From a virus (lineage: Duplodnaviria; Caudoviricetes), in the IMG/VR virus record IMGVR_UViG_3300007760_000615, positions 1 through 56,081 of that record: DNA of 56,081 bases, one strand, 5' to 3'. Shown here piece after piece: positions 1-56,081 of the stretch. The notes beneath the pieces were generated by a model. The model was not told the origin of the DNA. It saw only the letters and a program-made list of their open reading frames with translations, and did not search any database. The position numbers and the translations under genes are program-made. How positions within the stretch are numbered: the stretch's first letter is position 1; every line of letters begins with the position of its first letter.

Positions 1-15
1 GCCACCAAGTAATAT

Positions 16-80
16 TGGTGGAGGTGGTCGGTACTGCCCCGACGTCCGCAACGTTTATTTCAGATACTTCAACGTCTGCA
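16..80 (-). ncRNA. ssrA: tmRNA, acceptor (3') piece of an alphaproteobacterial-type two-piece permuted gene; the rest lies off the left edge
   Basis: Minus strand reads ...GGACGTCGGGGCAGTACCGACCACCTCCACCA: T-arm with GGCAGTA loop (alpha tmRNA type), Ala-type acceptor 3' strand CACCTCC-A-CCA; promoter-like TAAATA at 84-89; no GGGGGTG 5' strand upstream. Confidence 0.8.
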
Positions 81-98
81 TAATATTTAAGCATAAAG

Positions 99-127
99 TT
101 GACAAAAAGTCAAATCTATGCTAAATT
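99..127 (+). promoter_or_regulatory. sigma70-like promoter, back-to-back with the tmRNA promoter
   Basis: TTGACA 99-104, 17 bp, TG-C-TAAATT 122-127. Confidence 0.55.
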
Positions 128-140
128 AATAAGTAGATAT

Positions 141-338
141 ATGAGAACTTTTACCTTTACTGATGAAAAAGAAATTAATGTAACCAAAGAACATATGAGT
201 TACAAAAAAGCAGTGAAGTCGTTTCAAAATTCTCATAAAATACCGACAGTAAAGATTACATATACCAATAAAAAAGGGACGGCTGTTGACAGATGGATTA
301 AACTTCCAATTGGTAGGAAGAAAAAGTTAGGAAAGTAA
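141..338 (+). CDS. small basic hypothetical protein
   Basis: ORF 99..338; ATG 141 preferred because the upstream TTG is the -35 box. Confidence 0.65.
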   Translation: MRTFTFTDEKEINVTKEHMSYKKAVKSFQNSHKIPTVKITYTNKKGTAVDRWIKLPIGRKKKLGK

Positions 339-346
339 AGAGTAAA

Positions 347-487
347 GTGGCATATAGAATCAAGAGATTGATTTGTAGATTGAGAATGTGGTACGCAGAA
401 GTAAGAGGACACAAGGGGATGAGATGGAATTACGAACCTAGTGAGCACTATATGGGCAGACACAAACGCAATGACAAAGATAGATAA
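347..487 (+). CDS. 46-aa basic hypothetical protein (not in ORF track)
   Basis: GTG..TAA, MAYRIKRLICRLRMWYAEVRGHKGMRWNYEPSEHYMGRHKRNDKDR; fills the gap and overlaps the rplL start. Confidence 0.55.
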   Translation: MAYRIKRLICRLRMWYAEVRGHKGMRWNYEPSEHYMGRHKRNDKDR

Positions 488-836
488 TTTAATAGAAGAA
501 CTTGGTAAACTTACAGTTGTAGAAGCAGGAGAGCTTTCTAAAAGACTGGAGAAAGCATGGGGATTAAACCTAGATGCATTTACAGGTGCTCAAGTCCAAG
601 TTCAAGCACCGGTAGAGGCTAAAGCAACAGCAACCGTAATATTAACTGGTTACCCTGCTGATAAAAAAATTAGTGTACTTAAAAAAGTACGTGAGTTTAT
701 TGATATGGGTTTAATGGAGGCTAAAAACTTTGTAGAAGCATTACCTAAGCCTGTTAAAGAAGATATTGATAAAGAAGAAGCAGAAAAAGTCAAAAAAGCA
801 CTAGAAGAAGCAGGCGGAACTGTCGAATTAAAGTAA
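471..836 (+). CDS. rplL: 50S ribosomal protein L7/L12 (bL12)
   Basis: LTVVEAGELSKRLEKAWG N-domain; KKISVLKKVRE..MGLMEAKNFVEALP..KEEAEKVKKALEEAGGTVELK C-domain; ATG 471 preferred. Confidence 0.95.
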   Translation: MTKIDNLIEELGKLTVVEAGELSKRLEKAWGLNLDAFTGAQVQVQAPVEAKATATVILTGYPADKKISVLKKVREFIDMGLMEAKNFVEALPKPVKEDIDKEEAEKVKKALEEAGGTVELK

Positions 837-837
837 T

Positions 838-2118
838 TTAACTTAAAGTATTAGAAGATTCGTTTAGGTCAAGTGCATCAGCAATTTGTTGTCGATCATG
901 ATCGTTGAGATTATTCAATAATAATTCACTTTGATTGTAAATACTATTGTTTTGTGTAGAGATACCCAATTGTGTACAGCATTCGGTGATAATTTCTTCT
1001 GTAGTTTTAAAATCAAATCCTTTAGTGTCAATTCTAGAATTTTTTATAGCCTTATTTGCGACACTAACTAAATCAACATAATCAGTAACATCAGGTAATC
1101 CTTTATTTTGTAATATATCAGCTATTACTGATTCTTTATCAAAATCAGTACTTGTGTTGTACATAGGATTTAAATTTGCTGAATTAGTTTTGTATTCATT
1201 AAAGTAAGTTTGCCAATCTGCATTTTGTGACACACGAGCTATGAGTTTGTTTAATTGCAGGTCTTCAGCTAAACTGGTATAGCTCATATTATTTGTAAGT
1301 CTTTCAATTTCAGTTCTAATACCAGACACGTTAGAAATTTCTAAATTTACTTGAGTGTTTATTTCTTCTCTGATAGCGATCAAGTCAACAGTTGGATCTC
1401 CTGGAAGAGCGGCTATTCGAGTTTGTAAGTTGGCCATATTACCTGCGGCTGTGTTTACCCTATTATCTAAAGTTGTTTGGAAGTCTGTAGAGTCAGCTAC
1501 AACGGTTGCTAAGAAATCAATCAACTGTGTGTTTGAATATCTCACCGCCGCTGTGGCAGTGGCTAGAGCACTGATTCTTCTCGAATTTGTGTCTATTAGT
1601 TCTAATGTTTGTTTTAATCTTGTAAACACAGGTTTAGAACTATCTTCAGTTTCTAAAAATTTATTGTTCAGTATGCCTAGATGATCGTTTACATCTCTGC
1701 TTTTTTCAGAAGCAGGCACTCCATATAGTTGTGGAATTAAAGATTGCATAGTTTGAACACTTTGTAATATTTCTAAAAAACTGCCTCTGCCATCATCACC
1801 TGATTCGATTTCAGGATCTCCTGGAATAATTGTACCATCAAGTATAGTAGATGTGTGTCTTATTGCATCTTTAAGATAACGTCCAATTTGTAGATGAGGC
1901 TGTGCGTTATATAAAGTTTCTAGTGCATCGTTTTTTTGTGATGTAGTTAATACGGTATTATCGTGTATTGCTGTGTCCATATCAAATGTAGATTTGATCC
2001 ACAAATAGCCATCGTCTTTATCAACATTTTTAATTTCATTAATTGCATTTTCTAAACCTTGATTTGAAAAGTTTGGATCTGCATTAACTAGTGATGTCAA
2101 GCCTTTATTAATTGCCAT
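838..2118 (-). CDS. hypothetical protein, probably virion/baseplate-associated
   Basis: 426-aa ORF 2 bp downstream of the PAAR gene, under the same late promoter. Confidence 0.6.
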   Translation of the reverse strand: MAINKGLTSLVNADPNFSNQGLENAINEIKNVDKDDGYLWIKSTFDMDTAIHDNTVLTTSQKNDALETLYNAQPHLQIGRYLKDAIRHTSTILDGTIIPGDPEIESGDDGRGSFLEILQSVQTMQSLIPQLYGVPASEKSRDVNDHLGILNNKFLETEDSSKPVFTRLKQTLELIDTNSRRISALATATAAVRYSNTQLIDFLATVVADSTDFQTTLDNRVNTAAGNMANLQTRIAALPGDPTVDLIAIREEINTQVNLEISNVSGIRTEIERLTNNMSYTSLAEDLQLNKLIARVSQNADWQTYFNEYKTNSANLNPMYNTSTDFDKESVIADILQNKGLPDVTDYVDLVSVANKAIKNSRIDTKGFDFKTTEEIITECCTQLGISTQNNSIYNQSELLLNNLNDHDRQQIADALDLNESSNTLS

Positions 2119-2120
2119 TC

Positions 2121-2435
2121 TTATCCTCCAGCAAAAACATTAGGTGAACCTTGAAACAATGCTCCTTGATCAGTTGAGTCACCAGCTCTTGCCACTGGTA
2201 TGCCTAGAGCAAATACTGAACTAGAACCCATATTAACTTTTGCTCGGTGAGGTAAACAACAAGGATATTTGCCACACCTCCTTAATATAGTATGTGGTAA
2301 ACAACGATCACCTGGTCTAAGAACTGCTATGCCATTTGCCACAACAGAACCTTGTGTTGCTATACATCCTATTTGGAATGTACAGGGGTGACCGGTTTTT
2401 GCTAGGTCTATTCGATCTCTGCTTATTGCTGGCAT
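2121..2435 (-). CDS. PAAR-domain spike-tip protein (T4 gp5.4-like)
   Basis: MPAISR..TGHPC..GSVVANGIAVLRPGD..PH..GSSSVFALGIPVARAGD..QGSPNVFAGG. Confidence 0.9.
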   Translation of the reverse strand: MPAISRDRIDLAKTGHPCTFQIGCIATQGSVVANGIAVLRPGDRCLPHTILRRCGKYPCCLPHRAKVNMGSSSVFALGIPVARAGDSTDQGALFQGSPNVFAGG

Positions 2436-2442
2436 AATGTAT

Positions 2443-2450
2443 TATTTATA
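2443..2450 (-). promoter_or_regulatory. T4-type late promoter TATAAATA
   Basis: Exact TATAAATA 8 nt upstream of the PAAR ATG; the TAAATA core recurs before many genes. Confidence 0.75.
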
Positions 2451-2470
2451 GTAGTAGAAAACCGCTATTA

Positions 2471-4240
2471 TTATATCGGAAATAACGTTTTATCGTTCCT
2501 GGTCCATATTTCCCACCTACCTTTTTTTGAATATATAGGATTGCTATTATATGGAGCAATCATTTTATAAGACTTAACCCATTCACGACCAAACCATGTG
2601 GGAATATGTCTATTAACAGACAAAGATTTTTTATAGAAATCAAATAGTTCTTTATTTTTCTTTTCAGTTATCCAGTTGTGTGCAGGACTGTCCCATCCTG
2701 TTTTTCTTTTATCAATAATGTAGTTGGGTAATATATTTTTGTATGCTTTCCTAGGTAAACTTTTTCTAAGTTCTAAACTGTGTATTTTGTCTTTGCTTGG
2801 AATGGATAATGCATAATTCATAAAAAGTTTTGTAGCATAAGGAAATCGTGATTCAATAGAATTTGCCATTCCAAATTTATCAGCAAATCCAAAATATTCC
2901 TCTGATGCAAAACTTAGACATTCTAGACCTATAAAAGATGCACACACGTCATCAGGATTCCACAAGCTACTATCGTTATAAATTTTAATAAACTCTTCCA
3001 GCACATCTTGTTTAGTTGGTAAGTTTTGATCAATTGGTACAGGTTCTCTAATATAAGTTAATAATTCTTTATTAATTAATTCTTTCCAACTTTTAATATT
3101 TGATGATAATAACTTGTAATGATGTTTGTATCCACATAGCATTTCATCTCCTAGATCTCCTGTCAATGCTACAACAATACCTTTATTTTTCATATAATTG
3201 CTCATTTGGTAATAAGCAGGCATACTACAATTTAATATAGGTTCTTCATAATGATATACTGCTTTTAAAAAATTATCTTTATAATCTTTAGGAGTACACA
3301 AAACAGGATTCAAATTTAAATTAAAGTCTTTAGTAAATCTTTTTGCAGTATCAAAGTCAGAATGAAAATCTTCCCAATCATTTTCTATTAAAGGATCATA
3401 GTGATGTGTAAAACAATCCATGGAACCTAAGTGCTTTTTTGCTTCATATACCATTACACTTGAATCTAATCCTCCACTTAAAAATGAACCTATTTTTCTT
3501 CTTCCAATAGTAGTCATTTTAACAGTTTTACTCATTACATCTCTATATTCTTCAGGATCAAATTTATGATTTGAGGTAGGTTTCGTATAGATTCTATAAC
3601 TATTTTTTATTTTTTTATTTTCTATATCATAAACAATACTTTCTCCGGGTAGTACTTTTTTAATATTTGTAAAAAATGTATCACGTAATGGATTAACTCC
3701 AATAAGTTCTAACGATTTCATAGCAAATGGATTAATATTATGAGCATTGGGTACTTTGTTTATTAGTCCTTTTATTTCAGAACCAAATACTAATCCTTCT
3801 TTTATTTCTGCATAGTATACAGGTTTAATTCCTGCATGGTCTCTGCTTAATGTAATTTGTTTCTTCTTTGGTTCATAGTATGCAAAGCCATGCATAGAAT
3901 CTATTTCTTCTAAAAATGCTAGTCCAAATGTATCCAGTCCCCAAGCAAGTAGTTCGGTATCGCAACCTGTAGTATCTGTAAATTGTTTGTATTTTGTTTT
4001 AAGTTCGTAGTAATTAAAAATTTCACCATTATAAACAAGTGTGTTTCCTTTGGGAGTTATCCAAGGTTGCATTGATTGTTTTGGGTTTGCCATTATACTT
4101 AAAAGATTGTGTCCAAGTGTTACGTTATAATTTGGATCACACCAAACTTTGGATCCATCTGGACCTCGATAGTTACAAGTGTCTATATAATTTTGTATAA
4201 ATTTAGGATTATGATCAGTTATTCCGTATATTCCACACAT
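2471..4240 (-). CDS. asnB: asparagine synthase (glutamine-hydrolysing)-like amidotransferase
   Basis: N-terminal MCGI (Ntn Cys), RGPD, YNGEIFNY, RDHAGIKPVYY, FLSGGLDSS, TGDLGDE. Confidence 0.9.
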   Translation of the reverse strand: MCGIYGITDHNPKFIQNYIDTCNYRGPDGSKVWCDPNYNVTLGHNLLSIMANPKQSMQPWITPKGNTLVYNGEIFNYYELKTKYKQFTDTTGCDTELLAWGLDTFGLAFLEEIDSMHGFAYYEPKKKQITLSRDHAGIKPVYYAEIKEGLVFGSEIKGLINKVPNAHNINPFAMKSLELIGVNPLRDTFFTNIKKVLPGESIVYDIENKKIKNSYRIYTKPTSNHKFDPEEYRDVMSKTVKMTTIGRRKIGSFLSGGLDSSVMVYEAKKHLGSMDCFTHHYDPLIENDWEDFHSDFDTAKRFTKDFNLNLNPVLCTPKDYKDNFLKAVYHYEEPILNCSMPAYYQMSNYMKNKGIVVALTGDLGDEMLCGYKHHYKLLSSNIKSWKELINKELLTYIREPVPIDQNLPTKQDVLEEFIKIYNDSSLWNPDDVCASFIGLECLSFASEEYFGFADKFGMANSIESRFPYATKLFMNYALSIPSKDKIHSLELRKSLPRKAYKNILPNYIIDKRKTGWDSPAHNWITEKKNKELFDFYKKSLSVNRHIPTWFGREWVKSYKMIAPYNSNPIYSKKGRWEIWTRNDKTLFPI

Positions 4241-4243
4241 AAG

Positions 4244-4918
4244 TTACCATGGTATAGAGTTGCCTTGCCAATCTATAAATGTTCCGTTCATTGATTCATC
4301 CATTTTGTTAATTGACTTTATTATATTTTCTGCTGTTTCTTCTGGTGATTGATCTGCATCGGCACCACCCATATCAGTTCGAGACCAACCAGGGTTAATA
4401 CAAGTAATAACAATGTTATCATTTTTCCAATCGACTGATAAACTTTTTGCCGCGGCATTCATTGCCGCTTTTGATGTTCTATATATTGTAAATTTTCCTC
4501 TGTGTCTATGCCAACCTATACTAGCCTTTTGTGCAGATACAAATACAATTTTTTTCTTTGTTCCTGCTAGTATATTATTTTTTAATTGATGTGTTAACAA
4601 TATAGGTCCTATAGCATTAGTCATTATTTCGTCTTGCCATATCTTAACATCTACTTTAGTTTCGTGATCATACGTAAACCTTCCAGCATTATTAATTAAT
4701 ATGTCAATAGGGGTGTCCCCAACGTTATTAGAAAACTCATAGATACTATTAGGATTTAATAAATCAAGTTTATAAATTTTAACATTAGGAAGTTTCTTTA
4801 ATTCTAAAACATTATTAATATTTCTTACTCCGGTAATAACATTATAACCTAATTTTGAAAATTGTTTAGCAAATTCTAGACCAAGACCTCTGTTTCCACC
4901 TGTAATTAAAACGTTCAT
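4244..4918 (-). CDS. short-chain dehydrogenase/reductase (C-factor/CsgA-like)
   Basis: TGGNRGLG, NNAG, YRTSK catalytic motif, NPGWSRTDMGG. Confidence 0.9.
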   Translation of the reverse strand: MNVLITGGNRGLGLEFAKQFSKLGYNVITGVRNINNVLELKKLPNVKIYKLDLLNPNSIYEFSNNVGDTPIDILINNAGRFTYDHETKVDVKIWQDEIMTNAIGPILLTHQLKNNILAGTKKKIVFVSAQKASIGWHRHRGKFTIYRTSKAAMNAAAKSLSVDWKNDNIVITCINPGWSRTDMGGADADQSPEETAENIIKSINKMDESMNGTFIDWQGNSIPW

Positions 4919-4926
4919 ATTTTTAA

Positions 4927-5817
4927 TTAGTTACACCCATATGCTATTAAAACTTTTCGTGAGTTATTACTATCATTTACTACAGAATGTACGTAATCAC
5001 TAGTATTAACTAACAGTAAATTATCAAGAGGAACAAGTCCTGCTTCATTAAATTTAAAATATATATTTTTGTCGGAACTAAAACTATAATAAAGTTTTTT
5101 ACAACCTTTTTTATATGGCCAAAGATTTTTATTTGTGCTGTCATCGATATGTATTGGTATGTAACTAAAAGGATCTAAAGTAGCAATAAAAATATCTAAT
5201 ATACTTGTATAGCCAACTGTTTTAAAAAGTTTAATTGCATCATTGTTATCAATTTTATTAAAGTTAATAAGAGGAAGGTCTGCTCTTGGTTTTAATGTTT
5301 GGAAAGACCACCCAGGTTCAACGTTATCATTATATTTTAATTGTGATTCAAATTTACGTAACATTTCATTTTTATTAATTGTTGGTGTAGTAAAAATTTT
5401 ATAAGGGGGATTGTCTTTCCACCAATGTGGTCCGTTTGCATTTTTAAAAAATGAGTTAATACTTTCAGAATATAATTTACTTAACGTAATTGGTCTATCG
5501 ACAGTAAGCATATAGTTGTCATATAGTTCTTTATTAAAATCGTCACTGTTAATATCTTTCCTGCAACAAGAAATCATACATCCTAAATTTGTGTGTATCC
5601 AAATATGAAAAGAATTATTTTTAATGTAACCTGTGTGTATTAACTCTCCAATTGATTCGTTGTTAATTAATATATCATTTATTTGTATATTAGATGTAGT
5701 AAGTAAATACCAACCATCTAGTCCTGAAATTTTTGTATTATTTTTTGTATAGATTTTATATCCGTCGAGGGATTCTAAAGTAATATCAGTAATACCTGCT
5801 TGTATGGAAATGTACAT
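4927..5817 (-). CDS. protein with C-terminal 2OG-Fe(II) oxygenase (Asp/Asn beta-hydroxylase-like) domain
   Basis: LDPFSYIPIHID..VHSVVN..R: HxD..H..R pattern. Confidence 0.6.
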   Translation of the reverse strand: MYISIQAGITDITLESLDGYKIYTKNNTKISGLDGWYLLTTSNIQINDILINNESIGELIHTGYIKNNSFHIWIHTNLGCMISCCRKDINSDDFNKELYDNYMLTVDRPITLSKLYSESINSFFKNANGPHWWKDNPPYKIFTTPTINKNEMLRKFESQLKYNDNVEPGWSFQTLKPRADLPLINFNKIDNNDAIKLFKTVGYTSILDIFIATLDPFSYIPIHIDDSTNKNLWPYKKGCKKLYYSFSSDKNIYFKFNEAGLVPLDNLLLVNTSDYVHSVVNDSNNSRKVLIAYGCN

Positions 5818-5841
5818 TAAAGGTATTTAATAATAGAGATT

Positions 5842-6942
5842 TTACAGTTTGAATTTACTGAATTGATCCTTTTCAACGTCTTGTTTGATACCACCTACAA
5901 TGTAGGATTCAACTTCTGTTTCTTGTGGTGCTACTTGTAAGCCTTTAGAACTTAACCAGTGTGTAGTCCATGGTAATGGATTTTGATTTGCTGGAACATC
6001 GTATATTGGATCAAGGTTTAATGCTCGTAGTCTTTTATTTGCTATCCATTCTACATATCTAGAAAGTAGTCGTTCATTAAGTCCAATTATAGAGCCATCT
6101 TTAAAGAGATAGTTACACCATGCTTTTTCTTCCTCAACACATTTTTTCCACATTTTAATTACATCATCTTTGCATTCTTTTATAAGTGGTTTCATTTCTT
6201 TGTCATCACCATTCATCCAATTTTTAATAATGTGTGTTGTAATTGCTAGATGCTGAGATTCATCACGTGCTATTAATGAAAGTATTTTAGCAGAACCTTC
6301 CATAAGTTTAAGTTCACCAAACGCGAAAGTACAAGCAAATGAAACATAGAATCTTAATCCTTCTAGCATATTAACGTTTACCATTGCTAGATATAATTTT
6401 TTCTTTAATACTCTTGTTGATCCTTTGCCATTAACGTCCCATTGTTTTGCGTAATCAATAAAATCATCATAATGTTTTGTAACTGATGTTGCCCTTTTTA
6501 TTATTTCTTTGTCATCAATAATTTTATCAAGTACATCACTTGGATTAGCATAAACATTTTTCATAATATGTGTGTATGCTCTAGAGTGTATAGTTTCAAA
6601 AAAATCCCAAGTAACAATACAACTTTCTAATTCAGGTAGTGAACAATATGGTAAAAATGCAATTACTGGACCACGTCCTTGTACACTATCTAGTAGTGTT
6701 TGATATTTTAAATTAGATGTAAAAATGTGTTTTTGTTCTGGACGAAACTGTGCGTAATCTGATCTATCTTTTTGTAATGATACTTCTTCAGGTCTCCAAA
6801 AGTAACCTAGTTGTGTTTGTGTTAGTTTATCAAATACAGGATATTTAAAAGTGTCAAACCTTTGAACATTTTGATCGTCACCAAAAAACATTGGTTGTTT
6901 AGTGAAGTCTATATTAGACTGATTAAAAATAGTCTTACTCAT
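5842..6942 (-). CDS. nrdB: ribonucleotide reductase class Ia beta subunit
   Basis: FWRPEEV, LDSVQGR, ETIHSRAY, EGLRFYVSFAC, RDESQH, QVAPQETE. Confidence 0.98.
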   Translation of the reverse strand: MSKTIFNQSNIDFTKQPMFFGDDQNVQRFDTFKYPVFDKLTQTQLGYFWRPEEVSLQKDRSDYAQFRPEQKHIFTSNLKYQTLLDSVQGRGPVIAFLPYCSLPELESCIVTWDFFETIHSRAYTHIMKNVYANPSDVLDKIIDDKEIIKRATSVTKHYDDFIDYAKQWDVNGKGSTRVLKKKLYLAMVNVNMLEGLRFYVSFACTFAFGELKLMEGSAKILSLIARDESQHLAITTHIIKNWMNGDDKEMKPLIKECKDDVIKMWKKCVEEEKAWCNYLFKDGSIIGLNERLLSRYVEWIANKRLRALNLDPIYDVPANQNPLPWTTHWLSSKGLQVAPQETEVESYIVGGIKQDVEKDQFSKFKL

Positions 6943-6962
6943 TATAGTTGTATTTAATTATA

Positions 6963-9356
6963 TTATATTGTGCAGGCATCACAGTCATCTTCTTTATTAG
7001 CACTGGCAGTGACTTCTACACTAGTGTTAACTTTAGCATGACCGTTAACGATTTGTCTATCTGATAATTGTAATTCTACTTCTTCACCTTCGTCAGTTTC
7101 AACTGTATCGCCATATCCTGCTGGTTGTACATCTTCTTCTTCACCTTTAAAGTCATAAGTGTTTTGATAGTAAGAAGTTTTCCAACCATACTTGTATGTG
7201 TTAAGCATATCTGTTGCCATTACTGATAAAGGTACTTCATTATTTTCATAGTGTTTAGGATTATAAGACCAGTTACCACTAATTGCTTGATCAAAATATT
7301 TTTGCATTATTGCTACAATATTAATATATCCTTCGTTGTTTGGCATATCCCATAGTAAAGTATAATCATTTTTAAGTTTAGGATAACCTGGAACGATTTG
7401 TTTTAATGGTCCTTTTTTAGATTTTTTAATTGATAGTAATGCTCTAGGTGGTTCAATTCCGTTTGTTTCGTTACTAACTACGGAAGAACTTTCACTTGGC
7501 ATTTGAGAAGATAAAGTGGAATTTCTTAATCCATATTTTGCAATATCTTTTCTTAAACTTTCCCATGCCATTCTTTGTTTGTGTGGTATAATTTTGTCTA
7601 CTTCTTTTTTATAGTGATCAAGTGGTAAGTCACCATCTGCATATTTTGTTTTATCGAATGCAGAACATTTACCTTTTTCTTCTGCAAGGTCACATGATGC
7701 TCTTAATAGATAATATTGAAATGCTTCGGAAAGTCTATCAACTAATTCCCAAGCTCTTTCATCAGAATATTTTACACCATTTTTTGCTAGATAGTGTGCC
7801 AAACCTATATACCCAATACCTAAAGAACGTCTTGCTTTAGTGCTTATTTCTGCCGCCTTAACTGGATATCTTTGATAGTCGATAATTTGATCTAATGCTC
7901 TTACTGATATATCGCATAAGTTTTCTAATTCACTTACATCATTTAGTGTACCAACATTAACAGCGGAAAGAATACAAAGTGCAATTTCTCCCTTGTCATC
8001 GTCAATGTGTTGTATAGGTGTTGTGGGTAATGTAATTTCTTGACATAAGTTTGACATAGATACTTTGTCTTTAAAAGAAGAATGAGTATTACAGTGATCA
8101 ATATTCATAATATAGATCCGTCCTGTCTCCGCTCTTTCTTTTAATAAATCAAAAAATAAATCTTGTGCTTTAACAACTTTTTTTGGAATACTTTTGTCAT
8201 CTTCGTATTTTTCATATAAGTCATCAAAGTCTTCTGTACCAAATGCATCATATAATCCTGGTGCTACTTGTGGTGATATAAGAGTAATGTTTTCGTTATT
8301 AATAAATCTTTCATAAAACAATTTAGAAAGTTGTATAGAATAATCCATACGTCTTACTCTGTTATCTTCTGTACCTTTATTATTTTTTAAAACCAGTATA
8401 TCTTCTATTTCAGGATGCCATATTGGGAAGTGGACAGTTGCGTTACCTCCACGTACTCCGTTCTGTGTGCAACATCTTACAGTGCTTTCGAATTTTTTTA
8501 GAAACGGAATCACTCCTGTGTGTTGAACTTCTCCACCTCTAATTTTAGAATTGATTCCTCTTATACGCCCTGCATTAATTCCTATCCCTGCTCTTCTAGC
8601 AACATATAAACCAATTGCCATATCACCTGAGAAGATAGAAGGTAACGTGTCGTCTATGTCAACTAAGACACAACTTGCAAATTGTCTTACTGGTGTTCTT
8701 ACTCCAGCCATAACTGGAGTTGGAATGTTAATTTTGTGTAATGAGATTGCATCGTAATATTTTTTAATGTAGGATAGTCTTGTTTTTTCAGGATAGTTAG
8801 CGAATAGCGTGGCCGCTATCATCATATACATATCTTGTGGAGTTTCGTATAATTCTCCTGTACTTCTATCTTGTACTAGATATTTGTCACAGACTTGTCT
8901 TAACCCTGCATAGGTAAATTTTAAATCTCTTTCTCTTCGTATCCAAGAGTTTAATTTTTTAATTTCTGTTTTAGAATATTTTTCTACAATGTCTTTATCA
9001 TACACACCATTTCTAACATTTCTTAAAATTAATTTTAATAAAGGAGTATATTCATATTGTCCGTGTGCTTCTTTTCTTACATCATATAAAAGTAATCTTG
9101 CCGCGGCGTATTGGTAATTTGGAGTTTCGAGAGTTATTAAATCATTTGCTGAACGTACTAAAACATTTTGAATATCTTTTGTAGTCATGCCATCATAAAA
9201 TTGTATGTTGGCATTCATTTCTATCTGTGATGCCGAGACCCCAGGTAAATTTTCACAGGCCTCTTCAACAACGAAATGAATTTTATTAATGTCTAGAGAT
9301 TCTTTTCTGCCATCACGTTTGGTGATTGAAATGTTCATTGTACTGGCGGTTGGCAT
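6963..9356 (-). CDS. nrdA: ribonucleotide reductase class Ia alpha subunit with ATP cone
   Basis: TKRDG ATP cone, PTPVMAG, QFASCVL, SNLCQEI, LCIL, MPSESSS, C-terminal CDAC; start 9356 follows AAAGGA (ORF open to 9425). Confidence 0.98.
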   Translation of the reverse strand: MPTASTMNISITKRDGRKESLDINKIHFVVEEACENLPGVSASQIEMNANIQFYDGMTTKDIQNVLVRSANDLITLETPNYQYAAARLLLYDVRKEAHGQYEYTPLLKLILRNVRNGVYDKDIVEKYSKTEIKKLNSWIRRERDLKFTYAGLRQVCDKYLVQDRSTGELYETPQDMYMMIAATLFANYPEKTRLSYIKKYYDAISLHKINIPTPVMAGVRTPVRQFASCVLVDIDDTLPSIFSGDMAIGLYVARRAGIGINAGRIRGINSKIRGGEVQHTGVIPFLKKFESTVRCCTQNGVRGGNATVHFPIWHPEIEDILVLKNNKGTEDNRVRRMDYSIQLSKLFYERFINNENITLISPQVAPGLYDAFGTEDFDDLYEKYEDDKSIPKKVVKAQDLFFDLLKERAETGRIYIMNIDHCNTHSSFKDKVSMSNLCQEITLPTTPIQHIDDDKGEIALCILSAVNVGTLNDVSELENLCDISVRALDQIIDYQRYPVKAAEISTKARRSLGIGYIGLAHYLAKNGVKYSDERAWELVDRLSEAFQYYLLRASCDLAEEKGKCSAFDKTKYADGDLPLDHYKKEVDKIIPHKQRMAWESLRKDIAKYGLRNSTLSSQMPSESSSVVSNETNGIEPPRALLSIKKSKKGPLKQIVPGYPKLKNDYTLLWDMPNNEGYINIVAIMQKYFDQAISGNWSYNPKHYENNEVPLSVMATDMLNTYKYGWKTSYYQNTYDFKGEEEDVQPAGYGDTVETDEGEEVELQLSDRQIVNGHAKVNTSVEVTASANKEDDCDACTI

Positions 9357-9507
9357 TGTGTAAGTTTTTTTTCCTTTTTTTGCTTTGGATTTTATATGCA
9401 TATTTATCGTATCTAGTTTTATCATGTTTGTTATAAAATTTTCAAAAATTTTTTACCTTTCCGTACGGAAAAAATCGTTCCATCGTTTTGTTCTTTTATT
9501 TTATGCT

Positions 9508-9536
9508 ATTATATAGATGAAAAAATTTTTTGTCTA
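9508..9536 (-). promoter_or_regulatory. sigma70-like promoter for nrdAB
   Basis: TAGACA, 17 bp, TATAAT on the minus strand. Confidence 0.6.
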
Positions 9537-9569
9537 TGAAATTATGTGCAACTTTCAGTTTAGTGTATG

Positions 9570-11153
9570 TTATACCATTATTGTAGTTTGGTATTCGAGT
9601 GTAGCATTCGTGCCAGTTGATGTTGTAGTATATTTTAAAGCAACTGTTTCGCTACCAGAAGTAGAGTCTTTGTCATCTAATACTGCTGAAAGAGTTACTC
9701 CAACATCTGAACCGCTTTCAGTAAACGTATCGTCATATTGTACACCGTTTGTTGATGCACTAACAATAAGTTCTCCAGTTCTGTCTAATGTTCCTCTTAC
9801 TATTTTATATTTTATAATTAACGATTTTCCTGCCAATGCTGGAAATTCATTTATTGTGGTGGCCGATTGATTGTCGAGTAAAGTTGCTTGTTTAATTGCT
9901 TTTGTTGATATTCCAATTCCTTGTAATTCTGGAGCGGCATTTAATTCTGAACTGCCGTCTGCTCTTCTTAAATCTGTTCTTTCAAAAAAGTCTAATGCTG
10001 AACTGCATTCATCTCTGTCATATTGTATTATAGGCACTTCACGAATTGATCCAACACCTTCAAAATTATTTGCTACATTTAGTCCATACCAATTACCTTG
10101 TGAAATAATATTTCTTATGTCTCCATTAGCACCTGAAACCCAAATAGCTTGTTGACTAATATTGCTCCAACTATTACCATTAAATTGAACATCTCTAGGG
10201 CCTACTGTTAAACCATTTGCAGAACCATCAGTGTCTTCTCCAATTCTAGCACCGTAGTATCCAATTGTAAAATCACAATTATGAAATCTTACACTTGTAA
10301 CATCATAATCTAAATCAACTAGTCTAGCAAATTTTGAAAATTGACATTGATCAAATACAACGTTTGAGGAACTGTAAGTATTTGTACTTCTAACTGTGAT
10401 ACCTTTTGAGTTAGGCGCATCTGTTCCTCCTGCTACATATGTTCCTACAAATTTACAATTTCGTAGATACACGTGAGTTGCACAATCAATTGACAATCCA
10501 CCGTATGCTTCACCATTTTTAAAACAAATTCCTTCTATTTGAATTTGTGTTGGTGTAGTTGTAGTAATTGATCCAAATGCATTTCCGTTATTATCTTCTG
10601 TTACTGCGACAGGTGCATTTCCACCTGACTGAGCAAATACTGTTTTGCCTGGACCTTCACCTCTTAAATGTGCATAAGGTGGAATCTTAATAGATCCTGA
10701 TACGTTATAAATTCCTGCTGGAAAGAATAAAACTCTATGTGCTCTTACATCTGCTTGATCTGTGTCTGAATATAATTCTTCAAGTGCTCTTTGTATTGCT
10801 GTTAAGTCTGCTGTTGAGCCATCTCCTACTGCTCCAAAAGCCTTAATTGAAACGTAGTCATCTAATGTTGCTTGTAATGTTCTACTAACATTACCACTAG
10901 CGCCTGTTAATATTGGAGTTGAAGCACCGAGATAGCCTTGATAAACATGAGTAAGTGCTGTTGAAAATGCAGAAGATCCTGAAGTAATAATTTCTGTATT
11001 ACCTACTGCAGGAGCACCGTCTGCCACGGTACCGTTTCCTATGTATAATTTTTGATCATCAATAGACCAGCCTATTTCTCCAGCCGCTAATTGCGGTAGA
11101 TCAGTGGCTTTTCCACGTCTGTGTTGTATTCTCGAAATTTGGACTATCGGCAT
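9570..11153 (-). CDS. tail fibre/spike-type virion protein with right-handed beta-helix (pectate lyase 3-like)
   Basis: N-terminal RIQHRRG..LPQLAAGEIGW..KLYIGNG anchor; VSIKAFGAVGDG..DLTAIQRAL..LFFPAGIY. Confidence 0.8.
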   Translation of the reverse strand: MPIVQISRIQHRRGKATDLPQLAAGEIGWSIDDQKLYIGNGTVADGAPAVGNTEIITSGSSAFSTALTHVYQGYLGASTPILTGASGNVSRTLQATLDDYVSIKAFGAVGDGSTADLTAIQRALEELYSDTDQADVRAHRVLFFPAGIYNVSGSIKIPPYAHLRGEGPGKTVFAQSGGNAPVAVTEDNNGNAFGSITTTTPTQIQIEGICFKNGEAYGGLSIDCATHVYLRNCKFVGTYVAGGTDAPNSKGITVRSTNTYSSSNVVFDQCQFSKFARLVDLDYDVTSVRFHNCDFTIGYYGARIGEDTDGSANGLTVGPRDVQFNGNSWSNISQQAIWVSGANGDIRNIISQGNWYGLNVANNFEGVGSIREVPIIQYDRDECSSALDFFERTDLRRADGSSELNAAPELQGIGISTKAIKQATLLDNQSATTINEFPALAGKSLIIKYKIVRGTLDRTGELIVSASTNGVQYDDTFTESGSDVGVTLSAVLDDKDSTSGSETVALKYTTTSTGTNATLEYQTTIMV

Positions 11154-11167
11154 ATTACACTTATTTA

Positions 11168-11872
11168 TTAAAGGATTGACTTGTAGTATTGTTCTAATTT
11201 AGTGTACCATTGCCCTGCCCAATAGTCGTAATTGTCTATTTCAAATGTTTGGAATTTGTTGTCTTGTGTGCAAATAAAAACTCTGCCTGAACTTATATGT
11301 GTGTCATACATTTTGTTATGTGCTTCTGCATATGCAACTAATTGTAAAAAGTAATCTTCAGTCCATTCTTTCTTTTTAAGTTTTCGTGCTTGTTTAAAAT
11401 CCATAATAGCAGGTTCGTTTTTATATACACCTACAAGATCAGTTGTGCCTGCATATAGTTCTGGATAAAGTAATGAAACTTCTGATCCCCATACTTCACT
11501 AACATCGTTTAATCCATTATCAATAATGACATTGGCCATCGCGTGTGCTTTTTGATGTATAAGATTAGAGCCAGGTTTTCTTTCTTTTCCTTTTACGTGT
11601 TTTTCTAAAGATGAGTGCATAACGGTTCCAATGTTTGCAGATTCTTGTGTAATTTGTCGTGCTTTTTGTTCTCCTATTCTTTTTCGCCATGCGTTTAACT
11701 GTGTCATATCTTTTGTTGCAGATAAAACTGTTGTTACAGAAGGTACTTGTCTACCGTCGGGAGTTTCATAATGTCTTTTATGATTTTTGGTAACTTTAGC
11801 TAGTTCACCGTATGGATATTTTTGTATGTAAGGAATACCTTTACTTTTTAATACATCTTCGGATATTTTCAT
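11168..11872 (-). CDS. PD-(D/E)XK phage exonuclease
   Basis: PSVTTVLS, GTVMH, YAGTTDLVG..IMDFK, YFLQLVAYA. Confidence 0.85.
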   Translation of the reverse strand: MKISEDVLKSKGIPYIQKYPYGELAKVTKNHKRHYETPDGRQVPSVTTVLSATKDMTQLNAWRKRIGEQKARQITQESANIGTVMHSSLEKHVKGKERKPGSNLIHQKAHAMANVIIDNGLNDVSEVWGSEVSLLYPELYAGTTDLVGVYKNEPAIMDFKQARKLKKKEWTEDYFLQLVAYAEAHNKMYDTHISSGRVFICTQDNKFQTFEIDNYDYWAGQWYTKLEQYYKSIL

Positions 11873-11886
11873 TATTGTATTTTATA

Positions 11887-13173
11887 TTATGCTAGGTGCT
11901 CTGTCAATGATTGTTCTAGCTCTGGCAGTAATTTTCGCCACGTTTTATTTTTTCTGTGGTTATCTTGTGTGTCATTATATCTAATAAATGATTGTTGTAG
12001 GTTTTGTTCTTCACTTGTATTTAGAAAATCTCCTCTTAAATTTTCTATTTGTTTGTTATAAAAGTTTGATATAGATTTGTATGTACTAAAATATTCTATA
12101 CTTTTTTCAAGTTTCTTAGCTACTTGTAATCTATATTGTTTTGGTGCAGTATCATAATTGCAAATACGAGGATACCAAACTTGAGACATCCATGATACAT
12201 TAAATTGTTTGCCCCAATTACCGTCAGCAAAATCTATAAACCATTTTAGCATATCATCTAATTGATGAATGTTTAATAATTGTATAGCAGGACTAAACAT
12301 TATTTTTCCATTACCACTTTCTAGTACAAGTTTTTTATAAAAATTTAAATTTTCAACTACTTTTTTAAAGCTACTAGGATATCTAATGTACTCGGTTATG
12401 TCTCCAAGACCATCTATACTTGCCCATATCGTCCAGTTCTTCATTTTTGGAAACCATTGTGTCATTTTAGGATTGGTATTAGTAAGATTAGTTACTATCG
12501 TTATGTCTTTATTTTTTAGTGTATCTTTATCGTCACAATAATCTAGTAATGCATAGAACTCTGGTATAACTGTTGGTTCACCACCAATAATAGTTAAGTG
12601 TGTGATATGTTTGCTTATATAATCTATAAGTTTATTTTTAGTTTTTTCATTTTGAAACCATGTGTATTCTACTGATAGATTGTTAGTCCAATTATTAACA
12701 TTGCCACTTTGTTTGTATACCCAATTTAAAAATTCTTTATCGTTTTTTCCTATTTCTAATAATTCTTTTCCTATTTGATTTGAATAGTCTTGTCCACACA
12801 TTTTACATTTTAGATTACACATATTACCAAAGTGTAGTTCCATTGAGTGTGGCATTATATCTATAGATCCATCGGTTTTAACTTTGTTTAAATTTTTTTC
12901 TTGACTGATTTCCTTACGCATAGATTTGTAACCACGTGCTTCTTGATCAACACATTTTGAACAGGCTTTCAACTGTTCTCCGTTTTTCATTTTAAGTCTT
13001 ACTTGTTTCATGTATTCATTATTCCATATTTTTTGTAATGAATCATTATTCATATGTACTCTATTGCCTTTTTTATCTGTAACATTTTCCATAGTGGCAC
13101 AACATAATCTTACAGAACCAGACATATGAACATATTGATGTTCGAAAGGAAAATCACAGTAAGTTTTACTCAT
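11887..13173 (-). CDS. radical SAM protein with N-terminal twitch/SPASM-like domain
   Basis: CDFPF..VRLCC..CSKC, then CNLKCKMC and GGEP; ATG 13173 overlaps the upstream stop (ATGA). Confidence 0.9.
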   Translation of the reverse strand: MSKTYCDFPFEHQYVHMSGSVRLCCATMENVTDKKGNRVHMNNDSLQKIWNNEYMKQVRLKMKNGEQLKACSKCVDQEARGYKSMRKEISQEKNLNKVKTDGSIDIMPHSMELHFGNMCNLKCKMCGQDYSNQIGKELLEIGKNDKEFLNWVYKQSGNVNNWTNNLSVEYTWFQNEKTKNKLIDYISKHITHLTIIGGEPTVIPEFYALLDYCDDKDTLKNKDITIVTNLTNTNPKMTQWFPKMKNWTIWASIDGLGDITEYIRYPSSFKKVVENLNFYKKLVLESGNGKIMFSPAIQLLNIHQLDDMLKWFIDFADGNWGKQFNVSWMSQVWYPRICNYDTAPKQYRLQVAKKLEKSIEYFSTYKSISNFYNKQIENLRGDFLNTSEEQNLQQSFIRYNDTQDNHRKNKTWRKLLPELEQSLTEHLA

Positions 13174-14171
13174 GCTTGAACTCCACAGGTATGATAACAA
13201 GTTTGTAGACGGTAAGCATTTTGTTGTCCTTCAATACCGTTTGCTAATTCTTTAAAGAAGTCACCTGATAATATTTCATCGAGACTACAATGATTAATAT
13301 TAACTTTTGTATAATCGTTTATAATGTTTTTTGCTTCGTGTATTTTTAAATCACCTAACCAACAGCAAGGACTAACATCTCCGTTTGCCGCTATATAAAT
13401 TTCACTCTTATTTTTATGAAATGAAAAGCAATTAATTTTTCGTGTTGTGAAAGTATCTGTAATTTTAGACTTTTGTGTAATGGATCCACCTGGGGCCTTT
13501 GTTTTTTTAACAACTTTTTCTAATTTATAATCATCTACCTGTATTGATTCTCGTTGTATCCAATCACCATCACTGTTAAAGTCATTCCATCTTGTTGTAT
13601 ATTTTTTCCTAAAATCAATAAATCCTAATTTTTTAGATAATACTTCTGCTTGTTCTATTTGGTGTTCGTTATGTTTGAATATTAAAAAATCCCAATTTGC
13701 TTCTCCACCTGCTGATATAAAAGCTTCTACATTGTTCATTAGTTTATCCCATTTAATATTTCTACGATACAAATGATTTGTATCTTCCAATCCGTCAATT
13801 GAAAATGTCACTTCAACATTTAACTTGGCTAACTCTTTCCAAAAGTCAGTAGCTCTTGCTCCACCATTTGTGTTTAATGATAAATTAGAATTCCCACAAC
13901 GTTTTATATACTCATAAATTTCTAAACATTCAGGATTCATAGAGCCATCTCCTAATACACCACATGAGTAAAATCTTTTTAATTGAGATAATACTTTAGG
14001 TCCTATATTGTTTTTTATTGTTTCTAATGTAGTGTGTGAATTGTTGGTAATACTTTTTATTAAATTTAAATCAAAATCAAACCGTGGACACATTGGACAA
14101 GATGCATTACAATAATTGGTAAGTTCGGCGTTGATAATATTTAAATTATGAATGTTAATATATTCACTCAT
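13170..14171 (-). CDS. radical SAM protein with C-terminal twitch/SPASM-like domain
   Basis: CNASCPMC, TNGG, FSIDG, GDVSPCC, CYHTC. Confidence 0.9.
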   Translation of the reverse strand: MSEYINIHNLNIINAELTNYCNASCPMCPRFDFDLNLIKSITNNSHTTLETIKNNIGPKVLSQLKRFYSCGVLGDGSMNPECLEIYEYIKRCGNSNLSLNTNGGARATDFWKELAKLNVEVTFSIDGLEDTNHLYRRNIKWDKLMNNVEAFISAGGEANWDFLIFKHNEHQIEQAEVLSKKLGFIDFRKKYTTRWNDFNSDGDWIQRESIQVDDYKLEKVVKKTKAPGGSITQKSKITDTFTTRKINCFSFHKNKSEIYIAANGDVSPCCWLGDLKIHEAKNIINDYTKVNINHCSLDEILSGDFFKELANGIEGQQNAYRLQTCYHTCGVQA

Positions 14172-14190
14172 AATTGTATGTATGCTTGTA

Positions 14191-14547
14191 TTATTTTCTT
14201 CGGTTCATGGCTGACTTTGCCATTTGTTTTACCTTGTCAGTAGAGCCTTGATTGTCAAAATCCATTTCTGGATCTGTTTCTGCGTCTTTTTCTGTTTTAA
14301 TTTTAATAGTGTCTTGATCAAAATCTTTTACAACATTTTTAAGAGTTTTACCATTATCATATAATTGTTTGAATAGGTCATAGCTGAATGTCGGATAACC
14401 TGTATTTCTCATTATTTCTTTTACAGCATCAAAACTTATTTCTGCAGATGTGTTTCTATCATCAGCATCACCTTGAAGATTCATTAGTGTATTAACTAAT
14501 GCACTTTCTAATTGTTTATCTGTGTTTTTGAATTCGTTAAAACGCAT
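14191..14547 (-). CDS. hypothetical protein, possible head/internal protein
   Basis: ORF in late cluster; MRFNEF N-terminus. Confidence 0.65.
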   Translation of the reverse strand: MRFNEFKNTDKQLESALVNTLMNLQGDADDRNTSAEISFDAVKEIMRNTGYPTFSYDLFKQLYDNGKTLKNVVKDFDQDTIKIKTEKDAETDPEMDFDNQGSTDKVKQMAKSAMNRRK

Positions 14548-14551
14548 GGAA

Positions 14552-15412
14552 TTACTTCCCTGCTAGTTTGGAATATATTCTGTTAGATTGTTCGAATACT
14601 TCTTTGGATTCTCTAGTTTCTCTGCCTTCAGGCTCTGTTCCACCTGCTTCTGCATCTGAGGCACCAAATTCATCTGTTTCTAAATCATCTAAATCATCTA
14701 GTCCAACTTCGTCTCCGTCTGTATTCATTGTGTCGTCGCCACCTATTGTGTCTGTTGCAACTTCTTCACCTGTAAGTACTCTTACACCATTGTCAAGCTC
14801 TTGTCTTGTTTGTCCAAGTGTTGATTCTGCTTGTTCAATAGCAGGTTTAACTTTTTGTAAGAAAGCATCTGATTTTTCTGCACCCATTTCATCTCTAATT
14901 CTGTCTGCAAGTTCTAACATACTTTCTGTTTTCATTGTAGCTAAATCTTCTAGGAATGCTGTAACTTTATCCATCATATCTTTAGCCGCAAGTATTAATT
15001 CTGATTGTTCTTCTACGCCTTCTTTAACATCTTTATTTGCCATAAGTTTTGAAGCCGCTCCTCTTTCAGGAGGTGTTAGTGCTTGTCCTTTTGAAAGTTT
15101 ATCTTTAATTGGTTTACTTGCTTTAGCTAATATTGGATTATCTATTGTTGGACTTTGTTGACCATATTCTTTAATGGCTTGATTTATTATATCAAGCATC
15201 ATTTGATTTTTTTGGTAGTCATGATTTTTTAGTTCATGTCCAAAGTGTTCGTTTTGTGTAATGTTGTGAATTCTAGTTCTTACTTTGTTTGCAGTATCTT
15301 CTAATTCTTCTCTAGTAAATCTGCTTAGATCCATGGTTTGATTAAATCTAGATTCAAATTCTGTTAGTAAAGACTCGGTTGTAACTGGTTTTGTTAGCTC
15401 TATGCTCTGCAT
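14552..15412 (-). CDS. acidic coiled-coil protein, possible prohead core/scaffold-type protein
   Basis: TAAATA just upstream; helical, acidic; function inferred only. Confidence 0.55.
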   Translation of the reverse strand: MQSIELTKPVTTESLLTEFESRFNQTMDLSRFTREELEDTANKVRTRIHNITQNEHFGHELKNHDYQKNQMMLDIINQAIKEYGQQSPTIDNPILAKASKPIKDKLSKGQALTPPERGAASKLMANKDVKEGVEEQSELILAAKDMMDKVTAFLEDLATMKTESMLELADRIRDEMGAEKSDAFLQKVKPAIEQAESTLGQTRQELDNGVRVLTGEEVATDTIGGDDTMNTDGDEVGLDDLDDLETDEFGASDAEAGGTEPEGRETRESKEVFEQSNRIYSKLAGK

Positions 15413-15430
15413 ATCATTATTTAGTCGTTT

Positions 15431-15943
15431 TCACTTAAAGGTAGATTGGAAAATTCCTTGTATTTTTGCTTTGTATTGATCCGCAAGATCGTGTGCGTGT
15501 TGTAATTTTTGTAGATATACTTCTGCATCTGCTTCGTTGTTTTCGTTATAGGCTATTTTCATCATACGTTTAGCATTGGTAATATTAAATAATTGTGATG
15601 CAAAATGTGTATCATGTTCTAATACTTGCTCCGGGGCTTGATTTCCGTCTGCTATATTATGGGCTACTAGAATTGCTGTTTGTTTTAGATTAATATGATC
15701 ATATAGTATCTTTGCTTTAATCATGTCTGCAATAACGTAGATATAACGAGTACCTGTATGTTTCTTAGGTACAATAGCTATATTTCCTATTAGGATTCCT
15801 TTAGAAAATTGTTTAGGTAAATGATGAAATGGTCTTTTTGCTTCTTGTTTATGTGCCAGGTCAGCAAGTTTATCCTTGAGTCCGTAGGCCTCAATTTGCT
15901 TTACAAGTTCGCTAAACGGTTTATGTTCATTTTTTATTGGCAT
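15431..15943 (-). CDS. hypothetical protein
   Basis: ORF overlapping the upstream gene end. Confidence 0.65.
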   Translation of the reverse strand: MPIKNEHKPFSELVKQIEAYGLKDKLADLAHKQEAKRPFHHLPKQFSKGILIGNIAIVPKKHTGTRYIYVIADMIKAKILYDHINLKQTAILVAHNIADGNQAPEQVLEHDTHFASQLFNITNAKRMMKIAYNENNEADAEVYLQKLQHAHDLADQYKAKIQGIFQSTFK

Positions 15944-16163
15944 TACTAACAAATTTTATATGTCTATTTACAGCGTATTGAACATCGTTGTCAAGTTTTT
16001 TTCTTACAAAAATACTCTTATATGCTAATATTTTAGCCGTTTCAATTTCTGTTATTTCTAATTCCGAGCTTCGGAATGATATATGGTTTTTATATTTGTT
16101 AATGAAGTTTAATTGTTCATTAGTAATCCAAACTTGAACACCTGGTGCTATTTTTATATACAT
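15927..16163 (-). CDS. hypothetical protein
   Basis: 78-aa ORF in operon. Confidence 0.65.
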   Translation of the reverse strand: MYIKIAPGVQVWITNEQLNFINKYKNHISFRSSELEITEIETAKILAYKSIFVRKKLDNDVQYAVNRHIKFVSNANKK

Positions 16164-16177
16164 TTGTTGTGGTAATA

Positions 16178-16411
16178 TTAGCCAGGCATTTTCATTAAAA
16201 GAACCACCATAGTTGAAAGTAGTCCTGCTATAACTGTACCTGCTGTGGCTATAATTGTTTTGGAGTGAGATTTTTGTCCTGTTTTCATGTCTTCGTTAAT
16301 TTTGCCTAGACGTTGTTCAATAGCAGATAGCCTGTCATGTAGTCCTTTATATCGTTCACTACATAAGTCAACGTGTGCTTCTAGGTTTGTTTTTTCTAAC
16401 TCAGTTGGCAT
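16178..16411 (-). CDS. small coiled-coil protein with C-terminal TM helix (XhlA/holin-like architecture)
   Basis: LEAHVDLCSERY..coiled coil..IIATAGTVIAGLLSTMVVLLM; ATG 16411 follows AGAGAG. Confidence 0.55.
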   Translation of the reverse strand: MPTELEKTNLEAHVDLCSERYKGLHDRLSAIEQRLGKINEDMKTGQKSHSKTIIATAGTVIAGLLSTMVVLLMKMPG

Positions 16412-16465
16412 AAAATTTAATTCTCTCTTTAATTCGAATATATCTCTTTTTACCGCTAGGTACTC

Positions 16466-16510
16466 TGCCTGTGTCATGCCTTAACTGCCTATGTTTGCCT
16501 GTGTATGCCT
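16466..16510. repeat. five TGCCT (AGGCA on coding strand) repeats at about 10-bp period
   Basis: Starts at 16466, 16477, 16486, 16496, 16506. Confidence 0.85.
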
Positions 16511-16519
16511 TAATCATTA

Positions 16520-16990
16520 TTATTTATTAATTTCTCCTGCGTATGAAAAGTATGTGTTTATCGATTGTGGATCGTATGTAAGAAATGTATTAGTAGGAAA
16601 TGTAACCGTTTCTTTGCAAAATGATAGGATAGGTACAAGATCAAAATCTGCAGTAACAAATTCAATAGGATCGGGACTACTTCCATATACCTCACTTTGT
16701 TCTGTAAAAAATTGGAAGTGCCAACTATTTTGTTTACCTTCATAGTTAGAACCAAATCGCATATTAGCAACAGATTGATTAATTCTAGTAGGTGGTATTT
16801 CCCAAGTAATGTTTGCTCTCATCTGTAATAATTGTAGTACTGTTGCAAAATTTGAATTTTGATTTCGTGTTACGGCAAGACTTGTCTTATCATGTACTAC
16901 TTCCCCACTAATAGTTTTAAATGGAAATGCTTGTTTCAAATTACCATTTTCTGTTATATCAACTAGTGTGTGAACTTTGTATTCGTGCAT
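16520..16990 (-). CDS. hypothetical late protein
   Basis: 156-aa ORF with TAAATA upstream. Confidence 0.7.
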   Translation of the reverse strand: MHEYKVHTLVDITENGNLKQAFPFKTISGEVVHDKTSLAVTRNQNSNFATVLQLLQMRANITWEIPPTRINQSVANMRFGSNYEGKQNSWHFQFFTEQSEVYGSSPDPIEFVTADFDLVPILSFCKETVTFPTNTFLTYDPQSINTYFSYAGEINK

Positions 16991-17015
16991 TATGCTTTTA
17001 GATATTTAATTAAAG

Positions 17016-17049
17016 AAAAAAGGGCGAACAAATAAATGTCCGCCCTTTT
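17016..17049 (-). terminator. intrinsic terminator (probably bidirectional)
   Basis: AAAAAAGGGCG..CGCCCTTTT stem flanked by A/T tracts. Confidence 0.85.
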
Positions 17050-17085
17050 AATGTTTTACTAAAAACTCGTATCTAGTTGTTATTA

Positions 17086-17430
17086 TTATACAGCTATTAC
17101 TAAAGTTTTTGCTGTTACTGTGTCATCGGAATGATCAAATGAATCAACTGTTCCTAATGCACGGATAACCGCTTGTAAAGTAGCCGCTACTGTTACGTCG
17201 GAACCTTCAACCATGAACGTTTGTTCAGTGTTTGAGTTTCCTAGTGGTCCTGCCGCTAATATAGTGCAAGTCGATTGAATTGCATCTATTGCCGCTTTTT
17301 GAGCACTCAACGGTCCTGTTTTAGATGATATATCTTGGATATAATCAACTGTGAAAAATTGTAGATCTTTACCTACAACATTCATTGGTACAGTAGTTGC
17401 CGCTGGATTTACTTTTACTTGTCCTGCCAT
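17086..17430 (-). CDS. small Ala/Thr/Val-rich virion-type protein
   Basis: Own TAAATA promoter, AGGAGG RBS and terminator. Confidence 0.7.
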   Translation of the reverse strand: MAGQVKVNPAATTVPMNVVGKDLQFFTVDYIQDISSKTGPLSAQKAAIDAIQSTCTILAAGPLGNSNTEQTFMVEGSDVTVAATLQAVIRALGTVDSFDHSDDTVTAKTLVIAV

Positions 17431-17531
17431 TTTAAATCCTCCTTATTATCTGATTTAATGACTACGACACCGCTCCGGTGTCATGTTGCATCTATTTAGT
17501 AAAAGATTTGGTAAATTTAGTGTTTATATAA

Positions 17532-18134
17532 CTATTTTGTCCAGATTATGTCAGATCTAGTTCTTTTTCGAGGATAGTAGCTTAAATGACTGAGGATTTT
17601 TCTTATCTCTATACAAGTTGCTGGCCTTTTTTCTTTTTTCATTTCAATATTAATAGCTGGTTTGTTTCTTGTAATAGTTTCAATTGCACCGTTTAAAACT
17701 CTAACTTCAAAACCATCGACATCAATTTTAATAAAGTCTATGTTGTTTAAATTAAAACTATCAAGTGTTCGACATTGTATACTGCCAGGCTCTTCAGTCA
17801 TCATTGTGGAATTGGTTTCTTTCATTGATGTTGTATGTTCTTTATTAGACAATCCATATTGAAATAATTGTACGTTAGTTTCAGTTATATTTTTTTTAAA
17901 ACATTCTATAAAGATTGGATTAGGTTCAAAACAATATACTTGTTCAAATATTGATGCAAGTTCGCGAGTCCATAGGCCTACATGACTGCCTATGTCTATA
18001 CAATTTCTTTTACTTTTAACATATCTTAATGCGTTTGTTCTTTGTCGTTCTTGTCTATATCGTCCAGTGGTATCGTTTATTAGTGTTGGTTGAGAATGAT
18101 TTCCGTCTACTGTCCAAAACTCAGATGGATGCAT
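17532..18134 (-). CDS. FkbM-family methyltransferase
   Basis: IDIGSHVG, CFEPN, IDFIKIDVDGFE..VLNGA. Confidence 0.9.
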   Translation of the reverse strand: MHPSEFWTVDGNHSQPTLINDTTGRYRQERQRTNALRYVKSKRNCIDIGSHVGLWTRELASIFEQVYCFEPNPIFIECFKKNITETNVQLFQYGLSNKEHTTSMKETNSTMMTEEPGSIQCRTLDSFNLNNIDFIKIDVDGFEVRVLNGAIETITRNKPAINIEMKKEKRPATCIEIRKILSHLSYYPRKRTRSDIIWTK

Positions 18135-18135
18135 T

Positions 18136-18987
18136 TTACGTTCTTCTAGATTTTGCTCTGGCATGAATTACTTGTAATAGTTTAACAAAGGAATAACCAC
18201 CTTTAGCTATGTCATCTATCATTGTTACGATAGGTGCATAAGCAACCATTACAGGAGCGGGTACTGCCTTACCTTGTCTAATCATATCAGCGGCAACTTT
18301 TGCCCGTCTAACATTAGATGATCCAACAAGGAGTCTATATGCCTGCATTTCATTTGGAGTAAGTTCTACACCAGGTACTGTTCTTTCTGCATCAACTACA
18401 TCATCTAATTCTAAATGATGTTTGTTAGCAAATGCCTGTGCTTGTCTTTGTAAGTCAGTTCCTGGTAGTTTAGCCTTTAGTGCTTGTAGTAATCTTGTAG
18501 CAGTAACTTTTTTTCGTTTAATATCTAAAGAAATATAATCAGTAATGGCACGTCTTAAATTTTTATAGTCAGGATTGCTAATACCCAATGCTACTTCTAA
18601 TTGTGTTAAAAATTTATAGTCATTTTTAAAATCTCTGAGATATCTTTTTATAGATGTTACAGGAACAGTTTGTCTTTGTCTTAAGGCCATTGCGGCATTT
18701 TTGTTTGCTAGTTTTTGAACAATAGCTGGATCACCTGCTACTATGGCTAACATATTATGAAGGTCATTTGCTGTACCTCGTACTCTATCAAATGAACCAT
18801 ATGTTAGTGTTTGGCCAGCATAAGATTTTACAAAACTTGCTGTTTGCGAAAAGTTTTTTAATAGTGCCAATGTAAGAAAACTAAGATATATTCTCTCTGT
18901 AATTTCTTGGAATGTATATCTTGCAAGGTCACTTTGTCTTCGTACGACCCTACCCTCGGCTACATACTGTAAAAAGGATGTTATCAT
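18136..18987 (-). CDS. hypothetical late protein, possible capsid-internal
   Basis: TATAAATA at 18993-19000; N-terminus MITSFLQYVAEG. Confidence 0.7.
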   Translation of the reverse strand: MITSFLQYVAEGRVVRRQSDLARYTFQEITERIYLSFLTLALLKNFSQTASFVKSYAGQTLTYGSFDRVRGTANDLHNMLAIVAGDPAIVQKLANKNAAMALRQRQTVPVTSIKRYLRDFKNDYKFLTQLEVALGISNPDYKNLRRAITDYISLDIKRKKVTATRLLQALKAKLPGTDLQRQAQAFANKHHLELDDVVDAERTVPGVELTPNEMQAYRLLVGSSNVRRAKVAADMIRQGKAVPAPVMVAYAPIVTMIDDIAKGGYSFVKLLQVIHARAKSRRT

Positions 18988-19005
18988 ACACATATTTATA
19001 GATAG

Positions 19006-20082
19006 ATGCAACGTAATTTTTTCCTAACTGATCTAATGAAAACTGGTAATCATCAGTCTTATGAACGGTTTTTAGATGCACACTCTTTACCAGATCAAAA
19101 GATAGATTATACAGGAGAGTACTACACTCTACACAATTATGATTTAGATTCATATAATAGACGGTTTGCTTTTATTGATAGAACTATTGCTAATAATAGA
19201 ATATGTGCTAATTCAGAATATCAAGTAGAGTTATTAAAAAGAGTTAAGCTATTGCATAGTCAAGGGTTTAAATTTATAATGGCGTCACCTTGGGAATCAC
19301 AAGAAAATATTAATGCTGGTAATATATATCCAAACGATATAGAAGGAGTAACGTCATTTAATTGGACAGGTGGCGTTAGTTGGTTCTGGTGGTATATGTA
19401 TGATAAGCATTTAAACAATAAGTTTAAATTTACTCATGATCACTTTGGTAGTTACTGGTATAAAAAACACGACTTCTTATATTTGAATAAAGAACCAAGA
19501 AAGCATAGAGTTAAACTTTACAATAAATTGTTGGAACAAGGTGTATTAGATAATAGTATATACACGTTTGTTGAAGGAGAACCAAAACGTAGATTGGAAA
19601 AGAAGTATGAGTTACCAGGTATAGATCCTAAAGACTATCCACGTTGGGGCAAGGATCAAGACATAACAGAAATGCCATATGTTGATACAGTCTGTTCAAT
19701 AGTTTCTGAAACTAACGATAATGATACAGACGTTTTTATGACTGAGAAAATATGGAAACCTATTATGGCTCAACACGTATTTGTAGTCCATGGTAATCAT
19801 TTGTATCTACAAAAATTAAGAGAGATAGGATTTAAAACATTTGGTTCTTATTTTGATGAATCGTATGATTTAGAAAACGATAAAGATAAAAAAATTGATA
19901 AGATTGTTTCGTTGTGTAAAGATTTAAGAACAAAAGATTGGCAAGATATATATCGTCAGACAATTGCATTAAGACAACATAATTATGATACACTTTTTAA
20001 TAAAGAAAAGTTAAGTGAGGAAGTTAATAAAACTTTAATTAGTTTTTTGGAATTTTTTGACAACAGCCAAGTTTCTTCTTGA
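19006..20082 (+). CDS. hypothetical protein with glycosyltransferase (GT10-like) C-terminal motif
   Basis: SIVSET..FMTEKIWKPI..LREIGFKTF. Confidence 0.55.
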   Translation: MQRNFFLTDLMKTGNHQSYERFLDAHSLPDQKIDYTGEYYTLHNYDLDSYNRRFAFIDRTIANNRICANSEYQVELLKRVKLLHSQGFKFIMASPWESQENINAGNIYPNDIEGVTSFNWTGGVSWFWWYMYDKHLNNKFKFTHDHFGSYWYKKHDFLYLNKEPRKHRVKLYNKLLEQGVLDNSIYTFVEGEPKRRLEKKYELPGIDPKDYPRWGKDQDITEMPYVDTVCSIVSETNDNDTDVFMTEKIWKPIMAQHVFVVHGNHLYLQKLREIGFKTFGSYFDESYDLENDKDKKIDKIVSLCKDLRTKDWQDIYRQTIALRQHNYDTLFNKEKLSEEVNKTLISFLEFFDNSQVSS

Positions 20083-21255
20083 GAACCCTAATCTATCTAC
20101 AAGTTTAACAGCATTACCAGTTTTATCAACAGCAACAAATCCTTCTGGATCAGTTACTTCTAGTCCATTGTTAGTTTGTGCAAAAGAGCCAATAGCCATT
20201 GCTTGGTTCATTTTTTTAAGTACAAAGCCTTTTAATAGTTGTACTGACTTATAAAATGTTAGCATCGCTTGTAAAGGTTTTTTAATTCTAGCCATGAATA
20301 CTGGCATTTGTTTCATTTTATCTTGTCTTAATTGTAATGCCTTTTGTGCTTTTAATCCTGCAATTTGTTGTTGCATTCTTTCTGCATAAAACTTTTTAAA
20401 ACCTTGTAAAAATTGATTTATATTGTTTGGTAGTTGTCCTTGTTTAACCATTGCATTAATATATAATTGGAAGTAACCCACAAAGTCATTGTTTTGTCCT
20501 AACAAGTCTGAAAGATTACGTGGTACATTATTAAGTAGTCCTTCTAACTTTTCAATACCACTCATAAATTTTTGTGTCTCTTCTGCTGTAAATTTAGCAG
20601 AGCCTGACACATCTTTGTATGTTGCATTGTCAAAAAATACATCGGGTAATTTTGAAAATGATTCAGTGTCTGCTCCTGCGGATGCTGTCATATCAGCAAG
20701 TACTTCACCATTGTATGTTGTATGAAATATAATTCCTACTTTAGCAGTATCTATTTGTCTACCAATATCAGAATCTTCTGGTACTGCGTATGTAATGGTG
20801 TTAGGTTTAAATGTTAAATGTGGAACATTATTAAAGTTTTTTCTTACAATGTCATTGTCAGTAAACAGTAGGTCTCCTTGTACTACTCCTTGTATGTTTA
20901 ATTTTTTTAAGTGTACAAGACATTTTAATAGTTTTTGTCCTAAATCTTCTGTTCCATGATTGTTTGCTATATCTTTTTTAGTGTAGTTTACTTTGGCATT
21001 TTGAGCAAATACTGATTTAGTACCTACAAAGAATTTTCCAGTTTCAGGATGAGTACCACATACAACGGCAGGTGCTCCATCCCATTTAACTGAAACAGAC
21101 ATAGCTTCAGACGACGTGCCTTGAAGTGTTACTAATAATCCACGGAAGTAATCTATTACAGCTTTGCCTCCATTGTAGCCATCTGTAATAATAATATCTT
21201 CTATATGTTCTAGGTGGGTCCTTTTAAATTCTAATAGGACATCTTCTATCAACAT
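20035..21255 (-). CDS. conserved large-phage protein (DUF6267-like)
   Basis: HLEHIED, VKWDGAPAVVCG, FFVGTKSVF, QGDLLF, PEGFV, KLVDRLGFS. Confidence 0.7.
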   Translation of the reverse strand: MLIEDVLLEFKRTHLEHIEDIIITDGYNGGKAVIDYFRGLLVTLQGTSSEAMSVSVKWDGAPAVVCGTHPETGKFFVGTKSVFAQNAKVNYTKKDIANNHGTEDLGQKLLKCLVHLKKLNIQGVVQGDLLFTDNDIVRKNFNNVPHLTFKPNTITYAVPEDSDIGRQIDTAKVGIIFHTTYNGEVLADMTASAGADTESFSKLPDVFFDNATYKDVSGSAKFTAEETQKFMSGIEKLEGLLNNVPRNLSDLLGQNNDFVGYFQLYINAMVKQGQLPNNINQFLQGFKKFYAERMQQQIAGLKAQKALQLRQDKMKQMPVFMARIKKPLQAMLTFYKSVQLLKGFVLKKMNQAMAIGSFAQTNNGLEVTDPEGFVAVDKTGNAVKLVDRLGFSRRNLAVVKKFQKTN

Positions 21256-21257
21256 GG

Positions 21258-21557
21258 TTAGTCCTCTTTGTATTCACCATCTTTAATTTTTAGAACATTA
21301 TCTTTAATGTCTCTATTTTCTTTAATGCGAGCAACACCTTTTGAAAATTTGTTACTATCCATATTTTTAATAGATGAATGAAATCGTTTTTCTAGTTTAT
21401 ATGCAGTCTCGGGATCAAAGTTTTCTCTAATGAAGGATATAAGTCTTATAGCAGATTCAATAATGTGAGATGCTCTGCTTTCTACTACATTTTCCTTGTC
21501 TTTTGACAAGGGCATATTAGTTAATTCTTCCAGTAAACTTCTAGTTTCATTCTGCAT
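21258..21557 (-). CDS. hypothetical protein
   Basis: 99-aa ORF with TAAATA upstream. Confidence 0.7.
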   Translation of the reverse strand: MQNETRSLLEELTNMPLSKDKENVVESRASHIIESAIRLISFIRENFDPETAYKLEKRFHSSIKNMDSNKFSKGVARIKENRDIKDNVLKIKDGEYKED

Positions 21558-21616
21558 ATATGGTATTTAAGTAATATTATAGCAGAATTATATTAAAAGT
21601 CTATTGGAAATACTGT

Positions 21617-21817
21617 TTATTTGTCTCTTCCCCACTTAATTTTATCCCAAACACGTTCATGAACGTAGTACATTAAAGTCATAAACAAGTATGCTCCTGT
21701 TAGTATTCCTGTTTCAGCCCAATTACCTGTCACTGCGTAACTAACCGTTGGCCATACTATTAACCCAATTAATCTCCATGAAACGACTTTAGCTAGTGAT
21801 CTCTTTTTTTCATCCAT
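21617..21817 (-). CDS. DUF2061-family small membrane protein
   Basis: RSLAKVVSWRLIG..YYVHERVWDKIKWGR. Confidence 0.85.
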   Translation of the reverse strand: MDEKKRSLAKVVSWRLIGLIVWPTVSYAVTGNWAETGILTGAYLFMTLMYYVHERVWDKIKWGRDK

Positions 21818-22676
21818 TATGAATGTCTAAAGTATGCTTGGAATCTTTATTAGTTCCTTCAATAAATTTCCAAGTTTTGTCTGTTGTTCTACCTGTGTAC
21901 TGCAAAATATATCTTGTGTCCCAACCCATATTTGCTGTACCGTGTGGAAAGTCTTGCCAATGCCAACTAATAATATCTCCTGCTTTCCAATGTGTATGTG
22001 TTGCTGTACCTTGATGCCATATTTGTCCCATACTCCAATCGTTTAAGAATACTACAAACCTATGTACTTTTTTTGGATCAACATCGTAATCAAGCTCGTC
22101 AAACGTATTTTGTCTGTCTAGCCTTGCCGCAAAGTTGTCCATGTGCATATGTAATAATTGACCACATACCTGAGAGTGTAATTTTAATTCGTAATCATAG
22201 AGCCCTAGAAGTCCTTCAGCAAGTGCAATCGCTTTTGGATCAGTAAACATATTCGCTCTACCATATATTTTACTTTCTGGATCACCACCTGATCTAACTA
22301 TATCATATACTTCTTGATCTATTGCATAGTTTCCGCCAACACTTTTGTTTCGTGTTGCCCAATGCACTGCGTTGTCTAATGCGGCGTCACCGTATGTTTT
22401 GATAAAGTAATCACAATCCATATCAATGTTACCGTGGAACATTAACACATCTTCAATATTATCTTTTTTGCTCCAGTCAAAATGATATGCACCTCTTTCT
22501 AATGCTCTTTTCTTTTCATAGTCCCAACGACTTTTTCCGTACTCTAGTTTCTTACCTGTTTTGAGTGCATTAACTTCTGTGTGTGCTTTTAAGTTTTTAA
22601 TTGTTTGATCTGAATCTTGTAAATCGTCATCAATTTTTTTTAATATTTTTTCTGAATAATCTTTGCTGTGTTCCAT
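21810..22676 (-). CDS. 2OG-Fe(II) dioxygenase-fold protein
   Basis: HMHMD..RFVVFL..WKAGD..PHGTAN..R. Confidence 0.7.
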   Translation of the reverse strand: MEHSKDYSEKILKKIDDDLQDSDQTIKNLKAHTEVNALKTGKKLEYGKSRWDYEKKRALERGAYHFDWSKKDNIEDVLMFHGNIDMDCDYFIKTYGDAALDNAVHWATRNKSVGGNYAIDQEVYDIVRSGGDPESKIYGRANMFTDPKAIALAEGLLGLYDYELKLHSQVCGQLLHMHMDNFAARLDRQNTFDELDYDVDPKKVHRFVVFLNDWSMGQIWHQGTATHTHWKAGDIISWHWQDFPHGTANMGWDTRYILQYTGRTTDKTWKFIEGTNKDSKHTLDIHNG

Positions 22677-22693
22677 ACTGATATTTAAGTCAT

Positions 22694-22723
22694 AAAAAAA
22701 GGGCGATAAAATTACCGCCCTTT
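22694..22723 (-). terminator. intrinsic terminator after the ferritin-like gene
   Basis: AAAGGGCG..CGCCCTTTTTTT on the minus strand. Confidence 0.85.
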
Positions 22724-22746
22724 AGTCTTAAGAATTTAAATTCTTA

Positions 22747-23439
22747 TTATGCGTATGTTTCCATTAACTGAACAGATTCTTTTACTGTTCCAGTTTTTGA
22801 AGATGTTATTGCAAATAAGTCTTTTCTGAAGTTGTTGATAACTGAATTGATTTCATCTTGAGCTTCTTGTGTATTACAAAGTTTCTCAAGTTCCATTCTT
22901 CCAATAGAAGCGTGGAATTTTTCATCTTTAGCAATTTTGGCATATCTAGAAGATATAAATTTATCTTCAATTGTTTCTGCCATCATAGCCCAGTTTCTAG
23001 CCGCTCTGCCTTCTGCAAGTAATTGATACAATGCTAACATCAAAGGATTGCTGTTGCAGTTGTATTTCTTGATTAGTGCCGCGCCTTTTTGTTCTAGTCT
23101 ATCTTGGTGGCTTTCTACTGCTTTTTGCATATCCAGTTTATTGCCAGTTAGATATTCTACAACTTCTCTAACGAATTGAAAGTGCTTCGCTTCGTCGTGT
23201 GCTTGTTTTGAAAGTAAAACAAGTTTTTCAGGATCAGTACCAGCTGGTAGAGCCGATATTTCTCTTGAAATTTCTTCCATGTTCATTCTTTCATTAACCA
23301 TACGACCAGTAAAGTTGTCAACCAACTCGTCCTTGTCTGTTACGTTTTCGTAATAGTGCTTGATCTGTAACTCAGATGCTCTGAAAAGAGCTTCATTGTC
23401 TTGCTCAAGTTTCTTTACGAATTGTTTTCCTGATAACAT
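22747..23439 (-). CDS. ferritin-like diiron-carboxylate protein
   Basis: Two ExxH motifs (DEAKH, DEKFH), each preceded by a Glu helix (VNERM, LAEGR); AAAGGAG RBS. Confidence 0.75.
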   Translation of the reverse strand: MLSGKQFVKKLEQDNEALFRASELQIKHYYENVTDKDELVDNFTGRMVNERMNMEEISREISALPAGTDPEKLVLLSKQAHDEAKHFQFVREVVEYLTGNKLDMQKAVESHQDRLEQKGAALIKKYNCNSNPLMLALYQLLAEGRAARNWAMMAETIEDKFISSRYAKIAKDEKFHASIGRMELEKLCNTQEAQDEINSVINNFRKDLFAITSSKTGTVKESVQLMETYA

Positions 23440-23532
23440 ATGTTTCTCCTTTTACGTATTTTTGCGTTTAAACGTAACAGTATTTACCAAATACCATGAT
23501 GCAGTGAACGATATTCGGTATATATTAACAAA

Positions 23533-24078
23533 ATGAACATTATTATTAGCCAAATAGAGTATATTAAACCACCCAGACTATTTGTTTTTGATGCGTTAGA
23601 ACGTGCTTATTACACATTATTATCTAAACATAACTTAATACCTGTTCCTAATTCCAATATAGTACCAGATAATGATTATGATTGTTTAGTATTGACAGGT
23701 GGTCCGGATAGTATTGCAAGAAATAAAACAGAGAACTTATTGTATGAAGATGCATTTAAAAAAGGCAAACCTATTGTTGGTATATGCCATGGTGCTTTTG
23801 TTATTAATGATATTTGTGGAGGAGTAAACGGATATATTGATAATCATGTAGACAAAGAACATACAATTAAAATGTACGATAAAGAATATAATGTAAGATG
23901 TTATCATACACAACGTATAGAAAAATTGCCTAAAGATTTTATTGCAATAGCATATGACTTAGAAGGTAACCCAGAAGCATTTAAACATAATACACTTCCA
24001 ATTTATGGAATGGTTTGGCATCCAGAAAGAATGGATGAACCAGTTCTACCTCCAGAAGTTAAAAAATTACTTGATTAG
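23533..24078 (+). CDS. class I glutamine amidotransferase / peptidase C26
   Basis: LVLTGGPD, GICHG, WHPER triad. Confidence 0.88.
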   Translation: MNIIISQIEYIKPPRLFVFDALERAYYTLLSKHNLIPVPNSNIVPDNDYDCLVLTGGPDSIARNKTENLLYEDAFKKGKPIVGICHGAFVINDICGGVNGYIDNHVDKEHTIKMYDKEYNVRCYHTQRIEKLPKDFIAIAYDLEGNPEAFKHNTLPIYGMVWHPERMDEPVLPPEVKKLLD

Positions 24079-24639
24079 TTTTCTACGATAAAGCCAAACG
24101 TATCTATGTGGCCATAGTCTTTCTGGAAGTGTGCCACCATCAGGACCTGTTGTATTATATTCTAGTTCACACCACTCAACATCAAAGTCCATTAGTCTAG
24201 CAAATTCATGCACTTGTTTTAGTCCCCACTGGAACCATTGTAATCCTCTATCACTTTTGTATCCGCCTGGTGCACCTCGCATATAAAGTCTACCACCCGG
24301 CTTTAACCAAGACTTTATTTTGATTAGCATACTGGCTATGTCATCATGATTGCCCCAATTAATAGAACCTAATGCTAGTATTACATCAGCACATTCAGGT
24401 TTAAAGGGTGCATCAAAATGTCCACAAACTATATCTGCTTCTTTGAATACAGGATCGTAGCCTACAAGATTATTGATCTTGCCTTTGAAAAAGTTTAAGG
24501 CACAACCGGCATCTATTACTAATTTTGGTTTAAGTTTATTAATTTCTTTTACTAAATTGTCTCCTGAGTATTTGAACAAATGTATGTTTGATTGCCATAT
24601 GTTTCTATAGAAATAGTCTTGTGCTTTTTGGTCTATCAT
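24067..24639 (-). CDS. class I SAM-dependent methyltransferase
   Basis: VIDAGC, LKPGGRLY. Confidence 0.8.
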   Translation of the reverse strand: MIDQKAQDYFYRNIWQSNIHLFKYSGDNLVKEINKLKPKLVIDAGCALNFFKGKINNLVGYDPVFKEADIVCGHFDAPFKPECADVILALGSINWGNHDDIASMLIKIKSWLKPGGRLYMRGAPGGYKSDRGLQWFQWGLKQVHEFARLMDFDVEWCELEYNTTGPDGGTLPERLWPHRYVWLYRRKLIK

Positions 24640-24640
24640 A

Positions 24641-25168
24641 TTAATTTTTAATCCACTCTGCGTAAAGTCTATTAGTAGCGTCGTCTTGTATATCGTTTAA
24701 TGTAAAATTATATTTTTTGCAATAATAAGCATTTTTTTCAGGAGACCATAAAAAGAATCTAACCTTTTTAGAATCATCATGGAATGGATGATCATTTCCA
24801 AATGTATTTTGTCTCCAATATACCCTATCACCTGTTTTTGTAATGTCTGCTAGTTTCTGAAGTTGTGTTTCTATTTCTTTTTGATCACCAAAGTTTAATG
24901 AACCTAATATAAAATATACATTAGAGTTTCTTTGAGGTGTATAGTTTTCTAATGATACCATCTCGTCTGCTTTATCATTTGCAGGATCAATTCCCCAAAG
25001 TCTATCACCTAGCTTTTCTTTAAAGAGATTATAGCCACAACCTATATCTAGTATAGTATCGTCTTCTTTAATTTTATCTAGTAATGCCCAACCTGAGTAT
25101 TTGAATTTAGAATAGTTAGGTTTCCAATGATGTTTAAAATAATCTGTTTCTAGTTCGTTCATATGCAA
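24641..25168 (-). CDS. class I SAM-dependent methyltransferase, paralog of the adjacent gene
   Basis: ILDIGCG; shares DYF..W..FKYSG and LGSxNxG with its neighbour. Confidence 0.8.
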   Translation of the reverse strand: MHMNELETDYFKHHWKPNYSKFKYSGWALLDKIKEDDTILDIGCGYNLFKEKLGDRLWGIDPANDKADEMVSLENYTPQRNSNVYFILGSLNFGDQKEIETQLQKLADITKTGDRVYWRQNTFGNDHPFHDDSKKVRFFLWSPEKNAYYCKKYNFTLNDIQDDATNRLYAEWIKN

Positions 25169-25174
25169 TAGTTA

Positions 25175-26611
25175 TTAGGCGTAGTCTATGCCTCTATTTT
25201 TTTGTGTGATACTTCTATATACTAAGAACAACACACCTGCTAACAATACAAGGAACAAAGGCCTTACCATCATTTCTTGAATTGTGTACATGGTGTTTAA
25301 TTGTTGTCCTAGGTTTTGCCATTTGTCTATAATGATATAAGTTAAAAGTATTGCTGGTCTGCTTATTTTAAATTTGAAACAGAATAAACCTAACATACTA
25401 CAACAAGCCAAAGTAACATAGTCCATATATAAACCTGTGTATGATTGACAAGTGTATATTATAATAGCAAAAATTATTCCAGCATATATCCAATAAGGTA
25501 TTTCTAATATTTTAACAAGTAGTTTAGAAGTAAAGATACAAATTATAAAAGTTAATATTGTCGCACCAACAAAACCATAACCTAGTAATGATAAAAACTT
25601 TTTGTCTTCAAGCATAAAAGGATTACCTACATCTAATCCAAATGTAATACACATAGCCATAAAGATTGCGGCAAATGGAGATGCTGGTATTCCAAATAGT
25701 ACAGTAGGAATTAAACTGCCAGCCTTTTGTGCGTTGTTGGCTCCTTCACAACCTGCAAGTCCTTTTGGATTACCTACTCCAAACTTATCATTAGGGTGTG
25801 CTTTTACTGTGGCACCATAGGCTAACATATCTCCTACAGGTCCTACACCTGGAAGTAAACCTGCAATAAATCCTATCCATCCACCTCTAAAAGAATCTCT
25901 CCATAATCTTAGTGTAGTTTTAAATCCATCAAATAGTTGTGCAAAATAATTGTTAATAGGTGCTGGGCGATTCTGTCCCCATTTGAATCCTGATATTAAT
26001 TCAGGAATACCAAATAGTCCAGCAATCATCATTATAATTGGAACACCGTCTTGCAAATATAGTGTGCCAAATGTTAATCTAGGTCCTCCAGTTTGTGGGT
26101 CTATTCCTATCAGTCCTATAAATGCACCTATGCCGACTGCACAAACACTTAACCAAAAGTTTTTTGAAATTATAAATGCCACACAGGCAATTGATAATGT
26201 CATGAACATAAACAGTTCAGGTACACCAAACTTGTATATTATAGGAGCATAAAAAGGTAACAAAGCAAATGCAAGTATGCCAAAGAAGACTCCATTGAAA
26301 GTACTGTCTGCCATTGCAATTCCTATGGCCCGTCCAGCTTCACCATTCTTACTCATCTTGTATCCGTCTATGATAGATGCCGCAGTCGTTGAAGCACCTG
26401 GTATACCTGTGAGTAGAGATGTATAAGAGTCTGCGGTACTAGATGCCGCGATAACACTTATTAAAAATATTAAACCGTAATAGGGATTTGGATCAAAGTA
26501 TCCTGCAAATGAGAATACAAGGAGCATTGCCGTTCCGGCGCCTGCCATTGGTATAACACCTAATAGTATTCCGTATAGTGTTCCAATGAGGCACCAGAGT
26601 GCATAGTCCAT
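25175..26611 (-). CDS. tctA: tripartite tricarboxylate transporter permease TctA
   Basis: GILLGVIP, LLTGIPG..DGY, GLFGIPE, GLLPGVG, EGANNA..LIPTVLFGIP; polytopic. Confidence 0.88.
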   Translation of the reverse strand: MDYALWCLIGTLYGILLGVIPMAGAGTAMLLVFSFAGYFDPNPYYGLIFLISVIAASSTADSYTSLLTGIPGASTTAASIIDGYKMSKNGEAGRAIGIAMADSTFNGVFFGILAFALLPFYAPIIYKFGVPELFMFMTLSIACVAFIISKNFWLSVCAVGIGAFIGLIGIDPQTGGPRLTFGTLYLQDGVPIIMMIAGLFGIPELISGFKWGQNRPAPINNYFAQLFDGFKTTLRLWRDSFRGGWIGFIAGLLPGVGPVGDMLAYGATVKAHPNDKFGVGNPKGLAGCEGANNAQKAGSLIPTVLFGIPASPFAAIFMAMCITFGLDVGNPFMLEDKKFLSLLGYGFVGATILTFIICIFTSKLLVKILEIPYWIYAGIIFAIIIYTCQSYTGLYMDYVTLACCSMLGLFCFKFKISRPAILLTYIIIDKWQNLGQQLNTMYTIQEMMVRPLFLVLLAGVLFLVYRSITQKNRGIDYA

Positions 26612-26612
26612 T

Positions 26613-27671
26613 TTATTTCAATAGGTGTGGTTTGAATTCAGCTTTCCAACCAAATATGTTGTTAAACCACCAAACAAGATCCTTAAGTTTCTTTTCTGTA
26701 TAAAGGGATCGTTGATACTTAACAATCTCATCTGCTTCTTCACCAATTGCCCAGTTGTAATTTCCGCCTGATGCTTTGGCAATTATCGCTCTTGATTCTG
26801 GATCTGCTAACATTTTCTTTAATGCCGCAACAAGTTTATCTCTGTGAGGAGCATCTTTGTTTACCCATAAACCTTTTTGTAGAGAGTCGTTTTGGAATTG
26901 TACTAATTTGTATGCATCATACAATTCACCACTTGGCTTTTCACCCCAAGTTTTTTCAAACACAGTATCAAAGTCATATCCTTTTGCGTTAGGGTTTGTT
27001 ACAATTTGTTTCTTTTCAGGATCATAAACTCCTTGTGTAAACCAAATTTCACCATGCTCGAACTTACTAATTTTTTTAGTCCATGCAGTTGGATTACCTC
27101 TGAATACATTAAACTCGCCTCTGGCAAACATTAATGTTCCTTGTTTGTCATTTACTCCTTTAACGTATGTCATATCTTCATCAACACATTTTTTGTATGA
27201 TTCAATTTTGCCGTCAAGGTTTCCACAGTACATCAGTACCATTCCTGTAACGTCACCAGCCGCGTGATCGTTTCCGAATACCATACCACCATCTCTTGGA
27301 TTCCAATCTTTTCTTTTACCTACAAATATGTCAAGTAATTGTACTCCAATTGCGTCCCAATTCATGTAGTCGTATTCGACACCAGTTTTAACTAGTGTGT
27401 TTACAGAAGTCGTACCACCTGTAACTGTGATTGCTTTTTCTTTAAACCTATTATCTTTGTTCCATTTGTTCATACCAATTAAGTGTCTTGCACCTGGGAT
27501 ATGTACTGAAACAATAGGTTCATCGACGTGCTTCTTTAGTTCCTTGATTACTACCTGTGCCCATTGATCTAACCCTGACCCTGGTTTAGTAGGAAGGTAG
27601 ATAGTATAATCAGCCATAGCTGATACAGATGTAAACAAAAATAGAAATGTCGCTAATATTAATTTTTTCAT
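26613..27671 (-). CDS. tctC: divergent TctC/Bug-family periplasmic substrate-binding protein
   Basis: Signal peptide; PTKPGSGLD..IPGA matches the PxxxGGxxD..PGA Bug pattern; adjacent to tctA. Confidence 0.7.
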   Translation of the reverse strand: MKKLILATFLFLFTSVSAMADYTIYLPTKPGSGLDQWAQVVIKELKKHVDEPIVSVHIPGARHLIGMNKWNKDNRFKEKAITVTGGTTSVNTLVKTGVEYDYMNWDAIGVQLLDIFVGKRKDWNPRDGGMVFGNDHAAGDVTGMVLMYCGNLDGKIESYKKCVDEDMTYVKGVNDKQGTLMFARGEFNVFRGNPTAWTKKISKFEHGEIWFTQGVYDPEKKQIVTNPNAKGYDFDTVFEKTWGEKPSGELYDAYKLVQFQNDSLQKGLWVNKDAPHRDKLVAALKKMLADPESRAIIAKASGGNYNWAIGEEADEIVKYQRSLYTEKKLKDLVWWFNNIFGWKAEFKPHLLK

Positions 27672-27735
27672 TTATTTGTTCCTTTGTTTATTAGTTTTAT
27701 TAGCAATACTTAATTCTGCTAATAATTACTAGTAT

Positions 27736-28197
27736 ATGAAAATGAGTCGAAAAAAGCAACGGAAATATCCTACAAAATACATTCAATATAGAACCCATCA
27801 TGAGATCAATATAGATGATGATGAGGAACTGAGTTTAGTAGTAGGAATTTTGATATTCATAATAGGTGCTTGGTGGGGTTTAGTACATTTAGTTGATATG
27901 TTTTTCGATAAACTTACGTGGTGGCAAGAGCCATTAACTATTATTCCTGTGTTGCTTGTTGGTTTGCCATGGGCTATGATGGCAGAGTTATATGGTAAAA
28001 ACCCAGTGCATTGGTGGCCTGCTGTATGGGGATATAAAATTAGTATACCTGAACGAGAACCCTTCCATGCATACGATCCAAAGTTAGAAAAAGTACTAAA
28101 AAAGTTTGGTCCAACTAGAGTTTATTCTGTAAACTATACAACTTTAAAGTTTAGATGTAAAAAAGATGCTGTTATTTTTTCTCTTCAGAACTTCTAA
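27736..28197 (+). CDS. hypothetical membrane protein
   Basis: Two hydrophobic segments. Confidence 0.65.
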   Translation: MKMSRKKQRKYPTKYIQYRTHHEINIDDDEELSLVVGILIFIIGAWWGLVHLVDMFFDKLTWWQEPLTIIPVLLVGLPWAMMAELYGKNPVHWWPAVWGYKISIPEREPFHAYDPKLEKVLKKFGPTRVYSVNYTTLKFRCKKDAVIFSLQNF

Positions 28198-28381
28198 AAA
28201 CTGTGCCGTGTAGTGTTTCGTAGTTGCGTAACTTGTCTGATAGTTCTTTTACAATTTGTTGATAATCTGTTATTTGAAATTCTAAATTACCAATTTCAGC
28301 ACAAAGTTTTTTAATTTGTGCATCTTTGTCTTCTATTTGTCTTGTAAGATCTAATGGTCCTCTGTCGTCCATTTCAATCAT
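28172..28381 (-). CDS. small coiled-coil hypothetical protein
   Basis: TAATG coupling to the upstream small ORF. Confidence 0.65.
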   Translation of the reverse strand: MIEMDDRGPLDLTRQIEDKDAQIKKLCAEIGNLEFQITDYQQIVKELSDKLRNYETLHGTVFRSSEEKK

Positions 28382-28524
28382 TAGTGTCCTTGTCCTCTGT
28401 ATGGTTTAAACGATCGTTTTCTACTTTTGTTCATAGATGCCTTTTTAGCATTTTTTCTATTCCCTTGTGAAGTACGTTTTCTTGTACCTTCTCTGTGAAC
28501 GAATGCTGTTAGTCTTTGTACCAT
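28381..28524 (-). CDS. 47-aa very basic protein ending YRGQG (not in ORF track)
   Basis: MVQRLTAFVHREGTRKRTSQGNRKNAKKASMNKSRKRSFKPYRGQGH; resembles a small family I recall from marine T4-like phages. Confidence 0.7.
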   Translation of the reverse strand: MVQRLTAFVHREGTRKRTSQGNRKNAKKASMNKSRKRSFKPYRGQGH

Positions 28525-28573
28525 AATATAGTAGACATTTATTTTTGTCAATGTTAAACTATTAAATAGTTAT

Positions 28574-29032
28574 ATGATCAAGTATCAACTCACCTGTGAT
28601 TGTGATGCCAAATTTGAGGGCTGGTTCCCTAGTATAAAAGAGTTTGAATTACAACAAAAGAAAAAGCAATTACTATGTCCAATGTGTGATAGTGTAAATG
28701 TTAGAAGAGATATAATGTCTCCTAATGTTAAAAAGAAAAGTACAGAAGTTAAGTTAAAGACTGCTAGAGTGCGTGGTAAAAAAGCTATGATAGATATGGC
28801 AGGAGGACAAATGGTATTAGGTGGGCGAGCAAGAACATTAATCAAAAAGATAGAAACACACGTTAAAGAGAACTTTGAGAATGTTGGTAAAAACTTTGCC
28901 AGAGAGGCACGTAAGGCACAAGTAGGTGAGAGGAACGAAGAATTCTACGGTACTGCTACAAAGAAAGAAGCAAAAGAATTACTAGATGACGGCGTTGATT
29001 TATTTCATATTCCTAGTATTAAAGACAATTAA
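28574..29032 (+). CDS. DUF1178-family protein
   Basis: MIKYQLTC..FEGWF..CPMCDS..ENVGKNFAREARK..YGTAT..EAKELLDDGV. Confidence 0.88.
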   Translation: MIKYQLTCDCDAKFEGWFPSIKEFELQQKKKQLLCPMCDSVNVRRDIMSPNVKKKSTEVKLKTARVRGKKAMIDMAGGQMVLGGRARTLIKKIETHVKENFENVGKNFAREARKAQVGERNEEFYGTATKKEAKELLDDGVDLFHIPSIKDN

Positions 29033-30183
29033 TTTATATTCAGCCAATTAAGAAAACTAGTAGGAAATGTTTTTAAACTTATATTTCTAATTTCTGATAA
29101 TCTTTTTAGGTAATTTGCACAACCTACTCTGTCATGTTCCGAACATTCTAACGAAACCAAATCAATAAATCTTTTTTGTAAAGGATCATTTGAATGTTCT
29201 TTAATAAACTTTTCTTTAGACTCTGGATCAAGCACACATGGTTTAAGATAGTAAGGATCAGTTATAAAGTTTGGAGATAGTTTTTTGTGTCCAAACAGAT
29301 TTAAAAATTCTTTATATTTAAATGTACTTAAATTATTATGAGTGGTAGCAAATTCATAGTTAATGTTATATTGATCTAACATCTTAAGTCTATCATGAAA
29401 CCTTTCCCATGGCATTCCTTTATCATAACGTATAAATTCATGATCAGTTCCAACAGTTTCAGCACTGACGGCAACGTCTATGTTTAAACGACTAGCTAAT
29501 TCTAAGAATTTTTGGAATATAGTATTAGGTGTACCAAGTCCTGTTACCACTTGTATTTTTACTTTGTTATAAAACTTTTCAATAAATTTAAAGAAATTTT
29601 TGTTCAGTAATGGTTCACCACCGGAAAGAACTATTCTGTTTATACCATCAATATTATTTTCAATTGCAATCATTAGTAAATTAAAAAACTTAGAGTGTGA
29701 ACGTTGATGTTGTTTTAATTTTATTTGTACTTTGTTCATTGAAGTTAATTCATTTAATCCAACAGGGCCATGTTCAGCAACAGTGTGCCTCCATGAGCTT
29801 GAAAGTCTAGGAGAACAATAAGCACAGGCCATATTGCAATCAGTTGATATACTAATGGTTATTGTACGTGGAATCATATGTGGATCGTATGGTTCAGTTC
29901 CAGGCTCATACATATCTTCTTTATTGACATATTGTCTATAAGATACTTCGCCGCGATCCTCTGCCTCGAAACAAACTTTACAACTTTTATATCTTTTATT
30001 TTCCAACATTAATTTTCTATCTTTTACCATTTGATCACTTAATATAATTTTTGTTGGATCTTTTTCACACTCGGCGAGGTTTAGTCTTTCTGGATATGCA
30101 TGACAGCAATTGTATAGAAATCGATTTTCTACATCTACAAGTATTTGATTGAACTTATCATAACAGTACAGATTTTTTGTCAT
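29029..30183 (-). CDS. radical SAM protein with N-terminal twitch-like domain
   Basis: YC..YNCC..CKVC, then CNMACAYC and SGGEPLL; ATG 30183 follows TAAATA. Confidence 0.9.
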   Translation of the reverse strand: MTKNLYCYDKFNQILVDVENRFLYNCCHAYPERLNLAECEKDPTKIILSDQMVKDRKLMLENKRYKSCKVCFEAEDRGEVSYRQYVNKEDMYEPGTEPYDPHMIPRTITISISTDCNMACAYCSPRLSSSWRHTVAEHGPVGLNELTSMNKVQIKLKQHQRSHSKFFNLLMIAIENNIDGINRIVLSGGEPLLNKNFFKFIEKFYNKVKIQVVTGLGTPNTIFQKFLELASRLNIDVAVSAETVGTDHEFIRYDKGMPWERFHDRLKMLDQYNINYEFATTHNNLSTFKYKEFLNLFGHKKLSPNFITDPYYLKPCVLDPESKEKFIKEHSNDPLQKRFIDLVSLECSEHDRVGCANYLKRLSEIRNISLKTFPTSFLNWLNIN

Positions 30184-30349
30184 ACTGATATTTAATACGG
30201 TAAACTGTAGGACGAATAATTTACCATTACCACACAAAAGACTTGACTTTTTTTAAAAAGAGTGTAAAATATATTTTTATATGACATTAAGAACAGTTCT
30301 ATCGAGACTATCCTTAATGTTTAAATTAACTACTAAAAAGGAAACAATC

Positions 30350-30664
30350 ATGGGACAATCAACACCATACGTTATCTATACTAGAAACTTCAAAACTAGA
30401 GCAAAACAAATCGGAGTATTTGCAGAGCCTACTAGAAAGTATCTTGTAGATGGCGAAGTTAACGGCGGAAAAATCAAATATAAGAATTTAGCCGTGGCTA
30501 AAACTGCTAGAAAAACAGCTACTAATAAGTTGTTATCTAAAGGTTTAGATTTCACTGTAAATGTTTTAGGCGTAGCGCCTCAATCATCTGCATTAACAAT
30601 GAAAGCAAATATAATTTCATTGCTAAGAAAATCTGGCAGAAAAGTAATTAATTACTCTGCGTAA
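30350..30664 (+). CDS. basic hypothetical protein, monocistronic
   Basis: Promoter 30243-30270, AAGGAAA RBS, terminator downstream. Confidence 0.75.
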   Translation: MGQSTPYVIYTRNFKTRAKQIGVFAEPTRKYLVDGEVNGGKIKYKNLAVAKTARKTATNKLLSKGLDFTVNVLGVAPQSSALTMKANIISLLRKSGRKVINYSA

Positions 30665-30681
30665 TTAATATTTGTTAGTTC

Positions 30682-30711
30682 AGGGCGATGCTTTCGGGTG
30701 TCGCCCTTTTT
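30682..30711 (+). terminator. intrinsic terminator
   Basis: AGGGCGATGC-TTTCGG-GTGTCGCCCT followed by a T-tract. Confidence 0.9.
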
Positions 30712-30768
30712 CTATATACAACTACAAGTTAATTGACAATTTAAAAAAAATAACATATAATAAACACA

Positions 30769-31416
30769 ATGGCTTACCATAATGCAAATATACCTGTCAT
30801 TGAATGTTATGTTCGCGGAAACTATTTGCGAGATCAAAAAGATTCATTTGACAAATATTTTGAATGTAGAGTATTTGGCGTCATGAGCTTACCAGGACAG
30901 GTTCCGTTATTTCATTTTATGATGGAAGACGGAGGTTTATGGTGGAAGGCTCCTATCTCTGCATTTTGTAAAAAAGAAGGTGTAAAAGAACTGCCTTTAA
31001 ATGAATTAATGTTGTGGGATTCATTTAGTTATAATATATCAGTCACAACTTTTTTCCATTTAGCAGATATTAAAATGACTTACTTCTCAAGACGTAAAGT
31101 AAAAAGGTCAGGCAAATATTTGTTTACATTAGATTGGACAATAGGAGACTTTAATGAATTAAACTTTGGCTATGCAGATGTACCAGGCCAACATAAGTGT
31201 GGACACGTTATTGAATTAGATGATGGTAATTATGCAATCCAACCTAATAATAGATTAAAAGTATTTGAAACAGAATTTATAGATAAGCCAGATGAAAATA
31301 TTATAGACCGTTTAGTTAATACACACAAATACTCTGTTGAGTCAGGTGAAAAATGGATAGTCACAGAAAAAGAACAAGGTAGTTTTGATTATGATATTGA
31401 AGAAACTAAAGAGTAA
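30769..31416 (+). CDS. conserved phage hypothetical protein
   Basis: 215-aa ORF; TTGACA-17-TATAAT promoter at 30733-30761. Confidence 0.75.
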   Translation: MAYHNANIPVIECYVRGNYLRDQKDSFDKYFECRVFGVMSLPGQVPLFHFMMEDGGLWWKAPISAFCKKEGVKELPLNELMLWDSFSYNISVTTFFHLADIKMTYFSRRKVKRSGKYLFTLDWTIGDFNELNFGYADVPGQHKCGHVIELDDGNYAIQPNNRLKVFETEFIDKPDENIIDRLVNTHKYSVESGEKWIVTEKEQGSFDYDIEETKE

Positions 31417-31424
31417 ATATATGC

Positions 31425-32306
31425 ATGAAGATAATTCATGTAGAAGCCAGCACATTTTGTAATGCTCGTTGCCCATTATGTCCTAGAAGTTTGTATGGAT
31501 ATAAGGTAGAGGGAGTATATCCAGAAGTACATTTACAAGTAGACAAGTTCAAAGAGGCTCTTAAAAAAATACCAGGTTATGAGTTTGTATATTTTAATGG
31601 TCACCTAGGTGATCCTATGATGAATCCAAATATTTTAGAACTTGCATTGATGACCAAATGTCAAACATCTATTACTACTAACGGTAGTATAGGATCTAAA
31701 AATACGTGGCAACAGTTAGCTAAAAATAATATAAAGTTTATCTTTAGTATTGATGGGCTAGAAGATACTAATCATCTGTACAGACAAGATGTTGAATGGA
31801 ATAAAATTATGGATAGAGTTAAATGGTTTATTGATGCTGGTGGTTATGCTACATGGAAATTTATATTATTTCGTCATAATATGCATCAAGTTGAACAAGT
31901 AAAAGAATTGTCTAAAGAATTAGGGTTTAAAGATATTTGGATAGAAGATGATGGACGAAGCTATGGTCCTGCATTAGATAAAAATGCAAATATCACTCAC
32001 TGGATCTTACCACACAATAAACCTTTAGAACCGCACCCTTATTATGTTAAAGAAGGAATTGAAAGATATAAAGAGACACACCAAAACTTTCAAGTAGAGC
32101 CTAAGCTGTATAATATCCAATGTGAATACTTAAAGAATGATGATACCTACATTAATGCTAAAGGTGAGGTAGGACCTTGTTGTTATCACGGATATGATAT
32201 GCCGGGTAGACCGTTTGTAAAATTAGAAGATCACTATAAATTAAGAGCGACTTGGACTACAAAGAAATGTAATCCTGTATGTGCAATGAGTTGTGGAAAT
32301 AATTAG
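31425..32306 (+). CDS. radical SAM protein with C-terminal twitch-like domain (paralog of 13170..14171)
   Basis: CNARCPLC, FSIDGLEDTNHLYR (identical to paralog), VGPCC, CAMSC. Confidence 0.9.
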   Translation: MKIIHVEASTFCNARCPLCPRSLYGYKVEGVYPEVHLQVDKFKEALKKIPGYEFVYFNGHLGDPMMNPNILELALMTKCQTSITTNGSIGSKNTWQQLAKNNIKFIFSIDGLEDTNHLYRQDVEWNKIMDRVKWFIDAGGYATWKFILFRHNMHQVEQVKELSKELGFKDIWIEDDGRSYGPALDKNANITHWILPHNKPLEPHPYYVKEGIERYKETHQNFQVEPKLYNIQCEYLKNDDTYINAKGEVGPCCYHGYDMPGRPFVKLEDHYKLRATWTTKKCNPVCAMSCGNN

Positions 32307-32728
32307 ATAACGTTCCAAGAACTGCCGTCGAATTCTTTTCCTCTTCCGTCACCTGTAGTGTAAGGAACACTCATTATATTAGCTCTAGCAAAAAATCTGC
32401 CAGCATTAATTAATGTAGTTTTATCTGCACTAAAGTGATCTGCCCAGTCATCTCCTGCCGCTGTGCCTGGACCTTTTGTTCCAAAACCACGTGCCATTAT
32501 TAATGAACCGTTTACACCAGCGTCGACACCATCTTGTGGAAGTCTCCAACCTAACCATGTGCAATTTTTTTCGAACATAGCCAATGCGTCTGCATGAAAG
32601 AAGTATGCTTTTGCTTCTTCAACATTTGCAAATCTGTTTGTTTTTATTACGTCGCTGGCACCATCATGTTCCATATACAAGTGGTATGCAACGTTATGTA
32701 CTCCATATGCTGTATCACTATTTGTCAT
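32303..32728 (-). CDS. hypothetical late protein
   Basis: AGGAG RBS and TAAATA upstream. Confidence 0.7.
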   Translation of the reverse strand: MTNSDTAYGVHNVAYHLYMEHDGASDVIKTNRFANVEEAKAYFFHADALAMFEKNCTWLGWRLPQDGVDAGVNGSLIMARGFGTKGPGTAAGDDWADHFSADKTTLINAGRFFARANIMSVPYTTGDGRGKEFDGSSWNVI

Positions 32729-32753
32729 GTTTTAAATTCTCCTATAACTGTAC

Positions 32754-33905
32754 TTATTTACCATAGTAAACAACATTATCAGCTTTAGGATATGTTCTCC
32801 ATGGATCAAATATGATAGTATTATGATCAGCTTCTACGATATCTGTTTCATGCACTCGTACGATAACATCAATGTTTTCGTTATATCTATTAATTGCTAT
32901 ACTATCTATAATAGATCCACCGTGCCATACGATCCAATGTTGTACAAGCAACGAATAAGAGCCATCAATTAATGTTGTATTAGGCTTGTAAGTATCTGAT
33001 GTAAAGTGTATGTTTTTACCGTGCTTTAGTATTGCAAGTGCCATGTTTTCTGCTTGTCGTTCTCTTGTAGTCATTATAGATGCAAATGGATCGTAGCCTA
33101 ATTTAAGTTCTTTAGCCAACCAACGTAAAGCAATATTATCTCGTGGATGACAAGCACCACCATCTCCCATACCTGCTTTCATATATGCTGAGCTATTAAT
33201 TCTTTGTGTACTTTTTGCTAATGCTTTGGTAACAACATCAACATTCATATTGCCTAGTTGTCCAGCAACATCTTGTATCATATTAACAAATGCAATTTTG
33301 CTACTGATAAAAGTATTGTAAAATATTTTAATTGCTTCTGCTTCTTCCCATGTACCAAATTCAACACGTGGATTGTTATTACAAACCATTGTATAAAAGT
33401 TTAATAAATTTTGTGCTCTAGTGGCAGTAGCTTTAACGCCTTTCATTGTTCCAACAATAATCATTTCAGGATTCATCATATCCCAACCTACAGATCCCAT
33501 AGCTATTAGATAGGGATTATAAATTAGTTTTGTATTAGTAACTAGTGGAGCAAGTTCTCTTCTAATAGTTCCTGGTAATACTGTTGATATCAATGCAAGA
33601 GTTTGTTTTTGTCTAACATATTTGTTGCACTCTGTTAAAACTTCTTTTACTGAATCGTAGTTAAAATCTTTAGGAGGAAGATGGCTTGTAGGTGTTCGTC
33701 CATCATATCCTTCTTCGTGTGGAGTAGGTGTTGCAACAAATATAATATCTGATTGTTCAACTACTTCCTGTATTGAATCTTTTATATCTACCTTTGTACT
33801 TTGTTTAGGCAGTATATCATATCCATTTACATGATAGCCTTTGTCAACAGTTGCTTCTGCACAAGGCATACCTAGTTTACCTAATCCTATAAATCCTATT
33901 AACAT
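32754..33905 (-). CDS. ugd: UDP-glucose/GDP-mannose 6-dehydrogenase family
   Basis: GLGKLG, FVATPTP, STVLPGT, KIFYN, GDGGACHPRD. Confidence 0.88.
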   Translation of the reverse strand: MLIGFIGLGKLGMPCAEATVDKGYHVNGYDILPKQSTKVDIKDSIQEVVEQSDIIFVATPTPHEEGYDGRTPTSHLPPKDFNYDSVKEVLTECNKYVRQKQTLALISTVLPGTIRRELAPLVTNTKLIYNPYLIAMGSVGWDMMNPEMIIVGTMKGVKATATRAQNLLNFYTMVCNNNPRVEFGTWEEAEAIKIFYNTFISSKIAFVNMIQDVAGQLGNMNVDVVTKALAKSTQRINSSAYMKAGMGDGGACHPRDNIALRWLAKELKLGYDPFASIMTTRERQAENMALAILKHGKNIHFTSDTYKPNTTLIDGSYSLLVQHWIVWHGGSIIDSIAINRYNENIDVIVRVHETDIVEADHNTIIFDPWRTYPKADNVVYYGK

Positions 33906-34858
33906 TTAAAAGTTTCCTTATATAATTTTGTAACAGGAGTGTTAATTCCTTGGTTTAATTTATATTGAAGAGAAGGATGATATTTAGTTATTGTATAATT
34001 TTGATGTTTTACTTGTCCAGTTTTAACGTTAAAATACCAATTCTCTACCTTGAACCAGTTTTCGGTATTAATTCTTATATGTTCTGTACCCTTTGGCCAA
34101 TCTTCAATGTTGCTTTTTTCTTTAAGCATTAAACTATCTATTATTTTAATTGTATCAAAATCTTGAAAATGATTATGTAAATCTCTTAGATGCAACATAT
34201 TATCATTCCTTTTCTCAGTGTTTGCTGGTAGTATCGAATTATCTAATACTGCTTGAATAGATGGGTGTTGAACAACTGTGTCATTAGTTTTCCATAACCC
34301 TTTTACAATTATGTGTGGACCTTTGTATTCTCTATTGTAAGTTATTATGCCGTGTTTAAATTTAATGTTATTAAAAGTTAGTGCAAGTTCAAGGAACAAT
34401 TCATTTGGTACATAAACTTTATCTTTAATATTACTAACGTCAGTTGAAACTTTTAGCCACCATTGCATCCATTCTAGATCCTCTTTGCCACAAAAAAAAG
34501 GTTGCATCAATATTCTATTAGGTAAAGTATATCCATATTCATAATTTAAAACTTCTTGATCACCGTGTTGTATTTTATATGCACACCATGGTACTCCGGG
34601 TTCAGTCCATTCTTTAGGAAATCTTTTTAAAATTCTACATTCAGGATCCATAAAGCAAATTCTTTTTGCTTCTGTTTTGCTAACATAATCAATCATTTGA
34701 GATTGTATGTAAAAGTTTATTTCGCTAATTGATTTAAAATCTGGAATAGTAATTATATCGTATTCATAATTAAATTTTTTACAGTCGTCTTTGAGTCCTT
34801 GTGAATATGTTTCTACAAAGTTTTTTGTGCCATAAGCAACGATTTTAAGATTCGTCAT
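33899..34858 (-). CDS. hypothetical protein, possible GT-A glycosyltransferase
   Basis: Lies between DegT and ugd; ICFMDPE at a DxD-like position. Confidence 0.5.
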   Translation of the reverse strand: MTNLKIVAYGTKNFVETYSQGLKDDCKKFNYEYDIITIPDFKSISEINFYIQSQMIDYVSKTEAKRICFMDPECRILKRFPKEWTEPGVPWCAYKIQHGDQEVLNYEYGYTLPNRILMQPFFCGKEDLEWMQWWLKVSTDVSNIKDKVYVPNELFLELALTFNNIKFKHGIITYNREYKGPHIIVKGLWKTNDTVVQHPSIQAVLDNSILPANTEKRNDNMLHLRDLHNHFQDFDTIKIIDSLMLKEKSNIEDWPKGTEHIRINTENWFKVENWYFNVKTGQVKHQNYTITKYHPSLQYKLNQGINTPVTKLYKETFKC

Positions 34859-36008
34859 AAAATTTTTTAATATGTTCAATTATATAATCTTGTTCGTCTT
34901 CTCGCAAGAAAGGATGACATGGCAATGAAAGTATTTGTTCTGATATCTGTTTTGCAATATATGGATACTCAGACTTACTATCAATTTGAGTTAAAAACGG
35001 ATATTCATTTATTGGTATTTTCCAATGGATTAAACTTTCGATATTAACATCATTAAGGTATTCACGTAACTCTTCTCGTCTACTAGATAGTATAGAATAT
35101 AAATGATATACATGATGTCTGTCTGTTAGTTCTTCTGGAATATGTTCTACTACATCTTTTAAATGTTTGTTATATTTAAATGCGTGTTTTCTTTTCATTT
35201 CGTTAAGTTCATTTAAGTAAGGTAGTTTAGCAGATAAGAATCCTGCTTGTAATGAGTGTATGTTTCTATTCCATCCTATGTGTTCTCCTATTGAATCTCT
35301 TTGAGTTCTAGGTATTTTGGATAAGTCTGCACAGTAAGATCCATCAACTATTCCAACACTTCGTCCATGGTTACGTATTTCTCTAGCTCTTCTACATACT
35401 TCTTGTGATCCAGTAATTGCACCTGCACCTCCTATTGCTCCTAAAGGTTTAACAGGGCCAAAACTAAAACAAGTAATATCTGCATTGGTTCCAGTCATTC
35501 TTTTTTTATAAGTTGCACCATGAGCCATTGCGGCATCATCAATTGTAGTAATGTTATGTTTCTTTGCTACTGCTACAATCTTATCTACGTCAGGTGTTTG
35601 TCCATTTATATCTGTCCAAACTATTGCTTTTGTTTTGTTAGTAATTTGTTCTTCAATCTTGTCTTCATTAATGCCATAGTCAGATACTTTAACATCAACA
35701 TACTTTAGTGTTGCTCCTAGATTCATAAATGCTTCAGCGGTTGATATAAATGTATGAGCAGGAATAATAACTTCGTCACCTGGCTTTATGTTTGCAATCA
35801 TACCTGCAGTATGTAATGCATCAGTTCCACTTGTTAATGTGGCACATTCTTCTGTTCCAGTAAACTTTATCCACTCCTCTTCAAACTTTCTAACTTGTGG
35901 ACCACGAAGATATTTTGCTTCGTTCATACAATCCATGTATGCGTTGTTTAAATCTTCTTGTATGTAATCAGACACACGTTTAAGATCATGTAATTTAATT
36001 TTATCCAT
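34845..36008 (-). CDS. DegT/DnrJ/EryC1/StrS PLP aminotransferase
   Basis: SGTDAL, GDEVIIPAHTF, DDAA, SFGPVKPLGA (PLP Lys), LSLP. Confidence 0.92.
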   Translation of the reverse strand: MDKIKLHDLKRVSDYIQEDLNNAYMDCMNEAKYLRGPQVRKFEEEWIKFTGTEECATLTSGTDALHTAGMIANIKPGDEVIIPAHTFISTAEAFMNLGATLKYVDVKVSDYGINEDKIEEQITNKTKAIVWTDINGQTPDVDKIVAVAKKHNITTIDDAAMAHGATYKKRMTGTNADITCFSFGPVKPLGAIGGAGAITGSQEVCRRAREIRNHGRSVGIVDGSYCADLSKIPRTQRDSIGEHIGWNRNIHSLQAGFLSAKLPYLNELNEMKRKHAFKYNKHLKDVVEHIPEELTDRHHVYHLYSILSSRREELREYLNDVNIESLIHWKIPINEYPFLTQIDSKSEYPYIAKQISEQILSLPCHPFLREDEQDYIIEHIKKFYDES

Positions 36009-36037
36009 TGTTGCTTATAGATATAGTTATATACAGA

Positions 36038-36073
36038 AATGGCTCGCTATTAGCCATAATGGCTCGCTATTAG
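36038..36073. repeat. 16-bp direct repeat AATGGCTCGCTATTAG x2
   Basis: 36038-36053 and 36058-36073. Confidence 0.85.
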
Positions 36074-36090
36074 GTTTGTGGTTTATTTGG

Positions 36091-36327
36091 TTATGCTGAA
36101 TAATCTGGTAAAGGTCCGCCGTATTTCTTGCCTTTAATTTTTTTACCAGCTACTTTTTTGGTCTTACCACCGAGCTTGGCTACACGATTTCCGGTACGTT
36201 TTCGTCTACCTTGTGACTTGCATGAAGCTACCCAAGATGAAGGTAAGTCTTTAGTAGGTCTACTGCATACACCTTTTGGTGCTGGACCTATGTTCTCATC
36301 TGTGCCTATTACTTCAAATATTCTCAT
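36091..36327 (-). CDS. small basic late protein
   Basis: TAAATA upstream; K/R-rich C-terminal half. Confidence 0.7.
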   Translation of the reverse strand: MRIFEVIGTDENIGPAPKGVCSRPTKDLPSSWVASCKSQGRRKRTGNRVAKLGGKTKKVAGKKIKGKKYGGPLPDYSA

Positions 36328-36413
36328 TGTGCTTGTATTTACTCAATTTACAGTACGAAGTAGATCTTGTTAAAATGTAGCACCCTGTAATATATTGTTA
36401 TTAAGTAATTGTT

Positions 36414-36480
36414 TCAGCTATAAAATGCCATCAGCTCTAATACATCAGCTCAAAAACCGTCAGCTCTGACCTGTCAGTTC
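36414..36480. repeat. five TCAGCT(C)-type repeats at 14-17 bp spacing
   Basis: Starts at 36414, 36431, 36445, 36460, 36474 (last is TCAGTTC). Confidence 0.75.
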
Positions 36481-36506
36481 TGTAAACACGAACAATAAAT
36501 ACTGAT

Positions 36507-37010
36507 ATGAAGATCAAAGAAATCGCCATTGTGGGTTCAAAAATTTCAGATACTACATCTAGTGGCACTACATCTAGTGGTCAACCGGTGGGGTCACCAC
36601 AAGATATAGTACCTGATATGGTTGACAATAAGGTTTTATGTCAACCAGACCATTCAGCGATAGCGGAAGGCGTGAGCCAAATTTTTAGAAGAAAGAAAGG
36701 TGGAATGCCTACGAAAGGTTTTAGATGCACGACAGGTCCAAGAAAAGGTCGTATCGTTGCCAAGCCATCAACCTGTTTTCAAAAAACAGATCCGCAACGG
36801 TCAGCAAAGATAAGAAAGGTAAGACAACGAAAGGCCAGAATCGCAGGTAAGAAACTAGGCATCACAAAAAGATCTGGAGCAGGTTCAAGAAGATTACAAG
36901 GAATTCAAATAGGTGGGAAGAAACAAGGCAAAGGTGGTAAGTCAACGGCACCAAGAATGAAATCCACGGCACCAAGAAAATCAAAAACAATCAAGCCAAG
37001 AAAATCATAG
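36507..37010 (+). CDS. very basic late protein whose 5' part overlaps operator repeats
   Basis: TAAATA upstream; MKIKEI start; FRCTTGPRKGRIVAKPSTC. Confidence 0.7.
   Translation: MKIKEIAIVGSKISDTTSSGTTSSGQPVGSPQDIVPDMVDNKVLCQPDHSAIAEGVSQIFRRKKGGMPTKGFRCTTGPRKGRIVAKPSTCFQKTDPQRSAKIRKVRQRKARIAGKKLGITKRSGAGSRRLQGIQIGGKKQGKGGKSTAPRMKSTAPRKSKTIKPRKS
36550..36612. promoter_or_regulatory. NrdR-box-like operators (3 copies; copies 2 and 3 are 32 bp apart)
   Basis: ACTACATCTAGT at 36552 and 36567, ACAAGATATAGT at 36599; fit CwAnATnTwG. Confidence 0.7.
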
Positions 37011-37063
37011 AAGAAATTTTTAAATAATGTTAATATGAAGAATGAAAAAGGAAAAAGAAAAGA

Positions 37064-37267
37064 ATGTTTCAACGAAACAAAAAGAAATCATGGTCAAAAG
37101 AAGAAGGCCAATTTTTTAGAAGAAGAAGACAGACAAAAAACAATTCAACATTTGACCCTAAAATACATAAGATGAGTCCACACGGGCTCGGATATCAAAT
37201 GAAGGATGATGTTAAGCCTAACCCAAAAGAATCAACGGGTGCGGTATTAAAAAATATACTAAAATAA
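37064..37267 (+). CDS. small basic hypothetical protein
   Basis: 67-aa ORF with AAGGA upstream. Confidence 0.55.
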   Translation: MFQRNKKKSWSKEEGQFFRRRRQTKNNSTFDPKIHKMSPHGLGYQMKDDVKPNPKESTGAVLKNILK

Positions 37268-37293
37268 GTTAAAAAAGTTGGTTTTCACCCATG

Positions 37294-37341
37294 GCACTAC
37301 ATCTAGTGGTCACCAGGTGAAGCCACTACTACATCTAGTCT
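37294..37341. promoter_or_regulatory. tandem NrdR-box-like operators, 32 bp apart
   Basis: ACTACATCTAGT at 37296 and 37328. Confidence 0.7.
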
Positions 37342-37425
37342 TTCACAACCCCGTGTAAGTCATTGAAATCATTAGACATTTTCCTGGACTTTATATATAC
37401 GGATTTTTTCACGGTCATTTTACCA

Positions 37426-37455
37426 GGTTGACGGTATTAAGACCTATGTTATTAT
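37426..37455 (+). promoter_or_regulatory. early promoter, GGTTGAC class
   Basis: TTGACG, 16 bp, TATTAT with extended TG. Confidence 0.8.
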
Positions 37456-37460
37456 AAAGC

Positions 37461-37745
37461 ATGGATTTGAAAGAGAAAATTTTAGAAAAAACATCAGCAG
37501 ACCTAATAGAAGAGCTGTATGAAGATTTCATAGACCAATACCAAAAAGGAAAATTCGTAGAAGGTATTTGTGAATGGAATGGTGACGATGCTTTAATGGG
37601 ACCAGAATCAGTTGCTCATAAATTTAAAAAGAAAGCAATTGAATTAGGATATGGTTCTAATATGAAAGGCATTTTATATTGGGCAGAAGAATTAGAACAA
37701 TGGGTAGATGGCCATTTAGGACATTTAGAAAGTAAATTTAGATAA
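37461..37745 (+). CDS. hypothetical early protein, probably leaderless
   Basis: ATG 5 nt after the -10 box. Confidence 0.7.
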   Translation: MDLKEKILEKTSADLIEELYEDFIDQYQKGKFVEGICEWNGDDALMGPESVAHKFKKKAIELGYGSNMKGILYWAEELEQWVDGHLGHLESKFR

Positions 37746-37936
37746 TGAGTTTAAAAAATAAAAAACAATATTATATCACAGAAGGACATATTGATGAAGA
37801 TGGAAATGAATATGAAAAAGATTATAGTGGACCTTTTACTTTGAACAAGGCAAGAAGACTTATGGAAGGTTATTTTAAAAGTTCTTATCATTTTAGAAAT
37901 CCTTACAATATGAATATCAGAGGACCAGGATTATGA
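37745..37936 (+). CDS. hypothetical early protein, paralog of 38614..38913
   Basis: YYITE..GPFTL.KAR..IRGP shared. Confidence 0.7.
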   Translation: MSLKNKKQYYITEGHIDEDGNEYEKDYSGPFTLNKARRLMEGYFKSSYHFRNPYNMNIRGPGL

Positions 37937-38061
37937 AAAAGAAAAGAAATTATTTAGAAAGAAAATTAGACGAATATAATCATACAATGGAATTGATTAG
38001 AACAATCCTTCCGGTTGCGATTATAGTTCTACAAATTATTATATTGGTGAAAATTATATGA
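37933..38061 (+). CDS. 42-aa membrane peptide (not in ORF track)
   Basis: MKKKRNYLERKLDEYNHTMELIRTILPVAIIVLQIIILVKII; ATGA-coupled at both ends. Confidence 0.65.
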   Translation: MKKKRNYLERKLDEYNHTMELIRTILPVAIIVLQIIILVKII

Positions 38062-38267
38062 ACATACTAGGAGCAATCACAGGATTTTTTATGTTATTCA
38101 TACCAGTTGAAAGTGAAGTGGCTGTGACAAAGAATATTTATAATGCAACGGTATTGGCAGGCAAGATTATAGAAAAAACAGAACAAGATAATTGGGGAGC
38201 ATCAGCTCACGAAGAAGGGTACCAAATAATAAAAGATACAATTTTAAGAATAGGAGAGTTAAAATAA
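38058..38267 (+). CDS. hypothetical early protein
   Basis: Translationally coupled ORF. Confidence 0.6.
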   Translation: MNILGAITGFFMLFIPVESEVAVTKNIYNATVLAGKIIEKTEQDNWGASAHEEGYQIIKDTILRIGELK

Positions 38268-47799: not shown

Positions 47800-48108
47800 A
47801 TGAAAAAAAATATAAAAAGACAAATACTCATTTTCACAGAAGCCCTAGGTTATGTAGAAAATGCTCACATAGACCACGGTACGGTTTATGCTAATTTCTC
47901 ATCTCAAAAAGATGCCAAATCTTATAAACAAGATTTACAAAATTTCATGAACGACTTTTATGTTGGTGATACCAAAGTTAAAGAATGGAAACTTTGGAAA
48001 GCTAATGACAAGGATGTTTATGCTTTCGACATTATGGAAGACACTTATATTCCACACGATGTTGATGTAGCAATTAATCTAGAAAACGAAAGTAGACTAG
48101 GAAAATAA
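47800..48108 (+). CDS. hypothetical early protein
   Basis: AAGGAG RBS after promoter. Confidence 0.7.
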   Translation: MKKNIKRQILIFTEALGYVENAHIDHGTVYANFSSQKDAKSYKQDLQNFMNDFYVGDTKVKEWKLWKANDKDVYAFDIMEDTYIPHDVDVAINLENESRLGK

Positions 48109-48416
48109 TGAAGAAGAGACCATACACATTAAACAGACTAGAAACACATTTAAAAGAACACGATTGGACATATGAAATGAGCGATGACCATAGAGTTTGG
48201 ACAGGTGGTACGGCTCACAGAAAACAAATGAAGAATCAAATTGAAACTTTATATGCGTCAGGATTGGGTAAGAAAGTAGAAGTTTTATTCTACAAGTATT
48301 ACCCAGTTGAAGGTTGCCACGAAGTTAGTGGATACGGAATTCAAAAAACTTGGCAAGAACATTTAGACAGAATGGCTTTAGAAGGAATCCAAGTTAAGAA
48401 AGCGGTATTACAATAA
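48108..48416 (+). CDS. hypothetical protein with HDWTYEMSDD motif
   Basis: TAATG coupling. Confidence 0.7.
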   Translation: MKKRPYTLNRLETHLKEHDWTYEMSDDHRVWTGGTAHRKQMKNQIETLYASGLGKKVEVLFYKYYPVEGCHEVSGYGIQKTWQEHLDRMALEGIQVKKAVLQ

Positions 48417-49024
48417 TGAAACCAAAAAAGAAAGATAAAAAGAAATTAAGAAAGAAAAAGAAAAGAAAAATAGAAGGTTATTATTTTGATGGTACGAAGA
48501 CTCATATACTTTATGAAGACAATCGTCCATTGAAAGGATGGGTTAGATAATGTGGAAAATTAATGCAATTTGTATCACAGGAATTATAGTCCTATTATAT
48601 TGTAATCATCTATTGAATGGATGGGGAATTAATTAATGAAAAAAGAAACTAAAAAATTGATATTAGAATTATTAGACTTTTATCCAGCGACAATAGTAGT
48701 GCCAGCGATGATACTTTTAATTTTATTTGAAGGAGTATTATTTTAATGCCTAGAATTACATACAGCCACGGTGATCATATGGCTCAATTAGGTAAGGTGA
48801 CAGGCCTATTAGAAGCCCAAACTAAAATTCAAGAACAATTGATTAAAGAAAAAAAGAAATTAAAAATATTAGAACAGAAACACTTAATAGAAAAAATTAA
48901 AGATGAAAAAAATAATGACTAGATTTATTGAAATAGGAATTAAGGCAATTTTATTCGTGATATGTACGATTTATGTATTATGGGTGACAGATACAATTCA
49001 TATTATGATGGGATGGCCATACTA

Positions 49025-49054
49025 GGTTGACGATATAGAAAGATATGCTAAAAT
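49025..49054 (+). promoter_or_regulatory. early promoter, GGTTGAC class
   Basis: TTGACG, 16 bp, TAAAAT with extended TG. Confidence 0.8.
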
Positions 49055-49075
49055 TAATAATAATGAAAGGTTGAT

Positions 49076-49543
49076 ATGAAAGAAGAAATAAAAATAATAG
49101 ACGGAACATACAAAAAAGATAATCCACATCAGGATATCGGTAAGCAGAAATTCAGAGTTAAGAAATTCTACAATGTAGAAATTGATTATGAAGTGGTTGC
49201 CAATTCAAAAGAAGAAGCGGAAGATGCCGTACAAGAACACGGTGGAATAGACAAGATTGAATGTCTAGATGGCTACTATGGTGATGAACCAGTTGAAATG
49301 ACATACAACGATCATAATTGGGATCAACAAGCAGAATCAGATTATGAAAAATATGGTAGAGAACCTAGAGTTCAAAAGATAGAAGAATGTGTACCATATG
49401 AAGATTGGGATAGTGACACAGATGTTCATTTTGAAAATTATGAAGACCCAGAGTGGACTACTGATTCTTATAGATGGAAAAAAGAAGAATTAGAAACATC
49501 TGATGAGAAAGTTAAAACGAAAGAAAGTGAGATACCATTTTAA
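49076..49543 (+). CDS. acidic hypothetical protein (EVVANSKEEA motif)
   Basis: First gene after promoter; ends in EIPF. Confidence 0.7.
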   Translation: MKEEIKIIDGTYKKDNPHQDIGKQKFRVKKFYNVEIDYEVVANSKEEAEDAVQEHGGIDKIECLDGYYGDEPVEMTYNDHNWDQQAESDYEKYGREPRVQKIEECVPYEDWDSDTDVHFENYEDPEWTTDSYRWKKEELETSDEKVKTKESEIPF

Positions 49544-49926
49544 TGTCAATAATAATCAAAACAGAACTAGACGATATTAGAGAAATAGTTGCCAAACATC
49601 CAGAAGCCTGGAAAAAGGTTTTAGATGATGGTGACATTTATGATGATACAGATTTATATGAAGATTTATATGAATATTATTCTTCAGATCCAGATTATAT
49701 GCCATACGGTACTCAGAAAGCCAGAGATGGTGATCCGGTACAATGGATAACAGAAAGATTAGACGACCTAGGAGCATTTAATCCGGCGGAGTGGCCAGAA
49801 TTTTCAGATAAGCATCAAGGAAGAGAAGATGCTCACAGCCATTTAGATTATGAAGATGAGATATCAGAAGAAGAACAAGAGAGAGCGAACCATATTGCTA
49901 AATCACAAGACAGGGGGGAGATGTAA
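49543..49926 (+). CDS. acidic hypothetical protein (MPYGTQKARDGDP motif)
   Basis: TAATG coupling. Confidence 0.7.
   Translation: MSIIIKTELDDIREIVAKHPEAWKKVLDDGDIYDDTDLYEDLYEYYSSDPDYMPYGTQKARDGDPVQWITERLDDLGAFNPAEWPEFSDKHQGREDAHSHLDYEDEISEEEQERANHIAKSQDRGEM
49867..49923 (+). repeat. 57-bp dispersed repeat, copy 2
   Basis: One mismatch to 42735-42791. Confidence 0.9.
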
Positions 49927-50243
49927 TGGATAAAGGTAAACCAGAACCAGGTAAAGAATATGCTTTAACAGGCAAGACAGGCGACAAATGTATTGCGAAT
50001 GGAAATACTTGGGCAGAATCAGAAGTTAAAAAACCTAAGATGAGAACATTTAGAGTGACATCATATGAAACTTGTCATTTTGAACAGATTGTAAAGGTTC
50101 CAGAAGTTTATACTGATGGAGAATATGATCAAGGAGAGACTGAAGGTAAAGCAATTGAAAAAGCAGGAGAGATTGGAGATTGGGGAAATGCTGAATATGG
50201 AGAAGTTCAGGATCAAGAAGCACAGGAAATAAATGGGAACTAG
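49926..50243 (+). CDS. hypothetical protein
   Basis: TAATG coupling. Confidence 0.65.
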   Translation: MDKGKPEPGKEYALTGKTGDKCIANGNTWAESEVKKPKMRTFRVTSYETCHFEQIVKVPEVYTDGEYDQGETEGKAIEKAGEIGDWGNAEYGEVQDQEAQEINGN

Positions 50244-50505
50244 ATTAAAAGATATTATATTTGATAAGCACGAAGATCTTTTATATGAAGATGAAAGAGC
50301 TAATCACGAGCAAGACAGAATTAATAAAGGAGAAATATAATGACTAGAACATTAATATTAATATCATTACTAGCAGGATTCGTACTAGCATTCTTAGGAG
50401 TCATTATTATGATTCACTCAGGTGAAGTATGGTTAGGACTTGGAATTACTTTAGTAGGATTCTATGCAGTAATAAGAGCGACACACAGAACGGTTGATTC
50501 AAGTT

Positions 50506-50778
50506 ATGATTAAAAGTTGGGAAGAAGCAAAAAAAGTAGATGACAAGATTGAAAAGACGAAGAAAAGACCATTGCCATTTCCTTGTATAGTTTTAGAACA
50601 TCCAGAAGAGATTACTAATAAATTTTCAGGCGAGAAAGTTATGTTAGAACCAGATGCGGTTGCGGTTTATGATACTATTAAAGGAGCAGAATTGCTTGGC
50701 AACGATGACCATCTTAGAAAAGGCTTAGATTGGTTTATCAAATATGAACCAGAAGCCTATATGAAATTATTAGACTAA
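50506..50778 (+). CDS. conserved phage hypothetical protein
   Basis: N.FSGE..L..AVAVYDTIKGAE..KGLDWF..AYMKLLD. Confidence 0.7.
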   Translation: MIKSWEEAKKVDDKIEKTKKRPLPFPCIVLEHPEEITNKFSGEKVMLEPDAVAVYDTIKGAELLGNDDHLRKGLDWFIKYEPEAYMKLLD

Positions 50779-50901
50779 TGGATGCCTTTATTTTATTTGT
50801 AATATTACCCGTACTAGGATATGGAATTTATTATGTTAAAGAAAACGACTTCTTCCAATTTATGATTGGATACATTAAGAAGAGAATAGGAGAAAAGAAA
50901 G

Positions 50902-51477
50902 ATGGAAGTTAATAGATACTTAATTAGATTGACGAAGTGGACACTCTTGGCACTTGCCATAGTAGTGACATTATCAATAGTCGCAAAGGCTGAAGTAAAT
51001 TCAGGATATGAAGATGCATTTGACCAATATGGCCAAGATGCAGGTATGATGGATTATGATGGACGAAATCCAGGCGAAGATAAACGATGTCTGAAATATG
51101 AAGATTGTCCTGAATGGGATGGTAATCCAGATACGAAAGTTTATTTCGATTTAATGAAATTAAGCAACGGCACAGGTGTCATTGCTAAATCAGATTTCAA
51201 TTGGAATGTTCATTTATATACCTGTCATATTAATAAGGAATTAGATAGCATTAATGGTGAAGGAGCATTTGAAAGGTTGGCAATCTTGTCAGCAAAAAAC
51301 GGAATGATACCTTGTCCAATTAATGTTAATCCACATTGGACTTATGATTGGGAATTACATATATTGAAAGCAAGATTAACAAGACTTACAAAGTTATGGC
51401 CTAGATCATATGACCCAGGACCAATGGCTCCAAGTGGACAACAAGGTTTGACAAATTCAACCGATATGGTTGAGTAG
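50902..51477 (+). CDS. exported hypothetical protein
   Basis: Signal peptide ending AKA; AGGAG RBS. Confidence 0.7.
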   Translation: MEVNRYLIRLTKWTLLALAIVVTLSIVAKAEVNSGYEDAFDQYGQDAGMMDYDGRNPGEDKRCLKYEDCPEWDGNPDTKVYFDLMKLSNGTGVIAKSDFNWNVHLYTCHINKELDSINGEGAFERLAILSAKNGMIPCPINVNPHWTYDWELHILKARLTRLTKLWPRSYDPGPMAPSGQQGLTNSTDMVE

Positions 51478-51488
51478 AAGGGAAAGTT

Positions 51489-51758
51489 ATGTTCAAATAT
51501 CTTTCTAACACGATGAAGATGACATTGATAGCTGGAATTCTATTTTTCGGATTGGCAGTTAGCTCTAAATCAGAACCGTTATCTATCGACCAGATCAAAA
51601 ATGTACCTGGTAAGGTAGTAGGTTTTATTGAGAGAGAAGTTGCTAAAACAAAGGAATATCAGACAGCGAACAAAAACGAAATGAAGTATCAGATTAAAGA
51701 TACGAAAGAAGATCTTAAAGATCTATTCGCTTCTATTAAAAGTCTTTTCATTAAGTAA
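51489..51758 (+). CDS. exported hypothetical protein
   Basis: Signal peptide; related to 46402..46713. Confidence 0.65.
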   Translation: MFKYLSNTMKMTLIAGILFFGLAVSSKSEPLSIDQIKNVPGKVVGFIEREVAKTKEYQTANKNEMKYQIKDTKEDLKDLFASIKSLFIK

Positions 51759-51765
51759 AAACAGA

Positions 51766-51836
51766 ATTCTTCGGTAAACGAAGAATATAGACAGGCGGAG
51801 TACCTTTCATTTCATTTCAACTACTTCGCCTGTTTT
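51766..51836 (+). terminator. double hairpin ending the early array; candidate 3'-derived small RNA
   Basis: ATTCTTCG/CGAAGAAT stem, then 12-bp ACAGGCGGAGTA/TACTTCGCCTGT stem (G-U pair on + strand) with a 19-nt loop and short U-tail. Confidence 0.7.
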
Positions 51837-51859
51837 CATGAACAGGAAAGGAATTAAAA

Positions 51860-52156
51860 TTATTCAGGTATGAGAGTTAGAGCTTCTTGCATCAATGTTT
51901 CGCACTCTTCATTTCTGCCAGTTAGTCTTAAAGATACCGCTTCATCTCTTTTTGTCAAAGCAGATGCCTTATCTTCATCACTAGCAGATGTGATTGCTAA
52001 TAGTCTGTCATATTCAGTTAATTCATCTTCACATTTACCATCATCGGCTAATACCGCTTTTGATTGGGCATCAGATCCTTTGGTAAAATCAACTTCGACA
52101 GCCCAAGCAGGCGATAAGAACATAAGAAATATTAATGTCAATAAAAGTTGTTTCAT
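51860..52156 (-). CDS. small secreted helical protein with a Cys pair
   Basis: Signal peptide ending AWA; TAAATA at 52162-52167. Confidence 0.7.
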   Translation of the reverse strand: MKQLLLTLIFLMFLSPAWAVEVDFTKGSDAQSKAVLADDGKCEDELTEYDRLLAITSASDEDKASALTKRDEAVSLRLTGRNEECETLMQEALTLIPE

Positions 52157-52216
52157 ACTACTATTTACCAAATATAGTCATATTACCAGAATACCATACC
52201 CGTTTTTTCCGTATTC

Positions 52217-52246
52217 GGTTGACTTTTTTAGGAAAGGTATTATAAT
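52217..52246 (+). promoter_or_regulatory. early promoter, GGTTGAC class
   Basis: TTGACT, 16 bp, TATAAT. Confidence 0.8.
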
Positions 52247-52272
52247 AAAAGAACAATGAGGGAGGAAAATAA

Positions 52273-53355
52273 TTGAAAAAATACATTAAAATCGAGCAAG
52301 GTTCATATCGTGGTAAAGATATGTCTGGTCGTATATTTCCTATCCTTAAAGATTATCAAAAATTTGGCGGCGGAAAAGAAGGTGGCTTTGTCACGGTAGA
52401 TACTACTGAATTGGCAGGTTTCACTGAGAAGGAAAAGGTACGAATTAATGTTCCAGGGATCAGCAGTTTAACGATAGTTCAAGAAGGACAATATATCACT
52501 CACAGAGACGAACTAAAACAAGATGCCAAAACAGATTCAAATAAAGAAACAGATGAAGAAGCAATAGAAAGAATAGGAAATAGATTTGCCATTCTAGATG
52601 AGATGGCTGAAGCAGTTGCGACAAGTAAAGTTAGAGCAATGATAGTATCCGGCCCTCCAGGGATAGGTAAATCATATGGAGTTGAGAAAGCACTTGAAAA
52701 ACAAAATATGTTTCAAGACATAGCAGGCGATAAAAGAAAATTTGAAATGGTTAAAGGTGCGATGAGTGCCATAGGTTTATATAAAAAGCTCTACGAATTT
52801 AAAGACAAAGGTTGTGTTTGTTGTTTTGATGACTGTGACGCAATTCTTTATGACGACTTGGCTTTGAACTTGCTTAAGGCGGCCTTAGATACAACGCCTA
52901 AGAGATCTTTGCACTGGAACACAGAATCTAGAACATTACAGAACGAAGGTATGCCTAATTCATTTGAATTCTCAGGTGGAGTTATTTTTATTACCAATAT
53001 CAAGTTTGATAATGTTAAATCTAAAAAATTACAAGATCACCTAGCGGCATTACAAAGTAGATGTCACTATTTAGACCTAACGATTGATAGTATGAGAGAT
53101 CGTATGTTAAGAATTAGACAAATATGTGGTATAGGTATGCTTAAGAAATATGCTATGCCAAAAGAAACAGAAGAAGAATTAATCCAATTCATTTATAATC
53201 ATAAACATAAATTAAGAGAGATATCATTGAGAATGGTATTAAAGATAGCAGACTTATGGAAGATGGCACCAGACAAGTATCAGCAGTTGGCAGAACAGAC
53301 TTGTATGAAGCCTGAACGAGAATTATACGACTTACGAACAGGAGCAAGATTATGA
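52273..53355 (+). CDS. AAA+/P-loop ATPase
   Basis: Walker A GPPGIGKS, Walker B CCFDDCD, VIFITN, ALQSR; TTG start after AGGGAGG. Confidence 0.85.
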   Translation: MKKYIKIEQGSYRGKDMSGRIFPILKDYQKFGGGKEGGFVTVDTTELAGFTEKEKVRINVPGISSLTIVQEGQYITHRDELKQDAKTDSNKETDEEAIERIGNRFAILDEMAEAVATSKVRAMIVSGPPGIGKSYGVEKALEKQNMFQDIAGDKRKFEMVKGAMSAIGLYKKLYEFKDKGCVCCFDDCDAILYDDLALNLLKAALDTTPKRSLHWNTESRTLQNEGMPNSFEFSGGVIFITNIKFDNVKSKKLQDHLAALQSRCHYLDLTIDSMRDRMLRIRQICGIGMLKKYAMPKETEEELIQFIYNHKHKLREISLRMVLKIADLWKMAPDKYQQLAEQTCMKPERELYDLRTGARL

Positions 53356-53852
53356 TACACGATTTAGGCTTCTTCGCTGAAATAACTTGGGCTCTTTTTC
53401 CTTATCTGTTAATCGTAGCAGTTGTCGTAGCGACAGGATGGATGATAATAACAATGATTCCTACTTGGATTAAACGATGGAAAGAATTAGGCGATGATTG
53501 GTGGTCAAAATAAGATGGAAGTTCTAACCTTTATATTCATTTCAAATGATGCTTGGATATGGTGGTTAGCAGGTATATTTGGATTCAACTTATGGTTATG
53601 GACTAAAAAAAATGACTAAGACTTTACTCATAATATTATTGATAGGTTTCTTTGTATTGGTTTATCTTGGTTATCGTAAGATTAATCGTAAATTAGAAGC
53701 ACTAATTAGATTGAATAATAGGAAGTATAAACAATGAAAGATTGGTTATTATATATCAGCACTAAAATATTTCAATTCAGAAGTGTATTGACATTGTTAG
53801 GCGTTATCCTTATAATAATAATATATTTGATGTTAAGATTTAAAGGAGTTAT

Positions 53853-54521
53853 ATGAGAAAAGAAAATAAAAAAGGAAGATTTAGAATAGGTAACTTATAT
53901 CAAGGGTTATGGTTTGCATTAATCATAATGGGAATGGTAGGAGCGTCATATTTGTTTGGCCAGTACCATCCTAATAAGAAAACGATACAAGAATTACAAG
54001 AATTATTTCATAAAGCAGAATTAAATGAAGCGACATCACTAGGGTTAGTTCAACCAGAGTTTATGTATAGTGACGCCAACTCATTCGTAGTTGCCACAGG
54101 TAAATGTGTAGATTATTTGAACTTCACAACCGACAGAAGAAGCAGAGTACCTACATCTATTATCATAGCAATGGCAGGGATTGAATCAGGATGGGGAACA
54201 AGCAGATTCTCACTAGAAGGCAATAACTTATTTGGCATACGGACTTGGGACTTGAAGAAACCACATATGAAGCCTAAGGAAGTTCCAGATGCGAAATTTG
54301 GCCTTAAGATGTATGCCACAAAGTGTGATTCAATAAAAGATATGATTAGAATCCTTAATACTCATACAGCCTATACAGATTTTAGAGTAGAACGAAGCAG
54401 TCAGATCAAAAACGGTAAGTGGAATTATCCTAGGTTGATATCATTGCTAAATCGTTGGAGTACCAACCCAGATTACGGTAAAATCATATTAAGAACCATT
54501 AAAGAAAGAGAATTACCATAG
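53853..54521 (+). CDS. membrane-anchored glucosaminidase (GH73/Bax-like) peptidoglycan hydrolase
   Basis: TM helix; IIAMAGIESGWGTSRF..NNLFGI..WSTNPDY; promoter TTGACA-17-TATAAT at 53788-53816. Confidence 0.88.
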   Translation: MRKENKKGRFRIGNLYQGLWFALIIMGMVGASYLFGQYHPNKKTIQELQELFHKAELNEATSLGLVQPEFMYSDANSFVVATGKCVDYLNFTTDRRSRVPTSIIIAMAGIESGWGTSRFSLEGNNLFGIRTWDLKKPHMKPKEVPDAKFGLKMYATKCDSIKDMIRILNTHTAYTDFRVERSSQIKNGKWNYPRLISLLNRWSTNPDYGKIILRTIKERELP

Positions 54522-54684
54522 TGAAATTTTATATCTATATTACAATATTTTTAGTCTGTGTGATAGCATTCTTTTGGATGTTATGGTTGCAAGGGACACC
54601 AGTTCAATGACAGGATTTTTAGTCTTTGCAACGGTATTCACATTGTTAGTATTACTCACAGGAATGCCTCCCAGAATTTAAGAA

Positions 54685-56040
54685 TTCTTACTGGACCTCC
54701 CTTCAGTAGAATAGCATAGGATCAGCAGTTAATTCAGTTGGTCCTATTGCCTTGATTATAATAGACATTGTAGACACCTCCCCTCTTACGGTAAGACAGA
54801 GCTCCTGCCCGAGTGACCCGAAGCAGATGCGCCGCGATTTTTTTCGTCGAGCGACCTTGGCCGGAGGCCCGGCGTACGATATTTTTTGACCAGGCTCTCC
54901 TTAGCCTAATCGTCTTATAAGTTCTATTGTTCTACACCTTTAGGCTATCGCCATTTAAGGTATCCCAAGCAGGCTAGCCCGCCTGCTGTCTCTTTGAGTT
55001 CGAACAATTAGTACGGTAGACTAGAGTAATGAGTAGATGCATCTACTCTTCTGTCACAATATGCAATTATGATGGAGATTAAATTAGGATGATGTATAGT
55101 CCTATAATGAAACAAGCTAGAACAATATACCTTATAATGGAACAGACTGGACAGAATAGATGTAGCTTGGCAAGGTGATTGCTAATGGCAGACGGTGCGG
55201 GGTTATCCGTATCCTTTATTTCCGGCTCCTTGTTATACTGAGCTCGTTCTCTCTCTGTTGGCATTGTGAGTATTTAATATCTAATCGTTATACGGTTTAA
55301 TAAGCGATCGCATTTTAGCATAGCCGGCCATCCTAAGGATTTTTATTTGGAAATAGTTTGCTTTGGTAAACTATATCTACTCGTATGAGTCGAACCACGC
55401 TGTCATGGCTCCTGACCATCGTTAGCGTATGAGTAGGCTATTGACAGGCGCTAGACTCGAAACATTATAGCCTTATCATACGGCGACGGTAGGAGATGGT
55501 AATGTTTGGTAAGCCATGGTAGGCCATTACTCGCTTCCTGAGCAACTCGACTTGGTGGATTAGGTTTGGTCTCACGCTGTGGTAGGTGATGGTAAGGATT
55601 GGTAATGCTCGTCTCCCCTAGGTAATCTTTTGAATGTCAATTGGCCTCCTCCGGAGGCCTGATTAATGCAGTTAATCAATATCATATCCGCCTAGTATGA
55701 ATAAGCCTAGCGACACACGTCAATGACAAGCGTATAGTCAAGGCAATAGCGTATTGATGACAGCAATTCATATAAGTGAGTTGCCATAGCGTATGTCCAA
55801 GGTGGGGTAGCGTATGGGTGGTCGGGTTAGTGTAGGATCTATAAGGCCCATATGGCACGGTGGAGAAGGTGGGGTGGCTCAAACTCAAAAGATTTTTTGG
55901 TGGGGTGGCCAGGCTTATAAAACTTTTTTACTTTTTTAATTTGGTAAAAGGCAACGGACCCATGGTGGAAGAAAGTCCTGGTGGCCTATAAAATACCCCC
56001 ATATTTAAAAAAATAGCAAAATTTTATAAAACTCTTGTGT
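54685..56040. other. largely non-coding, GC-elevated, repeat- and palindrome-rich region
   Basis: Only one credible ORF; TGGTA, AGCGTAT and GGTGGGGT repeats; several hairpins. Confidence 0.7.
55079..55264 (-). CDS. small membrane protein with CxxC
   Basis: TAAATA at 55271-55276; C-terminal TM helix. Confidence 0.55.
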   Translation of the reverse strand: MPTERERAQYNKEPEIKDTDNPAPSAISNHLAKLHLFCPVCSIIRYIVLACFIIGLYIILI

Positions 56041-56049
56041 TACCATTTC

Positions 56050-56079
56050 GGTTGCTTTTTAATTGCTTTATGTTATAAT
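56050..56079 (+). promoter_or_regulatory. early-class promoter variant at the window end
   Basis: GGTTGCTT, 16 bp, TATAAT with extended TG. Confidence 0.65.
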
Positions 56080-56081
56080 AA

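What the first reader, a model, noticed from the sequence alone, without database searches (positions are those of the whole stretch)
51766..51836. Operon-terminal hairpin whose loop is antisense to translation starts of the first genes of several early cassettes
Seen: the loop region ACCTTTCATTTCATTTCAACT (51802-51822) is the reverse complement of AGTTGAAATGAAATGAAAGGT. Segments of this occur at the RBS/start of genes directly behind GGTTGAC promoters: AGTTGAAATGA 38607-38617, GAAATGAAA 40774-40782, AAATGAAAGGT 43764-43774, GAAATGAAATGAAA 47792-47805, AATGAAAGGT 49062-49071. A G-U pair favours a + strand RNA, and a 19-nt loop is unusually large for a plain terminator. Inference: a 3'-UTR-derived phage sRNA that shuts off early translation as a delayed feedback timer, with one RNA hitting multiple cassettes.
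Basis: partly seen in the sequence, partly recalled or inferred. Interest (0 to 1): 0.85.

Follow-up and report, generated by a model that had tools for sequence, protein, structure and literature searches.

The report
Phage hairpin antisense to early leaders
An uncultured marine T4-like phage ends its early gene block with a conserved RNA hairpin whose open loop is the mirror image of the ribosome-binding leaders of its early genes, and because loop and leaders change together in related phages it probably acts as a built-in RNA brake on early protein synthesis.

Summary
All five partial matches are exact. The loop complement hits 5 of 7 promoter-first start regions at 9 nt or more, against 0 of 91 other start regions. 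No shuffled loop reached this: 0 of 5000 and 0 of 400.

The hairpin is conserved in uncultured marine relatives.
- 74 of 87 related loci carry it on the + strand.
- The stem covaries: 9 of 12 pairs change on both sides.
- The loop core TCAACT does not vary.

In relatives, almost every leader behind an early promoter carries GGAGTTGAA, the complement of the loop core.

More distant clades use other leader motifs, GGAGCGAA or GGAGAGAG, and have hairpins with the matching loops. The leader-by-loop matrix is 22 of 23 on the diagonal and 1 of 69 off it.

Best reading: an anti-leader, anti-Shine-Dalgarno RNA hairpin that represses early translation.

Not shown: any RNA species, its ends, or the direction of the effect. 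Most relatives lack a T-run after the hairpin.

No printed description was found. This scan has already noted the same kind of element on other marine phage DNA.

The parts
51789..51835 (+). Anti-leader hairpin: 14-bp stem (51789-51802 / 51822-51835) and 19-nt loop (51803-51821) made of TTTCA x3 plus AC. TTTTC overlaps and follows the 3' arm.
   Evidence: fold. Covariance model R1 hit at 55.5 bits, E 5.7e-13, the only strong hit in the window. Aligned with 23 relatives in A2, 97.6% of cells paired.
51803..51821 (+). The loop. Its 3' part, CATTTCAAC plus the closing T, is the clade-wide conserved anti-leader core. The whole 21-mer 51802-51822 is the complement of the leader segments.
   Evidence: TCAACT invariant in A2.
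51766..51786 (-). Small 8-bp hairpin followed by a T-run on the - strand. Likely terminator of the convergent - strand gene. Not part of the conserved element.
   Evidence: (terminator-like site on the - strand). Absent at this place in relatives.
51489..51758 (+). Last gene of the + strand early run: 89 aa, hydrophobic N-terminus, no Pfam family. The hairpin lies in its 3' untranslated region.
   Evidence: Homologous small genes precede the hairpin in relatives.
51860..52156 (-). Convergent small gene with a signal-peptide-like start. It is inserted between the hairpin and the ATPase promoter in the window and some relatives, and absent in others.
   Evidence: hairpin-to-ATPase distance 70-97 nt, or about 350-450 nt.
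38560..38617 (+). Early promoter plus leader. AGTTGAAATGA (38607-38617) covers the start codon at 38614. 11-nt complement to the loop.
40730..40787 (+). Early promoter plus leader. GAAATGAAA (40774-40782) lies between the SD GGAG and the in-frame ATG at 40785. 9-nt complement.
43727..43780 (+). Early promoter plus leader. AAATGAAAGGT (43764-43774) overlaps the SD-like AAAGGTGAT before the ATG at 43778. 11-nt complement.
47749..47805 (+). Early promoter plus leader. GAAATGAAATGAAA (47792-47805) spans the spacer and the start codon at 47800. 14-nt complement, duplex -17.6 kcal/mol.
49025..49078 (+). Promoter plus leader of the cassette that ends at the hairpin. AATGAAAGGT (49062-49071) overlaps the SD before the ATG at 49076. 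10-nt complement.
52217..53355 (+). Next unit: promoter, leader with SD GAGGGAGG (no loop complement) and a conserved P-loop ATPase gene. The ATPase served as the anchor for finding relatives.
   Evidence: 1 of 34 ATPase leaders has 8 nt or more of loop complement.

Best explanation
The hairpin is a conserved RNA element transcribed on the + strand at the 3' end of the early transcription unit. Its single-stranded loop displays the complement of the leader (Shine-Dalgarno, spacer and start codon) that marks the first gene behind each strong early promoter.

The loop most likely base-pairs with those leaders. This could happen in trans, as a 3' fragment, or within the same read-through mRNA. 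Pairing would occlude the ribosome-binding site and so lower translation of cassette-first early genes, and perhaps trigger their decay.

Shown: the structure, its strand, its conservation, the complementarity, its specificity for promoter-first leaders, and loop-leader covariation.

Inferred: that the pairing happens in cells, that it represses, and its timing.
For: Window:
- 5 of 7 promoter-first start regions have 9-14 nt of exact loop complement, against 0 of 91 others.
- Controls: 0 of 5000 shuffles, 0 of 17850 early-region 21-mers at 4 or more leaders, 0 of 400 shuffled loops on energy.

Conservation of the hairpin:
- A + strand hairpin with TCAACT in its loop is in 74 of 87 loci whose ATPase is at least 75% identical.
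- 94 of 147 + strand TCAACT occurrences lie in such loops, against 2 of 310 on the - strand.
- In loci below 69% identity the figures are 6 of 221 and 8 of 395.
- The covariance model finds it on the + strand in 68 of 80 metagenome loci (my count of the listed rows).

Stem covariation: 97.6% of 288 cells paired, 9 of 12 pairs changed on both sides, 0 of 500 shuffles as high, and 25 G.U cells that would be mismatches on the other strand.

Leaders in relatives:
- GAGTTGA on the + strand is almost confined to leaders behind promoters, for example 6 of 7 in G006 and 5 of 6 in G004.
- 45 of 66 distinct early leaders have 8 nt or more complementary to their own genome's loop, against 1 of 34 ATPase leaders.

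Loop-leader covariation:
- L155/L156 leaders read AGTTGATATGA and their loop reads CATATCAACT, where the main clade has AGTTGAAATG and CATTTCAACT.
- Clades with leader GGAGCGAA have terminator hairpins with loop ATTCGCTCC. In L233, 6 of 6 + strand GGAGCGA are behind promoters, and the only + strand TCGCTCC sits in a 14-bp hairpin.
- Clades with leader GGAGAGAG have CTCTCTCC loops.
- Matrix: 16 of 16, 4 of 4 and 2 of 2 on the diagonal; 1 of 69 cells off the diagonal; - strand control 3 of 92.

Second copies with an unrelated stem but the same loop lie downstream of the ATPase operon in L205, L208, L211 and L217.
Against: - No RNA species, 3' end or processing site has been seen. Only two to three low-depth contigs from RNA libraries cross the site, and these could be DNA carry-over.
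- Two of the seven window leaders do not match, nor do 21 of 66 leaders in relatives.
- The window's own leaders have drifted from the clade consensus and match different registers of the loop. Its loop is identical to that of L017, whose leaders differ. Within this sub-clade the loop therefore does not track the leaders one to one.
- The independent covariation events are few: about three leader types plus one within-clade change. Many loci are near-duplicates.
- In the one GGAGGTG-type row of the matrix the matching hairpin failed the stem filter, and a type-1 loop was scored instead.
- A seed inside a closed hairpin loop of only 9-11 nt is sterically limited.
Confidence: 0.58

Rival explanations
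1. Same pairing, opposite or different outcome. The 3' hairpin loop pairs with the 5' leader of the same mRNA to join its ends. This would protect early mRNAs from nucleases or tune them, rather than shut them off.
For: - The hairpin lies at the 3' end of units whose 5' leaders carry the complement.
- In L233 a single-gene unit (promoter, GGAGCGAA leader, ATPase) ends in a terminator whose loop holds the complement.
- No terminator-like site separates the window's early cassettes, so many early transcripts may share this 3' end. This is inference.
- 5'-3' UTR pairing is known for icaR and hbs (listing).
Against: - The paired stretch covers the SD and start codon, which normally blocks 30S binding.
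- In icaR the same geometry represses (PMC3868564; title and start of abstract seen).
Confidence: 0.12
2. Plain terminator or 3' stabiliser. The loop's likeness to the leaders would be a by-product, for example of A/T-rich low complexity or of recombination among promoter cassettes.
For: - Position at the end of the + strand gene run, GC-rich stem and TTTTC in the window.
- The GGAGCGAA-clade hairpins are followed by T-runs.
- Promoter-SD cassettes of T4-type phages are known to be recombination-prone repeats (PMC2839356 and PMC4122927; passages seen).
Against: - The loop is more conserved than the stem: TCAACT is invariant while 10 of 12 stem pairs vary.
- Only 5 of 56 distinct hairpins have a T-rich tail.
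- The loop motif switches with the leader motif between clades.
- Shuffled loops and genomic 21-mers do not reproduce the matches.
Confidence: 0.1
3. A shared double-stranded DNA site. A phage or host DNA-binding protein recognises GGAGTTGAA just downstream of early promoters, and also recognises the copy in the hairpin region.
For: - The motif sits at a fixed distance behind the -10 box.
- Type I loops hold two TGAAA-type units about 10 bp apart.
Against: - The copy is always in the unpaired loop of a covarying stem and always in antisense orientation: 94 of 147 against 2 of 310.
- G.U pairs point to RNA.
- The motif stays with the hairpin, not with the ATPase promoter, when genes are inserted between them.
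- A DNA site would not need the SD core in every clade.
Confidence: 0.07
4. A protein or ribosome decoy. The loop imitates the 3' tail of 16S rRNA and titrates a factor, such as a nuclease, S1 or an initiation factor, rather than pairing with the leaders.
For: - The loop core UCAACUCC differs by one base from the canonical anti-SD context UCACCUCC. The latter is a short motif recalled from memory, not from a call.
- T4 uses a protein, RegB with S1, on GGAG plus downstream bases of early leaders (PMC1702504, abstract seen).
Against: - The bases beyond CUCC differ between clades and match each clade's own leaders. This fits pairing better than mimicry of a universal rRNA tail.
- No RegB family match was found, but that search was uninformative.
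Confidence: 0.07

Closest known systems
Cuckoo / CcsR (alpha-r14) small RNAs of Alphaproteobacteria
   Same: Hairpins with highly variable stems whose loops all carry one fixed pyrimidine-rich anti-SD-type motif (PMC4615179, abstract). [quoted passage not shown] Here too the hairpin follows a small gene and sometimes occurs twice.
   Different: Those are cellular, have 2-4 adjacent hairpins, and carry the loop motif CCUCCUCCC. This element is phage-borne and usually a single hairpin. Its loop motif is UUCAACUC(C) or a clade-specific variant, matched to the phage's own early leaders. There is no Rfam match.
icaR mRNA 5'-3' UTR pairing in Staphylococcus aureus (PMC3868564)
   Same: A 3' UTR motif complementary to the SD of an mRNA (title and start of abstract). 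The details of translation inhibition and RNase III cleavage are recalled.
   Different: That is one cellular mRNA acting on itself. Here one 3' element matches the leaders of several promoter-first genes, and it covaries with them across a phage lineage.
c4 antisense RNA of phages P1/P7
   Same: A phage-encoded antisense RNA whose exposed loops pair with a ribosome-binding region in its own operon (recalled, not read here).
   Different: No sequence or structure relation: no Rfam hit at gathering score or at E up to 10. c4 controls an immunity/antirepressor operon of a temperate phage, not a set of early cassettes.
PeSL cassettes (promoter-early stem-loop) of T4-type phages (PMC2839356, PMC4122927)
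   Same: Repeated strong sigma70-like early promoters with a conserved SD and start, and a stem-loop next to the promoter, in hyperplastic regions of T4-like genomes (passages seen). The window's GGTTGAC cassettes fit this, and in most relatives the hairpin lies 70-97 nt before the ATPase start, just upstream of its promoter.
   Different: PeSL stem-loops are described as G-run/C-run terminators, with no role given to the loop. The words 'complementary' and 'antisense' occur 0 times in the 2010 paper. Here there are only one or two hairpins per genome, and the loop is the conserved part.
T4 RegB/S1 and RegA control of early mRNAs
   Same: Post-transcriptional shut-off aimed at a sequence shared by early-gene ribosome-binding sites, GGAG plus downstream bases (PMC1702504, abstract).
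   Different: Those are proteins. Here the candidate effector is an RNA loop. No homology is claimed.

Membership tests
Intrinsic (Rho-independent) terminator | GC-rich stem with a short loop (about 3-8 nt) | tested here: not met
   The stem is 14 bp and GC-rich, but the loop is 19 nt. The scan with a loop limit of 8 does not list it on the + strand.
Intrinsic (Rho-independent) terminator | U-tract directly after the stem | tested here: inconclusive
   The window has TTTTC overlapping the stem end. Among relatives only 5 of 56 distinct hairpins have 5 or more T in the next 8 nt. The GGAGCGAA-clade hairpins do have T-runs.
Rfam families (C4 antisense RNA, alpha-r14/cuckoo, any other) | Covariance-model score at or above the gathering threshold | tested here: not met
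   0 matches in the whole window at gathering score. The best weak match at the site is ncr1175, 23.6 bits against a gathering score of 60.
Cuckoo / CcsR RNAs | 2-4 adjacent hairpins, each loop carrying CCUCCUCCC | tested here: not met
   There is a single conserved hairpin in the window and its loop has no such motif. The resemblance is in design only.
PeSL cassette | Strong sigma70-like early promoter, conserved SD and start, repeated in the genome | tested here: met
   There are 7 + strand GGTTGAC-N16-(-10) promoters with related leaders. GGTTGAC occurs 11 times against 3.7 expected.
PeSL cassette | Stem-loop attached to each promoter | tested here: not met
   The other early promoters of the window and of G004, G006 and G007 are not preceded by a comparable hairpin, and none carries the anti-leader loop.
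3'-UTR-derived trans-acting small RNA | A discrete stable RNA with defined ends, made by processing or termination | not testable with these tools
   Only assembled contigs of RNA libraries were available. They show presence at low depth but no ends or strand.
Antisense (base-pairing) regulator of translation initiation | Complementarity to SD/start regions beyond chance, kept through evolution by compensatory change | tested here: met
Antisense (base-pairing) regulator of translation initiation | Demonstrated pairing and a regulatory effect | not testable with these tools
   Needs reporter, toeprint or gel-shift experiments.

The most novel reading that the evidence does not exclude
A whole lineage of abundant uncultured marine T4-like phages runs an RNA-only 'private Shine-Dalgarno / private anti-Shine-Dalgarno' circuit.

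- The first gene behind every early promoter carries a clade-specific extended SD: GGAGUUGAA, GGAGCGAA or GGAGAGAG.
- Early units end in a hairpin whose loop is the exact complement.
- The hairpin would out-compete the ribosome's own anti-SD for just these leaders, and would switch early translation off once enough 3' ends have accumulated, or once each transcript is complete.

This would be a nucleic-acid counterpart of T4 RegB/RegA, and the motif pair co-evolves like a lock and key.
Probability: 0.4. Interest if true: 0.8.

Novelty: new variant of a known kind. Interest (0 to 1): 0.7.

Why it matters
How virulent phages turn off their early genes is known in detail for only a few laboratory phages, and there it rests on proteins. 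This element suggests a simple RNA solution that is widespread in ocean myoviruses, where no host is in culture.

Loop and leader motifs differ between clades, which gives a ready-made set of natural compensatory variants. The idea can therefore be tested directly with reporters in a laboratory strain.

It would also assign a function to large-loop 'terminators' that gene callers and terminator finders ignore. If confirmed, it would provide orthogonal SD/anti-SD pairs of natural origin.

Tried and rejected
- **Near-identical phage records:** none found.
- **First pattern scans for the hairpin in IMG/VR.** The exact-stem pattern found nothing.
- **Relatives found through the 191-aa and 89-aa neighbouring genes** were too rearranged or too weak to show the junction. 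The ATPase gene worked as an anchor.
- **A leader or small ORF on the - strand in the loop.** The window has a 19-codon ATG frame there (read), but relatives have immediate stops or no ATG (read). Rejected.
- **Other early promoters preceded by anti-leader hairpins:** not seen.
- **RegB family search (PF10715)** in the window and four relatives: no match, but the control genomes did not ring either and all records are fragments, so it is uninformative.
- **tRNA/tmRNA and Rfam:** nothing at the site.
- **RNA evidence.** 20 public runs hold parts of the stretch, none half of its words. Four were laid. Contigs of X1 (51725-52032) and X4 (51641-51843) cross the hairpin and X2 (51642-51790) stops at its foot, at depths of 2-5. 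There is no strand, no ends, and DNA carry-over is possible. This is neither support for nor evidence against a stable RNA.
- **Covariance-model hits in L258-L260** are an ordinary short-loop terminator and were discounted.
- **GGAGGTGT clade (L227).** The matching hairpin has a weak 7-bp AT-rich stem and failed my stem filter. I do not count it as support.
- **Literature.** Six completed searches plus one that failed on term format found no description of such a loop-leader system. The motif search returned only unrelated primer hits. Supplementary files were not consulted.

Full report
**What is at the site.** The window is one 56-kb virus record, about 33% G+C, with no close cultured relative. 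There is no megablast match among phages. Its DNA ligase and a P-loop ATPase have only 30-40% relatives among large cultured phages: the ligase mostly in SPO1-like Bacillus phages, the ATPase in T4-like and jumbo phages.

From about 36 kb to 54.7 kb, small genes run on the + strand behind seven GGTTGAC-N16-(-10) promoters. This + strand run of small early cassettes is interrupted at 51758, where its last small gene ends (51489-51758, 89 aa). A small - strand gene converges on it and ends at 51860.

Two hairpins lie between them. An 8-bp hairpin at 51766-51786 has its T-run on the - strand. The hairpin of the finding has a 14-bp stem (51789-51802 / 51822-51835), two G.T pairs and a 19-nt loop (TTTCA three times, then AC), with TTTTC at the 3' end. 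The region folds far better than shuffles: z = -4.4, 0 of 200 as good.

All five partial matches are exact. Each lies in the leader of the first gene behind a GGTTGAC promoter, over the SD, the spacer or the start codon.

- The longest exact complement to the 21-mer in the seven promoter-first start regions is 6, 11, 9, 11, 14, 10 and 6 nt.
- None of 91 other start regions reaches 9.
- 0 of 5000 shuffled loops hit five leaders.
- 0 of 17850 other early-region 21-mers hit four or more.
- One other locus in the late region reaches five.
- Duplex energies separate the two classes (-11.8 against -6.0 kcal/mol, p = 5e-4), and 0 of 400 shuffled loops reproduce the gap.

The five leaders belong to two paralogous families, so the events are fewer than five. 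The genome-wide controls faced the same leader set.

**The hairpin is a conserved, covarying structure on the + strand.** The ATPase gene just downstream (52273-53355) has relatives at 69-91% identity in IMG/VR and marine metagenome contigs. Upstream of it, behind the homologue of the small gene, the hairpin recurs with very different stems. One or two copies of TTCAACTC(C) are always in the loop.

- My hairpin finder sees it on the + strand in 74 of 87 loci at 75% identity or more.
- 94 of 147 + strand TCAACT occurrences lie in such loops, against 2 of 310 on the - strand.
- In the group below 69% identity the figures are 6 of 221 and 8 of 395.
- Many loci are near-duplicates. There are 56 distinct hairpin sequences.
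- Several apparent misses have the hairpin further upstream (L156, L200, L218, L153) or too little upstream sequence.

An alignment of 24 hairpins of the window's type gives 97.6% paired cells, 9 of 12 pairs with changes on both sides, 0 of 500 shuffles as high, and slid controls at 36-47% paired. It has 25 G.U cells, which would be mismatches on the other strand. TCAACT in the loop is invariant.

A covariance model built from this alignment finds one strong hit in the window. It finds + strand hits in 68 of 80 metagenome loci, by my count. Four relatives hold a second copy downstream of the ATPase operon, with an unrelated stem and the same loop.

**The leaders.** In relatives, the leader behind almost every early promoter reads AAGGAGTTGAAA followed by ATG within 0-5 nt. 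GAGTTGA on the + strand is nearly confined to these positions: 6 of 7 in G006, 5 of 6 in G004 and G005.

45 of 66 distinct early leaders have 8 nt or more complementary to their own genome's loop. The figure for ATPase leaders, which use GGGAGG, is 1 of 34. Shuffled loops average 4.6 nt against 7.9 observed. The 21 non-matching leaders include a different, conserved non-SD leader found in several phages.

The window's own leaders have drifted to GGAGAAATGAAA and AATGAAAGGTGATATG. They match other registers of the tandem TTTCA loop. That loop is identical to the loop of L017, whose leaders are canonical.

**Loop and leader change together.** Within the clade, L155/L156 leaders read AGTTGATATGA (twice) and their loop reads CATATCAACT. 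The main clade has AGTTGAAATG and CATTTCAACT.

Beyond the clade, phages whose ATPase is 51-61% identical use GGAGCGAA in their early leaders.
- In L233, 6 of 6 + strand GGAGCGA occurrences are behind promoters. The only + strand TCGCTCC lies in the loop of a 14-bp hairpin with a T-run, directly after the ATPase gene.
- In L297, 9 of 10 + strand occurrences are behind promoters. The matching loops occur in tandem hairpins, again with a T-run.

Phages with GGAGAGAG leaders have CTCTCTCC loops.

A matrix of dominant leader type against loop type gives 16 of 16, 4 of 4 and 2 of 2 on the diagonal, and 1 of 69 cells off it. The - strand control gives 3 of 92. The single GGAGGTG-type locus has only a weak matching hairpin, and I do not count it. 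The independent events are few, but they change the 3-4 bases beyond the universal GGAG/CUCC core. That argues for pairing with the phage's own leaders rather than generic SD likeness.

**Terminator or not.** The window has TTTTC. Only 5 of 56 distinct hairpins in the window's clade have a T-rich tail, while the GGAGCGAA clade has clear T-runs.

The strict scan finds no terminator-like site between the window's early cassettes. Early transcripts may therefore share this 3' end, though this is inference.

When genes are inserted between the hairpin and the ATPase promoter, the motif stays with the hairpin.

**RNA evidence.** Parts of the stretch occur in marine metatranscriptome assemblies. Contigs from two studies cross the hairpin and one more stops at its foot, at depths of 2-5. 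This shows neither strand nor ends, and it could be DNA carry-over.

**Mechanism.**
- *Shown:* a selected + strand hairpin; a fixed loop; complementarity to the SD/start region of promoter-first early genes; covariation.
- *Inferred:* the loop pairs with these leaders, occludes ribosome binding and lowers early translation, either as a 3' fragment in trans or inside the same mRNA.

An added idea rests on a motif recalled from memory. The leader GGAGUUGA differs by one base from the canonical extended SD, and the loop UCAACUCC differs by the matching base from the ribosomal UCACCUCC. The hairpin would then pair perfectly where the ribosome has a mismatch.

The rivals fit the loop conservation, strand bias and covariation less well. 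They are: the same pairing with a stabilising outcome, a plain terminator, a DNA-binding site, and a protein decoy.

**Comparison with what is known.**
- *Closest in design:* cuckoo/CcsR RNAs, with variable stems, a fixed anti-SD-type loop and 3' UTR origin (abstracts).
- *Closest in geometry:* icaR 5'-3' UTR pairing.
- *Closest among phages:* P1/P7 c4 RNA (recalled).
- *The promoter cassettes:* they fit PeSL elements, whose papers give the stem-loop only a terminator role.
- *Functional counterparts in T4:* the proteins RegB and RegA.
- *Rfam:* no family matches.

My searches found no printed account. Supplements were not available.

This scan has noted the same kind of element on other marine phage genomes (e1-5741258, e1-6155660, e1-5686010, e1-5713526, e1-6018617). 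Those are unchecked AI notes and not independent evidence. They pointed me to the cuckoo/CcsR papers. A note on this window (e1-6343237) reports a second hairpin at about 54685 with a CCTCCC loop matching the ATPase leader. I confirmed the small hairpin and saw a similar CCTCCC-loop hairpin 81 nt after the ATPase gene in L221. I did not test it further.

**Limits.** The host is unknown, all records are fragments, and there is no experiment. Gene starts come from a crude caller of my own. Promoters come from a regular expression that also fires inside genes.

Noticed in passing
window 54685-54715 (and L221, 81 nt after its ATPase gene): A small hairpin with loop GACCTCCCTT, whose complement matches the ATPase leader AGGGAGG (52259-52265). 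L221 has GGTTGGA / cctccc / TCCAACC at a comparable place.
   Followed up: partly
window 52182-52188, 38570, 40740, 47759; L015-L020, L145, L149, L153, L156 upstream of the ATPase promoter: ATTACCA(A/G) units occur inside the spacer of three early promoters. They also occur as 2-6 direct repeats just upstream of the ATPase promoter in all relatives. The window has 29 copies against 13.4 expected, and 0 of 100 shuffles reach 29. This looks like a protein-binding array.
   Followed up: partly
L018:682, L164:3078, L168:3635, L207:866, L210:6182; a second type at L204:4828, L208:1467, L216:1604, L225:365: Some strong early-type promoters in relatives are followed by long conserved leaders with internal pairing potential instead of the GGAGTTGAA leader. 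One type begins gaattatgtcttaggcgacggg, the other gaattatgtaggtggagaat. These are possible small RNAs or structured leaders.
   Followed up: no
G004 early region about 8890-8975, G006 about 10290-10370, G007 about 8900-8990 and 11250-11330 (oriented copies): Short hairpins of the type GGCAC-TAGATAT(A/T)GT-GCC recur, once or in pairs, just upstream of some early promoters in relatives.
   Followed up: no
window 51860-52156 (- strand): A small signal-peptide-like gene is inserted in reverse between the hairpin and the ATPase promoter in the window and some relatives, but is absent in others. The hairpin-to-ATPase distance is 70-97 nt without it and about 350-450 nt with it. This is an insertion/deletion polymorphism at a cassette boundary.
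   Followed up: partly
window 37426-37465: The GGTTGAC promoter at 37426 has its -10 box only about 6 nt before the ATG at 37461, so this cassette may give a leaderless or nearly leaderless mRNA. It has no loop complement.
   Followed up: no
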